A stretch of 63,559 nt of DNA, filler included, from Reticulomyxa filosa (GCA_000512085.1; 23 parts of 23 records of this genome joined end to end with filler, not necessarily neighbours in it); one strand, 5' to 3'; numbered from the whole stretch's first letter, positions 1-63,559 are shown. Notes: generated from the letters alone by a model not told the origin. A program made the numbers and translations.

Positions 1-506
1 CAGACCGCTCAAAGACACGAATATACGCCAATATCAACGAATGAAAAAGATTTCCATCTTGTCCACTCAACAATACTTTCTCTTTTTCATTTCCTCGACC
101 AAATATGCCTGCCAAAAAATTCCGGACTTTACTCATTTCCTGTAGGATATTAACAATTCTAAAAAACACGTACAAAAGTTTAACGTTCAATACATCTAAA
201 CTCCTTCCTTGTCAATGTTAATCTTGCTTTCTTTATCAATTAACCGTTTCCTTGCTGTATCACAAGCAATACATCAATAATTTTAAGCTTATCCAAACGC
301 TAAATTTGTAAACTATTGTTATTTATTGTTTCTTTTTTTACTAGTTCTTCCTTTTTGCTGTAGCAAAACATGTACAGGTTTTAAGGACTACTTCCTTGTA
401 AACAATCCATTTTCAGAACAAAATAACCACGGTTTTGAACGGGTCCTTTGGTTTGTTTGAAAAGGGGAAGTGAAAAAAATAAATAAACAGCGCAAAAATC
501 GAATCA

Positions 507-1676
507 ATGCTGAAGATACGAATCTTGTCACGAAACGGAAAGCTACGAGGGGAATTCGATTGCAAAGTAGATGACCGAATAGGAGAGTTCAAGAAAAACT
601 TTGCTAAAAAGGAAAGAGTAGACATAAACCGCCAACGATTTACAATTCTGACAAATATTTCTGGTGTGACGGACAAACGTGATCCAAAAACCAACGCAAT
701 CGTAACCGTGGCATTGACAGAAAATAGCAAAAGCTTTGCCGATTACGGGGTTCCAAGAAATCAGGAAACATTAGATCTAGAATTTAAGGACCTGGGGCCT
801 CAAGTAGGATGGCAAACAGTGTTTTTTGTGGAATACTTTGGACCAATGGTTGCACATGCGTTACCTTATTATTTCCCTGCATTTTTCTATGGTGCAGAAC
901 ACGCGAATTTCCGAAAATCGTTAACGCAACAAGTGGCATTTGCTTTGGTAATATTCCATTATTTTAAACGAGAATTCGAAACTGCCGTCATCCATCGATT
1001 TAGCAACGAAACTATGCCCATTTTAAATATTTTTAAAAATTCTGGCCATTATTGGGGTTTAGGTATGTCCCAGTTGTCTTTTGTTCGTTTTACAAACAGG
1101 GTTAATTGGTGTTGTGTGGTGTTAATCTTCAAGATGAAAGAAATTTTTTAACTTTTTCTGGTCCTCTTCTTCGCTACCCCTTTTTTGATTCTCAATTACA
1201 AATACAGGTGGCATTTTCATTAGCTATTTCTTGTATCATCCCAAGTTTACTCAACCTTTCGCTGAACCAACAATCATTTATGGTTTGGCGGGACTTATGG
1301 TACTTTGTGAATTGGGAAATTTACATGCGCATTACACCTTGAGAAACTTGAGACCACCAGGTAAATATTTTCTTTTTTTTCCTTCCTCCTTTGGAAATTA
1401 TTGCTTTGCTCGAATGTGGGGGAAAAAATAGGAACAAAGGAACGTGGTATTCCCAAAGGCCAATTGTTTAGCTTAGTGTCTTGTGCTAATTATACGTGGG
1501 AAATCAGTAGTTGGTTTTTTTTTAGTATTCTCACTAGTTGCTTTACCTCCTGGGTGTTTTTGTTAGTTTCATTCTTACAAATGTTGGAATGGGCCTTCAA
1601 AAAACACCGAAAGTACAAACAAGAGTTCCCTGATTATCCAAGAAGAAGAAAGGCCATCCTTCCTTTTCTCCTATGA
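507..1676 (+). CDS. TECR: Very-long-chain trans-2,3-enoyl-CoA reductase (TECR/TSC13, steroid 5-alpha-reductase family) with N-terminal ubiquitin-like domain; 3 exons
   Basis: Exons 507-1062, 1208-1360 and 1432-1676, with GT-AG introns 1063-1207 and 1361-1431, splice in frame. Motifs present: KDLGPQVGWQTVFFVEYFGP, HYFKREFETAVIHRFS, NSGHYW, LRNLRPPGTKERGIP, VSCANYTWE, FPDYPRRRKAILPFL. Confidence 0.95.
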
Positions 1677-2364
1677 AGAACTTTTATTTTTAATTTTTTG
1701 TAAAGGTGGTTCTAAAAGACTTGCTTTTTTTACTTTCAACTGAATTAACATAAGATATGGAATAATTGGTTCCGGCATTTGGTTGTTTTTTTTCTCTTTT
1801 TAATGAGCTCAAAAATTTAGTTATCCAATCGAAGTACACTGAAGGGACAGAAAAAATATGATATTTGGCACTAAATAGTTTGATCATATGTTCAACAGAA
1901 TTCTTAACTATCGCCTAAATTTTCTTTCACGTTGGAGCTGTAGATTTTTTTACATAGTTAAAAACATTAGTAAACTAGATTGCGAAGGTCTTCAGCATTG
2001 GAAAGGGAGCAAATAAAGAAAAGCTTCACCAGAACGAAAAGTATGGCTGCAAAATGTTGTGATTTGAATAAAAGGTGTTGAAAAATTTCGTAAAATCATA
2101 CTGGTGTAAAATTAAATAATTTATTCAAACTTCAACTTTTTGAGTTTTATTATACATATATCATTTATCTATATTCTCAAGTTTTCATTGATAAATTGAC
2201 AATGAAGATGATTTACTTTAGTACTTTTGAATGATCTAACTTAAATCCTGAGTCAATTTTGAAAACATTTGCCAATGATGAGTGCTTTTGTTAGCAGGAT
2301 GTGATTATAAAATGAATGAAACATCCGTTTCAGCTAACAGCACTGAGGCAATTTTAGAATTTTT

Positions 2365-2945
2365 TTAATTCTCACAACATTTTCTTATTATCAAAATGGA
2401 CTTATTTTTCAATTTTGCATTCAAGGTGAAAACGTCGTCACGAGTGACAGCATCACCACAGTAAATGGCGTCGAAAGGGCCTTTCTCAGCCCATCTAATA
2501 TTAGCACGCCATTGATTTGGGTGAAAATTCATAGTACCAAATTCCACAAGTTGTGTTAATCCAATTGATGCAGCATTTTTTTGTGCCTGCGCGATTAATT
2601 CGGGATTAAATTCAACACCAAATGCTTTTGGTCCAATCTGTCTATTCTTGTCCAATTGGTATGTCCATATAATTGCTGCCAAGCAACATAAATATCCAGT
2701 TTCACATCAAACCTCCAAAAAACGAATATTATCAGCATCTTTGTCCTTTTCTTTTTCTTGTCCAGATGATATCAGCAACTTATCTTTCAATAAATTTAAA
2801 ACATGACAATGAATATCTGGATATGACAGATCGACACCCAACCCAATTGAACATGACTGATAGCGATAATAAGGATCTTCTCGTTTATCGACAAATAACT
2901 GTCTATCCACATGTATCAATGCATGTTGAAATTCCGGGACATTCT
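2365..2945 (-). pseudogene. Protein-L-isoaspartate O-methyltransferase (PCMT/PIMT)-like domain, disrupted
   Basis: The ORFs 2707-2919 and 2365-2682 are in the same frame and read VDRQLFV...SIGLGVDLSYPDIH...RFLEV*CETGYLCCLAA...GVEFNPELIAQAQKN...WAEKGPFDAIYCG. A TGA at 2707-2709 falls inside the SAM-binding motif (consensus LE[VI]GxGTGY). There are further in-frame stops just upstream. Confidence 0.75.
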
Positions 2946-3036
2946 AAGCTTGTTTCATGGACGATCATCGGCTTTGAAATACTCTTCTCATTTGCGAACG
3001 ACTTGAAGATGTGCCAACATACTCTGTTTTTCTTTG

Positions 3037-3800
3037 CTACTTTCCGTTTGTGTAAGTTTTGCTAAAGTACTTTGCTGGTCTTCCCATCGCGTTGTCAAAT
3101 CCTTCACTTTTTGCAAAATCCAATACCATTGATGTCAATTCTTCATTCTTTTTTTCTAGTGTTTCAAGTTTTTTTCTCATTTCCATTTCTATCTTTTCTA
3201 TTCGTTCTTCCATTCTCAACGACCAAGAAAGCTTTTTTATTTTTTGCTTTTTTTGCATGTACCTCATCACTTGAAGATGACTTTGAATTTTTCTTAAATT
3301 GTAAAAAATCATCTTTTAACAATTGCAAATGTTTGGTGACAAAATATTGATTGTGCAAGTGAGTATTGGCTTGCACAATTATATGCTCGCAACCAATGTT
3401 ATGGAAATGACAGGGGACGGATTGATAATCGCAATTGATTAAATGCTCTTCAAGACTTTTTAAAGTACCTGTCCATCGGCACGTTGTTTGGGAAGAGTCC
3501 TCTTTACTTTCTTTAGTGTCAATACTGTACCCTTCCATTGAAAAAGATACTGTTGATGAACCACTTTGTGATTGCACTTCATCTTGAATTGACTTGTTAA
3601 GAGTGGACGATAGTTTACCATTTGGACAGTACACTTTGGATTGTTCAATCTTTCTACGTACAAAGACACAAGGATCAAAATTTACGCTCTTGTGGCTGCT
3701 GTTCAATAGACATTTATTTCCGTTAGTCGGAAGACATGTCTATATACACAGTTCGCAAAATGTGGACACATCGTCCCCGTTATGATCTTCGTTACAAGTC
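3037..3800 (-). pseudogene. RING-like + TRAF/SIAH-type zinc finger + coiled coil, disrupted
   Basis: TCNEDH...FCELCI*TCLPTNGNKCLL has an in-frame TAG at 3740-3742. It is followed by CRWTGTLKSLEEHLINCDYQSVPCHFHNIGCEH...HNQYFVTKHLQLL, then a frameshift near 3240 into a coiled coil (EERIEKIEMEMRKKLETLEKKNEEL). Confidence 0.7.
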
Positions 3801-3848
3801 TTTTTTTTTATCATTTCCATTTTCACCCGAGTCTACAAAAAAAAAAAT

Positions 3849-4313
3849 TTAAATAAAACGTTCACAATTTTTTTTTTTGATGTTGATGTCCTCCCTTCTC
3901 CACCACTTGTTTCCAAAAAAAAATTTTTGTATATTATCGACCAAATCATAAAAGTCACAAATAGCACGGCAAAGTTTCAATTTTTCTTTAAACAATTGCT
4001 CGCGTTCATTGTGCTGTGCGTCCATAAGCAAAGGTAGATTGGCTTCATACAATTCCTTCCGCGGCCCTTTAAGCGTGATTTTCCTTTTCTTTTGTTTTGT
4101 CGCGGTAATTTCATTGCGTAGTCTTTCCAATTGTCCGTCATTGTCATCATACAGTGTCACCCATTTGTTGAAAGGCGTGTACTCCTTTCCAAGACTTGTG
4201 CTTCGCGTGATTTTTTCTTTGTCACTACCACTCGCATCAGCGGCGGCAGCATAACCATCGTCGTCATTCGCATTGTCTACTCCGTCGTCTTGCGAATTCT
4301 TGTACTCGTGCAT
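3849..4313 (-). CDS. Hypothetical charged ORF, possibly an upstream exon of the RING-TRAF (pseudo)gene
   Basis: 154-aa ATG-initiated ORF on the same strand. An acceptor-like ttttttgtag lies near 3833, just before the RING region. Confidence 0.35.
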   Translation of the reverse strand: MHEYKNSQDDGVDNANDDDGYAAAADASGSDKEKITRSTSLGKEYTPFNKWVTLYDDNDGQLERLRNEITATKQKKRKITLKGPRKELYEANLPLLMDAQHNEREQLFKEKLKLCRAICDFYDLVDNIQKFFFGNKWWRREDINIKKKNCERFI

Positions 4314-6009
4314 TTTTTTCTTTTTATGTTTATCTTTATATTTGTCTTTGTCTTTGGGATATGTATAATAAGAAATAAATTTTACTTTGTTTCATACGAT
4401 TGTCTAATTATTTGAAATTAAAAGCATTCGTTGAATTTACTATATTTGTAAAGAGAATACAAGATTTCAAGTTAATTGTCAATATCCAAAAAGATTGCAA
4501 TTATGCGAAAAACACAAGAAAAATGCTTGTCAGAATAAACACTTATAAGTGGCTTCATTATATTAGTGTATGATTAACTTCTCCTTTCCAATATATCAAT
4601 TAATATCAGTCTTTCAATCATCATTTGTTAACCTAATTTGTCATCATTACACGCGTGATTACTATATCAAAAAGTTAACAGTAAAAAGGTCATTCTAACA
4701 AGGTAGATCACGAAAATTGATCATTGCAAATGATTGAACACCTGCATTTAAAAAATATTTTTTGTAACTTGAATATATTTAAAAGTTAGCACCTACGCTA
4801 AGCATGTTTCGAGATAACAATTTTTACCTCAAATTTACCAATAACAATCAAGCGCTCTTTCTATTTTTGAAACAATATTTTGTTCACGAAACCATAAGAA
4901 AATTACGACCATTTTAGAGTTTTTAAAATTTTTAAGTATTGGTTTTCGCTCGACAAAGTATTATCTAAATAGATATTTGATGTACGTTTAAAAAATTCCG
5001 CGTGTTGTAGTTTACAAATATTGTATTTATACTTGAAAATTGAAATAATTGAATATTTAGTGTAATTTTGTTGCAACATTTTAATTTTTGCCTAGGCGTG
5101 CATATTGGAGAATTTTTATGATCAACAATCTAATTTTTATGTAAATGAGTACTTTCCTAAGTAACGAAAAAATTTTGAAAATTTGATGTGGCGAGCAATA
5201 TGCAATAAAAAATGCAAGACTCACCAAGTTCGAATTTGTAAAGTTTCACAACTTATGATTTTTACTTCGACCAGTTATTTGTGATATACGTTTCCTAAGA
5301 AAAAAAAGTACAAGACCAAATGTATCCTCAAATTGCATATTTTATCGTGAAAAAATTTTTGGCTTTCAAACTACTAACTTTGACACACAGAAAAATATTG
5401 GAATTGTGTACTTAGCGTTCTTGGACTAACTAAGCCACGAACTTTCCAAAAAAAAGAAACAATAAAAGCAGATAAAACAAAACACATTGAAAAAGACTAA
5501 ATACTTGAAGCAAAACAAAAACTGAGAACACCAAAAATAACAGAAAAAAAAAACAAAATAAACAAATAAATAAAACAAAACAAAATAAAAACATTCAAAA
5601 ACTTACATAGAATATTAATTTACATTTTTGTTTTGTTAAAGCTAAGAAAACTTATTAAAAAAGTTTGATGAAAGTGCCAACGCAACAGGAAGCGTACAAA
5701 TTCATCGAATTTAACTTTTGTTTTTGTTTCTTTATTTTGAGGTTTGTGTAAAATAACTAAAAACAGATATTCAAGTATCAGTTTGTTATTTTATTTACAA
5801 ATTAAAAAAAAAAAGTGGTCACACCTTTGCTTCACAAACTTTGAGACCTGATATATAACCAAAATCGGTAGTACCGTGCCCATTGGGATCGAAATGAGTA
5901 AGAATATTACTTTTATGTACATACATAAATATACAGAACCAATTATTTTATTTCATTTATTTATTTTTCTTTTTGAAACTAAGAACAAAAACAAACCCTT
6001 CGTGTTCAA

Positions 6010-6483
6010 TCAATCCTTTTGATATTGTGACTGAATTGCAATTGATAACACAGTGTCAGATGGAATTTCATGTGTTGGAAAAGGCACGCACTGGGTGGTG
6101 ATACAATTACTCGTGTGATTGTTATCATTGTTGCTGTCTGATATCATTGAAAACTTGGAAGATTCATACATTCCCTTTTTTGCAAGACTAAGCTGCGCTG
6201 ACATATCTTTTCCCATCTTTGGTTTCGTCTGCGAGATGATCCATGGAGCATTCTTGTCACACCAAGGGTGTTTGCCAGCGACATGTCGCCGTAGTGACGA
6301 TTTGCGAGTAAAAATGCGCTTGGAAGGAATTGGACTTCTTTCGCAAATTAGACATTTAAAAGGATGTGTGTATGCAGGATTTTCCAAATGTGTGGACATA
6401 TGGTAGGCAAGAGCAGTTTGTTGTGGAAAAGTCTTTATCGGTGTGGAGGGGGTGGCAATAGCAAAATACACGTATACAGCCAC
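6010..6483 (-). CDS. C2H2 zinc-finger protein, 3' part (5' end lost at contig edge)
   Basis: TFPQQTALAYHMSTH followed by PFKCLICERSPIPSKRIFTRKSSLRRHVAGKH, giving one and a half C2H2 fingers. Confidence 0.75.
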   Translation of the reverse strand: MAVYVYFAIATPSTPIKTFPQQTALAYHMSTHLENPAYTHPFKCLICERSPIPSKRIFTRKSSLRRHVAGKHPWCDKNAPWIISQTKPKMGKDMSAQLSLAKKGMYESSKFSMISDSNNDNNHTSNCITTQCVPFPTHEIPSDTVLSIAIQSQYQKD

Positions 6484-6505
6484 GTACAGATTTTTTTTGT
6501 TTAAG

Positions 6506-6545
<40 letters not shown>

Positions 6546-6645
6546 NNNNNNNNNNNNNNNNNNNNNNNNNNNNNNNNNNNNNNNNNNNNTTAATTAATTA
6601 ANNNNNNNNNNNNNNNNNNNNNNNNNNNNNNNNNNNNNNNNNNNN
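6546..6645. other. Artificial contig linker N44-TTAATTAATTAA-N44 (first of 22)
   Basis: Identical 100-bp blocks start at 6546, 10047, 12714, 14560, 18767, 24601, 25842, 27352, 34364, 36278, 38346, 42512, 44732, 47076, 48176, 51041, 52148, 53943, 56115, 57239, 60358 and 62245. Confidence 0.99.
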
Positions 6646-6699
6646 CATATATATAATTTTTTTTTTTTTTTTTTTTTTTTATTAAAAAAAAAAACTTGC

Positions 6700-7602
6700 C
6701 AGTCGTTTGATCTCTTGCCCGAACGTATGCCTCAAACGAACCCTGATAATTAGGATCCGCAATGGTTTCGGCTCGATCGAACAGCCAAGGAGTGTTGTCC
6801 ATGACATGAGATAACTTACGCAGTTCATAAGCATATTTGATGCCGGGATATTTCCAGAGCTTGGCAATTTTTTTGGCAATGACAGGGGTCAATTGTATGA
6901 CGGTGTCGTCGGGAAGACCGGGTTGGATTGTGGACAGCTTTATGATCAGAGGTTCGATCTCCTCTTTGCTATATAACACTTCGTCTTTTTTCTTTCCCAT
7001 ATCGGAATGTTCATTTTCCTCTGCTTTTTTTTTTGTTTGTTTGTTTCGTCGTTGTTGCTCTCCTCGCTGCTTCCTTTTTCTTGCGTATGCGTATCGTCGA
7101 CGTCCATTTTCAATCCCCACTCTGCATACACAGACTCAAGCTGCTTTGCATTTTTCTGTGCTTCTACTTCTTTTTCTTTTTCTTTTTCTTTTTCTTCTTC
7201 TTCTTCTTTCTCTTCTTTTTTGTCGTTATTTTCATCGGCTAAAGAATCATGTTCTTGCTTCCTTTGGCTGCTCATGAATTTATAACATAAATCAAATTGA
7301 TTTTGCTCGCAACTTAATATTATCTCGTTCTTCTTTTTTCGCTCTTCCACATACAAAATACAAATGTCATTCATGTCGTAGATAATGTTCTTTCTTATAC
7401 TGATCACTGCATTGTTCATCTCTTTGTCTTCGATAACGCCATAGTAAATTTTTGACATCTGCTTTAATATTGTCGACTTCCCGCTCCCTCCTGGGCCAAG
7501 CAACAAAGCCTTTATGCTCCTTCGTGCTTGCTTTGCTTCTGTATGCAATTTCTTCTCGACGCCTTTATCGACCCTCTTTGGCGTGCTATTGCGATTACCC
7601 AT
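6700..7602 (-). CDS. Heterotrimeric G-protein alpha subunit, 5' part; one frameshift at a homopolymer
   Basis: MGNRNS N-myristoylation-type start, KALLLGPGGSGKSTILKQM P-loop, helical domain IAKLWKYPGIKYAY, switch I YVRARDQTTG. The frame changes at the T10 run around 7025-7034. Confidence 0.9.
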
Positions 7603-8474
7603 GATGCTGGGTTAACTTATACTTTTCCCTTGTGCTCTTTTGACTAAGGTCTCTTTACTCGCTGCTCCAAACTTTGCAATCTTTGCACTGCGTTTTGAAA
7701 ATTAAAGCAAGTAAACTATATTTGGTTTAACGATTCGATTTTTTTGCAATTGATAAACTCACAAACTTTGATAATATATCAGTTGTTGAAATTGTTCATA
7801 TTTGTGTTAAACTGGTTCTTGCTTACATACCCTCCGCAGTCTGCTCTAAAAATTACTTTTAATAATTTTCGTTGAGCCAAACTAGTTAAAGAAAAAACTT
7901 TTTTTAGATTTCATTGTGGAAAAATGTTTACAAATAACAGTAAAATACTCTGATTGTACTGCAAGGTCTCCACTGACATGTCCGGCCCAAACGATGTAGG
8001 TCGTTAGAAACATACACAGAGGACTTTTAAAAATAATCAACAAGAGCAGCCTATTTAAACTCAATTCAAATTCTAGCACCAATCTAAAACAAAATATCAA
8101 AAAAAACACTTAAAGTAGCGTTGATTTTTATTACTTACTGACTTGTGAAGAATTCACTTCGACTGTTTTCTTTTTATCATGTTGTTATACTGACCTTTTT
8201 CAAAAATATTACGTCACACCCCTTACTTTTGCTTAGTTATAAAAAAAACCACCAAAGTGTAGAACCCTTGCAACGGGTTTGTTATGGGAGGTTCAATGTG
8301 TATGAATGCCATGATCATTGGGCTTGGTAAAGGGTAAAAAACAATTTTAAAAAAACGAGAAAAAAAGATGCAAGAAAGACAAGAACAAAAAAAATAACAA
8401 AAAAAACAACAAAAAAAATGATTTAAAATCGGTCATCATCAACACAATCCCGAAATGAGAGTAAATAAATTGTT

Positions 8475-9860
8475 TCAGTTGACAACAGTCTTGATTTTGC
8501 GCTCTTTGTTGGGACAATGTTCATAAGCGGAAGAAAAGCTTTGGTTTTCATCCTGAATGGTTTTATTAGTTTTTTCATCATCCACATCATGTTGTTCGGT
8601 CTTCATTTCTTCATCTTTCATCAACATTTCCTTTTTTTTTTTTTTTAATTTTTTCAAACTTATTTGTATTTCTCTTTTTTCAAAAAAAAAAAATAATCAC
8701 TTTGGTCTGGCCACTTACCGCATCTTGTATTTTGTCGATGCTTTTCAGAAGTGTTATATTTATGTATTTATCTTGATTTAACTTTTTTTTGACAAAAAGG
8801 CATAAACACAAAACAAAAACAAATAAAAGAACTGGAGCAATTGTTGTGTTTTGTGCAAAGAACAGCAAATGTTTTGTGAGTATTTCCATTCTTCAACGGC
8901 TCGATTGTACTGAACCGATTTCCTAGAGGGCCCTGAAGCTAGATACGTAGCACTCGGCACGTCCAAGAGCTCGTTCAAGCCAATAGCCTTTTTCTTATTA
9001 AAATGAGCCATAATGTCTCTGTACGTATATGACACATTGTATTTTTTAAAAAAAACGTTAACCGTTGAATTTCCACATAAGCAAATTTCCTCCTTCTTTC
9101 CCCCCCCCCTTCCTCTTTTCTGAAGGAAAAGGATGTATTTTATTATTGTCATTATTATTATTATTATTATCATTTTGAAACCAACCTAACAAAATGCTGA
9201 CAGTTATTATCTACGTCAAAGTAGGCAGGATGCCGCTCGTACCAGCATTCAAGCCACTGTGCAATCTGCCCTACATGCAGTAATTCCTTCTGTCGAACGG
9301 CTTGACAAGTGGAAAGCACTATCCATCGCTCGATGAAGTTAGTGTCTGCGTCAAACCAAAACGCGCGCCTTGTGGAAGTGCGATTCTCCAGCTGTAGCCG
9401 CATGTTTTTTTTTTTTGTGAATCCAAAGATAGCCCCAGTCAATCAATCTTATCAATCGGTCAATCAACAACAACAACAACAACAAACAAAAAACGTAACT
9501 AAAACGCATCGAATGGAATTGTCATCGAAAAATTGGACACGAAATAAGTGATGGTTTCCTTCGAAAGCCAATGCCCAAGGATGTACAGCCTGCATTTGCT
9601 TCGAAGGCTTTCGCATCACATACGCCGAATGGAACGTATACTGTCCATCTTCGTGTGCGTAGTTTTGCAGGTCGGCCCAATTCACTTGCTTTGGTTCTAT
9701 GTATGCACCCCAACTATCCAGCTGCTCCTGCGCCTTTCTTTGGAAGAAGTCCTTCAACGGCATAAAAAACTTGGTCTCCTCGGTCACCAAGCCTTCATAA
9801 AGCCAGTGTTCCAACAGCAATAAGGGGCTGGAAAATAGGTGTTGGATATATCTGTTGAAC
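8475..9860 (-). CDS. Multi-exon protein with permuted papain-like (PPPDE/DeSI-LRAT) motif
   Basis: His-containing strand VHPWALAFEG followed by YFDVDNNCQHFV (NCxHF catalytic Cys motif). Further exons lie around 8800-9020 and 8475-8640; exon borders are approximate. Confidence 0.55.
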
Positions 9861-10944
9861 GTACATTACGCAGCCAAGATTACATAGCAAAATAAGTGTG
9901 AGAGAGAGAAAGTGGAATAAGTGAGTGAGAAAACAGATACTATGTTACAATGATAGTTTCCTTACTTTTTTTTTTTTTTTTTTTTTTGTTCACTTTTTTT
10001 TCCCCTCCAAACTTTTTTATTTGTGGAGCTGGAACAAAGGAACGGGNNNNNNNNNNNNNNNNNNNNNNNNNNNNNNNNNNNNNNNNNNNNTTAATTAATT
10101 AANNNNNNNNNNNNNNNNNNNNNNNNNNNNNNNNNNNNNNNNNNNNCAGGCTGCTAATGCTAAAGTATTTATCACATATTTTACATTCCCAATTGTTTGT
10201 GCTGTTTTATAAAAACGGAAAATAATTTTAATTCTTTTTACCATTTTTTTTATTTGATGTTATAACAATCCAAAATCAAATTGTTTGCGCTTTGGAAAAT
10301 AAAACAATTGTCATATTGGGGATATCTTCTTTTATTAAAGCACCTTTTAACAATTGTTTTTTTATTCCAAAATGTATACGCTTGGTTTGCAAGCCTAGTG
10401 CTCATATAAGCCTTGCATTTAAAAAAAAAATTTTGAACATTGTAGAATGAGATTTTTAACAACTCAATCATTTTCCAAAAACTTTAAATACTTTTCAAAG
10501 TGCAAAATGTAAAGCAACATTTGGAAAGTATAGACCAATACTATGCTTGAGAATAGTTTAGCGGATTGTAGATCTAAAAAATTGATGTCAAATAACTAAA
10601 AAGCAAAGTGATTCTTCTTGTTATTTGCATCATTGTCGATATTCATACAATACGCTTTCACAGATATTTACTGTGCAAAAAATTCGCTGTTTGTTCGAAA
10701 CAGCGTACACCTATTTGTTATTATTATTTAGTTATTAAAAAAATCGTTTTTCAATTGAGCCAAAAAAAATAATCTATCATTTGACTCAGTCGTAAGGTAA
10801 AGTGTGCTCATTAAAAAAAAAAAAATTAACGAAAATAATATGTTACCTCTTTCACCCGCATTTCCGCAAACAAACTAATTATTTAAAAACATATGACTAG
10901 GATACAGGCTTGTCTTTGTCAATACAGCTTGTTGCAACACAAAT

Positions 10945-11100
10945 AAACCAAAAAACAGTTAAACATTTAACAAAAAAAGAAACGAACAAAAGATAGTTTT
11001 TGTCTGTGAAGAAAAACTCAAACAAGGGGGTAACTTTCAAAAATAATAAAATTTTTAGAAACGTGTTCACATAAACAAATTTTTTGATAAAAGCATTTTT
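10945..11100 (+). repeat. Inverted repeat A, left arm
   Basis: The 34 bp at 10995-11028 (AGTTTTTGTCTGTGAAGAAAAACTCAAACAAGGG) are the exact reverse complement of 12626-12659. The flanks align imperfectly. Confidence 0.85.
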
Positions 11101-11454
11101 TCACAATAGAAACTTATTCATTTCGAAAATTAATGTTTCAAATTATTTGAAATTCATCTAATTGAATATCAGTTTTAACTTACAATGAAAAAAAATAACA
11201 ATAAAGCATCTTCAACAATTGGAGGACAGATCATTTTGTTCAAGGGCAATTTGTTATTTCTTTTTATAAAAGAAAAATCGTGAAAAAATGTTAATGTAGG
11301 TTTTCTTAAATAAAAAGGAGTGAATTTATAAACTTATTAAAAAAAAGTGTGGCTCAAAATAGGTTAAATAAAAAAAGAAGGACGCAAAAAAAATAAGAAC
11401 GAATGAAAAAGAAAAGAAGCTTGCAATATAATTATGGAAAGAAAAGCACAATTA

Positions 11455-12520
11455 GATTTTTAGTGAGTTCTATTGGCCAGTCCTTCCGTGTGAATCGTTA
11501 CACTAGCAACACCTGTTGGAAAAGTCGTTGTTGGCATGGATTCCGACTCCAAAGTAGCTGTCTTTGGTTTCTTTGGAGTGGCCTGTTCTGGTCCAGTGTT
11601 TATTGCTGTGTTGTACTGGCCACAGCGCCTGCAAACTTTTTGAAAACCAAAATAAAAATTCTTATTCCAATCACTCCAGTTACAATAACCCCACCAATTG
11701 CATCTGGGGAATCAAGCAAGAAATATATCGGATAACGAGTAGGCGGGACTGAAATTGTTTGTTTTTTTTAAAAAAGATGGAATGTGAATGATTTATAATC
11801 AAAGTGATATACATCATATAAAGCAAGAATTGACCGTTCTGGACAAGCAATTCACTTAAAATAGGCTCTAATGTCCGCACCTTCGCTTTTGTCATCTGTA
11901 TACGCGAAATTGCGCAGAAAGTTCACTTTTACTCAAACATTTCTCAATATATTGAAAGCGTTTATTTTACAATCCAGACTTAAGCATAAAAATAATAAGT
12001 TTGTTGTATATAATTGTTTATTCCTCTTTACAAGCATATTTTAATTTGATAGAGGTTAAACCATGTATTAGATGTCCCTTAAAAAACTCATAGTGAACAT
12101 CTAAACATCTTATGTTCAGATCTCGAAGTACACGCAGCGGGCTTGCTATGTTTCCACGGTCCGTCCATTCTGATGCTGCAGAAAAGTCTTTTCATATTCC
12201 AACTTCAAAAAAATTATACGTTATGATTGGAATATGACAACCAGCACCTCCAATCTTCAATGCAATCTCGCAACTTCTTGCTGATATCAAACTCAACTAT
12301 TATTAAAAATAACTTTATTTATTACAACACGAATAATAATTTCAACATAATCACCATTCGATAATGAAACAGCAAACATTAAGCCTATATACCATTGTCA
12401 AGTGAATGACAATTTTTTTTGAAGGCGAGAGATCTAAAGGCCAAGATCTAATTTTATTTCCAATCGGTTTACAAATACAGAACCATTCGCCGTACTTTTT
12501 GCCGAGAAAATGAACAAGAA
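11455..12520 (-). pseudogene. Decayed intron-containing gene, probably a single-pass membrane protein
   Basis: Stop-interrupted Cys/Trp-rich segments (DCIEDWRCW, MDGPWKHSKPAAC) are followed by a TM-like segment, AIGGVIVTGVIGIRIFILVFKK. AT-rich intron-like gaps separate them. Confidence 0.35.
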
Positions 12521-12569
12521 AAATAATGAACAAATCACAAAACGGGAATTTATTCACTTTTTCTTTTTA

Positions 12570-12713
12570 AAAAATGCAAAAAAATTTGTTTATAAAAATT
12601 AGATTATAATTTTTTTAAAGTTAGTCCCTTGTTTGAGTTTTTCTTCACAGACAAAAACTGTTTTGTACTTTTGTTTTTTTGTTAAACTGTTAATTATTTT
12701 TTATTTTTTTTTG
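12570..12713 (-). repeat. Inverted repeat A, right arm (runs to contig end)
   Basis: Reverse complement of 10945-11100, with an exact core at 12626-12659. Confidence 0.85.
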
Positions 12714-13284
12714 NNNNNNNNNNNNNNNNNNNNNNNNNNNNNNNNNNNNNNNNNNNNTTAATTAATTAANNNNNNNNNNNNNNNNNNNNNNNNNNNNNNN
12801 NNNNNNNNNNNNNAATGTTGATTTTTCATTGATAAAATCAATTATCATCATAAAATAGTTTTAGGCGTTCAGTTTTCTTTGCAACCTACTGTACTTAAAA
12901 ATTAAAAGTCCTTCATTTTCTTTCATTAACAATATTCATATTCTCTTTGTAGAGTTTTAGAAATTTGTTAATTGTTTGAAATGACAAAAAAAAGAATTCT
13001 GTACAATAGAAAAATAATATTCGTGTGTATGTACAAATAATGGATATTAATACTTTACACTTATTTCTCATTACAAAGTTTATATTTATTAAATAAAAGA
13101 ATTTTTTATTGACCCTTTGTGCCCTTAAAAAAAATAAATTTAAAAGCAAATTTTTCTTCATTGCATCATCAAAGCTCATCTCAAGGAAAAAAAAAATTTA
13201 TCTTAATAATGAAAGTTTCGTTTAAGCTGTATTTATAGGTTTTCATTATTATTGTTTTTATCATTTGCTTTATGATTGAAACAG

Positions 13285-14536
13285 TTAAAAGAAGAAGAGA
13301 TCCAAATCATTATTCATCATTGGATTCGAACATTCAACATTCAATTAGGATGGATCAAAGATTTTGACAAACTCGTTGTCAATTATGTTAGTTCATTTGT
13401 TTTTTCTTTTTTTCTAATATCAATCAAAATATTCAAATGTTTATTTAACATAGTCATCTACTGTCTTCATGTTTGAGACATTTCTCTCATCATCCAAATT
13501 AACCAATACATTCACTGGACATACAAAATCTGTGCGGAGTATTGATTATTCAACATTTGATGACCGTCAATTTATTTATTCTGGATCACGTGATAAAACA
13601 GTTTGCGTATGGGATGTTGATAACGACAAACAAATTCAATCATTCGATGGACATTCATCTACTGTGCTTTGTGTGAAATTTTCATTATATCATTATCATA
13701 ATCATCATCAAAATGTCATTTGTTCTTCATCATATGACAAAACCATTCGTTTTTGGGATTTCAAACATAATGAGCAATTACAAATATTCAATGAACACAC
13801 TGATTGTGTTTGTGGAATTGAATTTTCACCATTTAATGGTGGTAGATATTTGTGTTCTGGATCATATGACAAAACAATTTGTTTATGGGATGTTGAAACA
13901 TCAAAATCATTACATGTTTTCAATGGACATACAAATGGTGTTAGGTGTGTTGATATTTCACCATTACAAAAATAACAAAAATGATAATAATAATAATAAA
14001 ATGAATAATATTGGTGTGATTGGTGGAAATGGATATACAATTTGTTCTGGATCATTTGATAAAACCATTCGAATATGGGATATTGAAACAACAAAACAAT
14101 TCAATGTATTCAAAGGACATGACTATTATGTGATGAGTATAAAATATGGATCAAATGAATTATTGAATACAATATTATCTGGATCATTGGATAAAAGTGT
14201 TCGTTTGTGGGATATTCGATCTGGTCAACAAATTCAAATGTTTAATGGACATACAAATGATGTATGGTGTGTTGAATATTCACCATTTGTAATAAAGAAT
14301 AGTATTGGTAACTCAAATGTGATATGTTCTGGATCATTGGATAATACAATTCTTTTTGGGATATTCGATCAAATAAGAATGAATTGTATATGATCAAAGG
14401 AGATGAAAAAGAAGATGATGGAATATACTGTCTTAAATTTATTGAATTGAAAAAGAAAGACAAGACAAAGAATATTAAATATGATTTGAATTTGTGTTAT
14501 GGTTCAGCCAAAGGTCTCATTCGTATTTGTGGATAA
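13285..14536 (+). pseudogene. WD40-repeat gene (subfamily A) with two frameshifts
   Basis: Exon 13285-13386 (LKEEEIQIIIHHWIRTFNIQLGWIKDFDKLVVNY) and intron 13387-13453 are followed by GH...WD repeats. Frameshifts lie near 13970 and 14352, and the gene ends ...GLIRICG*. Confidence 0.85.
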
Positions 14537-14979
14537 TTTACTTTTTTGTTAGATAAGAGNNNNNNNNNNNNNNNNNNNNNNNNNNNNNNNNNNNNNNNNN
14601 NNNTTAATTAATTAANNNNNNNNNNNNNNNNNNNNNNNNNNNNNNNNNNNNNNNNNNNNATATTAAAAACTTTTTGTTTTGTTTTTGTGTACTTTGTAGT
14701 TCATCAAATTTGTAATTGAAAATGGAATCCACGTTACCGCTTAGCAATCGCATTAGTAGATGATGGTAACAATATGTTGCAAATTCTACTGGTTATCTCG
14801 CAGATTTGAAATGTTCCAATTTTGAATTCCTTAAGTTTGTATATATGTATATAAAATTAAAATTTTTTTAAGCATTTGACATTTCACTTTCTCTTTTTTG
14901 TTTAGTAACAATTATGACAGAAAATTTATCTTTGTTGAAATAAAATATAGTCGGCATTAAGACTGATTTATTTATTAAG

Positions 14980-17900
14980 GACGAAGTCTCCATTTTCGAT
15001 AAAACATGTTTTGACGAGAAGACGCAGAAGAAAGTGGATATCAAACAAGTTGTCTAAGTGGACATTGCACATCGATAGAAATATTAAATTTATGGTTTGT
15101 GTCAAGCAGGCAACAATTATCCTTTTTAATTGAATTTGACAAAGTCAAATATGGATATGATATCATTGTCTTCAATGAATCTGTTAACAACGTTATTGCC
15201 CATACGTCCATCGATCCCAACATTTTAGGAAAAAAATTGACAGAAAGCAAAAACGGTCACCACAAACACAATGGCCATTTTACACAAAGACAAATCCACT
15301 TGAACAAGCATTTCATTACACTAATAGCAATAACGTGTACTTAATTGGGGCGACGATGAAACATGTGTTGATTGATTAGTTCGAAAAGCACGTGAGTAAC
15401 ATAAATTCATGTAGCACTGCAACCAAGTGCTACAGTAAGTTCAATTGACAGAACATTGTCGCCATTCGCTCGAAATTGGAAACGATGAATTTGTCTTTTA
15501 CTAGAATAGGAAAGGACTTAGGAGTCGATTTTTGTGACATTTTTGTCTGCAAGACAAAGCTTAGCCGTAAAAATGTGGAAAAAGTGTTGCAAATTGTGGT
15601 ATGTATCAGTATGCGTATGAAACACATTTATTTTATTTTCTAATTTTTTAAAAAAGAATTAAAGAACAAACAATTGAAATTTTATTGGTTGATATATATG
15701 TCGATAGAAATGGTGGCAGATTCTGATTTTGATGATAACCAACATCGAAAGTTGAGTTATAACATTTTTTTTATTTATTATAACTAAATATTGTTGTGTT
15801 TTTTAACAGAGGAATCAAATTATAAGTGAATTCTTTTACTTAAAAGAATAAATGGCTTCATTGCGTTCGAATAGAACGAATTAATATGATGCATGGAGAA
15901 AGCAGCAGACGCAAGCGAACATTTGATGATCACTATTGCTTTGACTGGCAATCGAAGAATGGCTACATTATGAATTGAGGTTTTTTCTGTCGTATCAACT
16001 ACGACTACTTTTATTTGTTGGGCACATTGGATTAGCAGTTGAGAAACGCGAAATTTTTTCTGTTTGTGATACGTACATGTTTACCACTTTTAAAAAATAA
16101 TTTTATGCATATGTCTTTAAAAAAAAGGATTATCTAGTTGTGCTTTATCTAATTAGAATGGTCTGGTTTTGTAAAGGTATATGTCATCTATTTAAACGTA
16201 GTGATTTCGATTTACGCTTCATTGATAATGTGTTTTAGATTTTATTCGATGAACATTCTGTATTATTGCAATGGTTAAGGAATAATAGATTATTTACACA
16301 ACATCACATTTTTCATACCAATTCAAAATGAATTATTCCTGCTTTTGAAAACAGTACTTTGTAATTGGAATAATTTGACTTTGGTTTCCTCACTGAATCG
16401 ATTACGTACATCTAAGTGGTTTTTAAATAATTAGGATTTGTACGTATTTTTTTAAAAAAGAAATTTTTGTTTGCTTTTAAGAGATAATTTTTGCTTTGTT
16501 CTCTTTGCTGTTGGGCTCTATGCTGGTATTGTTGTTTTTTGTATTGTTTTTTTTATAATGAATATTTTTGAAAATATGGGAAAAATAAAAAAACATTCAT
16601 CGTTTAATCAGTACCAGTCAAATGACATATCAACTGTTTTTCTAAAAGCGAAAAATGAATGCTATTTATCAGTACAAAAAATTATTGATTTTTTGCAATT
16701 GTGGGTCATTTTTTATTTTTTTTGAACCGGTTTTTTAAAATTAACCAGTTTTTTTCAAAAAAAATTTTTGAAAAGTGTTCGATGGGGAGGGATGTAGTTC
16801 AATTTTTTTTATTTTGCTCTTTGTAATGTTTGTGTTTCGAGAACAGACAACAAAGATTTGTTAACTGCTTGCTGTCAAAAATGGTCTACTACAACTCTGA
16901 GGTTTTCATTAAGCATTCTTTTGCACAAAAGACGTTTCAAAAAGAAATGAAAGTTATAAGCGGGCTAACGAACAAATTAATTATATTACCTTATGTATTT
17001 CTTCTCTGCAATCACCAGTTGAATTGTCTATGATTTGTCAATACCTTCTCAATGGCTTAATGCATTTGGCAAGTTTTGTATCGACAACATATATATCTGC
17101 AATACTCGCAATTTATGTGTGCCAAATTGGGTCAAGCTTTGAATGGTCGTTATCATTGTCATCGAAAAGTAATAAAGATAAAGGCCCAGTTCGAAAGTTG
17201 CTATACGACAACTTAAATGGTATAATAGAGTAAAGAGCGTAATTGTAAAGCGACAATCAATTGATTCTAATAAACGTGAGTCCGGCCACACACTTAGGAT
17301 TTCAGAGCCTATCCTTCGAAATAGATGAAGTGCACATCATGAATCAACAAACAATGACATTGACATGGTGGACGAGGAAATCACTTTGGAAAATTTCATC
17401 GTTGCTTTGTAAGAAGGCAATATCTTATCGTGAAGGAACCTGATAAACAGATCGAGTACTCCACTTGTCAAAGTCTCTTCCCTGTGAGATCACATGTTGC
17501 TTAAGACCTTTATCAAAGCTAGACAGTTATGTGGCATCGTGAAACCAATGGACACAACGCTCCTTCTAGTCTTAGTCACACTTCCAATAGCTCCTCCAGT
17601 GCTTGGTCTCGGATGATCGCTTGATAGCATGAGCCATTTTCTAAACGCTTTTTCCTGCTTTTTTAAATCTACTTTTGATTGTTGTTATTCTTTTTTTTAA
17701 TAGTCTGTTTTGAAAAATAAAGTTTTTTTAGTTTGATCTAAAAAGATTTTAAAAATATGCAATGCAATCGAACAGTAGCCAAAAATATCATAATATTAAA
17801 TTGAATTTTTAAAATAAAAAATGAAAAATCAACATATCAAATTAAAAAATATGCTACAAGGGGGTGTAGTTCAATTTTTTTTTTCTTTTCTTTGAAATGT

Positions 17901-18700
17901 TTGCATTTGAACAGCAAACAGCAAAGCTTTATTGACCACTTGCTTCCATCTCTGAAGTGGAGAGTGGTCTTCTACAGCTGTGAGGAAGCTAACTTTGTTT
18001 TTTCAAATAATGTTCTTAGGTATTAGTCAGTTAATTTGGATAACATTCTTGCAAAGTCCATTCATTTATTATCATTTTTGTTTGAAATAATTTCCAATTT
18101 CTTTGTATTGGCATTGAAAGTAATTTTACTGAATGCACTTTTATTTGTTGATGTTTTTGACGAGATGCAACTTTTTTTTGTCCAATTGAACTAACAAACT
18201 TTATTGAACACATCCGGAGTGTTAACAAGACCGAATGAAATTAAAAAGATATTGTCGACACATGAGAAAGTTGTAAAATTGTTTCATGACTACACAAAAG
18301 TCACTCAAAATGGTTGATCAATAGTCAATGTGTGCTCGGATAGATCAAGTAACAAATCTAAAATTTTTGAGCAATATTTGTTGCTCTTGGAAGTGAATAT
18401 CTTGATGAACAATGCTTAGATTTCGTTTGGACAGATTATCCTAACAATGGTTTTTGGGTCATAGCTGCTCAACCATCAGATAGGAATATTTTTTATTTTC
18501 ATTGATAGAACAAAGATTGCATTTTTCGTTCGCTGGAAGACAAAAAAAATTACAAATTTTTTTTCATTAGTTTTTCAATGATGAAAATAGAAAGTCTTTG
18601 TTCTCAAGTTTCAATGACAAAAATACCACCTCGAATAACACATTTCATATCAATAATCGCTTTAGATATGAGAGGATTGTGTCCAATTGAACGAATATGT
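14980..18700 (+). pseudogene. Heavily decayed fragments of an unidentified multicopy gene family
   Basis: Short coding-like stretches riddled with stops (QLSFLIEFDKVKYGYDII; MVYYNSE; FFCPIELTNFIEHI), plus an internal duplication. The family cannot be established by eye. Confidence 0.35.
16780..17985 (+). repeat. Diverged direct repeat pair, ~16780-16905 and ~17858-17985
   Basis: GGGATGTAGTTCAATTTTTTT...TGGTCTACTACAACTCTGAGG versus GGGTGTAGTTCAATTTTTTT...TGGTCTTCTACAGCTGTGAGG. Confidence 0.7.
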
Positions 18701-19660
18701 TGGGTACTAACTGACGTCAAGTTTTGAGTACTAACAAGTAAAAACTCAAACTTCACATGAAATCTANNNNNNNNNNNNNNNNNNNNNNNNNNNNNNNNNN
18801 NNNNNNNNNNTTAATTAATTAANNNNNNNNNNNNNNNNNNNNNNNNNNNNNNNNNNNNNNNNNNNNTTTTTTATTCTTTTCTTCTTTTTTTTCTTTTTCT
18901 ATCTTTTTTCTTTTTCTTCTTTTAATTTTTTTTTTTCATTTTTTTCCATTGTCTCTTTTTTTTTTATCATTTTCCAATTTTTTTCATTTTTTAATTTTAT
19001 TTTTTCCATTTTCTTCCCCCTATTTCTTTCATTCTTTTTTCCACCACTCCCTTTTTTATCATCCCTTTTTCTCATCCCTTTTTTTCAACTACCTTTTTTT
19101 CAAATCCCTTTTCCTTTTCCAAAATTCCCAATTACTATCAAATAAAAAAATAAAAATTTACAATCTTTTTGCCATTGATTCCTATAAAATATATTCACAA
19201 ACTAAAAAAATGTTCTAATTTTTTTAAAAGAAAAAACAAAAAACACACCTTGCCCGCAGAGCTCAAAGCTCCATTTCCAATCTAACTATTTTTTTTTCTT
19301 TGCACACAGAGGGGGGAAAAACTTTTTTTTTGATGGGGGCGTGCCTATTACCAAACACAAACAAACGTCTGATAAAAAAACAAAAAAAAACAAAACATAA
19401 AAATAAACCTTTTTATTTTTTTTTGAATGCAGGGTGGCTTCAACCCCTGTGTTTTTCTTTGGAGGATGGACACGTATAATTTTTTTTTTTGGATAGACGG
19501 GCTGAAGCTGTTATTGAAATCACACAAAGTTAATTATGTAAAAAAACAAAACAAAAAAATAACAAACCTTATTTTCTCCTCGCGGAGACGGTGGGCCTTG
19601 CTCATATTCATTTTTTTTTTCTTTTGTTAAAGGATGCACAGCATCCAAATAAAAAAACCA

Positions 19661-20088
19661 TTTTTTTTTATCAAAGTTGGAGGTCTGTTAAAAAAAAATA
19701 AAACAACTTCTTTAAGTTGAAAAATAATTTTAAAAAATAGAAAAAGACGTACCAGTGTTGCTGAAGAGTGCGTATATCACACTAATTACGAACTGGTGCG
19801 AGAAGAGACAACCAAAGAAAAAAAAAAGACTTTTTTTTCTTGAATAAGACATAAATGCACAACTCATAAATGTTTATAAAAAAGAAGTAAATTTGCAATT
19901 TTTTGTAATATTTTGACATTTTTGACAAAATAACTTAAAAAAAATGATTGTTCAAATTTTTGTAATTATTTCATTTTTGGTTCTATAATTGTAATTCCAA
20001 AAACAGATCATTGAAATTTAAATTGTTTTTTTGAATGAGTCTTACTTTTTGAGTAATGACTTTTCTCTGGAAGAGAAAAAGTTCTCTT
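19661..20088 (+). repeat. Inverted repeat B, left arm (~430 bp)
   Basis: Aligns along its length to the reverse complement of 24044-24470. Shared blocks include ATCACACTAATTACGAACTGGTGCGAGAAGA and AACTCATAAATGTTTATAAAAAAGAAGTAAATTTGCAATTTTTTGTAATATTTTGAC. Confidence 0.92.
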
Positions 20089-20439
20089 GGGAATAGAAAT
20101 AGAACTTTGATGCAAGTATTGGTTTTGTCGAAATAGTCATTTGCAACAATGGACTTTTTTTTTATCAGTTTTAAAAGAAAAGGTTTGACGAAAAAATACA
20201 ATTATATTGCAGATAAAATAGGATAAAATTAAAAACAAAAAAAAGGTTTTCTAAAAGAACAAGATAGAGGGAAAACACAAATAATACTATCGTGCAAATA
20301 CGAACTGCAATCAAAACAAGATTGACAGTGTTGTCAATATAATTTAGATGTTGATTGTTGTAATGCTGACAAAATTTTTTTTCCTATAAAAAAAAAACAG
20401 CCAACAGAGAAATTTGGGCGGAGAGAAAGAGATAGATGG

Positions 20440-23095
20440 ACTGATTATTCGGATTCATTTGTAGTGGGCATGATTTCAACGTCTTGTTCAGCATGTGCAC
20501 CCACATCTTCTCGCAAAGCGTCAAAAGCTTCATCTGCAGCTGAAGATTGGTCATTTGAGTTCCGAGCCAAAAATGGTTCATCCATCATACATTTTTTGGA
20601 ACAGTTGTTGTGACTTTTTTTTTCAAAAAAAAAAATGAAGCAAAAAAAAAAAGAAGAAAAGAAAACTTACCTGCTAAACAACGTTTTCATATCTCAAAGT
20701 ATCATCTAAATCTCGAACGACAAAGACATTGCGAGTGATGTGTTGTGTGTTAACACTTCGAATCCTTTGTTCATACAAACAGTAAAAAAGCACAGTGGAT
20801 TTGTTGCTATGTTCTGGTTGGATCGTGATACAACAGTTCAAAGCATCGTTTCAGGTTTGCCTTAATTCTTCAATATTGTTTTGATTCGCCAATGTTCACA
20901 TATACGTTAAATCTAGAAGCATTTATTTCCACAAACAAACAAATGGTGACTCTTTTTTCAAAAAAAAAAATCAAATAAAATATTGCAGTAATAATTGTAA
21001 TTGCCAAAACATAGTCCGTCAGGAACAACAAGGGAGGTATGATCCAATTGAATGATGTGAATGAAACAAGGGTTTTGAAAGAGGGATATGAATAACTCCA
21101 TTATGACTGCCACGTTGTTTCTTCCGATCGTCATTATCCGCAAAAGGATCAGGTGGGTCATTGATAGCAGACGACCACAAATTCGCGATTAGACGCATCG
21201 CTGCATACAAGCTCAGTTCGAATAATTGCAGGAACACTTTGTGAGCCGTCAGCTAAGTATCGTCGAAAACTTACCTTTGCCATCATGGTCTTGAGCAAAT
21301 GATTTATCCAATACTTTCATTTCTATTGATTCCTTTCATATATATGTTATATATTTTTTATTATTATGTCGTTTGTTCATTTGAATAAACAAAGCAAAAT
21401 TATAAATGATAAATGATTATCAAAGTAAACAAGCTATTTCAACACGGCCATTACTTATAATTTTCCAATCATTTTGCCTCCTTTTTCAACTCCACGTTTG
21501 CCAAAGCTAGGAGTGTCCGAACATCTGACAATATAAAATCCAAAGCAGTTCAATCCAAAATATTCTTACAAAATAATGTATCTCTAAAAAAGATCTCAAC
21601 TCCTTCAAATCCATTCTTCAACGCAATAATGTTGTCCACATCAACAACTTGTTTTGATTCAACTTTTTCTCGATCTTTGTTGATGGTGGTTAACCGACGA
21701 TTCAATTCAAACTCGTTGTTTGCGCATTGTATTTTCGGTTACCATGCACAATCTATCCATCGACTGATAATTTGCAGGAGATTCCATTTCCAGGTCTTCA
21801 GGAGTTGTTTCTCCTTCAGCATTTCTGCACGAGTTTTTTCACTATTGAGTCCACATCGCCAACGCATGCAAAGTATCTTTTTTCATTCAATCATCAAATA
21901 AGAATGTCTTGTCAATATATCCTACGTTCACACTTATATTCTCTTCTTTTCAAAATAAACCAAAATCTTTTCAATATTTGTACCTTTGTCCTCCAATTAT
22001 TCCATTGCCACAATTTGCAATATGCTCAAGTGGCCTCAATCATCAATTGGCACATCGAACATGTTGGCTTGCCCTTTATGAATATATATGCACACATACT
22101 TATATATATATTATTTTTGGATATACTCAAATTTGGAACGCTTAAAGCTGAGAAACTGTTAGAAAAAAAAGCTGAGACTGACCCATGGCTTTGTCTTTAA
22201 GCAAGACACAGCTCTCAATGCGAAGAAGACTTCTTCATTGTGGCTGCCATTCTCCAGTTGTTTGACTATTATTTCCTTTATAACAAATAAGCCATGTTCC
22301 TCTTTGGTGGTAAAGTAGTTGCTGTCATTGTGATTTTTCATATCGAATTCGTCCAATTCAATGACGAACCAATCATCTTTCCCAATGTATTTGATCACAC
22401 CTGCAAAAAAATCAACAGATTATTTTTTTAAGCTGTCAAAAATCGATATGTAACTCAACAAATTAAAAGTGGAAAAAAGGCATGTGTATATGTACATTAT
22501 GTATACATACATATACATAATATATACGTATGTTTTTAAAAAAACACCTTTTTCATTATTAGTTAATTCAATTCGATTACCAATGACATAATCACAAGCT
22601 GAGTAGTATGTGTAATCATAGTGAGTTCTTGTACGATCTTGCACTTGACAGATCGTCGACTGCTGGTTCACATCATTGCTATTTACAGGTGTGCCGTTAT
22701 CAAAATTGGCCAATCGATGATTGTGTGGTGGAATAACCTTTTGCGATTTGGTCCAATGTGGCTTTGTTTACAAACTTGTTTGAAAAGATATGCAAAGAAG
22801 CTGTTCGTGGTGTTTCTTTGTCATAATGTTGTACTTATTCTGTTCGTCCAGCTGCTCAAAATTTTCAGAATATGTTATCGCTGTTTCAAGAAACCTATCG
22901 CTTGAATATTCTGCGGTCTTAACATACTCAGCCGTCGCCGTAGTGTTTTTATCACTTGTCGAAATTGTGGTGTCATGTCTTTCTTTTTGAAGATCCCTTT
23001 CTTCGTCAAGTCTACTTTGGAGGATCTTGACTTTAAAGACCAATTGCAACTTTGTCCACGTCGTTAAGTTGAGTTCTCCACTGTCAAGGATTCTA
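20440..23095 (-). pseudogene. Multi-exon CAP-Gly domain gene, decayed
   Basis: Splicing intron 22401-22547 (GT-AG) gives YVIGNRIELTNNEKGVIKYIGKDDWFVIELDEFDMKNHNDSNYFTTKEEHGLFV, a CAP-Gly pattern. There is a premature in-frame TAA at 22768-22770, and several stops and frameshifts in the downstream exons. Confidence 0.7.
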
Positions 23096-24043
23096 CGGGA
23101 GAAACCTTTTTTTTAAACTATATTTTTTGATAAGAAATCATAGCTTTAAAAATAGAATAAATTATGTTTGTTGTCCAATCCCCACCCCTGGTTCAAAAAT
23201 TATGGTTGAAGATATACATATTTTGATAGTGTATCATCGGATTGTGTGTACATCTACATATGATTTTTCATCTTTTTTCTTACTTTCGGTATCAAATATT
23301 TTTCCCACTTATGATAATTCCAAAAAAAAGGAGTATAAATTGAATGGTTGATAACTTTGTTTTTTATTTTGGATAGTCAAAGCATTGAAGTATTAGACTT
23401 GAAATGTTTTGAAATGAGTCTTTAGTTTATTTCTTTATTTGGTCACAAAACAGCGACAAAAAAAAGACCTAATAAAAAGATTTTGGTAAAAAAAGTGCCC
23501 CACAAAAAAAACAAACTAATACGTACATTAACATTGAGAAACTTCGTTGTAACAATTGACCCTCTCATTGTTGTGATGATTTTTTTGTAATTCCACGTAC
23601 TGATTATGATGAACATCAATTTCGATTGATGAACAGAACACTATTGTAGACTTTATTTTTGATTGTGAAAATGTGTGATCGAATATCTGATTTATTTATT
23701 TATGAATAATTTCATGTATTTTTCATTTAACAAACAAAAAAATTATATCCTCGCTTTGATTGTGAAAATAGATATACAACATCAAACTAAATGTGCCAAT
23801 CAGGAGAAACCACAAAAGATAAACGCATTTGTTAGACCGCGATAACAGCACATTTTTTTTGAATTTTTTGTTATTTTGAGTGTCTTGAGTTTACACTGAC
23901 TCTATTATTTCTTTTTCTGCAACTGTTACATTTTTGCAGTGAGTACATGGAGAAGGAATCCTTTAGAAGCGAGTTCCATGTTGTAGACTTTGGCTTGTTT
24001 GGTTATTTGAAGAGATAAGAGCAAAACCATTTTCATAATGTCT

Positions 24044-24470
24044 AAGAGAACTTTTTCTCTGAAAGAGAAAAGTCATTAATCAAAAAGTAAGGATTATTCC
24101 AAAAAAAAGAATTTTAATTCAATTATTTATGGCTAATTTATTTTTGGAATCACGAAATAATATACAAAAATTGTAACAATTATTTTTTTCAAGTTATTTT
24201 GTTAAAAAAGTCAAAATATTACAAAAAATTGCAAATTTACTTCTTTTTTATAAACATTTATGAGTTTTGCATTTGTGTCTTACTTAAGAAAAAAAGGTAT
24301 TTTTTTTTTCTTTGGTTGTATATCTTCTCGCACCAGTTCGTAATTAGTGTGATCTTTGCACTCTTCGCAAAACATTGGTACGTCTTTTTTCTTTTTTAAG
24401 TTATTTTTCAACTTAAAAAAGTGATTTTGTTTTGTTTTTTTTGAATAGACCACAAACTCTGAAAAAAAAA
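24044..24470 (-). repeat. Inverted repeat B, right arm
   Basis: Reverse complement of 19661-20088 with scattered substitutions and indels. Confidence 0.92.
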
Positions 24471-25199
24471 AAAGACAATGAGAAAAAGGAAAAAAAGAAA
24501 AAGAAAAAAAGAATAAAGATAAAAAAAAAAATAAAGAAAAATAAGAAAAAAAAAAGAAAAAAAAAAAATAAAAAAAATAAAATAAAGAAATTAGTAAAAA
24601 NNNNNNNNNNNNNNNNNNNNNNNNNNNNNNNNNNNNNNNNNNNNTTAATTAATTAANNNNNNNNNNNNNNNNNNNNNNNNNNNNNNNNNNNNNNNNNNNN
24701 AGAGCAATGGAATAGACATTGGATATGTGAAGGAGTAGATAATCTGAGACATAATATGACACGATATTTCCTATATAACCTGATGGAAGCACAATCATTT
24801 GAGAAGATTGTTATGCATTCATTGACATTTAGTGAACGCAAAATCATTTGTCGGTTGATCAATATTGTTTTTTCTTTAACTATTTTTGCATGGACCTTGG
24901 TCGTTGTAAGATTTGTGTACTGTGTTCTATTTCTTAGAACGAGGTGCTCTCTTAACTTGAAAGACCTGAGTTTGTGCAGGTAGAGAGGGCAAAAGAAGTG
25001 CAAGTTGAGGATGAAGCGAGAGAGTAGTCCGAAACTTGACACGCCCCCACTGCAGCCCATCTAAAAAAAAAAATACTCCAGTGACGAACATAAAGATACT
25101 GGAAATTATAATCGATGTCCTTCTTCTTCGATCTAAATCCTTTTTGCAATAAACAGATATGAGATCTGGTATTCTTAATGTTAATTTCATCTCTTGATC

Positions 25200-25841
25200 T
25201 GTTACCAATCCCCATCTGAATCAATGCTGGATTGATTGCAAGAAGGATTGAAATGCTGATTTCATCTCTGCCAATTAGCGATAAAATTTCATCAGCATCA
25301 GCTTTCTTATTTTTCTGCTTTTGATCGTTGACCTTTTCTTATTCTTCTTTCTATTGGTTTTTTTTGGTTTTTGTGGGTCATTATTGTTTTCACTTCCATT
25401 TGATTTTTGTCCTTTGGCAGCATCAGTATAAGAGTAATTCTTGGCTTGTTGCACATTTGATTTAATGGAACGGTTTGAGATGCTTTTTTCTTCAGGAATG
25501 CATCATCGTTAATTTAATACCAAGTTTTTCTCTTGCCTTGCGAATTACTTTACACTGCACAGAATTACTTGGATGTTGCCCATTACATAACACACATTTG
25601 TGTTCTTGTTTCTGCATTTTGCTGCTTCGTGATTATCCATAATCTTCTAATGTTTCTTTAATGTTGTTATTGCCTTCGTGGATTTATACACCACGAAACA
25701 GGATAAATCTATTCACTTCAGGATTTGTCACTGCTTCTCGTCTTCTCTTTTGTTCAGCAGCGAATGTCTTGCGATAAATATCACATCTTGGCTTGCCTTA
25801 CAATTCTTGTTACCATCTTGGTTTTCTTTTGTTCGTATTTG
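25200..25841 (-). mobile_element. Non-LTR retrotransposon (LINE) ORF1/gag-like remnant
   Basis: KCVLCNGQHPSNSVQC (C-x2-C-x3-H-x6-C knuckle, ~25552-25596) is preceded by NRFILFRGV...IKETLEDYG and followed by SYTDAAKG and a basic low-complexity tail. Interrupted by stops. Confidence 0.6.
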
Positions 25842-26029
25842 NNNNNNNNNNNNNNNNNNNNNNNNNNNNNNNNNNNNNNNNNNNNTTAATTAATTAANNN
25901 NNNNNNNNNNNNNNNNNNNNNNNNNNNNNNNNNNNNNNNNNTTTTTTTTTTTTTTTTTTTTTTTTTTTGTTTTTTTTAACCTCCCTCCCTTGTTCCCGTC
26001 CCCCTTTGTTGTGGTTTGGTTTGCTTCCG

Positions 26030-26236
26030 TCAAACTTTGTCTTTGGAGTATGGTCTCTCTGATACACGAAATGGATATTGGACTAGAGACAACTCTTCGT
26101 TGTGTTGTTGGCACTGCTGTGTCAAATACACTGGCAATTCAAGGACAACTGGATCATCTTCGTCATCATTTGCTGTTTCTGCGGATGGGATTTTCGATTG
26201 AGTGACATTTGGATCGACCTGCATTTGCTCAGACAT
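26030..26236 (-). CDS. POLR3E: RNA polymerase III subunit RPC5 (Sin-like N-terminus), first exon
   Basis: DDEDDPVVLELPVYL...LSLVQYPFR matches the RPC5/RPC37 N-terminal motif DDPVVxEIDVYL...LYLFQYPVR. A probable GT donor follows SKDK. Confidence 0.8.
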   Translation of the reverse strand: MSEQMQVDPNVTQSKIPSAETANDDEDDPVVLELPVYLTQQCQQHNEELSLVQYPFRVSERPYSKDKV

Positions 26237-26520
26237 TATTTACTTTTTATTTTTTGTGCTAGCGTCTCTTAAAAAATTCCCTTACTCGCGCAGAACGTAT
26301 TTTTCACTGGAAAAAATAAAAACGCATGTGCATAGTTTTATTTAATACCTGCATAAATACAGAGCGAACAAACTTGTTTTTGCAAAATAAAGCGGTTATA
26401 TTCCTTGCCATTGGACAAGGGTGAACTCGAAAAAGGGCCTTTCCCATCTTGTTATGGGAATGAACTGAGCAAAAAACTTCTGAAAAAAAATATTGTAGTT
26501 AATATAATAATAGAACCTTG

Positions 26521-27165
26521 ATGGCAACATATAGTTCAGGTTCAACCTCTACAAGTAGATCTCGACGCCATCGTTGGCGTTATCTTTTGCCAAACCGCTT
26601 GCAAAGTGACCCAATAACATTTGAGGAGTTTCAGCAATTGTTTGATAATGGAGTATTGACAAAAAATAGTTGGGTCTGGCATTACGACAACACAAAAAAT
26701 GCATGGATGAAATTATCAGATCTGCCAGAAGTGTGGAACGACTTGAAGCAAAGTCGATACATGGCAACGAGTGAGCAAGGCTTGGAAGAAGGAGAAGCGA
26801 CAGAAGCAAGATCGAATCGAAAAGAAAGCCAATCGAGCGAAAAGAGTGGGAACAATGAGACCAACAGTCAAACAACGAGCGAGAGCAGGGACAAAAGTGA
26901 AAGCCAAAATCAGAGCAAAGGGATAAATGAAAAAGATGACAAATACGATCGTAGTCGAAAAAGTCGAAGTCGAGAGAAAGAAAATAAAAAAGACCGCAAA
27001 AATTCTATCATTCGAAGAGAAATGCTAAATGCAAATTTGCACAAAGACAGAGACAAAGGCAGACAAAGCAAAGAAATTTACGCTAATCAAAATGCCAATG
27101 ATAATGCCGACCATGATGCCGATGATGGGAACAACAAGTATGGACAAAAGAGTCACAAGTCTCAA
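26521..27165 (+). CDS. GYF_2 (DUF4339)-like domain protein, 5' part
   Basis: RWRYLLPNRLQSDPITFEEFQQLFDNGVLTKNSWVWHYDNTKNAWMKLSDLPEV, then a charged low-complexity region. Divergent from POLR3E. Confidence 0.7.
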
Positions 27166-27286
27166 TGGTGGCCTAACCATACTTGTCATAGAAATATATA
27201 TACACACACCACTCTATTTTGTTTCAATTTTATTTGTTTGATTCAACATAATTATACGTACATATATCATATAAATATAAATATAC

Positions 27287-27332
<46 letters not shown>

Positions 27333-28167
27333 GCATTATGTATGTATATATNNNNNNNNNNNNNNNNNNNNNNNNNNNNNNNNNNNNNNNNNNNNTTAAT
27401 TAATTAANNNNNNNNNNNNNNNNNNNNNNNNNNNNNNNNNNNNNNNNNNNNCCCCCCTCCGATGAACCATTTTAAAACTTTCGCAACATTTATCCTCGCT
27501 TTTTTTTTTCCTATTTGTTAATTTATTCCGATCTCGTCGACTACTCAAAAAAACTGGTTGTGCAAGCGTAATTAATTATGCAAAAACAAACTGGCTTTTT
27601 GATAGGAAATATTTTGGTCTATAATAATTCGTTTTTTATGTGGAGGAGGGAAGGGGGGGAGGGGGGGGAGAAAAAAAACCACTTTGTTTTGGTACATATG
27701 TGTCCGCACGTTTTTTCGCACATGCCAAGCAGATGTTTTGTCTGACGAATTATCATAAACTGATGCGCATATATGATCCGATAGAAATAATACTTTGTCA
27801 AAAGAAGCTGCAAGTTTTTATAAAATGAAAAACACGCCAATTAAAAGATGTAAGTTGAAGTGTTTCCACATATTTTTTATTCAAAATAATGTTATTCTGT
27901 AAACTCTTAGAAAATAATGTTCGCAATCACTTCGTTTTGTCACATAATATGATGCAAGAGTGCTATGATTTGATGAAATATGTAATTTTTGTGATAGCAC
28001 TAGAATACCCTTTTAATACATGAATTTTATTATTTGATTTGCACTCCATATTTTGACGGCTTTGCATTGGAAGAAGAAACAAGTTTAATTCTTTCATAAT
28101 ATTATCAATATTTTTTTTTTTTTTTAAACTCAAAAGCAATAACAAAAATGTATTATTTACCACAATA

Positions 28168-30606
28168 TTACACATCATTCATCAACTCTTTTATTTTATG
28201 TTTTACTTTCAGTGTTTCTGCATGCACTTCTCCCAATGCTGCGCTGTAAATTTTATATGCTTCTTCAAAATATTTCAAAGCTGTTTTTTTTTCTTTTTGC
28301 TGTTCAAATGCACATGCCAAATTCCAATTGGAATCACCAATGGATTTATTTGTTTTTCCAAATACTTCTTTTCTTATTGGTAATTCTTTTTTATAACATT
28401 CAATTGCTTCATTGTATTGTCCTTTGTTATGATATGAAAGTCCTAAAATTGTATACAAAGAAGCGATATGAGTGCGATTTATTCCAAAACAATTTGATCT
28501 GATTTTCAATGACTTTTCACAAAATTCAATTGCTTTATCATAATTTTTCTTTATTGTAATATACAAGTCCTAAATTATGATATGAAGAAGCAATCTCAAC
28601 ATGATTAGCTCCAAAAATTGCCAATCTAATTTTAAAAGCTTTTTCATGACATTCTTGTGCTTTTTCACCATGCATTATATTGACATATGAAAGTCCTAAA
28701 TTGTTATATGAATGTGCAACATCAGCATGAATACCGCCAAAAATGTATAATCTTATTTTTAATGATTTTTTATAATATTCTATTGCTTTATTAAATTTTT
28801 CTTTCTTGTCATATGCATTTGCTAAATTAAAATATACTTGTGCAAGAAAGGTACTTTTTATACCAAAACGATTTAAAATAATTTTCAATGATTTTTTATA
28901 TAATTCAATTGCCGTTCAGGGTCTTTTTTATCAGTATGCATATTTCCAATTATGTTATAACAAGTAGCAACATAAGGATGATCTGATCCAAAAGTATTAG
29001 TTGCAATTTGTAAATATTGTTGTAAATAATTAATAGATGCATCAAAAAATTTTTTTTCTTTACATTGATCTCCTTTATCTTCAATATCTTGAAGTAATAA
29101 TGGAATATCGTAATGTATTTTGGTATTCCATTGAATTGGAGATGTCAATTGTTTTAATTGTTGATCAATTATAGCATTCTTTGTAACAAATAATTGTGTT
29201 GTAATATTTGCATTTCTTTTGCATATAAGTTTGCAATCAACAGCATATATATTTCCATCAATATTTATTTCTTCTTCCAATATAATTAATTTTTTTTTAA
29301 TTACAAACATACAATATTCTCCAAATTCCTTTTTATCATTCTTTTCATTACTTATTAATGTCATAAATAAAGAAATATTATCACGTTTATTTTTCCATCC
29401 AGGTGAATTGTATATAATTACTATCAATCCTTGTTCATTTTTGTCTAGCATTTCTTTTACTATTTTTGCTGCTTCTGTATTTGCCTTTCTCCATCGCTTA
29501 CTCCAATGTCTCTTAAAATTCAAACCTTCTGGAATGTTATCTTTTTTAATGACTGGTTGTTCATCGTTATTATCATCACTATTTACATTTTCATCTGGAT
29601 CAATGCTGTTATAATATTTTTGATATCGCGATATTGGAACAAGATAAGCATCAGAACGAAAAGTTGAAATTGTTTGAATAGTTTCGCTTATAGATTCTTT
29701 GTTAAGAATAATTTGTGTAACTTGTTCAATGATAGAATTCCAACTATTTATATTGTCTTTAATTTTTTGACGAAATATTTTTACAAAATTACTTCCTTTT
29801 CTTTCATTCTTATCTTTTAAATCATCGACAATACATTTTGGTGTTATATTAACAAAAATTGTTAATATATCTTCATCATAATTATCTTTTTGAATTATTT
29901 CATTTTCTGGATTCATTTTAATTTGATTATGTTTTCCTTTATATGTAACGTTTATAAATATTTTTGGTTTTCCAATAAAATAATCTGTTCTTTTCACAAA
30001 ATCATATTGAATAGATTTGAAATCTTTTGTATTCATATCACTTGTAATTAATGCATCTTGATTGCTTGCAACTCCTCCATATCCACACCATACAAATATT
30101 AATCCATCATAATTGTTATCGTGATCAAATAAACTTGTATAGTGATTTAAAAGAAAATTTTCCAATCGATTTAAAGAAAGTAATTCAGTACATTGATTAA
30201 ATTGATTATATGTGCTGAATACTCGATAACCAAATTTAGATTGAAATAATGCTTGTAATAGCCATAAATCTTCTTGAGCATCTTTCAAATAGGGTAATTG
30301 TTCATATTTCATTGCTCCAACCATTAATATTAATGGATTCTTTATTGCTCGTACTGGTGACGGTATTGCTTTTTTTTTTAATTCTAAAGTAAAGTATCGT
30401 CTATCTGATGTAAATACGCGAAGTATATCTTCATTTGTTTCAATAAAACAACCATCTTCGCCAATAATCTTAATCAATTCACTATTCACATGTGTTGACT
30501 GAGTGGCTTCAGCAATCTGTTGTCTCAGATGTTTCACTGTCAATTCTTTCAGAATTATTGTATGCACTTTGATACCATCGTTTACATACACTTTGTATGA
30601 GGACAT
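28168..30606 (-). CDS. Beta-grasp (PB1/CIDE-N-like) + catalytically dead caspase-fold (peptidase C14-like) domain + TPR array; two 1-bp frameshifts in the TPR region (error or young pseudogene)
   Basis: KNPLILMVGAMKY...DLWLLQALFQSKFGYRV...YDGLIFVWCGYGG...GKPKIFINVTYKG...DILTIFVNITP...GSNFVKIF. Then come ~42-aa TPRs (HADVAHSYNNLGLSY, KAIEYYKKSLKIRLYIFG). Frameshifts lie near 28914 and 28545. Confidence 0.8.
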
Positions 30607-30844
30607 TTTACAAATTACTCGTTAATCTTTTTTTTATTAGCGCTTCAAAAAAAAAAAGTTTGAGAACGTAAAAGAAAGAAGCTCCCTCCACAATAATAAT
30701 GGATGGGAAATATGAATTTATTAATTTTATTTGGAAAATGTTTTTTGTATGTAAGTAAACAAAAAGTAAATTTTCTCGTATTTTTCATTGTCAAAAAAGA
30801 GGGTTTCAAAAAAGTTCCTGTTTTGTTTTGGAAACAGTTAGAAA

Positions 30845-32014
30845 ATGTACAATGATATTAACAAAAAAGTGACTACAACCTCACAACTGGTAAAGAATTT
30901 TTTTTCTTGTTATTAATGTCAGTTTGTTTGGATGAATTAAACAAAACAAAACAAAACAGTCAGAAAAGGTAGTAAGACTAATTATTCAAAATTGGACTCG
31001 AATTTTGAATGTAAAAACAGGGTGGATTAATGATTTTGACAAACTTATTGTTAAATATGTTAAGTTATTTATTTTTAATTAAATTTAATTTTATCATTAT
31101 AATATTTTTTAAAAATATAGATGAAATACTTTCAATTAGTGAAAAATTTACAAAGACATAAAGATACAATAAATAGTGTAAAATTTTCATCAGATGATCT
31201 TATGATTGTTTCGTCTTCAGATGATAATACTATTCGAATATGGGATTTATTATCAGGAGAACAAATTCAAAAATTTAAAAAACATTTAAGTTGGGTTAAT
31301 GCTGCAATATTTTCATCAAATGGGAATACTGTTGTTTCATGTTCAAAAGATAAAACCATTCGATTATGGGATATACAATCAAGAAAAACATTAATGAAAT
31401 TTGAAGGACATACAGGTTCTGTATGGGATGTAAATTTTTCCAAAAATGGAAAATATATTGTTACAGGTTCATCTGATAGAACAATACGATTATGGGATAT
31501 AAATTCTGGAAAAGAAATTCAAAAATTAGAAGGACATTTAGATTATGTAAACAGTGTACAATTTTCACCTGATGGTCAATTAATTGTATCTGCTTCTAAT
31601 GATGAAACTGTTGCTATGTGGAATGTTAAAACAGGTGAAAGATTGAAAGTGTTAAAAGGACATTCTAATAGTGTAACATGTGCAAGATTTTCTCCAAGTG
31701 GTAAATTTATTGTATCTTCTTCTGGTGATAAAACAATTCGAATATGGGATGTAGAATTTGGAAAAGAAGTAAAAGTATTGGAAGGACATTTAAGTTGGGT
31801 GAAAGATGTCAAATATTTCCCTGATGGTCAAACTATTGTGTCAGGTTCGTATGATGGAACAATCCGTTTGTGGGATGTGAAATCAGGAAATCTAATTCAG
31901 AAATTGGAAGGACGAGCTTTTTGGGTGACAGGAGTGGATATTTCATCTAATGGAAATACAATTGTGTCATGTTCTGCTAACAAAATAATTCAAATATGGG
32001 AATGCATTTTATAA
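30845..32014 (+). CDS. Intact WD40-repeat protein (subfamily B, seven ~42-aa repeats); 3 exons
   Basis: Exons 30845-30889, 30960-31058 and 31121-32014 are joined by phase-0 GT-AG introns. Repeats follow LEGH...V.SV.FSPDG..IVS.S.D.TIRLWDV. Confidence 0.9.
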
Positions 32015-32745
32015 TAAAAAAAAATAATACAATATTATTTTTTCAATTTTTTTAAAATAACATTAATTGTATCTTCAGAATAACGATAGTTTTTTCATTT
32101 TTCAAAATTGTCATTCACAAACGACAAATTATTAATCCTTGGGTTTTTGGAATGTAGGTACAACATAGCAAATATCCCTTAGTTGCAGTCTTCTATAATT
32201 AAGTTTCAAAATGACTTTTGCAAAATTTTGATCTTATATTTGTTTTAATGGCAAGACTAGAACTTTGAATACTGATGACGCCAGCCATATCACTTTCAAA
32301 TTTTGAGATCAACATGAAAGATAAGAAAAAAATGGAACTGGATCCTTTTTGGGAAACCTTTCTATTTCAACATAATTTTTTCTGTTTGACTTTCCAAATA
32401 TCACTTCTTGCTCTTTTTTTCTTTGCCCTCTTTTTGAAATTGAAAGGCAATTTCTTGTACATTCTTTGTTATTTCATATTTGCGCTGCATTCATAAAATA
32501 TGTCAAAATTATTCACACTTTAAGCTGCTCAAATTTAAAGAAAAAATTTGAAGGTTCATTGAAGAAAAGCCAATGCTGTTACTACGGCAAAAAAAAAAGC
32601 AGGCAAAAAAAAAAAGGAAGCAAAAAAACTTCCTTGTTCTGTTTCTACTTGTTACAATAGAGATTGATTTTTGATTTCAAATGAATCACAAGGCTAAACA
32701 GACAGCATTTGAAATCATTGGCAAAAATATTAGTTTGTAATAAAG

Positions 32746-34186
32746 TCATCCCCAAACACGAATATGGCCTTTGTTTGAGCCATAATACAAGTTAACATTA
32801 CAATTATTATTATTATTTCTGATTTCCTTTTTTTGTTTTTTCAATGGTATAAACTTAAGACAAAATATTCCATTATCATTCTCATCTCCTTTGATCACAT
32901 ATAACTCTTTTTTATTTGATCGAATATCCCAAAATCGAATTGTATTATCTTCTGATGCTGAACATACCACATTTGAACTAGCACTAATTTCATTATTACT
33001 TACCAATGGAAAATATTCAACACACGTTACAGTATTTGTATGTCCTTTGAATGTTTGAATTTGTTGGCCAGATTGAATATCCCATAAACGAACACTTTTA
33101 TCACATGATCCAGATAATATTGTATTTGAACCACCAATATTTCTTAATTCATTGGATCCATATTTTACACTCTTTACTTCTCTTTCATGTCCTTCGAATA
33201 CATTCAACTGTTTGGTTGTTTCGATATCCCATATACAAATGTTTTTGTCACGTGATCCAGAACAAATGGTATATCCATTACCACCGATTATGCCAATACT
33301 ATTACTTGTATTATCAGCACAACTTTGTAATGGTGAAATATTCACACATCGAACAGCATATTTATGTTCATTGAAGACATACAATGACGATGATGTTTCA
33401 ACATCCCATAGACGAATTGTTTTATCATTAGATCCAGAACATAAATATCTACCACCACTAAATGGCGAGAATTCAATAGAACAAATCGAATCAGTATGTC
33501 CCTCTAATATTTGTAATTGTTGAGTATCTTTGATATCCCAAAAACGGATGGTTTTGTCACATGAACAAATGATGTGAAGAAAAAGATTGTTACGATGATA
33601 CAATGAAAATTTTGCACATTGTGCAGCACTTGAATGTACTTTGGATAGTTGTATTTGTTTATTGCTGTTTATGTCCCATATACGAATCGTGTTATCACGT
33701 GACCCAGAACAAATGAATTCACAATTATCAAATATTGAATAATCAATGCTCCATACAGTACTAGTGTGTCCAGTCAATGTTTTGAGTATATTGGATGATG
33801 AATGAAACATATCAAAGTTAAATATAGAATGCTTGCTGGATTTGGATTGTAATAATTTATTATCGTCATCATATTCTTTTCTATCTTCATTATTATTGTC
33901 TTGCAGTTTTATAATTTCGTCAGGCTTTAATTCCATTTTTTTCTTCCATTTTTCAAATTCGGTCAGGAGAGTGTCCTATTGATATTATTTGTCTTTCTTT
34001 TTTTTTTTATATTACATCATAAAACAAAAATATTAACATACCAGTTGTTGCCTTAAGATTAAGTTACCATTGTGAATTGTTGAAATTTTTTTTTCATTTA
34101 ATTCTTTTTCTATTTTCATTTTTTCATTTTCCAATTTCAGTTGTGTTATTTCCTCCTATATTATATTAATTCAAGTAATAGACATC

Positions 34187-34226
<40 letters not shown>

Positions 34227-34320
34227 AATATATCAAAACAATAAAATCTTACATTAAGTTGTTGAATTTGTTTCGTCTGTTTGTTATCATTTTCTTTGAG
34301 CTGTTCGATTTTTTCTCCCT
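32746..34320 (-). CDS. Coiled coil + WD40-repeat protein (subfamily A), 5'-truncated by contig end
   Basis: The last exon 32746-33975 is intact (IEFSPFSGGRYLCSGS, IGIIGGNGYTICSGS, ending IRVWG*). Upstream coiled-coil exons 34042-34155 and 34253-~34320 are separated by GT-AG introns 33976-34041 and 34156-34252. Confidence 0.9.
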
Positions 34321-35408
34321 TTTTTTTTTTTTTTTTTTTTTTTTAATTTGTTTTTTTTTTTTTNNNNNNNNNNNNNNNNNNNNNNNNNNNNNNNNNNNNN
34401 NNNNNNNTTAATTAATTAANNNNNNNNNNNNNNNNNNNNNNNNNNNNNNNNNNNNNNNNNNNNTCCGTTAGTATTTAAGGAGGTAATGTAGTGACTTTCC
34501 CTACACTAGTGTATAACTTATGCTTGTTCATATGACATAACAGACTAAATTTTATGAAAATACCTACATTTTATGTTCAGTCCAAAACTACGCTTAATTT
34601 CAAATAGAGCTAGCCTGTCACTTATTTGTAAAATAGTTTCAATTTGTTTTTCAAAAAGCTAGTTTATTTGTGTTGAACAGTTGCCAATTTTACAACAATA
34701 TGTTTCATTATGTTATCACAATGTTTTTTTTCAAATTTTTTTTTGTTAATGTTCAAACGCGAACGCTAATTTCGATTGAAACAACATGCGTTTAAATGAA
34801 GAAAATTCAAAAAAAAAGCTGTTGAAAATATTCAATCAATTTGTCTAAGTGGCATAACACAATACATTAGATTATTTATTGATCTAGGATCGTGCACGAG
34901 AAACGATCTAAGTACAAGATTTGGAAAGATTACAAGTGTAAAAAATGTGCCTAACATAAAGATTTAACAAGAAACTGCACAAAAAAAAAAAGAAGGATCA
35001 GGTACACAATTATACAATACTCTATTCAATTGACAAAATTTGAAAAATATTTTCCGTTGCCCCTCTTGCAAACGCCTGATGCATTTTTTATTTGTTGGTC
35101 ATGATATTTGCGAATGCAAAAAAGACGTGTTTTCTGCCAAACCGATTGGTCAGCAAGGACAATTGCAATAGACTTGAAAGGAGGGACAAACAAACAAAAA
35201 AAAGCGTGAGAGGAGGCATGAGGAAGATCAATTGAAAAAAAAAAAGCAAAAACAAACAAAAAGAAAAACAAAATTAACAACAATTTGTTTAAAGCTGTGG
35301 GATGAAATTACAATTAAAGTAGGAAAAATGAACAATTGTTTTATATTTTTTTTGAAGTTTTTTTGACAAAAAAAAGAAGATAAAAACAGAAGGAAAGAAG
35401 AAAAAAGA

Positions 35409-36210
35409 TCACCTCCTATTGAACATGTTCGACCAAAATGACTTTTTATGCAGTTTGCGTCCTGTCTTTTTGGATTTGAGTGTATCTCGATCGCTGGAGT
35501 AATCAAGAGGTGATCGAGGTGTGTTACTCATGCTTTCAGAAGGCAAAGGAGACGATGTTACACTTCGTGATCTCAAGGGCTATAGTGAAGAGAAGCAAAA
35601 TAAAACTATGATATACATATACATATATATATGAATAGCCGTAACTTTGACTAGTTCCAATCGAATAGGTAAACTTTCAGAATCCAAAGCAGCAACAATG
35701 TCTCGAAACATCATTCCCGTGACCTCTTTGGTGTTGATGGACAGGACCATGGAGCCTTCAAATATTTCAAAGGGTACATTGGGTTCGATATTATACACAT
35801 AAGCATTCATGGGATTATCATCTCCAATTTGGCTTTTATCGTCATATTGACTCGTCTCCGCGACGACGGCGGCAGCAGTCATGACAGGAGTGCTGGGGAT
35901 AACGATACTACTGTGACGAGAGGATATGGACTTGGGCGTTGCCTCTTTCATCTCGAATGGGATCAAGATGCTTCGTGGTCGAAGTCGGAATCCAAAGGGG
36001 CGTCTTGTCAAGTCCACAATATATTTCATCGGCTTTCGAGGCAAAGGGCGAGTTTTGTGTTGGTGGCTCTGATTTTTCCGCGCAAGGAAGTCGCCCAAAC
36101 TCGGAGGCGGATTCGACTTTTTCCGGTTTTTCACCGACAACAATACTGCCTCGCTTGTTGTTGCCGCACGTTCGCGAGTGAATTGCAAATGGTAATATTT
36201 CACACGACCT
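35409..36210 (-). CDS. PDZ-like domain protein, 3' part
   Basis: IVDLTRRPFGFRL...AYVYNIEP...EGSMVLSINTKEVTGMMFRDIVAALDSESLPIRLELVK. Intron 35580-35645 splices in frame to a last exon ending SFWSNMFNRR*. Confidence 0.7.
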
Positions 36211-36236
36211 ATGTGTATATTTTTATTATGATCTGC

Positions 36237-36277
<41 letters not shown>

Positions 36278-36729
36278 NNNNNNNNNNNNNNNNNNNNNNN
36301 NNNNNNNNNNNNNNNNNNNNNTTAATTAATTAANNNNNNNNNNNNNNNNNNNNNNNNNNNNNNNNNNNNNNNNNNNNCTGCTAAATGAAAATTATGTCGG
36401 TGATCACTACTAATTGCCGCACTGTCAATGTAGCACAGTAAAAATTACAAAAAACTTAAATCAAACAAAGAAAAAACTAAAAAGAGAACTTTTAACATAA
36501 TCACTTCAACGGGTGGCATTTTAGGGTGTAGTTTTTTTTTCCAACTTAATGTAGCACGCATTCCAAACAAAACAAAGTTTCATTTACACTGCTTACTATG
36601 TCAACTTCACTATATCTGGGGGGGACTTCTAATGGTTCTGATTTCGTCCAACTGGCTCTTTTTTTTAATATTCAACACCGATTGGCGTGCCAGCTCCGCT
36701 TCCACATTGCACGTTTCCTCCGTAATCAT

Positions 36730-38330
36730 TTCATTTACTTACTGATTTCCTTCCACTCGGATGGCCTCCTCTCTGGACTTGGTCGCCTCTTGCTCCGAGT
36801 GCATCATCTGGTGAAGCTTTTCGTCGGCAATCCGCTGCTGCCCCGACAACTGTGTCTCCTTTTCATTCAGGTCGAGCTATCGCTTTTCCACCACCTCCTC
36901 CTCCGTCTCGTGCAGGATCTTCAGTCCGACGCTCAAACGCCGCTGCAGTTCGTCGAGATGATGTCGCTTTTCGTCGAACAGCTTCACAAAGTGTCAGATT
37001 AAGTCCAAGTAAGTGTCTGAGCGTTATATGTACGTGGACCGCGGGCCATGTAGTTCTTGACCAGGTATTGCATCACGATTTCGGATCATTTCGTGGAATT
37101 TCACCAATGCATTGACCACTGAGAGCTCAATCGACGACGATGACTTGATATTAGTCATACTTTTATTAATGCTATTCTTGTCTTGCTTTTTATCTTCATC
37201 ATTACCACTGCTCTATCCTTCATTGTCACTGTTTGGTCAGTGTACTTGCTGTTTGTTTCCCCTTTGCCTTGGCAAGCTGCAGTCGCAACGCGACATAAAC
37301 TCCTTGGCCACTTGCCTTACCAATAGTGAATACAATGTGCAGGTTGTGCTGGACGCGCTTGGTGAATCATTGATACAGTCCCTCCTCGGCTCCTTGAGTT
37401 TTTCTCCTCCTTCCTCGCGTGCCTCGTAGCAGTTTGGCGGAGCAGCTGTGTTGCAGCTCCTCCTCCTCCTCCTCTTCGAAAAGGCCAGTGACTTCACCGG
37501 ACGCGAGCAGCGCATTCATGCGTTCCAGGAACGCACTGTGTAAGATATTGGATTCGTCGACACAAGAACGTGATGCGTTCGCTGTCGACGCCCGGCGCGA
37601 ATGAGAGCACTGCGCAAATCCTGGTCAAAATGTTTCTGAGTATAGTCTTTGTGTACCTTGATTTTGGAAAGTAGACATGCCATTGAGCCACGACACGAAG
37701 TGAGAAAACACGCTTTTGCCAGCGCCGGAAGCGCCGACCTAACAAATGTCCCAAAGGCTGTCGAAGCACACGACCGAGCAGTCCGTCGTAGATGACTAGC
37801 GCTACGTCGAGATCTTCCTCGTTGAAATCTTTCACACGTTGCACAGCGTACCCATGTAACTAGGCTTTGTCCAAAGATAAATAATTCACTTTGACATTAC
37901 ATATAATCCGAAAACAAAATCGGATGTGCAAGTACGCATCTGCGACTTCGCGTATCAATTTCCATATGTCCAGTCCTTTTCCTCTGTCGTCACCCAGGCG
38001 GCCACTAAACAGACGTAATGCTTTGTATGCCCACAAACGCACATCTTTTTTGCCGTCGTGACATCCTACGTTCTCCAGGTTGATCAACGCGCGCACCCAT
38101 CGATTCAGCTCTCGCGGACTATATACGTATAGTGCTGTTGGATGTCCAATCTGAAGTGTTGCTGCGACTTTTGGTATACGTCCATAATTGAGTGTGTGAT
38201 GTTTTCGCCAAGACCTTTCAGCGACGGCGTCATCTTCAACAGCGCTCGAACGAACGTGCTGTAAATTACCAACAATGAGTCTATCCCTGGAAAGTCGATC
38301 AATACCAATGGACAATGGTTCACAAAACGA
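36730..38330 (-). pseudogene. DYNC1H1: Cytoplasmic dynein-1 heavy chain pseudogene fragment (AAA3 end, AAA4, start of stalk)
   Basis: Pieces in shifting frames: LIDFPGIDSLLVIYSTFVRALLK; YSPRELNRWVRAL...RLWAYKALRLF; FNEEDLDVALVIY...VLRQPLGHLL; GASGAGKS; [28 protein letters not shown]; FTKRVQHNLHIVFT; HFVKLFDEKRHHLDELQRRLSVGLKILHETEEEV. Multiple stops, frameshifts and deletions. Confidence 0.9.
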
Positions 38331-38940
38331 TGGGGGAGGGGGGGGNNNNNNNNNNNNNNNNNNNNNNNNNNNNNNNNNNNNNNNNNNNNTTAATTAATTA
38401 ANNNNNNNNNNNNNNNNNNNNNNNNNNNNNNNNNNNNNNNNNNNNATGAAAATGACTTATTGTCATCAATTTTTTGCAGATCCAATAAATAATTCAACCA
38501 ACACACGATTGTGCCTATCATATGATAGATTGTTATTTGAGATATGTTGAACCAATCCAGTTCAACAAAAAATGATAAATGGAAAGCAATCTTATTTTAT
38601 TTCTTAGAATAAGAGATAAAGTTAGCAAATAAAAAGATTATATCTTTTAAATAAAAATCAAAAATTTTAAAAATTGTTTAAATACAATATCAAGTAGAAA
38701 ATAAAAACTGTTTTGATCAGTTCTTTGAGATGTATCAATGTAATGCATAATTTCAGATTAAAAATTTGAAATTGAAAAAACATAAAAAATGTACATACGT
38801 ACATAAATTCATACTTCTATAATTTGTTAAGACAAGCCAAAATCTAAAAACTGAATATTGAGGGAAAAAATTGTCAACATTTGAATTTACTTTTGATGAA
38901 TAACGAATAAAATAAAGTAGAATAAGGACAATAGTAACGA

Positions 38941-40080
38941 TTATATATCTCGAGAAGCAATTAAATACATATTGCATCTATGTTCTCCTCCGTGGAGTGG
39001 AATTTGCACAAACTTTTTCGCGCACTCCCATTGATCAATGGCATTGTAAAGAAAAGAAGTCCACGCATGGTATTTGTGTTCATAGGAATGGAGTTTTGTT
39101 CTGAGATCTTCACAACGCATAGAGACAAAGGTTTTTCCATAATTAGCATCATTGGCAATGCCGTAAATGCGATAAGGTAAAATATCATTGACTTGCAAGG
39201 TGTGAACAACAAGAGAATAAGGAGAGATATTGTCACTTGGAACGCGGTGTATCCATTGCAGAGAAGATACTCTAAGCAAGGGTCCAATAGTGATGTCTAC
39301 ACCGTTACGTTTTGGCATGCAACATGGAGCCAGTAAAAGTGCAAAAATGTGGTGTTTGCATTGATTGAACAGAGAGACTGCACAGGCGGATAGTCGTCGA
39401 CACAAATGAATGGCATTGATCATATATACACAGTCGTGCACTTGTTGATTGGTAACAATGAAGTGTTCCAATGATGTAATATCGAATATATTCATGCAAA
39501 TTGGAATTAATGGAATTTGATAAAGTTGAGTCACATATTTCAAATGGCCATTTAAAATCACAGATTTAGTACTTTTTTTGGAATTACTTTTTTTTGTCTT
39601 TTCATTGACCATTTCATTCATTTGCAATGGCAAGTCCCAATTACGATCGATCAAATAAATACACTTCAAATGATCATATAATTCCTGATATTTCATACAC
39701 TTGTCTTTTCTTTCCATTGCTGATTTGTCTTCATTTTTATTGCCGTTTTTCATGTATTTGCAAAAGTGCAGAAAAGACACGATTAGTACACTTAATATGC
39801 CTTTGCCACTGCAAAGGTCAATTAAACAGATATTCTTTTTGTCACGTCTATTCTTTATTCGCACAAACATTAGCTCAAATAAACAATGCATTGACGGTAT
39901 TGATTCCTCTATTTCTTCAAACAATGTCCTTTTGTTTATTATTCCCTTCATTTCTGGCTGGCGGCGCCATTCTGTGTTCCATTTTGGTATTATTTCTTCT
40001 AGTATTACTTCCATGTACAATTTGTACTCTGCCATTTCACCAAGTTTTGACGTTTTCAGTTTATTTATTGCAAAATCCAC
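38941..40080 (-). CDS. SAM-dependent methyltransferase (Methyltransf_32 / METTL25-TRMT13-like)
   Basis: ICLIDLCSGKGILS (motif I), NAIHLCRRLS and LLLAPCC motifs in an uninterrupted 379-aa frame. The true start may be the ATG at 40035, or at 40130 across a homopolymer. Confidence 0.75.
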   Translation of the reverse strand: MDFAINKLKTSKLGEMAEYKLYMEVILEEIIPKWNTEWRRQPEMKGIINKRTLFEEIEESIPSMHCLFELMFVRIKNRRDKKNICLIDLCSGKGILSVLIVSFLHFCKYMKNGNKNEDKSAMERKDKCMKYQELYDHLKCIYLIDRNWDLPLQMNEMVNEKTKKSNSKKSTKSVILNGHLKYVTQLYQIPLIPICMNIFDITSLEHFIVTNQQVHDCVYMINAIHLCRRLSACAVSLFNQCKHHIFALLLAPCCMPKRNGVDITIGPLLRVSSLQWIHRVPSDNISPYSLVVHTLQVNDILPYRIYGIANDANYGKTFVSMRCEDLRTKLHSYEHKYHAWTSFLYNAIDQWECAKKFVQIPLHGGEHRCNMYLIASRDI

Positions 40081-40592
40081 TGATCTTTTGTAGTTTACAC
40101 TACTTTTTTTTCTTCTCCTTCTATTGACATCACCAACTCTCTATGTTTAATTTTCAACGATCAGAAAGGTTTTTCTCGAATTCCCTTTTGTTTAGTTCTG
40201 CTCACTAACGTTTCCACTAGTTAACAGTTTTTCCTATTACAACCAAACTTTTTCAGTTTTTTTTTTAGGACAGCCACTTGTGTTTTCCTTCCCACAAAAT
40301 TTTGGGGAATTTCCGTTTTTTTTTTAATTTTGAAATTGAATATATTATATTTGAGTGTACAAAAACGATATGTGTCAATGTTCTGAAAACGCTTGGCAGG
40401 TGTTTGTGATTATTTTTTCCTCAATTTTTTGTTTGTTTGAAATATATTGAACAAGGGGAGTGTTAGTCGAAGAGCTTAGAAGAAAAAAAAAAGGGGACAT
40501 ATATAACGGGGAAAAAAAAGGAATTCTGCATATGCTGTTTTCTGGTAAAAGAGTGCTGCAAGAGTTGTTCAGAATGTGAAGCATTTGATTGG

Positions 40593-41582
40593 TTGCGATT
40601 TGTATGTGTGCTATGGATGTTTGTGGTGCCATTGATAACATTTGTAATGTCACTGTTTATGGAGGTGAGTCTGTTGTGGTTTTTTATATCGTTTGGGGCA
40701 GGTGTGCTGTGTTTGGTAGGATTTGGATATTACTTGAGAAGACCAGAGGCACAAATCTATGAATATTTGGATTACTGCGATGTGTGTCAAAATAACTTTC
40801 CAATAATCGATGGATTTGTAAATGTGGAATGTCCCAAGCAACATACCATCTGTTTGGATTGCTATGAAGAAAACGCCAAACCTATCAATGCATTTGTGAA
40901 GCGCATCGAAAATAAGCCTGTTACTCAAACTGATTCTCAGACCAATACATACAATCCCATGGATTTATCGGATATTCACGTTGGAAATACAATGAAACAT
41001 ATGCAAGTCTTTCAGATTGACAAAAGTGAGATGGATATTCTCAATGAATCAAATGATGATAATAATGACAATGATGACGATGATAACGATGATAACGATG
41101 ATAACGATGAGGCTGAAGAAAAACATGGACTATTGATTAGTGCTGTAGAGACACATGCCAATACATCTCGCAGTGGTGATGGTCCCTTGGTTCTGGAAAC
41201 ATTCCCGGAACAAAAATCGGAAGATGCCAATGTAGTACTTGCACCTGAAAAAAAAAAAAACAAAGGTTTGCAAATATTCGAAAAAAATGGAAAGAATGGA
41301 AAATAAGACGTGCCAATAAACTTTTTAATAATCCTTTCAAACGTTTTTCTAAATGGGGGCAACAACAACAACATCCTCTTTCAACTCTCAAAAAAAAAAA
41401 AACGAAACGCTTCCACAAATAACCACATCATTCGCTTGTCCGCATCTTGTTGTCCCATTTGCAATAACGTTATTGCAATACATGCTGTTGATCTTGCTCT
41501 TCCAGAACAGTTGCCACCCTCTGATGATCAGCACAGTGAACAGCTCAGCCAATCTGAAGAGGGTGATCAAGAAACAATATAA
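40593..41582 (+). CDS. Membrane-anchored RING-HC-like protein with a long insertion
   Basis: Two hydrophobic N-terminal segments, then CDVC...CPKQHTICLDC, with the final CPIC pair ~200 aa later. The frame is broken at A-runs 41248-41260 and 41390-41402. Confidence 0.6.
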
Positions 41583-41874
41583 CGTGTAATTTTTTTTTTT
41601 TTTTGGCTTACAATATTTCTTTTTTGACGTATAAAAAAAAAGATATTATTAATGTACCATCTTTTTTTTTTTTTCTTTCAAGAGGGTATATCAGCACGCA
41701 AATATTGCAATAATGAATTCAACAATCCAAAGTCTAAAATTACTTTCATATGATAATCTACTCTTTTTTCCTCCAATGAGATTATCAGGGTCACACGTAC
41801 GCTTTCAAGGCAACGCAAGAAAAGGAAACAGCTTGTAAAATTTTTTTAAAAAGGAATAATATACTTTTTTGACA

Positions 41875-42470
41875 ATGCAAAGATTGTGTATATTATTTCT
41901 CCAAGCAACCTTGTTGCTGTGTATAGGTCGTTGTTCTGGTAAGTTATGACCAATTTCTTTGTGTGTACACGAACGTTTTTTTTTTTTTTTAAACAAACGT
42001 AACGGATTGAAATTGAAATTGTGGATGAAAGCTGTGCAGAGAGCGTCGAACTCTCGTTAAAGCCCTCTCTGTTTCTATGATCCAAAAGACAAGAAAATGA
42101 ATCAAAGAAGAAATCTGGAATAGGTTATATTGCATTCGCAAACTCGGATAGCAGTAAGGTTAACTGGGCGTTTGCAAACTCATATTGCAAAACTACGTAC
42201 GGCACACAGTTAGCAGTGATTTCAAGTTCATCCGATCAGTCTTTGATGACTAGCATTTTAAATGTTTTGTAACATTATCTAAAAACAATTGTGTACCTAT
42301 TTATAGTTTCTTTTTCCATTTTGTTAAATTGAATAGACTGTAGCGACTAGCTATACGACGTATTTATCAGGATGGATTGGCTTGACTGACATTGCCGTTA
42401 AATATAAGTTTACGTGGGTGAATGGAAAGACAGTCTCATACTACAACTATAGCAATTGGAATACTGGAGA

Positions 42471-42471
<1 letters not shown>
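41875..42471 (+). CDS. Secreted C-type lectin domain protein, 5' part (mostly missed by the ORF track)
   Basis: Exons 41875-41938 (signal peptide MQRLCILFLQATLLLCIGRCS), 42124-42263 (NWAFANSYCKTTYGTQLAVISS) and 42337-42471 (GWIGLTD...FTWVNG...YSNWNTGE) splice in frame through GT-AG introns. Confidence 0.85.
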
Positions 42472-42511
<40 letters not shown>

Positions 42512-42611
42512 NNNNNNNNNNNNNNNNNNNNNNNNNNNNNNNNNNNNNNNNNNNNTTAATTAATTAANNNNNNNNNNNNNNNNNNNNNNNNNNNNNNNNN
42601 NNNNNNNNNNN

Positions 42612-44640
42612 CTCAAAGAATACAACATATGCTAATCGAACATTGGAAAGTGGTGGCTGCGATGCAGCAAGCAAGGGCGAAGTCAAATAATGAAGAAAAA
42701 AATGCGAATTGTACCATCACTCAATTATTGGAGCGCCCATGCAAATGTTATCGAATGAATGAGTGGTGATTGATGCAAAAAACTTCTAAGAACTGTCATT
42801 ATCCAATGTCAATGTATGTCCTTCATCATAAGGGCGATGAGAGTGGACGAGCTTCGTATTTTGAAAATATCCATCATATGATGGCATCAGAATAGTTGAA
42901 AAAAGATGTCCTTAATTGAACTGGGACATTTTTTTTATTGGTAAGATTGCTTTCGTAGTCGGTGTAGCATCAAGATCCAGAAAGAAAGACTTCAAAATAC
43001 CATGTAGAAAAAAAAACGATACAGACACACGCAGCGACTGGATTGATCGAAAAAATGGAAGACAAAGAAAAAGGGATACGGACGTTATAGAAAACATCAC
43101 ATATGGCAGTCGAGTAAGCCACTCTCACATGGAACCATTCTCCCGATGTTGCTGTGACCCAATTTGGTGGATTACTCAAGTCAAGACCATTTGCAAATAA
43201 AAAGAGGAGGATGATGTAGAAAAATATTGTTTCAAGGCCATGTCGTCGTTGGAATTGTTTTAAAAAGAAAAAAAAATATCGTCTGTCGATATTACTTTGT
43301 TCATATCCACAAGTAGCGACTTTGCGGGTTCTTAACGTGGACTATTTCACATAGTGCGCTCCTCAAAGAAAACTTCTGGATGGATGTGACAACGCCAAGC
43401 GCAGTACCAACAACGATAATGACGACGACCACGAAATGCAGTCCATGTTCATTTTACTCATTTGTCAATTATTTCAATACATTGGACTGGAGTTTTGTGC
43501 TCCACAATATTTGGATGCTACTGCTGGTGTGAGGAAGAGAGCAAATATTGTTGCGTATTTATTACAAAAAACAACAAGTCCGTGCCAATCGATAACCTGA
43601 TCGACGGTTCAAAAGTCGCTCCAGTTGCCGAATGAAATAAAAGCTTGGATATTTGCAATGTATTGGTGGTGCTAGGCCCTACTAAGTACAATATTTTATG
43701 TCAGAAGTCGAGCCTCTTCTCTCTCCTCTCTCTACACTCTCATTTCAAAGACGCCGTTGATGTGGATACGAACGAATTGTTTGGTTATCAAAAACCGAAT
43801 ACTCAAATTCGAAAAATGGAATGGTCTGCCATTGACAAGACCGCCACCAAAAAAGTGATAGCTCTAGGGAAGAGCCTTTCAGTGATGCTAGCTTCCCCCA
43901 AGCAAGTTCAATTGTTCCAAATAATGGAATACTTGATGGGAAGCATATCATTGAAACCAACGCGCGCATTCCAATACAAGAGTCCATGGTATTTTGTTGG
44001 TAATTTGTGCGCCTGTCTCTTTCCGTGATCTGACACTATAATTCGTTCTTGTGTCCATTGCTTGAAAAAGTTTTTTATTATGTGTACATATTTGGTATAA
44101 AACATCTTTATAACGTATATTTATTATTTATTTATATGTGTGTATTGTGTGTTGTTTGAACTTTTTGAATAGATCTTTAAAGTTTTGCAAATGGAAGTGT
44201 GCAAGTTGTTGCTGTTAATATTACTATTGGTGCTGAAGTGAATCCCCAGAAAAAATGGTAATGGCAATAGCAATTGAGTGCATCGATTATGGATCATGAT
44301 GTTATGCTTTGAATACGTATAATCTGAAAAAAACAAAAGTCCAAATCACTGTAATGTGCTCATGATTGAAGGTGGTGAGCTGCGCAACCTATGTTCAAGT
44401 TATAATATTTTTTTTAATGTGATTGGAAAAAATTGAAAACATGTATGATGGATACACATGTATATAACATAGGTTTCAAAGAATCAACAAATGTCAACCG
44501 AACATTTGAAAATGGTGATTGCGGTGCCAGCAAAAAAGGTGAAGTGAAGTCAAATAATGCCAAGTTTGTGGCATACCCAATTGCAAGTTTTGATACTTGC
44601 ATCAAATATTGTTTTTGTCTCAATTGTTATTTCTTTTGAC
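42612..44640 (+). pseudogene. Unidentified decayed coding sequence with a diverged direct repeat (42613-42692 vs 44475-44558)
   Basis: NRTLESGGCDAASKGEVK versus NRTFENGDCGASKKGEVK. The short ORFs between them are broken by stops. Confidence 0.4.
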
Positions 44641-44831
44641 TTTTTTTAAAATAATAAGATCAATGTCTCTCCAGCTCACCTAATTTTTTTCGCATCAAAT
44701 CATATTCATTGTAAAAAATTTCTGAATTAATNNNNNNNNNNNNNNNNNNNNNNNNNNNNNNNNNNNNNNNNNNNNTTAATTAATTAANNNNNNNNNNNNN
44801 NNNNNNNNNNNNNNNNNNNNNNNNNNNNNNN

Positions 44832-44876
<45 letters not shown>

Positions 44877-44889
44877 AGTAAATGTATAT

Positions 44890-45664
44890 ACATGGCTTAT
44901 ATCCTTGCAGCCACTGCAAATAGGCTCTTTCCAAAACGCCTGTCTCCACGTGTTCCTTTTCCCAAGGGTAACACGACTTGCCTTCGATTTTCTCTCGCAT
45001 AACACATTCATTTAACAAGTGGTCTATGATATCTTGCTTAAACGACAAATAGCTGGACTTGTCTGCAATCTTGTCCATCCACGTCCGCGTCGATTGCTCT
45101 GCGTCCTTCTCGTCATTCAAATAGCAACTGTAGGCTCTAAACATTTGGTTGAGCATGGATGAATAGAATATACAGTAATAACCTATATCACAATTTTTTT
45201 TTTTTGGGTTTTACTTGTGCAAAAAAAAAAAAAAAAAAGTGGTAAGTCGTACAACACAATCAAGCTCTCAATCACATTCGAATCCAAAATGATAAGCACA
45301 CATTGCAAAAAGTGAGAGCGGATACGTAATAGAGTAGTTGTGCACGTAGGCAATGAAAAAAAAATAAAAAAATAAAACGCACTACAATAAGAGCACAATA
45401 CGGTAATTTCTGTTTTGTTTTATTCTTACCACAGCTTTGGTCACCACTTTCTTGCTGAACACCTCGACATTGACTTGTTATGAGTGTATATGAAACCAAG
45501 TCGTCCTTTTCATTTGGCAATTTAATTGATTGGGAATGTGTGGATATTATCTCACTTTTGGAATCTTTCCAAATCTCTAGTACATCTTTCTTTGCTGGAG
45601 TCAACTGGTTGTCTTTCAATAATCCCTCTTCTCCTTTACTTTTTTCGTCAGGATTTGTTGACAT
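44890..45664 (-). CDS. Hypothetical multi-exon protein, 5' part
   Basis: ATG at 45664 and coding-like exons at ~45430-45664 and ~44895-45180. No recognisable domain. Confidence 0.45.
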
Positions 45665-46010
45665 TTTTTTGGTTCAAATAGTTGTCTATGCTTTGTCTTT
45701 GGCCTTTTTCTTTCACTGCTGAAAATTTAAATAGTTGCTTAAAAAGGGACGATGAACCAGAACTGTGAACGGGGAAAGACTCCAACTAAACAAAGCACTA
45801 TACCAGTTCCTTCAAGAATTACCTGCTTTTTTTTGGAAAGACAGGCAAAAATTGCTAAAATAGTTTCAATAAAAGAAATTACTTCAAAATTTTTTTTTGC
45901 TATTAGGAAAAAGAAATGAATTTGTTACGATAAGAAAGGACGAAATAACAAAAATTTGGGGGTTTTAAGAGTTTACTAATTTCTATTATTTAATTTTTAA
46001 TTATTATCAT

Positions 46011-46618
46011 AATGACTCAAGGGGCTCAAGGAACATCTCTCTTCTTACCACTCCAAGATGAAAGATATGTGGTTGAGGTATGTTTCATTGGGCAAGTTAA
46101 AAAAAGTGCTAGAAAATCAACTTTGCGACAAAGCAACAACAAATGTACTAGATCCCGATAGATCGCGTAAAAGAAAGTACAAGCGACATTTGTCACACAT
46201 TGCAGTCCGAGTTTGCTCCACTGCGTTTCTGGCATCGATTGGCAGTTAAAAGAAGAAGAGGAAATGAAATAAATAGATAGATAATACGTACACTATTAAA
46301 GAAGAGGATGACGAATGAGAGAAAAGCAAACACAAACAAACAAACAAACAAACAAACAACAAACAGATAGAACTGCATCGACAATTGGAAGATGAAAAGT
46401 GTCAACAGTTATTGAAACAAGCAATAGAATATAGTGCAACATATTTGCCAGAGGAATTTGATGATCAGAATCTAGTAGAATATATAGACATAATAACTTC
46501 AGCAAGTGCACAATGTATAAATCAAGTGGGATTGAATGTCGATCTCGACTGGAACAATAATAATAATAATAATAAAAATAATAAAAATAAAAATAAAAAT
46601 AAAATAACAATAATAATG

Positions 46619-46672
<54 letters not shown>

Positions 46673-47075
46673 GTAATAATGATAACAATAACAAGCCAGA
46701 TATCAATCAAAGTATAAATTACTTTCAACAATCTCGAGCAATTGCACGTAGATGGGACGAAAACCGCAGATTGAAACACACGACGAAGACAGAGCCGCAT
46801 ATGGCGATGATGTATTTGTTGCACGGCCTGTTGAGCATTTTCAAAAAGGTGTCGAGTGCGAATCTGAGCAGACCAAAGACGTTTCATTTGCAGACCATCG
46901 AGAACGAGGAAATGTACCACCAATGGTTGTCGCACTTGAAGAGCCTCACCGTTGAGATCGAGACTGCCAAGGAGACATTGGAAAAGCAGATTGAAGAGAG
47001 GAACAATGAGACAAGTAACAATGCGGGAAGTGTTAATCATACACATTCCAAAGAGGACAGTGGTGGTGGTGGTGG
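46011..47075 (+). CDS. Hypothetical protein containing an (AAT)n-encoded Asn tract, partial
   Basis: Coding-like segments 46058-46240, 46370-46560 and 46690-47075. The frame slips within the AAT microsatellite. Confidence 0.45.
46555..46690. repeat. (AAT)n microsatellite
   Basis: Directly visible. Confidence 0.9.
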
Positions 47076-48275
47076 NNNNNNNNNNNNNNNNNNNNNNNNN
47101 NNNNNNNNNNNNNNNNNNNTTAATTAATTAANNNNNNNNNNNNNNNNNNNNNNNNNNNNNNNNNNNNNNNNNNNNTTAAAAAAAAACGTTGCTGCAATCA
47201 CAATATCAATTTATTTTGTATATTTCTTTCTGAAAAATATAAGGGACAAACTGCACGTGAGTATGCAATATTAATTACTGTTAACAATGGGTTGCCATTT
47301 ATTGATAAGGATAAAAAAACATGGATAAAAAACAAAAATATGTTAAATTTGTAAAACGTTTCTGTTATTTATTTAATCATCAAACAACACAATTTGATTT
47401 ATAAAGTAAGAAGATAGAATAAATTTTTTTTGTTTAATATTATTGTTAATGCTGTGCTTTGCACAGTATTCTTCCGGATGGCGTTACTAATTTGGATACC
47501 TGCTTGATATTGTGATTTTTTTATTGAACGAAGATTTTTGTTTCATGACACTTTCGAAGTTGGCATTAAAAGAAAATCTAGTTTTGAATTTAGTACTGCT
47601 TTATGTTTTAAACTGACATTGTAAAATAATATAAGAACGTTATAAAAAAAATTTGTATTTTTTTTGGGGCCTCACCTATGCTCTTTTCCATTGTTATCTC
47701 AACTTTGTTATAGCATCTGGTCCAAATTTGTTTGACAAAAATCTTAAAATATGCAAGTATTTTTTGTTAAAAAGAGAAAAATCAATAATAAACAGCTAAA
47801 CAATTCAATATATTCAAAGGACATGACAATTATGTAAGGAATGCAAAATATGGACCAGAAGATAAACGTTTATTTGTGGATTTGATCTGACAAACAAATT
47901 CAAGTGCTCAATGGACGTGTAATACTTTGCACGCTGTTAAATATTCACTAGTTGTAGCAAAAAATAGTAGTAGAATTTCTGGGTGCAAAACAACAAACAA
48001 CACAACTATATGCAAACAATATTAATTTAGCAATAATTAATTCTAATTAAAAATAACAGCAACAACAATTGTATTATCATTAAAAATGCCATAATTGCTT
48101 TAAAAAAAGGAAAAAAAGTAAAAAAAATGAAAAACTTTTCCCTTTTTTTGATCCATGACAAAAATCTAGCAATACNNNNNNNNNNNNNNNNNNNNNNNNN
48201 NNNNNNNNNNNNNNNNNNNTTAATTAATTAANNNNNNNNNNNNNNNNNNNNNNNNNNNNNNNNNNNNNNNNNNNN

Positions 48276-49345
48276 TGTTCGTGTTCGTGTTCGTGTTCAT
48301 GGTGTGAATGGGGAGGAGGAGGCGGTGACCGTGTGTGAATTTGGATTTGGATTTGAATTTGGTCGTCGCTGTCCATATCCATAGGCTGCATGGGCGTGGT
48401 GCTGGGCAGCAATGAGTCGTTCTCTTCGTACACACTCATATCTTCCAATATCAATTCTTGGCTCTCTTGGCCTTTTTTTTCTTTTTTTTTGTCTTTATCT
48501 GTTTTTTGTTTGCTATCTATATCTTTGTTTTTATTTTTATTTTTATCTTTGTCTTTGTCTTTATCTTTATCTTTTTCTTTATCTCGTCCGCTTCGCTCCT
48601 CTGCCCTTGCTACCAAACTGGGCTCGCGACTAATGCTTTCCACCTTTGTTTCAGACTGCGACAACACTGGGGGGAGCTGCTTGCTCGCGCTCACATTGGC
48701 ACTGGCACTGATGTTGGTATTGGTCGTAACAGCCGTGCTCGATGACTTGGTTTGTGTCTCATTGGAAGAATGACGTGTCGTCGACACATAGACTGACTGT
48801 CGATTGGGATTGGAATTGGAATTGGAATTGTTCGATCGTAGTCGTTTGATTTGCAAACGACACGATTGAATCGTTTGTTTCAACACTTCGAAAATTTCTT
48901 CGTCGGTCATTTCTACCTCGTCTTCATCTTCGTCGTGTCCATTCTTATTGCCACTGGGGTCACTTTTATTCTCATTCTTATCTTTATTCTTATCTTTATT
49001 TTTATCTTTATCTTTATCCTTGTCCTTGTCCTTGTCTTTGTCTTTGTCTTTGTCCTTATCCTTGTTCTGATCTGCTGCTGGTTCCTTTTCTTCACTCTTT
49101 TTGGGCTTCTTTTTTTCCTTCTTTTCTCGATGAATTGTTATCAGTGCATCCAATTCGTTCAACTGACTTTGCACTATCGCCTGCAGTCGCTGCAACTGCT
49201 CCAACTCTTTCTTTGTCAGGTTCGGTGCCGCTACCATCAACTCGCGTCGTCGATTGCTCGACCGGTTACTTAGTCGCAATGGTGACTCTTTTTCCGTTCC
49301 TGTTCCTGTTGGTGTTGGAGAGGCATTGCCATCTTCTTCATCCAT
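48276..49345 (-). CDS. Hypothetical low-complexity (KD/KN-repeat, coiled-coil) protein, 5' part
   Basis: Open frame of over 350 codons from the ATG at 49345 to the contig end. Confidence 0.65.
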
Positions 49346-49997
49346 ATAATACAGTTCTTGGTCTTGAGTGGGGTTAATGAAGACATGGTAGAATAAATGA
49401 CGTGTGAATGCTCATTAATGTTTTCCCCTCCCCCCCTCTCGTCTTTCGTTCGCAGCTGCTACTGTCTCCTGTTGACCTCATGTCTATGTTTTGTTACTTT
49501 TCTGTTGGTTTCAAAAGAAGTCTATTGTTTATTCAAAAAAAAAAAAAAAGAGATCATTACACGTGAAAATCTGAAAGGAGTGGAGTCTAAGCTACATTAC
49601 ATACGTATAATATGTATTTGCATATATTTTATCTTCAAATTTTTTGTTGTATGTTAAATTCTTTTAAACAGTAAATATTTCTTGATAATTTTTCAAAAAT
49701 TTGTTATACAAGTTTGGGAGCATCAAACCAATTTTATTTTTTTGTGAAGAAATCATTAAATTTTTTTTGAATATTTTTTTTTTTTATGAGACTTCATTGC
49801 AACACTTTTTCTCACCCATAAAAAAAAATCCGTACATACACACGCACATACCCACACAAAAACAATGTCCCTTTTTTACTGTTTGTTTGAAAGAGTTCCC
49901 TCCCCTTTCTTCTCGAATAATAAAAATATAACATAGCATAGGAACGTTGCAAAAAAGGGGAGGGAGAAGGAGCCTAAAAAAAAAAAAATAAGGACGA

Positions 49998-50985
49998 TTA
50001 AACTTTGGCCTGAATGGCTTGTTGATAAATATGATGAAACTCATGACCAATGTCTTTGCCACGATAGCGTTGCAAGACGAAACGAATATCGCTGACATCC
50101 CCCTTTTGCAAAAACTCGAGAAAGATGAAAAGCTTGCGAAGCTCGTCATCGTCAGGCTGCAGTGTAGGATTCCACTTTTGGATAACGACGGCATTTTCCG
50201 GGAACATCTGAACGTTCCTGGGATCGCTGTCGATGACAAGGACGCGATGCAGCGGGCGGTTCAATCGACTCAAGTCTTTGCAGTGATGTCCATTGAAGTA
50301 ATAGCAATCCTTCCTCCACAAGAAGTGTGCGACCAAGCCTCCAGTTTCGTCGAGCTTGGCCAGGTCGGGACTCTCCATCCAATCCATGTCATCCTCGTCT
50401 CCAAACAGCACAATCTCCCATCCACTCATTGCCGCACGAGTGAGCATCTCTTGATAATGGGGACGCATCACACGCGTGACGCCGTCATTGCGCGACCACG
50501 ACGAATGGCATACCGTGCGCAGGTCCACTACCAACGTGCGACCTGCAAACTGCGCTTTCACTGGGGACAGCAACTGAGCATTGGGAATATGCACCAATCG
50601 CCAGAGCTTGCTCACCAACGACTCACTATTATAGTAGTAATTATTATTAATTATTATTATTATCTTCTTTTTCAAGTTCAATGATCCTTCTCTTCACCCA
50701 CCACCATACTCCCAATACCATGTTCTTCCAATGATCCCATATGATCTTCACCGCGTTCCAATCGTCCGGAATTACGTGCAAACCCCCATGCGACTGCTTT
50801 ATTGACAGATACTCTTCCAACGACTTGTCCGTGCCGCCTTTCCAAATGCCGTACTTCTCCAACATCTGCTCGCCCCAATTGCTCTGGTCCACCTTGTACA
50901 CCGCATAAAATGCCAGTCCCGCCAACGCCACGATTGCCAACCCGCCGATGCTGAACGGGTCAATTTCAAAGTCGTCTTGAGTCTT
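49998..50985 (-). CDS. TIM50: Mitochondrial import inner-membrane translocase subunit Tim50 (NIF/FCP1-like domain), 3' part
   Basis: TM segment (GGLAIVALAGLAFYAVY), then RTLVVDL...HSSWSR...RP...WEIVLF...GHHCKDLSRLNRPLHRVLVID...PENAVVIQKW...DVSDIRFVL. Probable short intron at ~50627-50700. Confidence 0.85.
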
Positions 50986-51224
50986 TATATATGTATGTAA
51001 TAAGCGAAGGGAACACAACTTTTTTTTTTTTTTTTTATTTNNNNNNNNNNNNNNNNNNNNNNNNNNNNNNNNNNNNNNNNNNNNTTAATTAATTAANNNN
51101 NNNNNNNNNNNNNNNNNNNNNNNNNNNNNNNNNNNNNNNNTTTATTTTGTTGTCCCTTTTCCACAATAAAAAAAACAAAAAAAAAGGATTATAACTTTAG
51201 TAAACTGAATCGTGTGTTATGCAT

Positions 51225-51900
51225 CGATGCGGAATCTGCAAGTGATAGTGCAAAGTGGTTGTATATCCATACGGAATGACGTTGGAGAACATTCCATCAA
51301 TATTGGCTCAGCAAATGAGTGGTTTGACGCAAGTGAGCGCATACTGAACGAGATTGGACATAGGCTCTTGCGACACGCAAGTGGTAGGATTGATTGCAAA
51401 TAATCCATCGTTGCAATGCAAAGCATGTAGTGTCATACGAACAAGATGACGACATCTAGGAACTGTTTCCGTTTGCTCGCGTGGGTCTGGGCAGCTTGGG
51501 CGTGGTAACGCAAATGACCTTGCAATGCGTGAAGAGTACAACCTGAAGGAAGAAGTGTGCGCCTATTCGCACAAAGCGTTGACGAAAAAGATGGCCGACG
51601 ACTAGTGGCTCAAGCTTACCAGCAAACAAGAGCTGGAACAACCGCAAGGCTTCCATGGATTTGTCGACCCGTTCATTCGCGACTTGAACAAATGCGAGTT
51701 GTTCTATTGTGAGCGAAGGGAACAGGCCCATTTGACAGATAGCAATTATGTCACGTGGAACGATGGCATTGCAGTGGGCAGCAGCTTGTTTACAAAATAT
51801 GCTTCCTCACACTCAAAATGACGCCCCTATCGTTCTCGATTTGTTGCATCACATTCAAAAGTTGCAAATTCCTGCACCCGTACACCGATCGAAAAGCGAT
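51225..51900 (+). pseudogene. L-galactonolactone dehydrogenase / gulonolactone oxidase-type FAD oxidoreductase pseudogene
   Basis: MTLENIPSILAQQMSGLTQVSAY*T..., ELFPFARVGLGSLGVVTQMTLQCV and LLHHIQKLQIPAP resemble GLDH motifs (LQNFASIREQQIGG..QVGAHGTG; ELFHLARCGLGGLGVV; IPAPAPIEQRW). Contains stops, frameshifts and deletions. Confidence 0.7.
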
Positions 51901-52699
51901 TGACAGCACGCAGTATATCCGATCTTTTTTTAAAATATGTATAAATATACATATATATAATTGTTACGTAGAAAGTATACGTTGTTTTTTTAAAAAAAAC
52001 CAATTAAAATAATAATGAGTTCGGCCTATTCTTCCAATGAAAAGAAAATTCATGTGGCTTGTGATTATGTTTTATTTGTCAACACAATATCAGAAAACTC
52101 GAGTTGATATCATCAAGAACTTCGTTTTGTATGAACGTGTGCTTAATNNNNNNNNNNNNNNNNNNNNNNNNNNNNNNNNNNNNNNNNNNNNTTAATTAAT
52201 TAANNNNNNNNNNNNNNNNNNNNNNNNNNNNNNNNNNNNNNNNNNNNTGGATTTCTTTTAACGAATAATCATTATCGTTATTTACTGTTAATTTAGAAAA
52301 TTTTTAAGTTGATACAACCATTAATCAATGAGATTGAAAAACATCTACCAAAAGAATCGACTTCATGCTGAATGACGTCAGGCATTGGAATTTTAATAAA
52401 TCTCACTTTTGGAAATTAATTTTATTCTTAAATTATTGTAAAATGTGATTGATGTTATTCATTTATAAATTAACTATTGTTATCTTTTCACATTTAAAAA
52501 CAAAGACAGTAATAAAAAAATTTCACAGTCTATATTCAAACATCACCGATTTTGGTAATGGAAATTAAATATTTTTTTAAGTTGAAGAAGGTAACCTTCT
52601 TCTAACATGCATTTTTTTAAAGTACAAAAATAGGTCGGATCAAAAGTTGGTTTTCTCACTTCAATTTTTTATTACATGACTTTACTTTCAAAACGAGAA

Positions 52700-53720
52700 A
52701 GAGCTTCCCTGCCAAAACCGGATTGGACCCGATTTAGAGCCATAACATAGCATGTTTGCATAGTATTTCTCCTCTGTTTGTTTTTCTGGCGGCAAAAATT
52801 GGGCACACTTAATTCCATTATCTCTCCCAGTCCTTTGATTTCATAAAGCTGTTGAAATTTGCGTAGATCCCACAAACGAACAGTATTGTCAGCATATTAT
52901 GTTTCTAGCTCTGCTACTTTCATAAGATAAGTAATCAACGTAATTAACAGCACCTTCATGTCCCCGAAGTATATAAATTTTTTTTTACATCATCGTTTTC
53001 CACATCTTGTATTTTCTTCTAATCATTTGCTTTCTCCACACTTATTTTCTCTTTGGGCGATATTTTTTCATCACTTTTTGATTTTATATGCTTTTGCAAT
53101 ATCTTTGTTTCGTAAGTTGTATTCTGCAAATTTGAATCACTGTTGCACTTGTTGTGCACTCTCCCCTCCTTTTGTTTCATCACCACATTCGACCATTTTG
53201 TTTAGTTTATCCGCTTGTAATTGCATTTGTAGTGTTTCGATTATGTATTTGACTATCTTTTTTTTTTAATATAAGTTCATTTATATATTTTAATCTTGTT
53301 GGGGACAGATCAAACAAAACAAGACAAAACTGGGCTAATTTGATCCTGTTTCAGTGAGTTGATATTTTGAATGGCCAGATTGTAATTATACTCCATCTTA
53401 TCAATCAAATGGTCTTGTGATGTACAATGATGGCTCAACTGATTGTATCCAAATTCTCTGAACCAACGACGTGCTCAAGTGACCATTCATGTCCCTTATG
53501 CTTCCTTTGAAATCATATATGACCAGCTTGGAGGCTTGCTGTTCTTCATATTTTCCACAACTTTGCGAATCAAACAAATCTTTCCTCATCTTGATTTGAT
53601 TTCAAAATCCAGTTTTTGTCGAAACAAAACTGTCTAAGAGAAACTGGAGTCACTTTTGTCCCGCTTTCTTCTTTGCTCTTTTCATTCTCGGCTTGACTCA
53701 TGTTGCTATTTTCTGCTTTC
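52700..53720 (-). pseudogene. TRAF-zinc-finger / coiled-coil / WD40 family pseudogene with most WD repeats deleted
   Basis: YDFKGSIRDMNGHL (TRAF-like), coiled coil IIETLQMQLQADKL, terminal WD ADNTVRLWDLRK...LCYGSKSGPIRFW. Many stops. Confidence 0.6.
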
Positions 53721-54164
53721 TACTCTCTTTTTTGTTTATTGATTGCAATATAAAGTTTTCATTTGAAGTTTCCCTTTGACTGTGTTCCACCTGTTTTTTT
53801 TTTTTTACAAATAAGCTGAGCAATTTAATCATAAGTCCTTAATTTATTGATTGGATCTAATGAAAAATTTTTAACAATATTTATGAAATATGTTTCATTC
53901 AAAAACTTGTCTTTTGAAACAATTTTTGAAAAATAAAAACAGNNNNNNNNNNNNNNNNNNNNNNNNNNNNNNNNNNNNNNNNNNNNTTAATTAATTAANN
54001 NNNNNNNNNNNNNNNNNNNNNNNNNNNNNNNNNNNNNNNNNNTTTTTTTTTTTTTTTTTTTTTTTTTTTGTAAAAAAAAAAAAAATAAAAAAAAATTGGA
54101 ATAAAACCAATTTTATTGAATCATTTTTTATGTTAAGTTTTTTTTAAATAAAAAAAATACTTAG

Positions 54165-56114
54165 TAAAATATCCAGAGACGGTCATGGAAGCAAAGAATC
54201 GAAACAACGGTTTCAACGAATTCGTCGAAGCGGAGACGGAGCAATAGTGGATGAAAGTCCTGGATTGCCCTCGGCAAACCCCTCTTTGTGGAAAGGTTCT
54301 TGCTCTTCCGATTCAGTCGGAAGACGATTGTCCACCGACTCGCTCCAAAAATTAAAGCGTGAGATCCACACAGACTCTCGTCCAAACTACGAACAAGACG
54401 ACTTGCAAGAAGATCCCAAGCCATCTGGAGCCAAGTCTCGTCAGCCCGAAAAGAGCGGCGATCCAACGACAAGCAACAACAAAGGCGTTGGAAGAGAGGG
54501 ATTCGACGAACAATCGGCCAAAACAGAAACAGTAACAAATACACAAGCGACGGAGACAAGCGGAAAGAGTGTAAGTGACAAAGGCCACACAATCGACAAT
54601 AACAATAACGAGGACAACAGCGTGAAAGTCACATTGGAAAAAAAAACATTGAATGAAATCGAAAGAAATCCCGTGGAAACGTTGTTGACAGGCGCGGACA
54701 AGAAAGAGAACAAAGGCATTGCAATCGAAGAAAAAGACTCGAAAAACAAGGACAAACTAATGCACGGAATTCCAAGCAATGCTTTCGTAGAAATGCCCTT
54801 TAGTCAAGAGGAACTGATCGATGAATACGCGGGTCATGACAACGAAAGATTTGACTCTTCTTATCCACAACTGTCCAAATCGGAGAGAGATTATAACATC
54901 CTCCCTCGCAACATCACTCCACCACTGCGAGCAGCCCATGGGGAAAATGAAGACGAAGAAGCAGAGGTGCTGTGGGATGATGACAATATCGAGTCGATTC
55001 AAAAAGGAGGGGAGTTTCGATTTCAATATTTGGACAAAGAAAAAGAACAAGAATATCTTAAAATGCATGGCAAATTGCCTAGTGATGTGTATACACTGTC
55101 CATTAATGAATACGAATTGCAACAGCAACAGCAACAGCAACAGCAACAACAACAAACAGCAAGTTCGTTGCATGCAATGTCTGATAATGACATAAAACAT
55201 GCTCGCAAGCCACCCTTTTCCTCAATGGAACATCAGCAACATAAACAACTCTTTCAACCAGATGAACACTCTCCATTGCATTCGCCAATGACACAAGAGA
55301 AAAATATAGATGGATTCTCCTCCACTGGACGAGGTGCAACATCCGCAAGAAAAGCGGAGATTTCATTGCCACAGGCATTGGAAAACGCTGGTGTGTCTGG
55401 CATGATGCTTTCAAACGAGCAGCGCAAACAGGAGTTGGATATCGAACACGAGCCTCAATCGCAAGACCCAACCTTATTTTATGCGATGCAACCTGCCCCG
55501 TTGGCATTGACCGAGGACGACCGTCGTCAGCGTGATTTCAATAAAGCGCGATTGCAACAATATCGCAAATGCGCCCAGCATTATGGCATTTCTCCACCCA
55601 CGACAGATCAAGAACGACATTATCGATATTATTACGGCGACATGTGGGAGAAAGCATATTATAAGCGACAGATATTCAAGAAACAACAGTTACAAGAGCA
55701 ACAAGCGCAACACGGACAAAATGCGCCAACACAAACGCCCATGGATGTGCGGGATTTGCAGCATTACAAACAATACTATTACAGCCAATATCAAAAAATG
55801 GTGCAAAAAGCACAGCAGGATCCGAAATTTGAAGAGTATGTTCGCTATTACGAGAGAAGAGTCAACTACGTTACCAAAAAGCTGAAAGAGTTGGAGTTGA
55901 AACTAGCCACAGGCAATACAAAGTCATTTGGTGGTAATAAGCCTAGTCCAATCACGAATGATCCCATGCTCGCAAGTGGCAAAGTGGATCCGTCGCAGTC
56001 GTCTTTACACTCGGCTTCAAAAGGAGGAGTTACGCCTCTTGCGCAGTCACGCTTGCATTCCAATGAACCGAGCGAGGTCCGATGGTCGCAACAACAGCAA
56101 CAACAACAGCAACA
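54165..56114 (+). CDS. Hypothetical Gln/Tyr-rich, largely disordered protein (internal exon)
   Basis: Open frame of over 620 codons running to the contig end, with polyQ tracts. Confidence 0.75.
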
Positions 56115-56234
56115 NNNNNNNNNNNNNNNNNNNNNNNNNNNNNNNNNNNNNNNNNNNNTTAATTAATTAANNNNNNNNNNNNNNNNNNNNNNNNNNNNNN
56201 NNNNNNNNNNNNNNCACAGCACTGGCACAGTAAA

Positions 56235-57238
56235 TAATGAAGAAAGCCAAACCCCTAAACCCCAAGCAAATACAACACTTCAAAAAATCTGTGAAAGTGC
56301 AAAAAAATGGTCATGCTTTTTCGCATCTTCCATTAACAAACAACAACAACCAGGCAACACTGAACAAACAATGAAAGTTGCAGTAAAGCAACTCAAAAGC
56401 ATCACATGGGTCTTCAACAATGAAGACGAGACAGAAAACATAAAACAAATGATTTCCGTGTCACAACAGCTCGAACAGGCAACAGAAACAGTGTGGACAT
56501 TTGTTAAATTCTCTGAAGGTTCAATAACCGCAGAAAACATTGAGAAAAAAAGCAGCAACAGCGAACCATGGAAAGCAACACACTTCAGATACGTACAAAA
56601 CCGAATACATGAAATAATCATGCAAAACGAATTGTACGACGAAATCCGATTAACCAACATCAAAAGGAGCATCCAAAGAATAACACTAGCACAATGGAGA
56701 GTAACAAACGTAACACAATACGACGGAGTGTTTGTTGTATACATTAACAGGACCAGCGAAAGGGTTTCAAATGAAGAAATACAACCCGATAGTATCCTAA
56801 CAATGTTCAACAAATCCAGCAACACAAAATCCGCAAACACAACCAAAAAACAAAATCTGCAAACACACACAAAAACACACAATGCAACACAAATTAAATC
56901 CGAAAACATCAATAATAACAGCAAAAACAGCAACTCCGAAAACAGCAAAACCGGAAACAGCAATAATAACACAACGTATAATTCCGAAAACGGCAACAGC
57001 AACACGTATAATTCCAGAAACAGCAACACATATAGCCTTCAAAACACACGACACAATAGAAACTTCATTGGACAAATGACAAAGATGGACACAAACAACA
57101 TAAATGATAATACACAAAGACCATTCCAAACAACAAACCTCTACAGCAGCCAACAACAAAGGTTCGATGAAAGGGCCGACCTACGAAAAATGCAACGAAA
57201 TGAAATATTAAATAACAGGCGGCAGCAAATCATAATTA
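56235..57238 (+). CDS. Unidentified ORF with strong A/C strand bias, possibly retroelement gag-like
   Basis: About 1 kb of intronless open frame, very T/G-poor, with an Asn/Ser-rich tail. No diagnostic motif seen. Confidence 0.4.
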
Positions 57239-57439
57239 NNNNNNNNNNNNNNNNNNNNNNNNNNNNNNNNNNNNNNNNNNNNTTAATTAATTAANNNNNN
57301 NNNNNNNNNNNNNNNNNNNNNNNNNNNNNNNNNNNNNNGTCGAGGTTTGGAATCGAATACTACCTCTGTCTTTATTTTATTTTGTTTTATTTTATTTTAT
57401 TTTATTTTGTTTTTTTTTTTGTCCTAGTTTTGTATCGTG

Positions 57440-58116
57440 CATTACTGTCGATTGGATACGTAGCCATCCTCATTTCAATATGTGTGCTTATGCAAAAAAA
57501 AAAAAAAAAAAATTTAAACTGATAGATAGGGTTAGAAACAACACAAACACAAACACAAACTTCGTGCTGGTAATGCCTTCTTGGCTGGTGCAACCCAACC
57601 GTCTCATATGGAATGCCATAGCTTGGTGTCTTTGGTGGGAGGCAGTTTTGCTTATCTTTGTCGACTATCACTACTCGGGTGTCTGCGCGATCTCGACACG
57701 ACTTTTGCTTCATCTTCGTTGCATTGGTGTCTATTGTCACTGTTGCCGCTCTACCGTGAACGGGGGAGTTTGGACTCGTTGATCGGCTTGCCTTGTTCTT
57801 TCATTTGTTTTGTAAAATTGTTGTTATTCTTAATAAATACATTGCAACTGTTTGCCAAACAAAAAAAAAAAAAAATTATCACATTGACACTTTTAGTAAA
57901 ACAAATGAAACGTGGTTCAACTTGTAGTTCATCTGTTGATTTTGTTTTTGACTTTTTTGTTGTCACATTTGAATTCACACTAGTTGTGCTAGTCCTTTCT
58001 TGTCCTCTCTCTTTCTTATTTTCAGAAGCCATTGGAGAATTTATGTCAAAAAAGAAACTTTTATTACAAAAAAAGCTAGCTCCACTGTCATTAAAGGGGA
58101 TCTCACCTTTGTCCAT
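57440..58116 (-). CDS. Hypothetical multi-exon protein, 5' part
   Basis: ATG at 58116 and coding-like segments separated by T-rich intron-like stretches. Confidence 0.3.
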
Positions 58117-58507
58117 GTGAATAAAAAAATTTAATATAGATGTTAGCCATGTTTCTGCGAAAACACTTTTTCGAACTGTGGTTTGACAATTGTATATTTA
58201 CTTATGATTTGATGGATTCCTTTATTGCCAACAGAAAAAGGGGAGAGAAAAAAGCACAATATATTAGAAATTTGTGAAAAAAAAAAGGAAACCTTGCAAA
58301 AAAAAAAACCATGCATCTTTAATTTTTTTAATGGTTGGATGAACAATATTCACAGAGTGCTTGCAAAGAGCAAACAAATAAAAAAAGATGCAAAAATTAC
58401 AAAAAAAGTGGATATTTCTTCTTTTGATAGCAATTAAGACGTGTATCCGTGATAGAGAGGGGAGTGAAGGGGAAGAGGATTTGAATGCAAAGCAAATAAG
58501 TGGACTT

Positions 58508-60357
58508 TCAGACAAGATCTCGCATTTGTAGCCATTTGATAAGTGCCTCTCTGCCATCTTCCTTCAAATAGTCAACCATGATCTGCTTGGACTGTTTTAA
58601 GCCCTCAGTGACAGTTTCTTGTTCTTTCAAAAGAATGTTTAAGTCAACAGCGTGTGAAGTGAGTTCTTCTTTGTTCAAATTTTCCGCTTGTTTTTCTTGT
58701 TTGAGTTTTTCATGAAATGTTTTGAGTTTTTTGTATTCCTGTTCCGTTTGTTTGAATTGCTTTTCCACATGCGTTTTTGCAAAGTTGATTTTCGATGCCA
58801 TTTGACTGTTCTTATTATACACATTGATTGCAACTTTCATCGCCTCTGCATTTTCTTCGGCCGTTTCAGTACGGTGTCTTCCTCCTCCTCGTCGTTGAAC
58901 GCCCATTTGTGACATCTGTTGGTCATGTTTTGCACGTTCCTCTTCTTGTTTTTTTTCCAATTCCTTCTCTTTTTTCAACTCATCACGAAATTCGTCGTCT
59001 GGAATGAACATAAACAAAAAGTCCCTTTTTTTTTTCCCTTCTGCTCTCAGTTCAGTGTTTTATTTGTCCATGAGCATGAATAATTTATATATATATGTAT
59101 ATGTATATACCAAGTTCGTTCATCAAGTCCATAATGGAATCATCCAAAACTCCCATTAAAGCGGTTGCGACTTGGTCATCCATTTGGACAGGCTGTGTGC
59201 GTGGACTTCCAGTGGCAGCGGGATCCTGGATAAGTCCTCCAGTATCGTGTGCTTTCTCCACCTGTTCGACTTTGATTTTCATTTGTTGTTGTTTTTTTGG
59301 ACGAATGGGTAGTCCACTTTTCGATCGTTCAATCGCTTCTCTTGTCTTTGCAATTTGTCTTTCCAAGTCGTCAATGGTTTCATTGTTGTCATCAATTACT
59401 TTTTCCTTTGTAATGTATTTATGATAATTTAAAATAATAATAATTATTACTATAAAAGTATTAAAAATTATATTTTTAGTGTGATCAAAAAAAAAAAAAA
59501 AAAACTCATTAAACTTGTCGTTCCACATGACTTCGCAACTCATTGACCAAGACTTCCCAATTGACTTTTCCTTTCATGGCGACAGGCTTGACTTTGACCA
59601 TCCCCGCAGTGACGGCAAACTTCAGCGTGGACTCGGTGGCCTTGGCGTTGTTGATCGACGGCGACAAAGTGAAGAGCACGCTCAAGTACGTGCGGGTGTT
59701 AATGTAGGGATGAAGGACGCGACGCAGCCCATTGCCAATGGCCTTGGAGAGCTCGCCTTTTTGCTTCAATTGGTTGAAGACCACTTGCAATTGCGACAAG
59801 CCCGTGTTGATCGTGCCTGCCTCCAATCTCCTCGCCATCAACGTCTGCTGGTCCACCATGGCCTTGAACTCGGGCGTAAACGCAGTCTCGCCCTCGCTTC
59901 CGGCGCAATCCACCATTACAAAATATGACACTATCGTCTCATGCTTTGTTTTCACTTGCTTGATCCTGGCCACAAATGTCACATGTCCTCGCGACGATTC
60001 TGGGTTCTTGCCTGTCGGGGCAAAATGACTTGCCGCATGGGCATACTGCAATCCACAATTTGGCAACGACAACAACAAACAAGAAGAATTAATTTAAAAG
60101 TTTACAAAATAGACACAAAAGTCCCCCCCTTTTTTTTTTTAAAAAAAAAAAGGGGGAAAGAACTTTTTTTTTAAAAAAAAAAACAAAACGATAATTTTAT
60201 CGTGGGCGTCGATTGCATCTTTAATGGTAACGGTGTTGGCTTTCATCATGTCCAAACTGGTGTTGCCCTTCTTTTCTGACCACAACAGCGCTTGATTGTC
60301 CGCGTCGTACAAGTCAAACAACTCAATCTTTGCCACATGATGTCCAAACGCTTCCAC
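58508..60357 (-). CDS. Divergent kinesin (C-terminal half of motor + coiled-coil stalk), 5'-truncated
   Basis: Switch I TGKNPESSRGH, switch II MVDCAGSE, EAGTINTGLSQL and LSPSINNAKATESTLKFA. Exons 60190-60357, 59515-60045, 59111-59405 and ~58508-59040 splice in frame. Confidence 0.88.
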
Positions 60358-60457
60358 NNNNNNNNNNNNNNNNNNNNNNNNNNNNNNNNNNNNNNNNNNN
60401 NTTAATTAATTAANNNNNNNNNNNNNNNNNNNNNNNNNNNNNNNNNNNNNNNNNNNN

Positions 60458-60494
<37 letters not shown>

Positions 60495-60544
60495 AGGAAA
60501 GGTAAGAGAATTACATAATATGTACATATTGTATGTATAAACCT

Positions 60545-61842
60545 GCTTTCCCAGTCAAAACATCGTCGACTTCAATTTCCAAGACGTGATCACTTTCATA
60601 CATCAACTTGTTTGCGTACATAGCGATGCGCGAGGGCGCAGGCAGATCATTTTCATCCGTTTCCGGATGTGGCAGCCCGGCAGCGGCCATGTAGATTTCA
60701 TTAATGGTTTCGACTTTGAAGATTTTGTAATGTTCGGTCAAGAGGTCCCAGTACGTGAACACGTCGTTGAGTACCTTGACCAGATGGGCCGGTCGCAATG
60801 TGGCCACCAAGTGATGGAACTCGCAGATCTGACAGAACAGCACGCACACGCCGGTGCGTTCCGGCGAAGGGGCATTGGGGTTGTATACGTTGCGAAAGGC
60901 GACACGCTTACCCGACTGCTGTAATGCTCGCGCGACATTGGGCGGCAGCAAGGTGGACAAGGCCGTCCACGACTTTTGCTTTTGCACTTGCAACACTTGC
61001 TTCTTCACAAACTGTCGTCGCGCCCCAAACTCGAGGAAGATGCCCATCACAGCTAGGAATATCGTGGTGCCCACTAAGAAGGCCATCGACTTGACCAGCA
61101 CGTTCCAGTCTGCTACGTACGGACTGTTTGGGGAGTTGGACACCCACAACACCACCACGCTGAACGACACTGAAATGCCTGTGCAGATCGCCGTTGCTCG
61201 AATGTGGCCCATGCCGGATAGCAAGTGGCAGCAGAACATCAACACGATGTAAATCCCATGTCCCGGCTCTTGTCCCAATGCACTTATCACCAATGAGTAC
61301 CCAACCAAAAAGATGTTGAACCACATCATTGACGTCACCTGCTTGTCTTCAAACCGCTTACTCCAAAATATTATACCAAATGTTATTATCGATATGCATG
61401 CCAAAGCACGTAAAAAAAGGGCCACTTTTTCAACCAACAACAAAAAAAAAAAGTTATAAACACAAATGAACATATACATAATTATATATATGTACATATA
61501 CATATATATGTACATATATATATATATATGTATATGTATTACCTACCTAGCCTTGCACCATCACTTGGCATGTTTTGGACATCATACAACGGATAAACGA
61601 CAATGTTTAAAATGAATGCCATTACCAAATAAATTTTTGGACAAGCTGACATGCTGTTTCAGAAAGTGATTTTGGAAGCGTTGTTCCAGTTGCTTGTTTT
61701 TGAACCTTTGGACGATAAAGTGTTTTTTCCACGAGTTGTAGTTGAAGTTTTCCAACTCTTTTTCGCTGACCATGCCAAAGTTGGTTTTCTTCGTACCTTT
61801 TTTTTTTTGTTCGTTGAGCCGTACTTTAATTGTTCTTGTTGC

Positions 61843-61882
<40 letters not shown>

Positions 61883-62170
61883 GCAGTTGTTGTTGCTCTT
61901 GCAATGCCAACTCTTTGCGATTGTGATGGATTGTCAACGTCGGCTCTGTCCTCGACGTCATACTCTTTTCGTCCAGCCCCACGTGATTAACGACTGACGG
62001 CGTTTGCTTGCCACCAAAGTGGTTGCTCGTGCGCATCTTCATGGCCAATGCATTGACGGCACTTGCATTAGCGTCGATGGTGATATCATGAAGAGCACTA
62101 TAAGCAGTGGGATGAGGATGATCGGGATTATTGTTGCTATTGTGATCGAGTATAGCAGCAGTAGTCACAT
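60545..62170 (-). CDS. Multi-pass membrane class III nucleotide cyclase, internal fragment
   Basis: About five TM helices, then LSTLLPPNVARAL...VCVLFCQICEF...LVKVLNDVFTYWDLLTEHYKIFKVETINEIYMAAAGLP. Upstream are a polyQ linker and a RFKNKQLEQRF motif. Confidence 0.85.
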
Positions 62171-62599
62171 TATGATTAGGAGTATTATGACTGTGGTTGT
62201 GATTGTGATTATAAATATGGTTTGTAGTAGTAGTAGTAGTAGTANNNNNNNNNNNNNNNNNNNNNNNNNNNNNNNNNNNNNNNNNNNNTTAATTAATTAA
62301 NNNNNNNNNNNNNNNNNNNNNNNNNNNNNNNNNNNNNNNNNNNNAATTCTTTAAAAATTGACACGCACACACACACACACACACATGGCTTTCCAAACAT
62401 TTAATCTACAGATGAAATTGCACATTTAATTTTTTTTAATAAACTTTTTCTACATTCCTAATGCTTGCCTTCTTTTTATTTGCACAATAATGCATATACA
62501 TACATTTACATATACATATACATATACATACGTGTAAGTAATGTTATATTAGTTGTATACATATGTGCGCATGAATTAGTGGACAAATTGTATTAACGT

Positions 62600-63535
62600 G
62601 TTTGTGATGACACAACAGAGGCATGTTTTACAATCCACAGTGGGAACTTTGCCTTTTCCAGGAGATATGAGGCTAATGGTAACATTGGCATGTCTCATCA
62701 CAAAAGTGCTATTTCAAGGAGTCTTGTGTCTGGTGCCACTGTGGTTCGTTAAAGTTTTTTTTTTTTTTTTTTTAATACGATGCACTTTTTGCACGTAAAA
62801 CATTGATGAGCTATTAAGATACGAAGCGAGAGGAGGAGGAGGAAGAGGAGGGAGGGGAAAAGAAAAAAAAAATGATAATGTTGAATTTTGCACAATGTAA
62901 CTTTGCGCATAATGTGTACATATGTATGTGTGTGTATGTGGAAAATACCAACCGATCTCGGACAAACGATAACAAAAAGACCCCAAAGTTTGACGTGAAG
63001 GTTTGTGGTGAGCGTGCGCCGAAGAGTATGTCAATTGATTTTTTTGACATCGATTCGCAGACACAGCTCACTTTGACTATATCATCAGTAAGGCTTACAT
63101 AAGTATATGTATATACGTATACATTAATTACAATTTGCATATTTGCCTTTGTCCAATAAAAGAAGAGAGAGAGAGAGAGAGAGGGTGAGATGTGGCAATC
63201 ACAAAAAAATTTATATTGAAGCAAATTTTTTTTTATTTATTTTGTTTTGTTCTAAAGATAATGTCCATACAGAATATCCACAATACGATGGACATTCTAC
63301 ACACGCAAATAAACAAATAACAACAAAAGGAAAATGGTATGTATCAACAAATCTCCGTGCCAAATTACGGAATATTGAATGTGCAGTGTATAACCATTGC
63401 AGCACCAGCAGTAATAAGTTTGCTAAAACGGTTAAAGTCATCGTTACTGTGTCCTACAGTTTTCTAATTAGTCTTTCCGCTATCTCCTTTTTAGTTGTCT
63501 GCTTTGCCATTTATTCTTCCTACCAACGCTATCGC
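62600..63535 (-). other. Possible exon fragments of an unidentified or decayed gene
   Basis: Short coding-like patches between microsatellite-rich intron-like segments. No family recognised. Confidence 0.2.
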
Positions 63536-63559
63536 TGTTTCGTATTCAATTTTTTTTTT

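What the first reader, a model, noticed from the sequence alone, without database searches (positions are those of the whole stretch)
28168..30606. Beta-grasp / metazoan-type pseudo-caspase / TPR-array protein in a protist
Seen: an N-terminal ~76-aa domain with a K-containing first strand and an acidic GEDGCFIETNEDI motif, a full caspase-like p20/p10 pattern including GKPKIF, and a C-terminal array of ~42-aa TPRs. Both catalytic positions are Tyr: WCGYGG (TAT at 30079-30081, where caspases have SHG) and VTYKG (TAT at 29941-29943, where caspases have QACRG). Each TAT is one transition away from CAT or TGT. Known: GKPKxF is typical of metazoan caspases and related bacterial C14 enzymes rather than metacaspases. 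PB1 and CIDE-N domains oligomerise, and dead caspases such as cFLIP regulate active ones. Inference: a polymerisation module, a pseudo-protease and a repeat sensor together form an immune- or death-signalling receptor, and I know of no functional description of such a protein in this lineage.
Basis: partly seen in the sequence, partly recalled or inferred. Interest (0 to 1): 0.8.

Follow-up and report, generated by a model that had tools for sequence, protein, structure and literature searches.

The report
Dead caspase-TPR gene in a foraminifer
This is one copy of a large gene family in the amoeba-like foraminifer Reticulomyxa filosa; it joins a PB1-like clustering domain, a caspase-shaped domain whose two catalytic residues are both tyrosine, an unknown domain and TPR repeats, and most of its sister copies have also lost those residues.

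Summary
The minus-strand gene at 28168-30606 is Reticulomyxa filosa RFI_23031.

- **N-terminus (aa 1-80):** a confident beta-grasp fold whose best structural matches are PB1 domains.
- **Rest of the protein:** a conserved unassigned domain, then about seven 42-residue KLC-type TPRs.
- **Frameshifts:** two single-base shifts (about 28912 and about 28545) interrupt the TPRs. No reads were available, so sequencing error and real decay cannot be separated.

The dyad loss is not private to this copy. Of 53 caspase-bearing R. filosa paralogues, 5 keep His+Cys and 12 are Tyr/Tyr. The tree needs at least 13 His and 11 Cys changes. In the nearest outside relatives, 22 of 24 keep His+Cys. Motifs flanking the dyad stay 83-100% conserved, and dN/dS in close pairs is 0.26-0.9.

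The best reading is a non-catalytic pseudo-caspase scaffold in a birth-and-death family. An immune or death-receptor role is untested inference. Caspase-like proteins in Reticulomyxa were already published, but not this architecture or the dead dyads.

The parts
30367..30606 (-). N-terminal beta-grasp domain (aa 1-80), PB1-like. It has Lys5 on strand 1 and the acidic GEDGCFIETNEDI motif at aa 49-61.
29602..30351 (-). Caspase-fold (p20/p10-like) domain, aa 86-335, lacking both catalytic residues.
30079..30081 (-). TAT = Tyr176 at the catalytic His position (WCGYGG).
   Evidence: Read directly from the sequence and from alignment column tables. In the family this column is Y 28, H 20, N 2, R 2, G 1.
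29941..29943 (-). TAT = Tyr222 at the catalytic Cys position (GKPKIFINVTYKG, compare GKPKLFxIQACRG).
   Evidence: Read directly from the sequence and from alignments. In the family this column is Y 27, C 8, N 5, W 4 and others.
29518..29601 (-). Low-complexity acidic linker (aa 336-363).
   Evidence: pLDDT is below 50 in the model and the region is variable in alignment A1/A2.
29107..29517 (-). Conserved 'mid' domain (aa 364-500): a long helix followed by about 8 short strands. No fold or family could be assigned.
   Evidence: pLDDT is 82-97. It is conserved across paralogues (A4). Many of the best 150 profile hits match only this part of the profile, without a caspase domain, and all those sampled were R. 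filosa proteins. There is no consistent Pfam hit, no PDB sequence hit and no atlas hit above 0.85.
28168..29094 (-). About seven 42-aa TPRs of kinesin-light-chain / TPR_12 type, in three reading frames, ending at the TAA at 28168-28170.
   Evidence: Pfam TPR_12 scores 2.5e-5, 1.6e-24 and 4.1e-19 on the three pieces. PDB sequence matches are KLC1/KLC2 TPRs. TRF finds a period of 126.
28911..28915 (-). Frameshift J1. One base is missing relative to the TPR register (...DKKDPER^AIELYKKSLKI).
   Evidence: Sequence and three-frame reading. tblastn shows a frame change with a -7 nt gap and no stops.
28542..28549 (-). Frameshift J2. One extra base sits in an A5/T2 run (...YYNKE^(N/K)YDKAIEF).
   Evidence: Sequence. 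tblastn shows a frame change with a -5 nt gap.

Best explanation
The gene is one member (RFI_23031) of a Reticulomyxa filosa-specific, strongly expanded family with the architecture PB1-like beta-grasp, caspase fold, acidic linker, conserved mid domain and KLC-type TPR array.

The family descends from a catalytically competent, animal-/bacterial-type C14 caspase. Within R. filosa the His/Cys dyad has been lost many times independently, while the fold and its flanking motifs were kept. This copy has Tyr at both positions, so it cannot act as a cysteine protease.

It most likely works, if expressed intact, as a non-catalytic pseudo-caspase scaffold or regulator. The TPR array would bind a ligand or partner. 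The PB1-like domain and the caspase-like dimer surface would bring it together with sister proteins, possibly the few copies that still have His+Cys, in the way FLIP(L) pairs with caspase-8.

Shown: the folds, the dead dyad, the family-wide pattern, and purifying selection on relatives. Inferred: oligomerisation, pairing with live paralogues, and any cell-death or immunity role.

Whether this copy is intact depends on two single-base frame breaks that may be assembly errors.
For: - **Identity and family:** 47 R. filosa-only hits, with RFI_23031 at 97% identity. A profile search gave 656 hits, 109 at E<=1e-30.
- **Folds:** for the PB1-like domain; for the caspase fold, including cFLIP among the top hits.
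- **Dyad states:** among 53 family members the pairs are HC 5, YY 12, HY 11 and the rest mixed. In 24 outgroup domains, 22 are HC.
- **Tree:** the family is monophyletic (SH-aLRT 99) and needs at least 13 His-state and 11 Cys-state changes.
- **Site conservation:** the W, C, G, K, P, K, I and F columns next to the dyad are 81-100% conserved, against 52-53% for the dyad columns. Catalysis is dispensable but the structure is not.
- **dN/dS:** whole-gene values are significantly below 1 in three close pairs (0.35-0.61). A Cys-less caspase domain gives 0.26 (0.16-0.44).
- **Indels:** coding indels between close paralogues are multiples of three.
- **Precedents:** FLIP(L) has Arg315/Tyr360 at the dyad and activates or limits caspase-8 by heterodimerising (PMC7586951). 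Bacterial pseudo-orthocaspases carry Tyr/Ser (PMC6426788).
Against: - This copy carries two frameshifts in the TPR region that could not be verified. If they are real, the product is truncated after about 1.5 TPRs.
- The family does contain genuine decay. There is an in-frame stop in the mid domain of the P0045 locus, and the caspase domain of the P0039/P0041 pair evolves at omega 0.88 (0.53-1.62).
- The closest paralogue of this copy is only about 55% identical, so selection on this copy itself cannot be measured.
- His-to-Tyr and Cys-to-Tyr are both single transitions towards A/T in a genome of about 27% GC. Tyr may therefore be a mutational default rather than a selected residue.
- There is no expression, interaction or activity evidence, and no NTPase switch domain.
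Confidence: 0.55

Rival explanations
1. This copy is an ordinary recent pseudogene in a rapidly turning-over gene family. The dyad is gone, the two frameshifts are real, and nothing functional is made beyond, at most, a truncated 573-aa product.
For: There are two frame breaks in about 900 bp. Another family locus has a true nonsense codon. One pair shows near-neutral evolution of the caspase domain. J1 sits at only a 2-base run, which is not a classic homopolymer-error site.
Against: No nonsense codon occurs in any of the three frames used (573+116+132 codons; P about 1e-6 to 1e-26 by chance). All 248 codons downstream of the first break remain open, and the C-terminal segment aligns to that of paralogue P0003 at 48% identity. 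Direct frameshifts without any stop also occur in L001, L002 and in the His/Cys-intact copy L007, mostly at A6-7/T7 runs. That gives 6 indels against 0 stops in 4 loci, a pattern more typical of homopolymer sequencing error than of decay. The assembly is a very fragmented draft with N50 3.6 kb (PMC13746701).
Confidence: 0.3
2. The protein is intact but has nothing to do with death or immunity. It is a TPR adaptor, for example for the very active microtubule transport system of Reticulomyxa, in which the dead caspase fold is only a structural or dimerisation module.
For: The TPRs are most similar to kinesin-light-chain TPRs. Many profile hits carry the mid+TPR module without any caspase domain, some with Kelch motifs. 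91% of copies lack the dyad.
Against: KLC-type (TPR_12/TPR_10) repeats are generic and also occur in nephrocystin-3, which matched these TPRs here (Pfam TPR_NPHP3), and, from general knowledge, in STAND sensors. Relatives of the caspase domain outside the family are fused to NACHT, WD40, Ank, SPRY and Kelch, the typical partners of conflict or immune-type proteins. A few copies keep an intact dyad.
Confidence: 0.12
3. The domain is still a hydrolase that uses another nucleophile, for example the nearly invariant Cys174 of the WCG motif two residues before the former His.
For: Cys174 is 94% conserved, more than either dyad position.
Against: The general base position is also lost and is variable (Y/N/R/G). 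No alternative His is conserved. In the outgroups, which still have the normal dyad, that position is mostly Ser, Leu or Val. No geometry check was possible.
Confidence: 0.03

Closest known systems
FLIP(L) / CFLAR, the vertebrate pseudo-caspase
   Different: FLIP has tandem DEDs, not a PB1-like domain. It has no mid domain and no TPR array, and it is a single gene rather than a family of 50 or more copies. His is replaced by Arg there and by Tyr here. Heterodimerisation is shown for FLIP and only inferred here.
Caspase-like proteins of Reticulomyxa filosa reported by Klim et al. 2018 (PMC5982838); ETO10778.1 is used as an outgroup in PMC10959488
   Same: Same organism and the same PF00656-related caspase lineage, which groups with animal caspases.
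   Different: Those papers treat them as caspase homologues only. TPR, PB1-like and mid domains, the family size and the loss of the dyad are not mentioned. This copy itself does not reach PF00656.
Bacterial pseudo-orthocaspases (Tyr/Ser variants; PMC6426788) and bacterial caspase-repeat proteins (caspase-Sel1/TPR cluster; caspase-NACHT L010 and caspase-TPR L011)
   Same: A C14 fold with His replaced by Tyr, and fusion of a caspase domain to TPR, Sel1, WD40 or NACHT modules.
   Different: They are prokaryotic, have no PB1-like or mid domain, and have Ser rather than Tyr at the Cys position. Most bacterial and outgroup relatives found here keep His+Cys (22/24).
PB1 domains (p62, Par6/aPKC, NBR1, MEKK3) and Par3-NTD / CIDE-N
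   Same: Same beta-grasp topology and size. There is a Lys on strand 1 and an acidic D/E-x-G-x-x-x-E-x-D/N-E-D stretch where PB1 domains carry the OPCA motif. They are the best structural matches.
STAND/NLR-type receptors with TPR sensors (NB-ARC/NACHT-TPR)
   Same: An effector-like N-terminal part plus a C-terminal 42-aa TPR array, and lineage-specific expansion.
   Different: No NACHT, NB-ARC or any P-loop domain was detected in this protein. The mid domain occupies that place and has no recognisable NTPase motifs.

Membership tests
Peptidase C14 / caspase (clan CD) fold | Caspase/hemoglobinase alpha-beta-alpha sandwich with p20- and p10-like halves | tested here: met
Peptidase C14 / caspase (active enzyme) | Catalytic His-Cys dyad (SHG ... 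QACxG) | tested here: not met
   Tyr176 and Tyr222 occupy the two aligned positions.
Peptidase C14 / caspase (Pfam PF00656) | Sequence match at Pfam's gathering score | tested here: not met
   There is no PF00656 hit for this copy even at E<=1. 16 of 41 paralogue segments do hit, the best at 1.3e-19, so homology is by transitivity plus structure.
Animal-type caspase rather than metacaspase | GKPK(L/I)F before the Cys strand, GSxF motif in the p10 half, and closer structural match to caspases than to metacaspases | tested here: met
Pseudo-caspase (FLIP(L)-like regulator) | Caspase fold without a catalytic Cys, retained under selection | tested here: inconclusive
   The fold and the dead dyad are met. 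Selection is shown only for relatives (omega 0.26-0.46 in two pairs and 0.88 in a third), not for this copy.
Pseudo-caspase (FLIP(L)-like regulator) | Heterodimerises with, and modulates, an active caspase paralogue | not testable with these tools
   Five His/Cys paralogues exist (P0026, P0029, P0038, P0059, P0065), but no interaction data could be obtained.
PB1 domain | Beta-grasp fold of PB1 type | tested here: met
PB1 domain | Sequence-family membership (PF00564), conserved strand-1 Lys and OPCA acidic motif | tested here: inconclusive
   PF00564 reaches only E 0.06, in 1 of 33 members. Lys5 and an acidic motif are present in this copy, but Lys5 is in only about half of the paralogues.
TPR (TPR_12 / kinesin-light-chain type) | Tandem helix-turn-helix repeats of 34-42 aa matching the Pfam TPR models | tested here: met
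   TPR_12 scores 1.6e-24 and 4.1e-19 against a gathering score of 30.1 bits (observed 86 and 69 bits). The DNA period is 126 nt.
STAND / NLR receptor | Central NACHT or NB-ARC P-loop NTPase | tested here: not met
   There is no such Pfam or PDB match in the protein or in 41 paralogue segments. A distant metagenomic relative has caspase+NACHT.

The most novel reading that the evidence does not exclude
The R. filosa family works as a sensor/executor network. Dozens of diversified, catalytically dead PB1-caspase-TPR 'sensor' proteins would recruit and activate, by PB1-type polymerisation and caspase-like heterodimerisation, the few paralogues that keep His+Cys. This would give a giant, self-fusing syncytial foraminifer an NTPase-independent caspase-based immunity or allorecognition and death system, evolved independently of animal apoptosis.
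Probability: 0.15. Interest if true: 0.85.

Novelty: new variant of a known kind. Interest (0 to 1): 0.5.

Why it matters
Caspases proper are usually regarded as an animal invention, and Reticulomyxa is one of the very few protists reported to have close homologues. This work shows that these homologues are not simple caspases. They form a large multidomain family (PB1-like, caspase, new domain, TPR) in which about nine copies in ten have lost the catalytic dyad, repeatedly and independently, while keeping the fold.

That bears on two points. First, R. filosa sequences are used as 'caspase' outgroups and as evidence for caspases in the last eukaryotic common ancestor, so their real architecture and catalytic state are relevant. 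Second, the family offers a natural series of live and dead caspase folds for studying how pseudo-proteases arise.

If the live/dead copies cooperate, it would be a caspase-based signalling system outside animals. The work also documents that the public gene model for this locus is wrong in three places.

Tried and rejected
- **Reads:** The look-up of sequencing runs listed no run for this locus, so read laying was not used and the frameshifts remain unchecked.
- **Mid domain:** Pfam on 41 members, the ESM-atlas feature search (best 0.85, below the useful range), a PDB profile search (best E 0.16) and structure searches of the two-domain model (filled by caspase hits) gave no assignment.
- **Introns at the frame breaks:** rejected. 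The breaks are -7/-5 nt overlaps with no room for an intron, and the 42-aa register is restored by plus or minus one base.
- **Euplotes-type programmed +1 frameshifting:** rejected. There is no AAA-TAA/TAG site, the organism is a foraminifer, and the two breaks go in opposite directions.
- **Bacterial-symbiont origin of the contig:** rejected. Paralogues have GT-AG introns of 58-85 nt and there are more than 100 related genes.
- **dN/dS for this copy:** not attempted. The nearest paralogue is about 55% identical, so dS is saturated, and close paralogue pairs were used instead.
- **Dyad state against TPR presence from gene models:** abandoned. Short 'caspase-only' models are annotation splits, since L007 and L008 have mid+TPR directly downstream.
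- **Genome paper:** the Glöckner 2014 paper is not held. The sequencing chemistry (my recollection is 454 plus Illumina) is unverified.

Full report
**What is there.** The piece (27452-34363) is AT-rich, at about 27% GC. On the minus strand an ORF of 573 codons (28885-30606) is followed by two further open stretches in other frames (28538-28888 and 28168-28566) that continue the same TPR array to a TAA at 28168-28170.

The word-index protein search identified the locus as Reticulomyxa filosa RFI_23031 (97% identity; the differences are annotation gaps). It also found 46 further hits, all from R. filosa. The contig belongs to the draft assembly GCA_000512085.1 (and later), which has an N50 of 3.6 kb (PMC13746701).

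Every sequence statement is correct.
- WCGYGG has TAT at 30079-30081.
- GKPKIF is followed by VTYKG, with TAT at 29941-29943.
- The acidic motif lies at aa 49-61.
- The TPRs have a period of 126 nt, or 42 aa.
- Pfam recognises only the TPRs in this copy (TPR_12 at 1.6e-24 and 4.1e-19). It does not recognise Peptidase_C14.

**Domains, tested by structure.**
It has no Pfam, PDB-sequence or atlas match.

**The dyad across the family.** A full HMMER profile search found 656 relatives. I extracted 77 complete caspase domains.
- The 53 that carry the family's WCG signature are all R. filosa where sampled, and they form one clade (SH-aLRT 99).
- The other 24 are outgroups. They include two Bolivina argentea (foraminifer) proteins fused to SPRY or Kelch. 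They also include metagenomic proteins fused to NACHT, WD40, ankyrin or TPR_12.
- Two contigs that I fetched look bacterial: L010 (47-50% GC, with a transposase) and L011 (29% GC, with RecA and Ank genes).
- Outgroups keep His+Cys in 22 of 24 cases.
- In the family only 5 of 53 do; 12 are Tyr/Tyr, 11 are His/Tyr, and the rest are a scatter of N, R and G at the His site and N, W, S, I, D, T, F and E at the Cys site.
- On the tree, built without the two columns, at least 13 His-state and 11 Cys-state changes are needed (many inner branches are weak, so these are minimum counts on an uncertain topology).
- The columns around the dyad (L-I-F-V-W-C-G and K-P-K-I-F) are 81-100% conserved, while the dyad columns are 52-53% conserved.

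The loss is therefore not unique to this copy. The fold is under constraint and catalysis is not.

Both His-to-Tyr and Cys-to-Tyr are single transitions towards A/T. In this genome Tyr may simply be the commonest first step once selection on the residue is lifted.

**Selection.** This copy's nearest paralogue is about 55% identical, so I used three close pairs whose DNA I fetched.
- Nei-Gojobori omega for whole genes is 0.39, 0.35 and 0.61, and all bootstrap intervals are below 1.
- For the caspase domain it is 0.46 (0.22-1.28) in P0018/P0025 (Tyr/Asn).
- It is 0.26 (0.16-0.44) in P0042/P0045 (His/Tyr).
- It is 0.88 (0.53-1.62) in P0039/P0041, which have also lost GKPK.
- The mid and TPR domains give 0.30-0.58.
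- Coding indels between close paralogues are multiples of three.

At least some dyad-less caspase domains are under purifying selection, and others are drifting. No sign of positive selection on the TPRs was seen at this coarse level.

**The frameshifts.** J1 (28911-28915) lacks one base and J2 (28542-28549, an A5/T2 run) has one too many. With those corrections the 42-aa register continues without a stop to the natural C-terminus. No sequencing run was listed, so this is unresolved.

Indirect evidence favours errors slightly.
- Direct frame breaks without any nonsense codon also occur in L001 (A7 run), L002 (T7 run) and twice in L007, a copy with an intact His/Cys dyad (an A7 run, and a TPR site before YDK).
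- That makes six indels and no stops in four loci, an indel-only pattern typical of homopolymer miscalls. My recollection is that 454 data were used, but this is unverified.

Against this, J1 is at a 2-base run. Real decay also exists in the family: there is an in-frame stop in the mid domain at L004. I put real frameshifts at about 40-45%.

**Annotation errors.** The public model RFI_23031 hides both breaks. It skips almost one TPR and reads part of another in the wrong frame. It also removes a 51-nt GT-AG 'intron' that in fact encodes 17 residues matching the family consensus.

**How it probably works.** With Tyr/Tyr it cannot be a cysteine protease. The conserved fold, the oligomerisation-type N-domain and the TPR array point to a non-catalytic scaffold or regulator.

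The best-understood precedent is FLIP(L), with Arg315/Tyr360, which controls caspase-8 by heterodimerising with it (PMC7586951). Pseudo-orthocaspases with Tyr/Ser are a bacterial precedent (PMC6426788). Pairing with the five live paralogues is an attractive idea but an untested one.

An immune, death or allorecognition role is suggested only by analogy. The analogy rests on the expansion, the repeat sensors, and relatives fused to NACHT, WD40, Ank and SPRY. There is no NTPase domain, so this is not an NLR.

**Novelty.** Caspase-like proteins in Reticulomyxa are published (PMC5982838; used as an outgroup in PMC10959488). The architecture, the new mid domain, the family size and the recurrent dyad loss are not mentioned there or in any paper I could find. 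I class the finding as a new variant of a known kind: a pseudo-caspase with repeat fusions.

Noticed in passing
window 29473-29523 (-), and around 28830-28975 and 28540-28600: The public gene model RFI_23031 (738 aa) is wrong in three places. It removes a 51-nt in-frame 'intron' that encodes 17 residues (GLNFKRHWSKRWRKANT) matching the family consensus. It also bridges the two frameshifts with invented introns, dropping about one TPR and reading 'LYITIKK' in the wrong frame.
   Followed up: yes
window 29107-29517 (-): A conserved domain of about 135 aa (helix plus about 8 short strands; motif ...IDGNxYxxxCxxxCKxNxxITxQLFVT...) has no Pfam, PDB or atlas match. Many of the best 150 profile hits match only this part of the profile, without a caspase domain; all those sampled were R. 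filosa proteins, and some carry N-terminal Kelch motifs.
   Followed up: partly
window 31121-32014 (+) and 32746-33936 (-): Two stand-alone seven-bladed WD40 genes (297 and 396 aa) flank the gene. WD40 genes also lie next to family members at L002 (4228-5301) and L006 (3196-5973). This may only reflect a very large WD40 complement in this genome.
   Followed up: no
L002 1527-1596, L007 1811-1878, L008 1666-1750, L004 3256-3313: Paralogues have a GT-AG intron of 58-85 nt between the PB1-like domain and the caspase domain. The window copy has an uninterrupted short linker there, which suggests intron loss in this lineage.
   Followed up: partly
L004 about 4325: There is a genuine in-frame stop codon inside the mid domain of the P0045 locus (YSIYSFY*KKIIF, where the paralogue has ...FHSKKIIF). 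The annotation splits the locus into two genes. The family therefore contains at least one real pseudogene or truncated member.
   Followed up: partly
L007 about 2735 and about 4255; L001 about 790; L002 about 2480: Single-base frame breaks, three of the four at A7 or T7 runs, occur in other family loci, including a copy with an intact His/Cys dyad. The annotation hides them as introns or gene splits (for example the 'caspase-only' models P0026 and P0029 have mid+TPR directly downstream).
   Followed up: yes
window 30085-30087 (-), Cys174 of WCG: The Cys two residues before the former catalytic His is 94% conserved in the family, more than the dyad itself, whereas outgroups mostly have Ser, Leu or Val there. 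Its role is unknown.
   Followed up: no
L010 2735-6016; L011 5001-6581: Among the nearest non-Reticulomyxa relatives are a caspase-NACHT protein on a bacterial-looking contig (47-50% GC, with a transposase) and a His/Tyr caspase-TPR_12 protein on a 29%-GC contig. The 29%-GC contig also carries RecA and ankyrin genes, which suggests an intracellular bacterium. Bolivina argentea has caspase-SPRY and Kelch-caspase proteins.
   Followed up: partly
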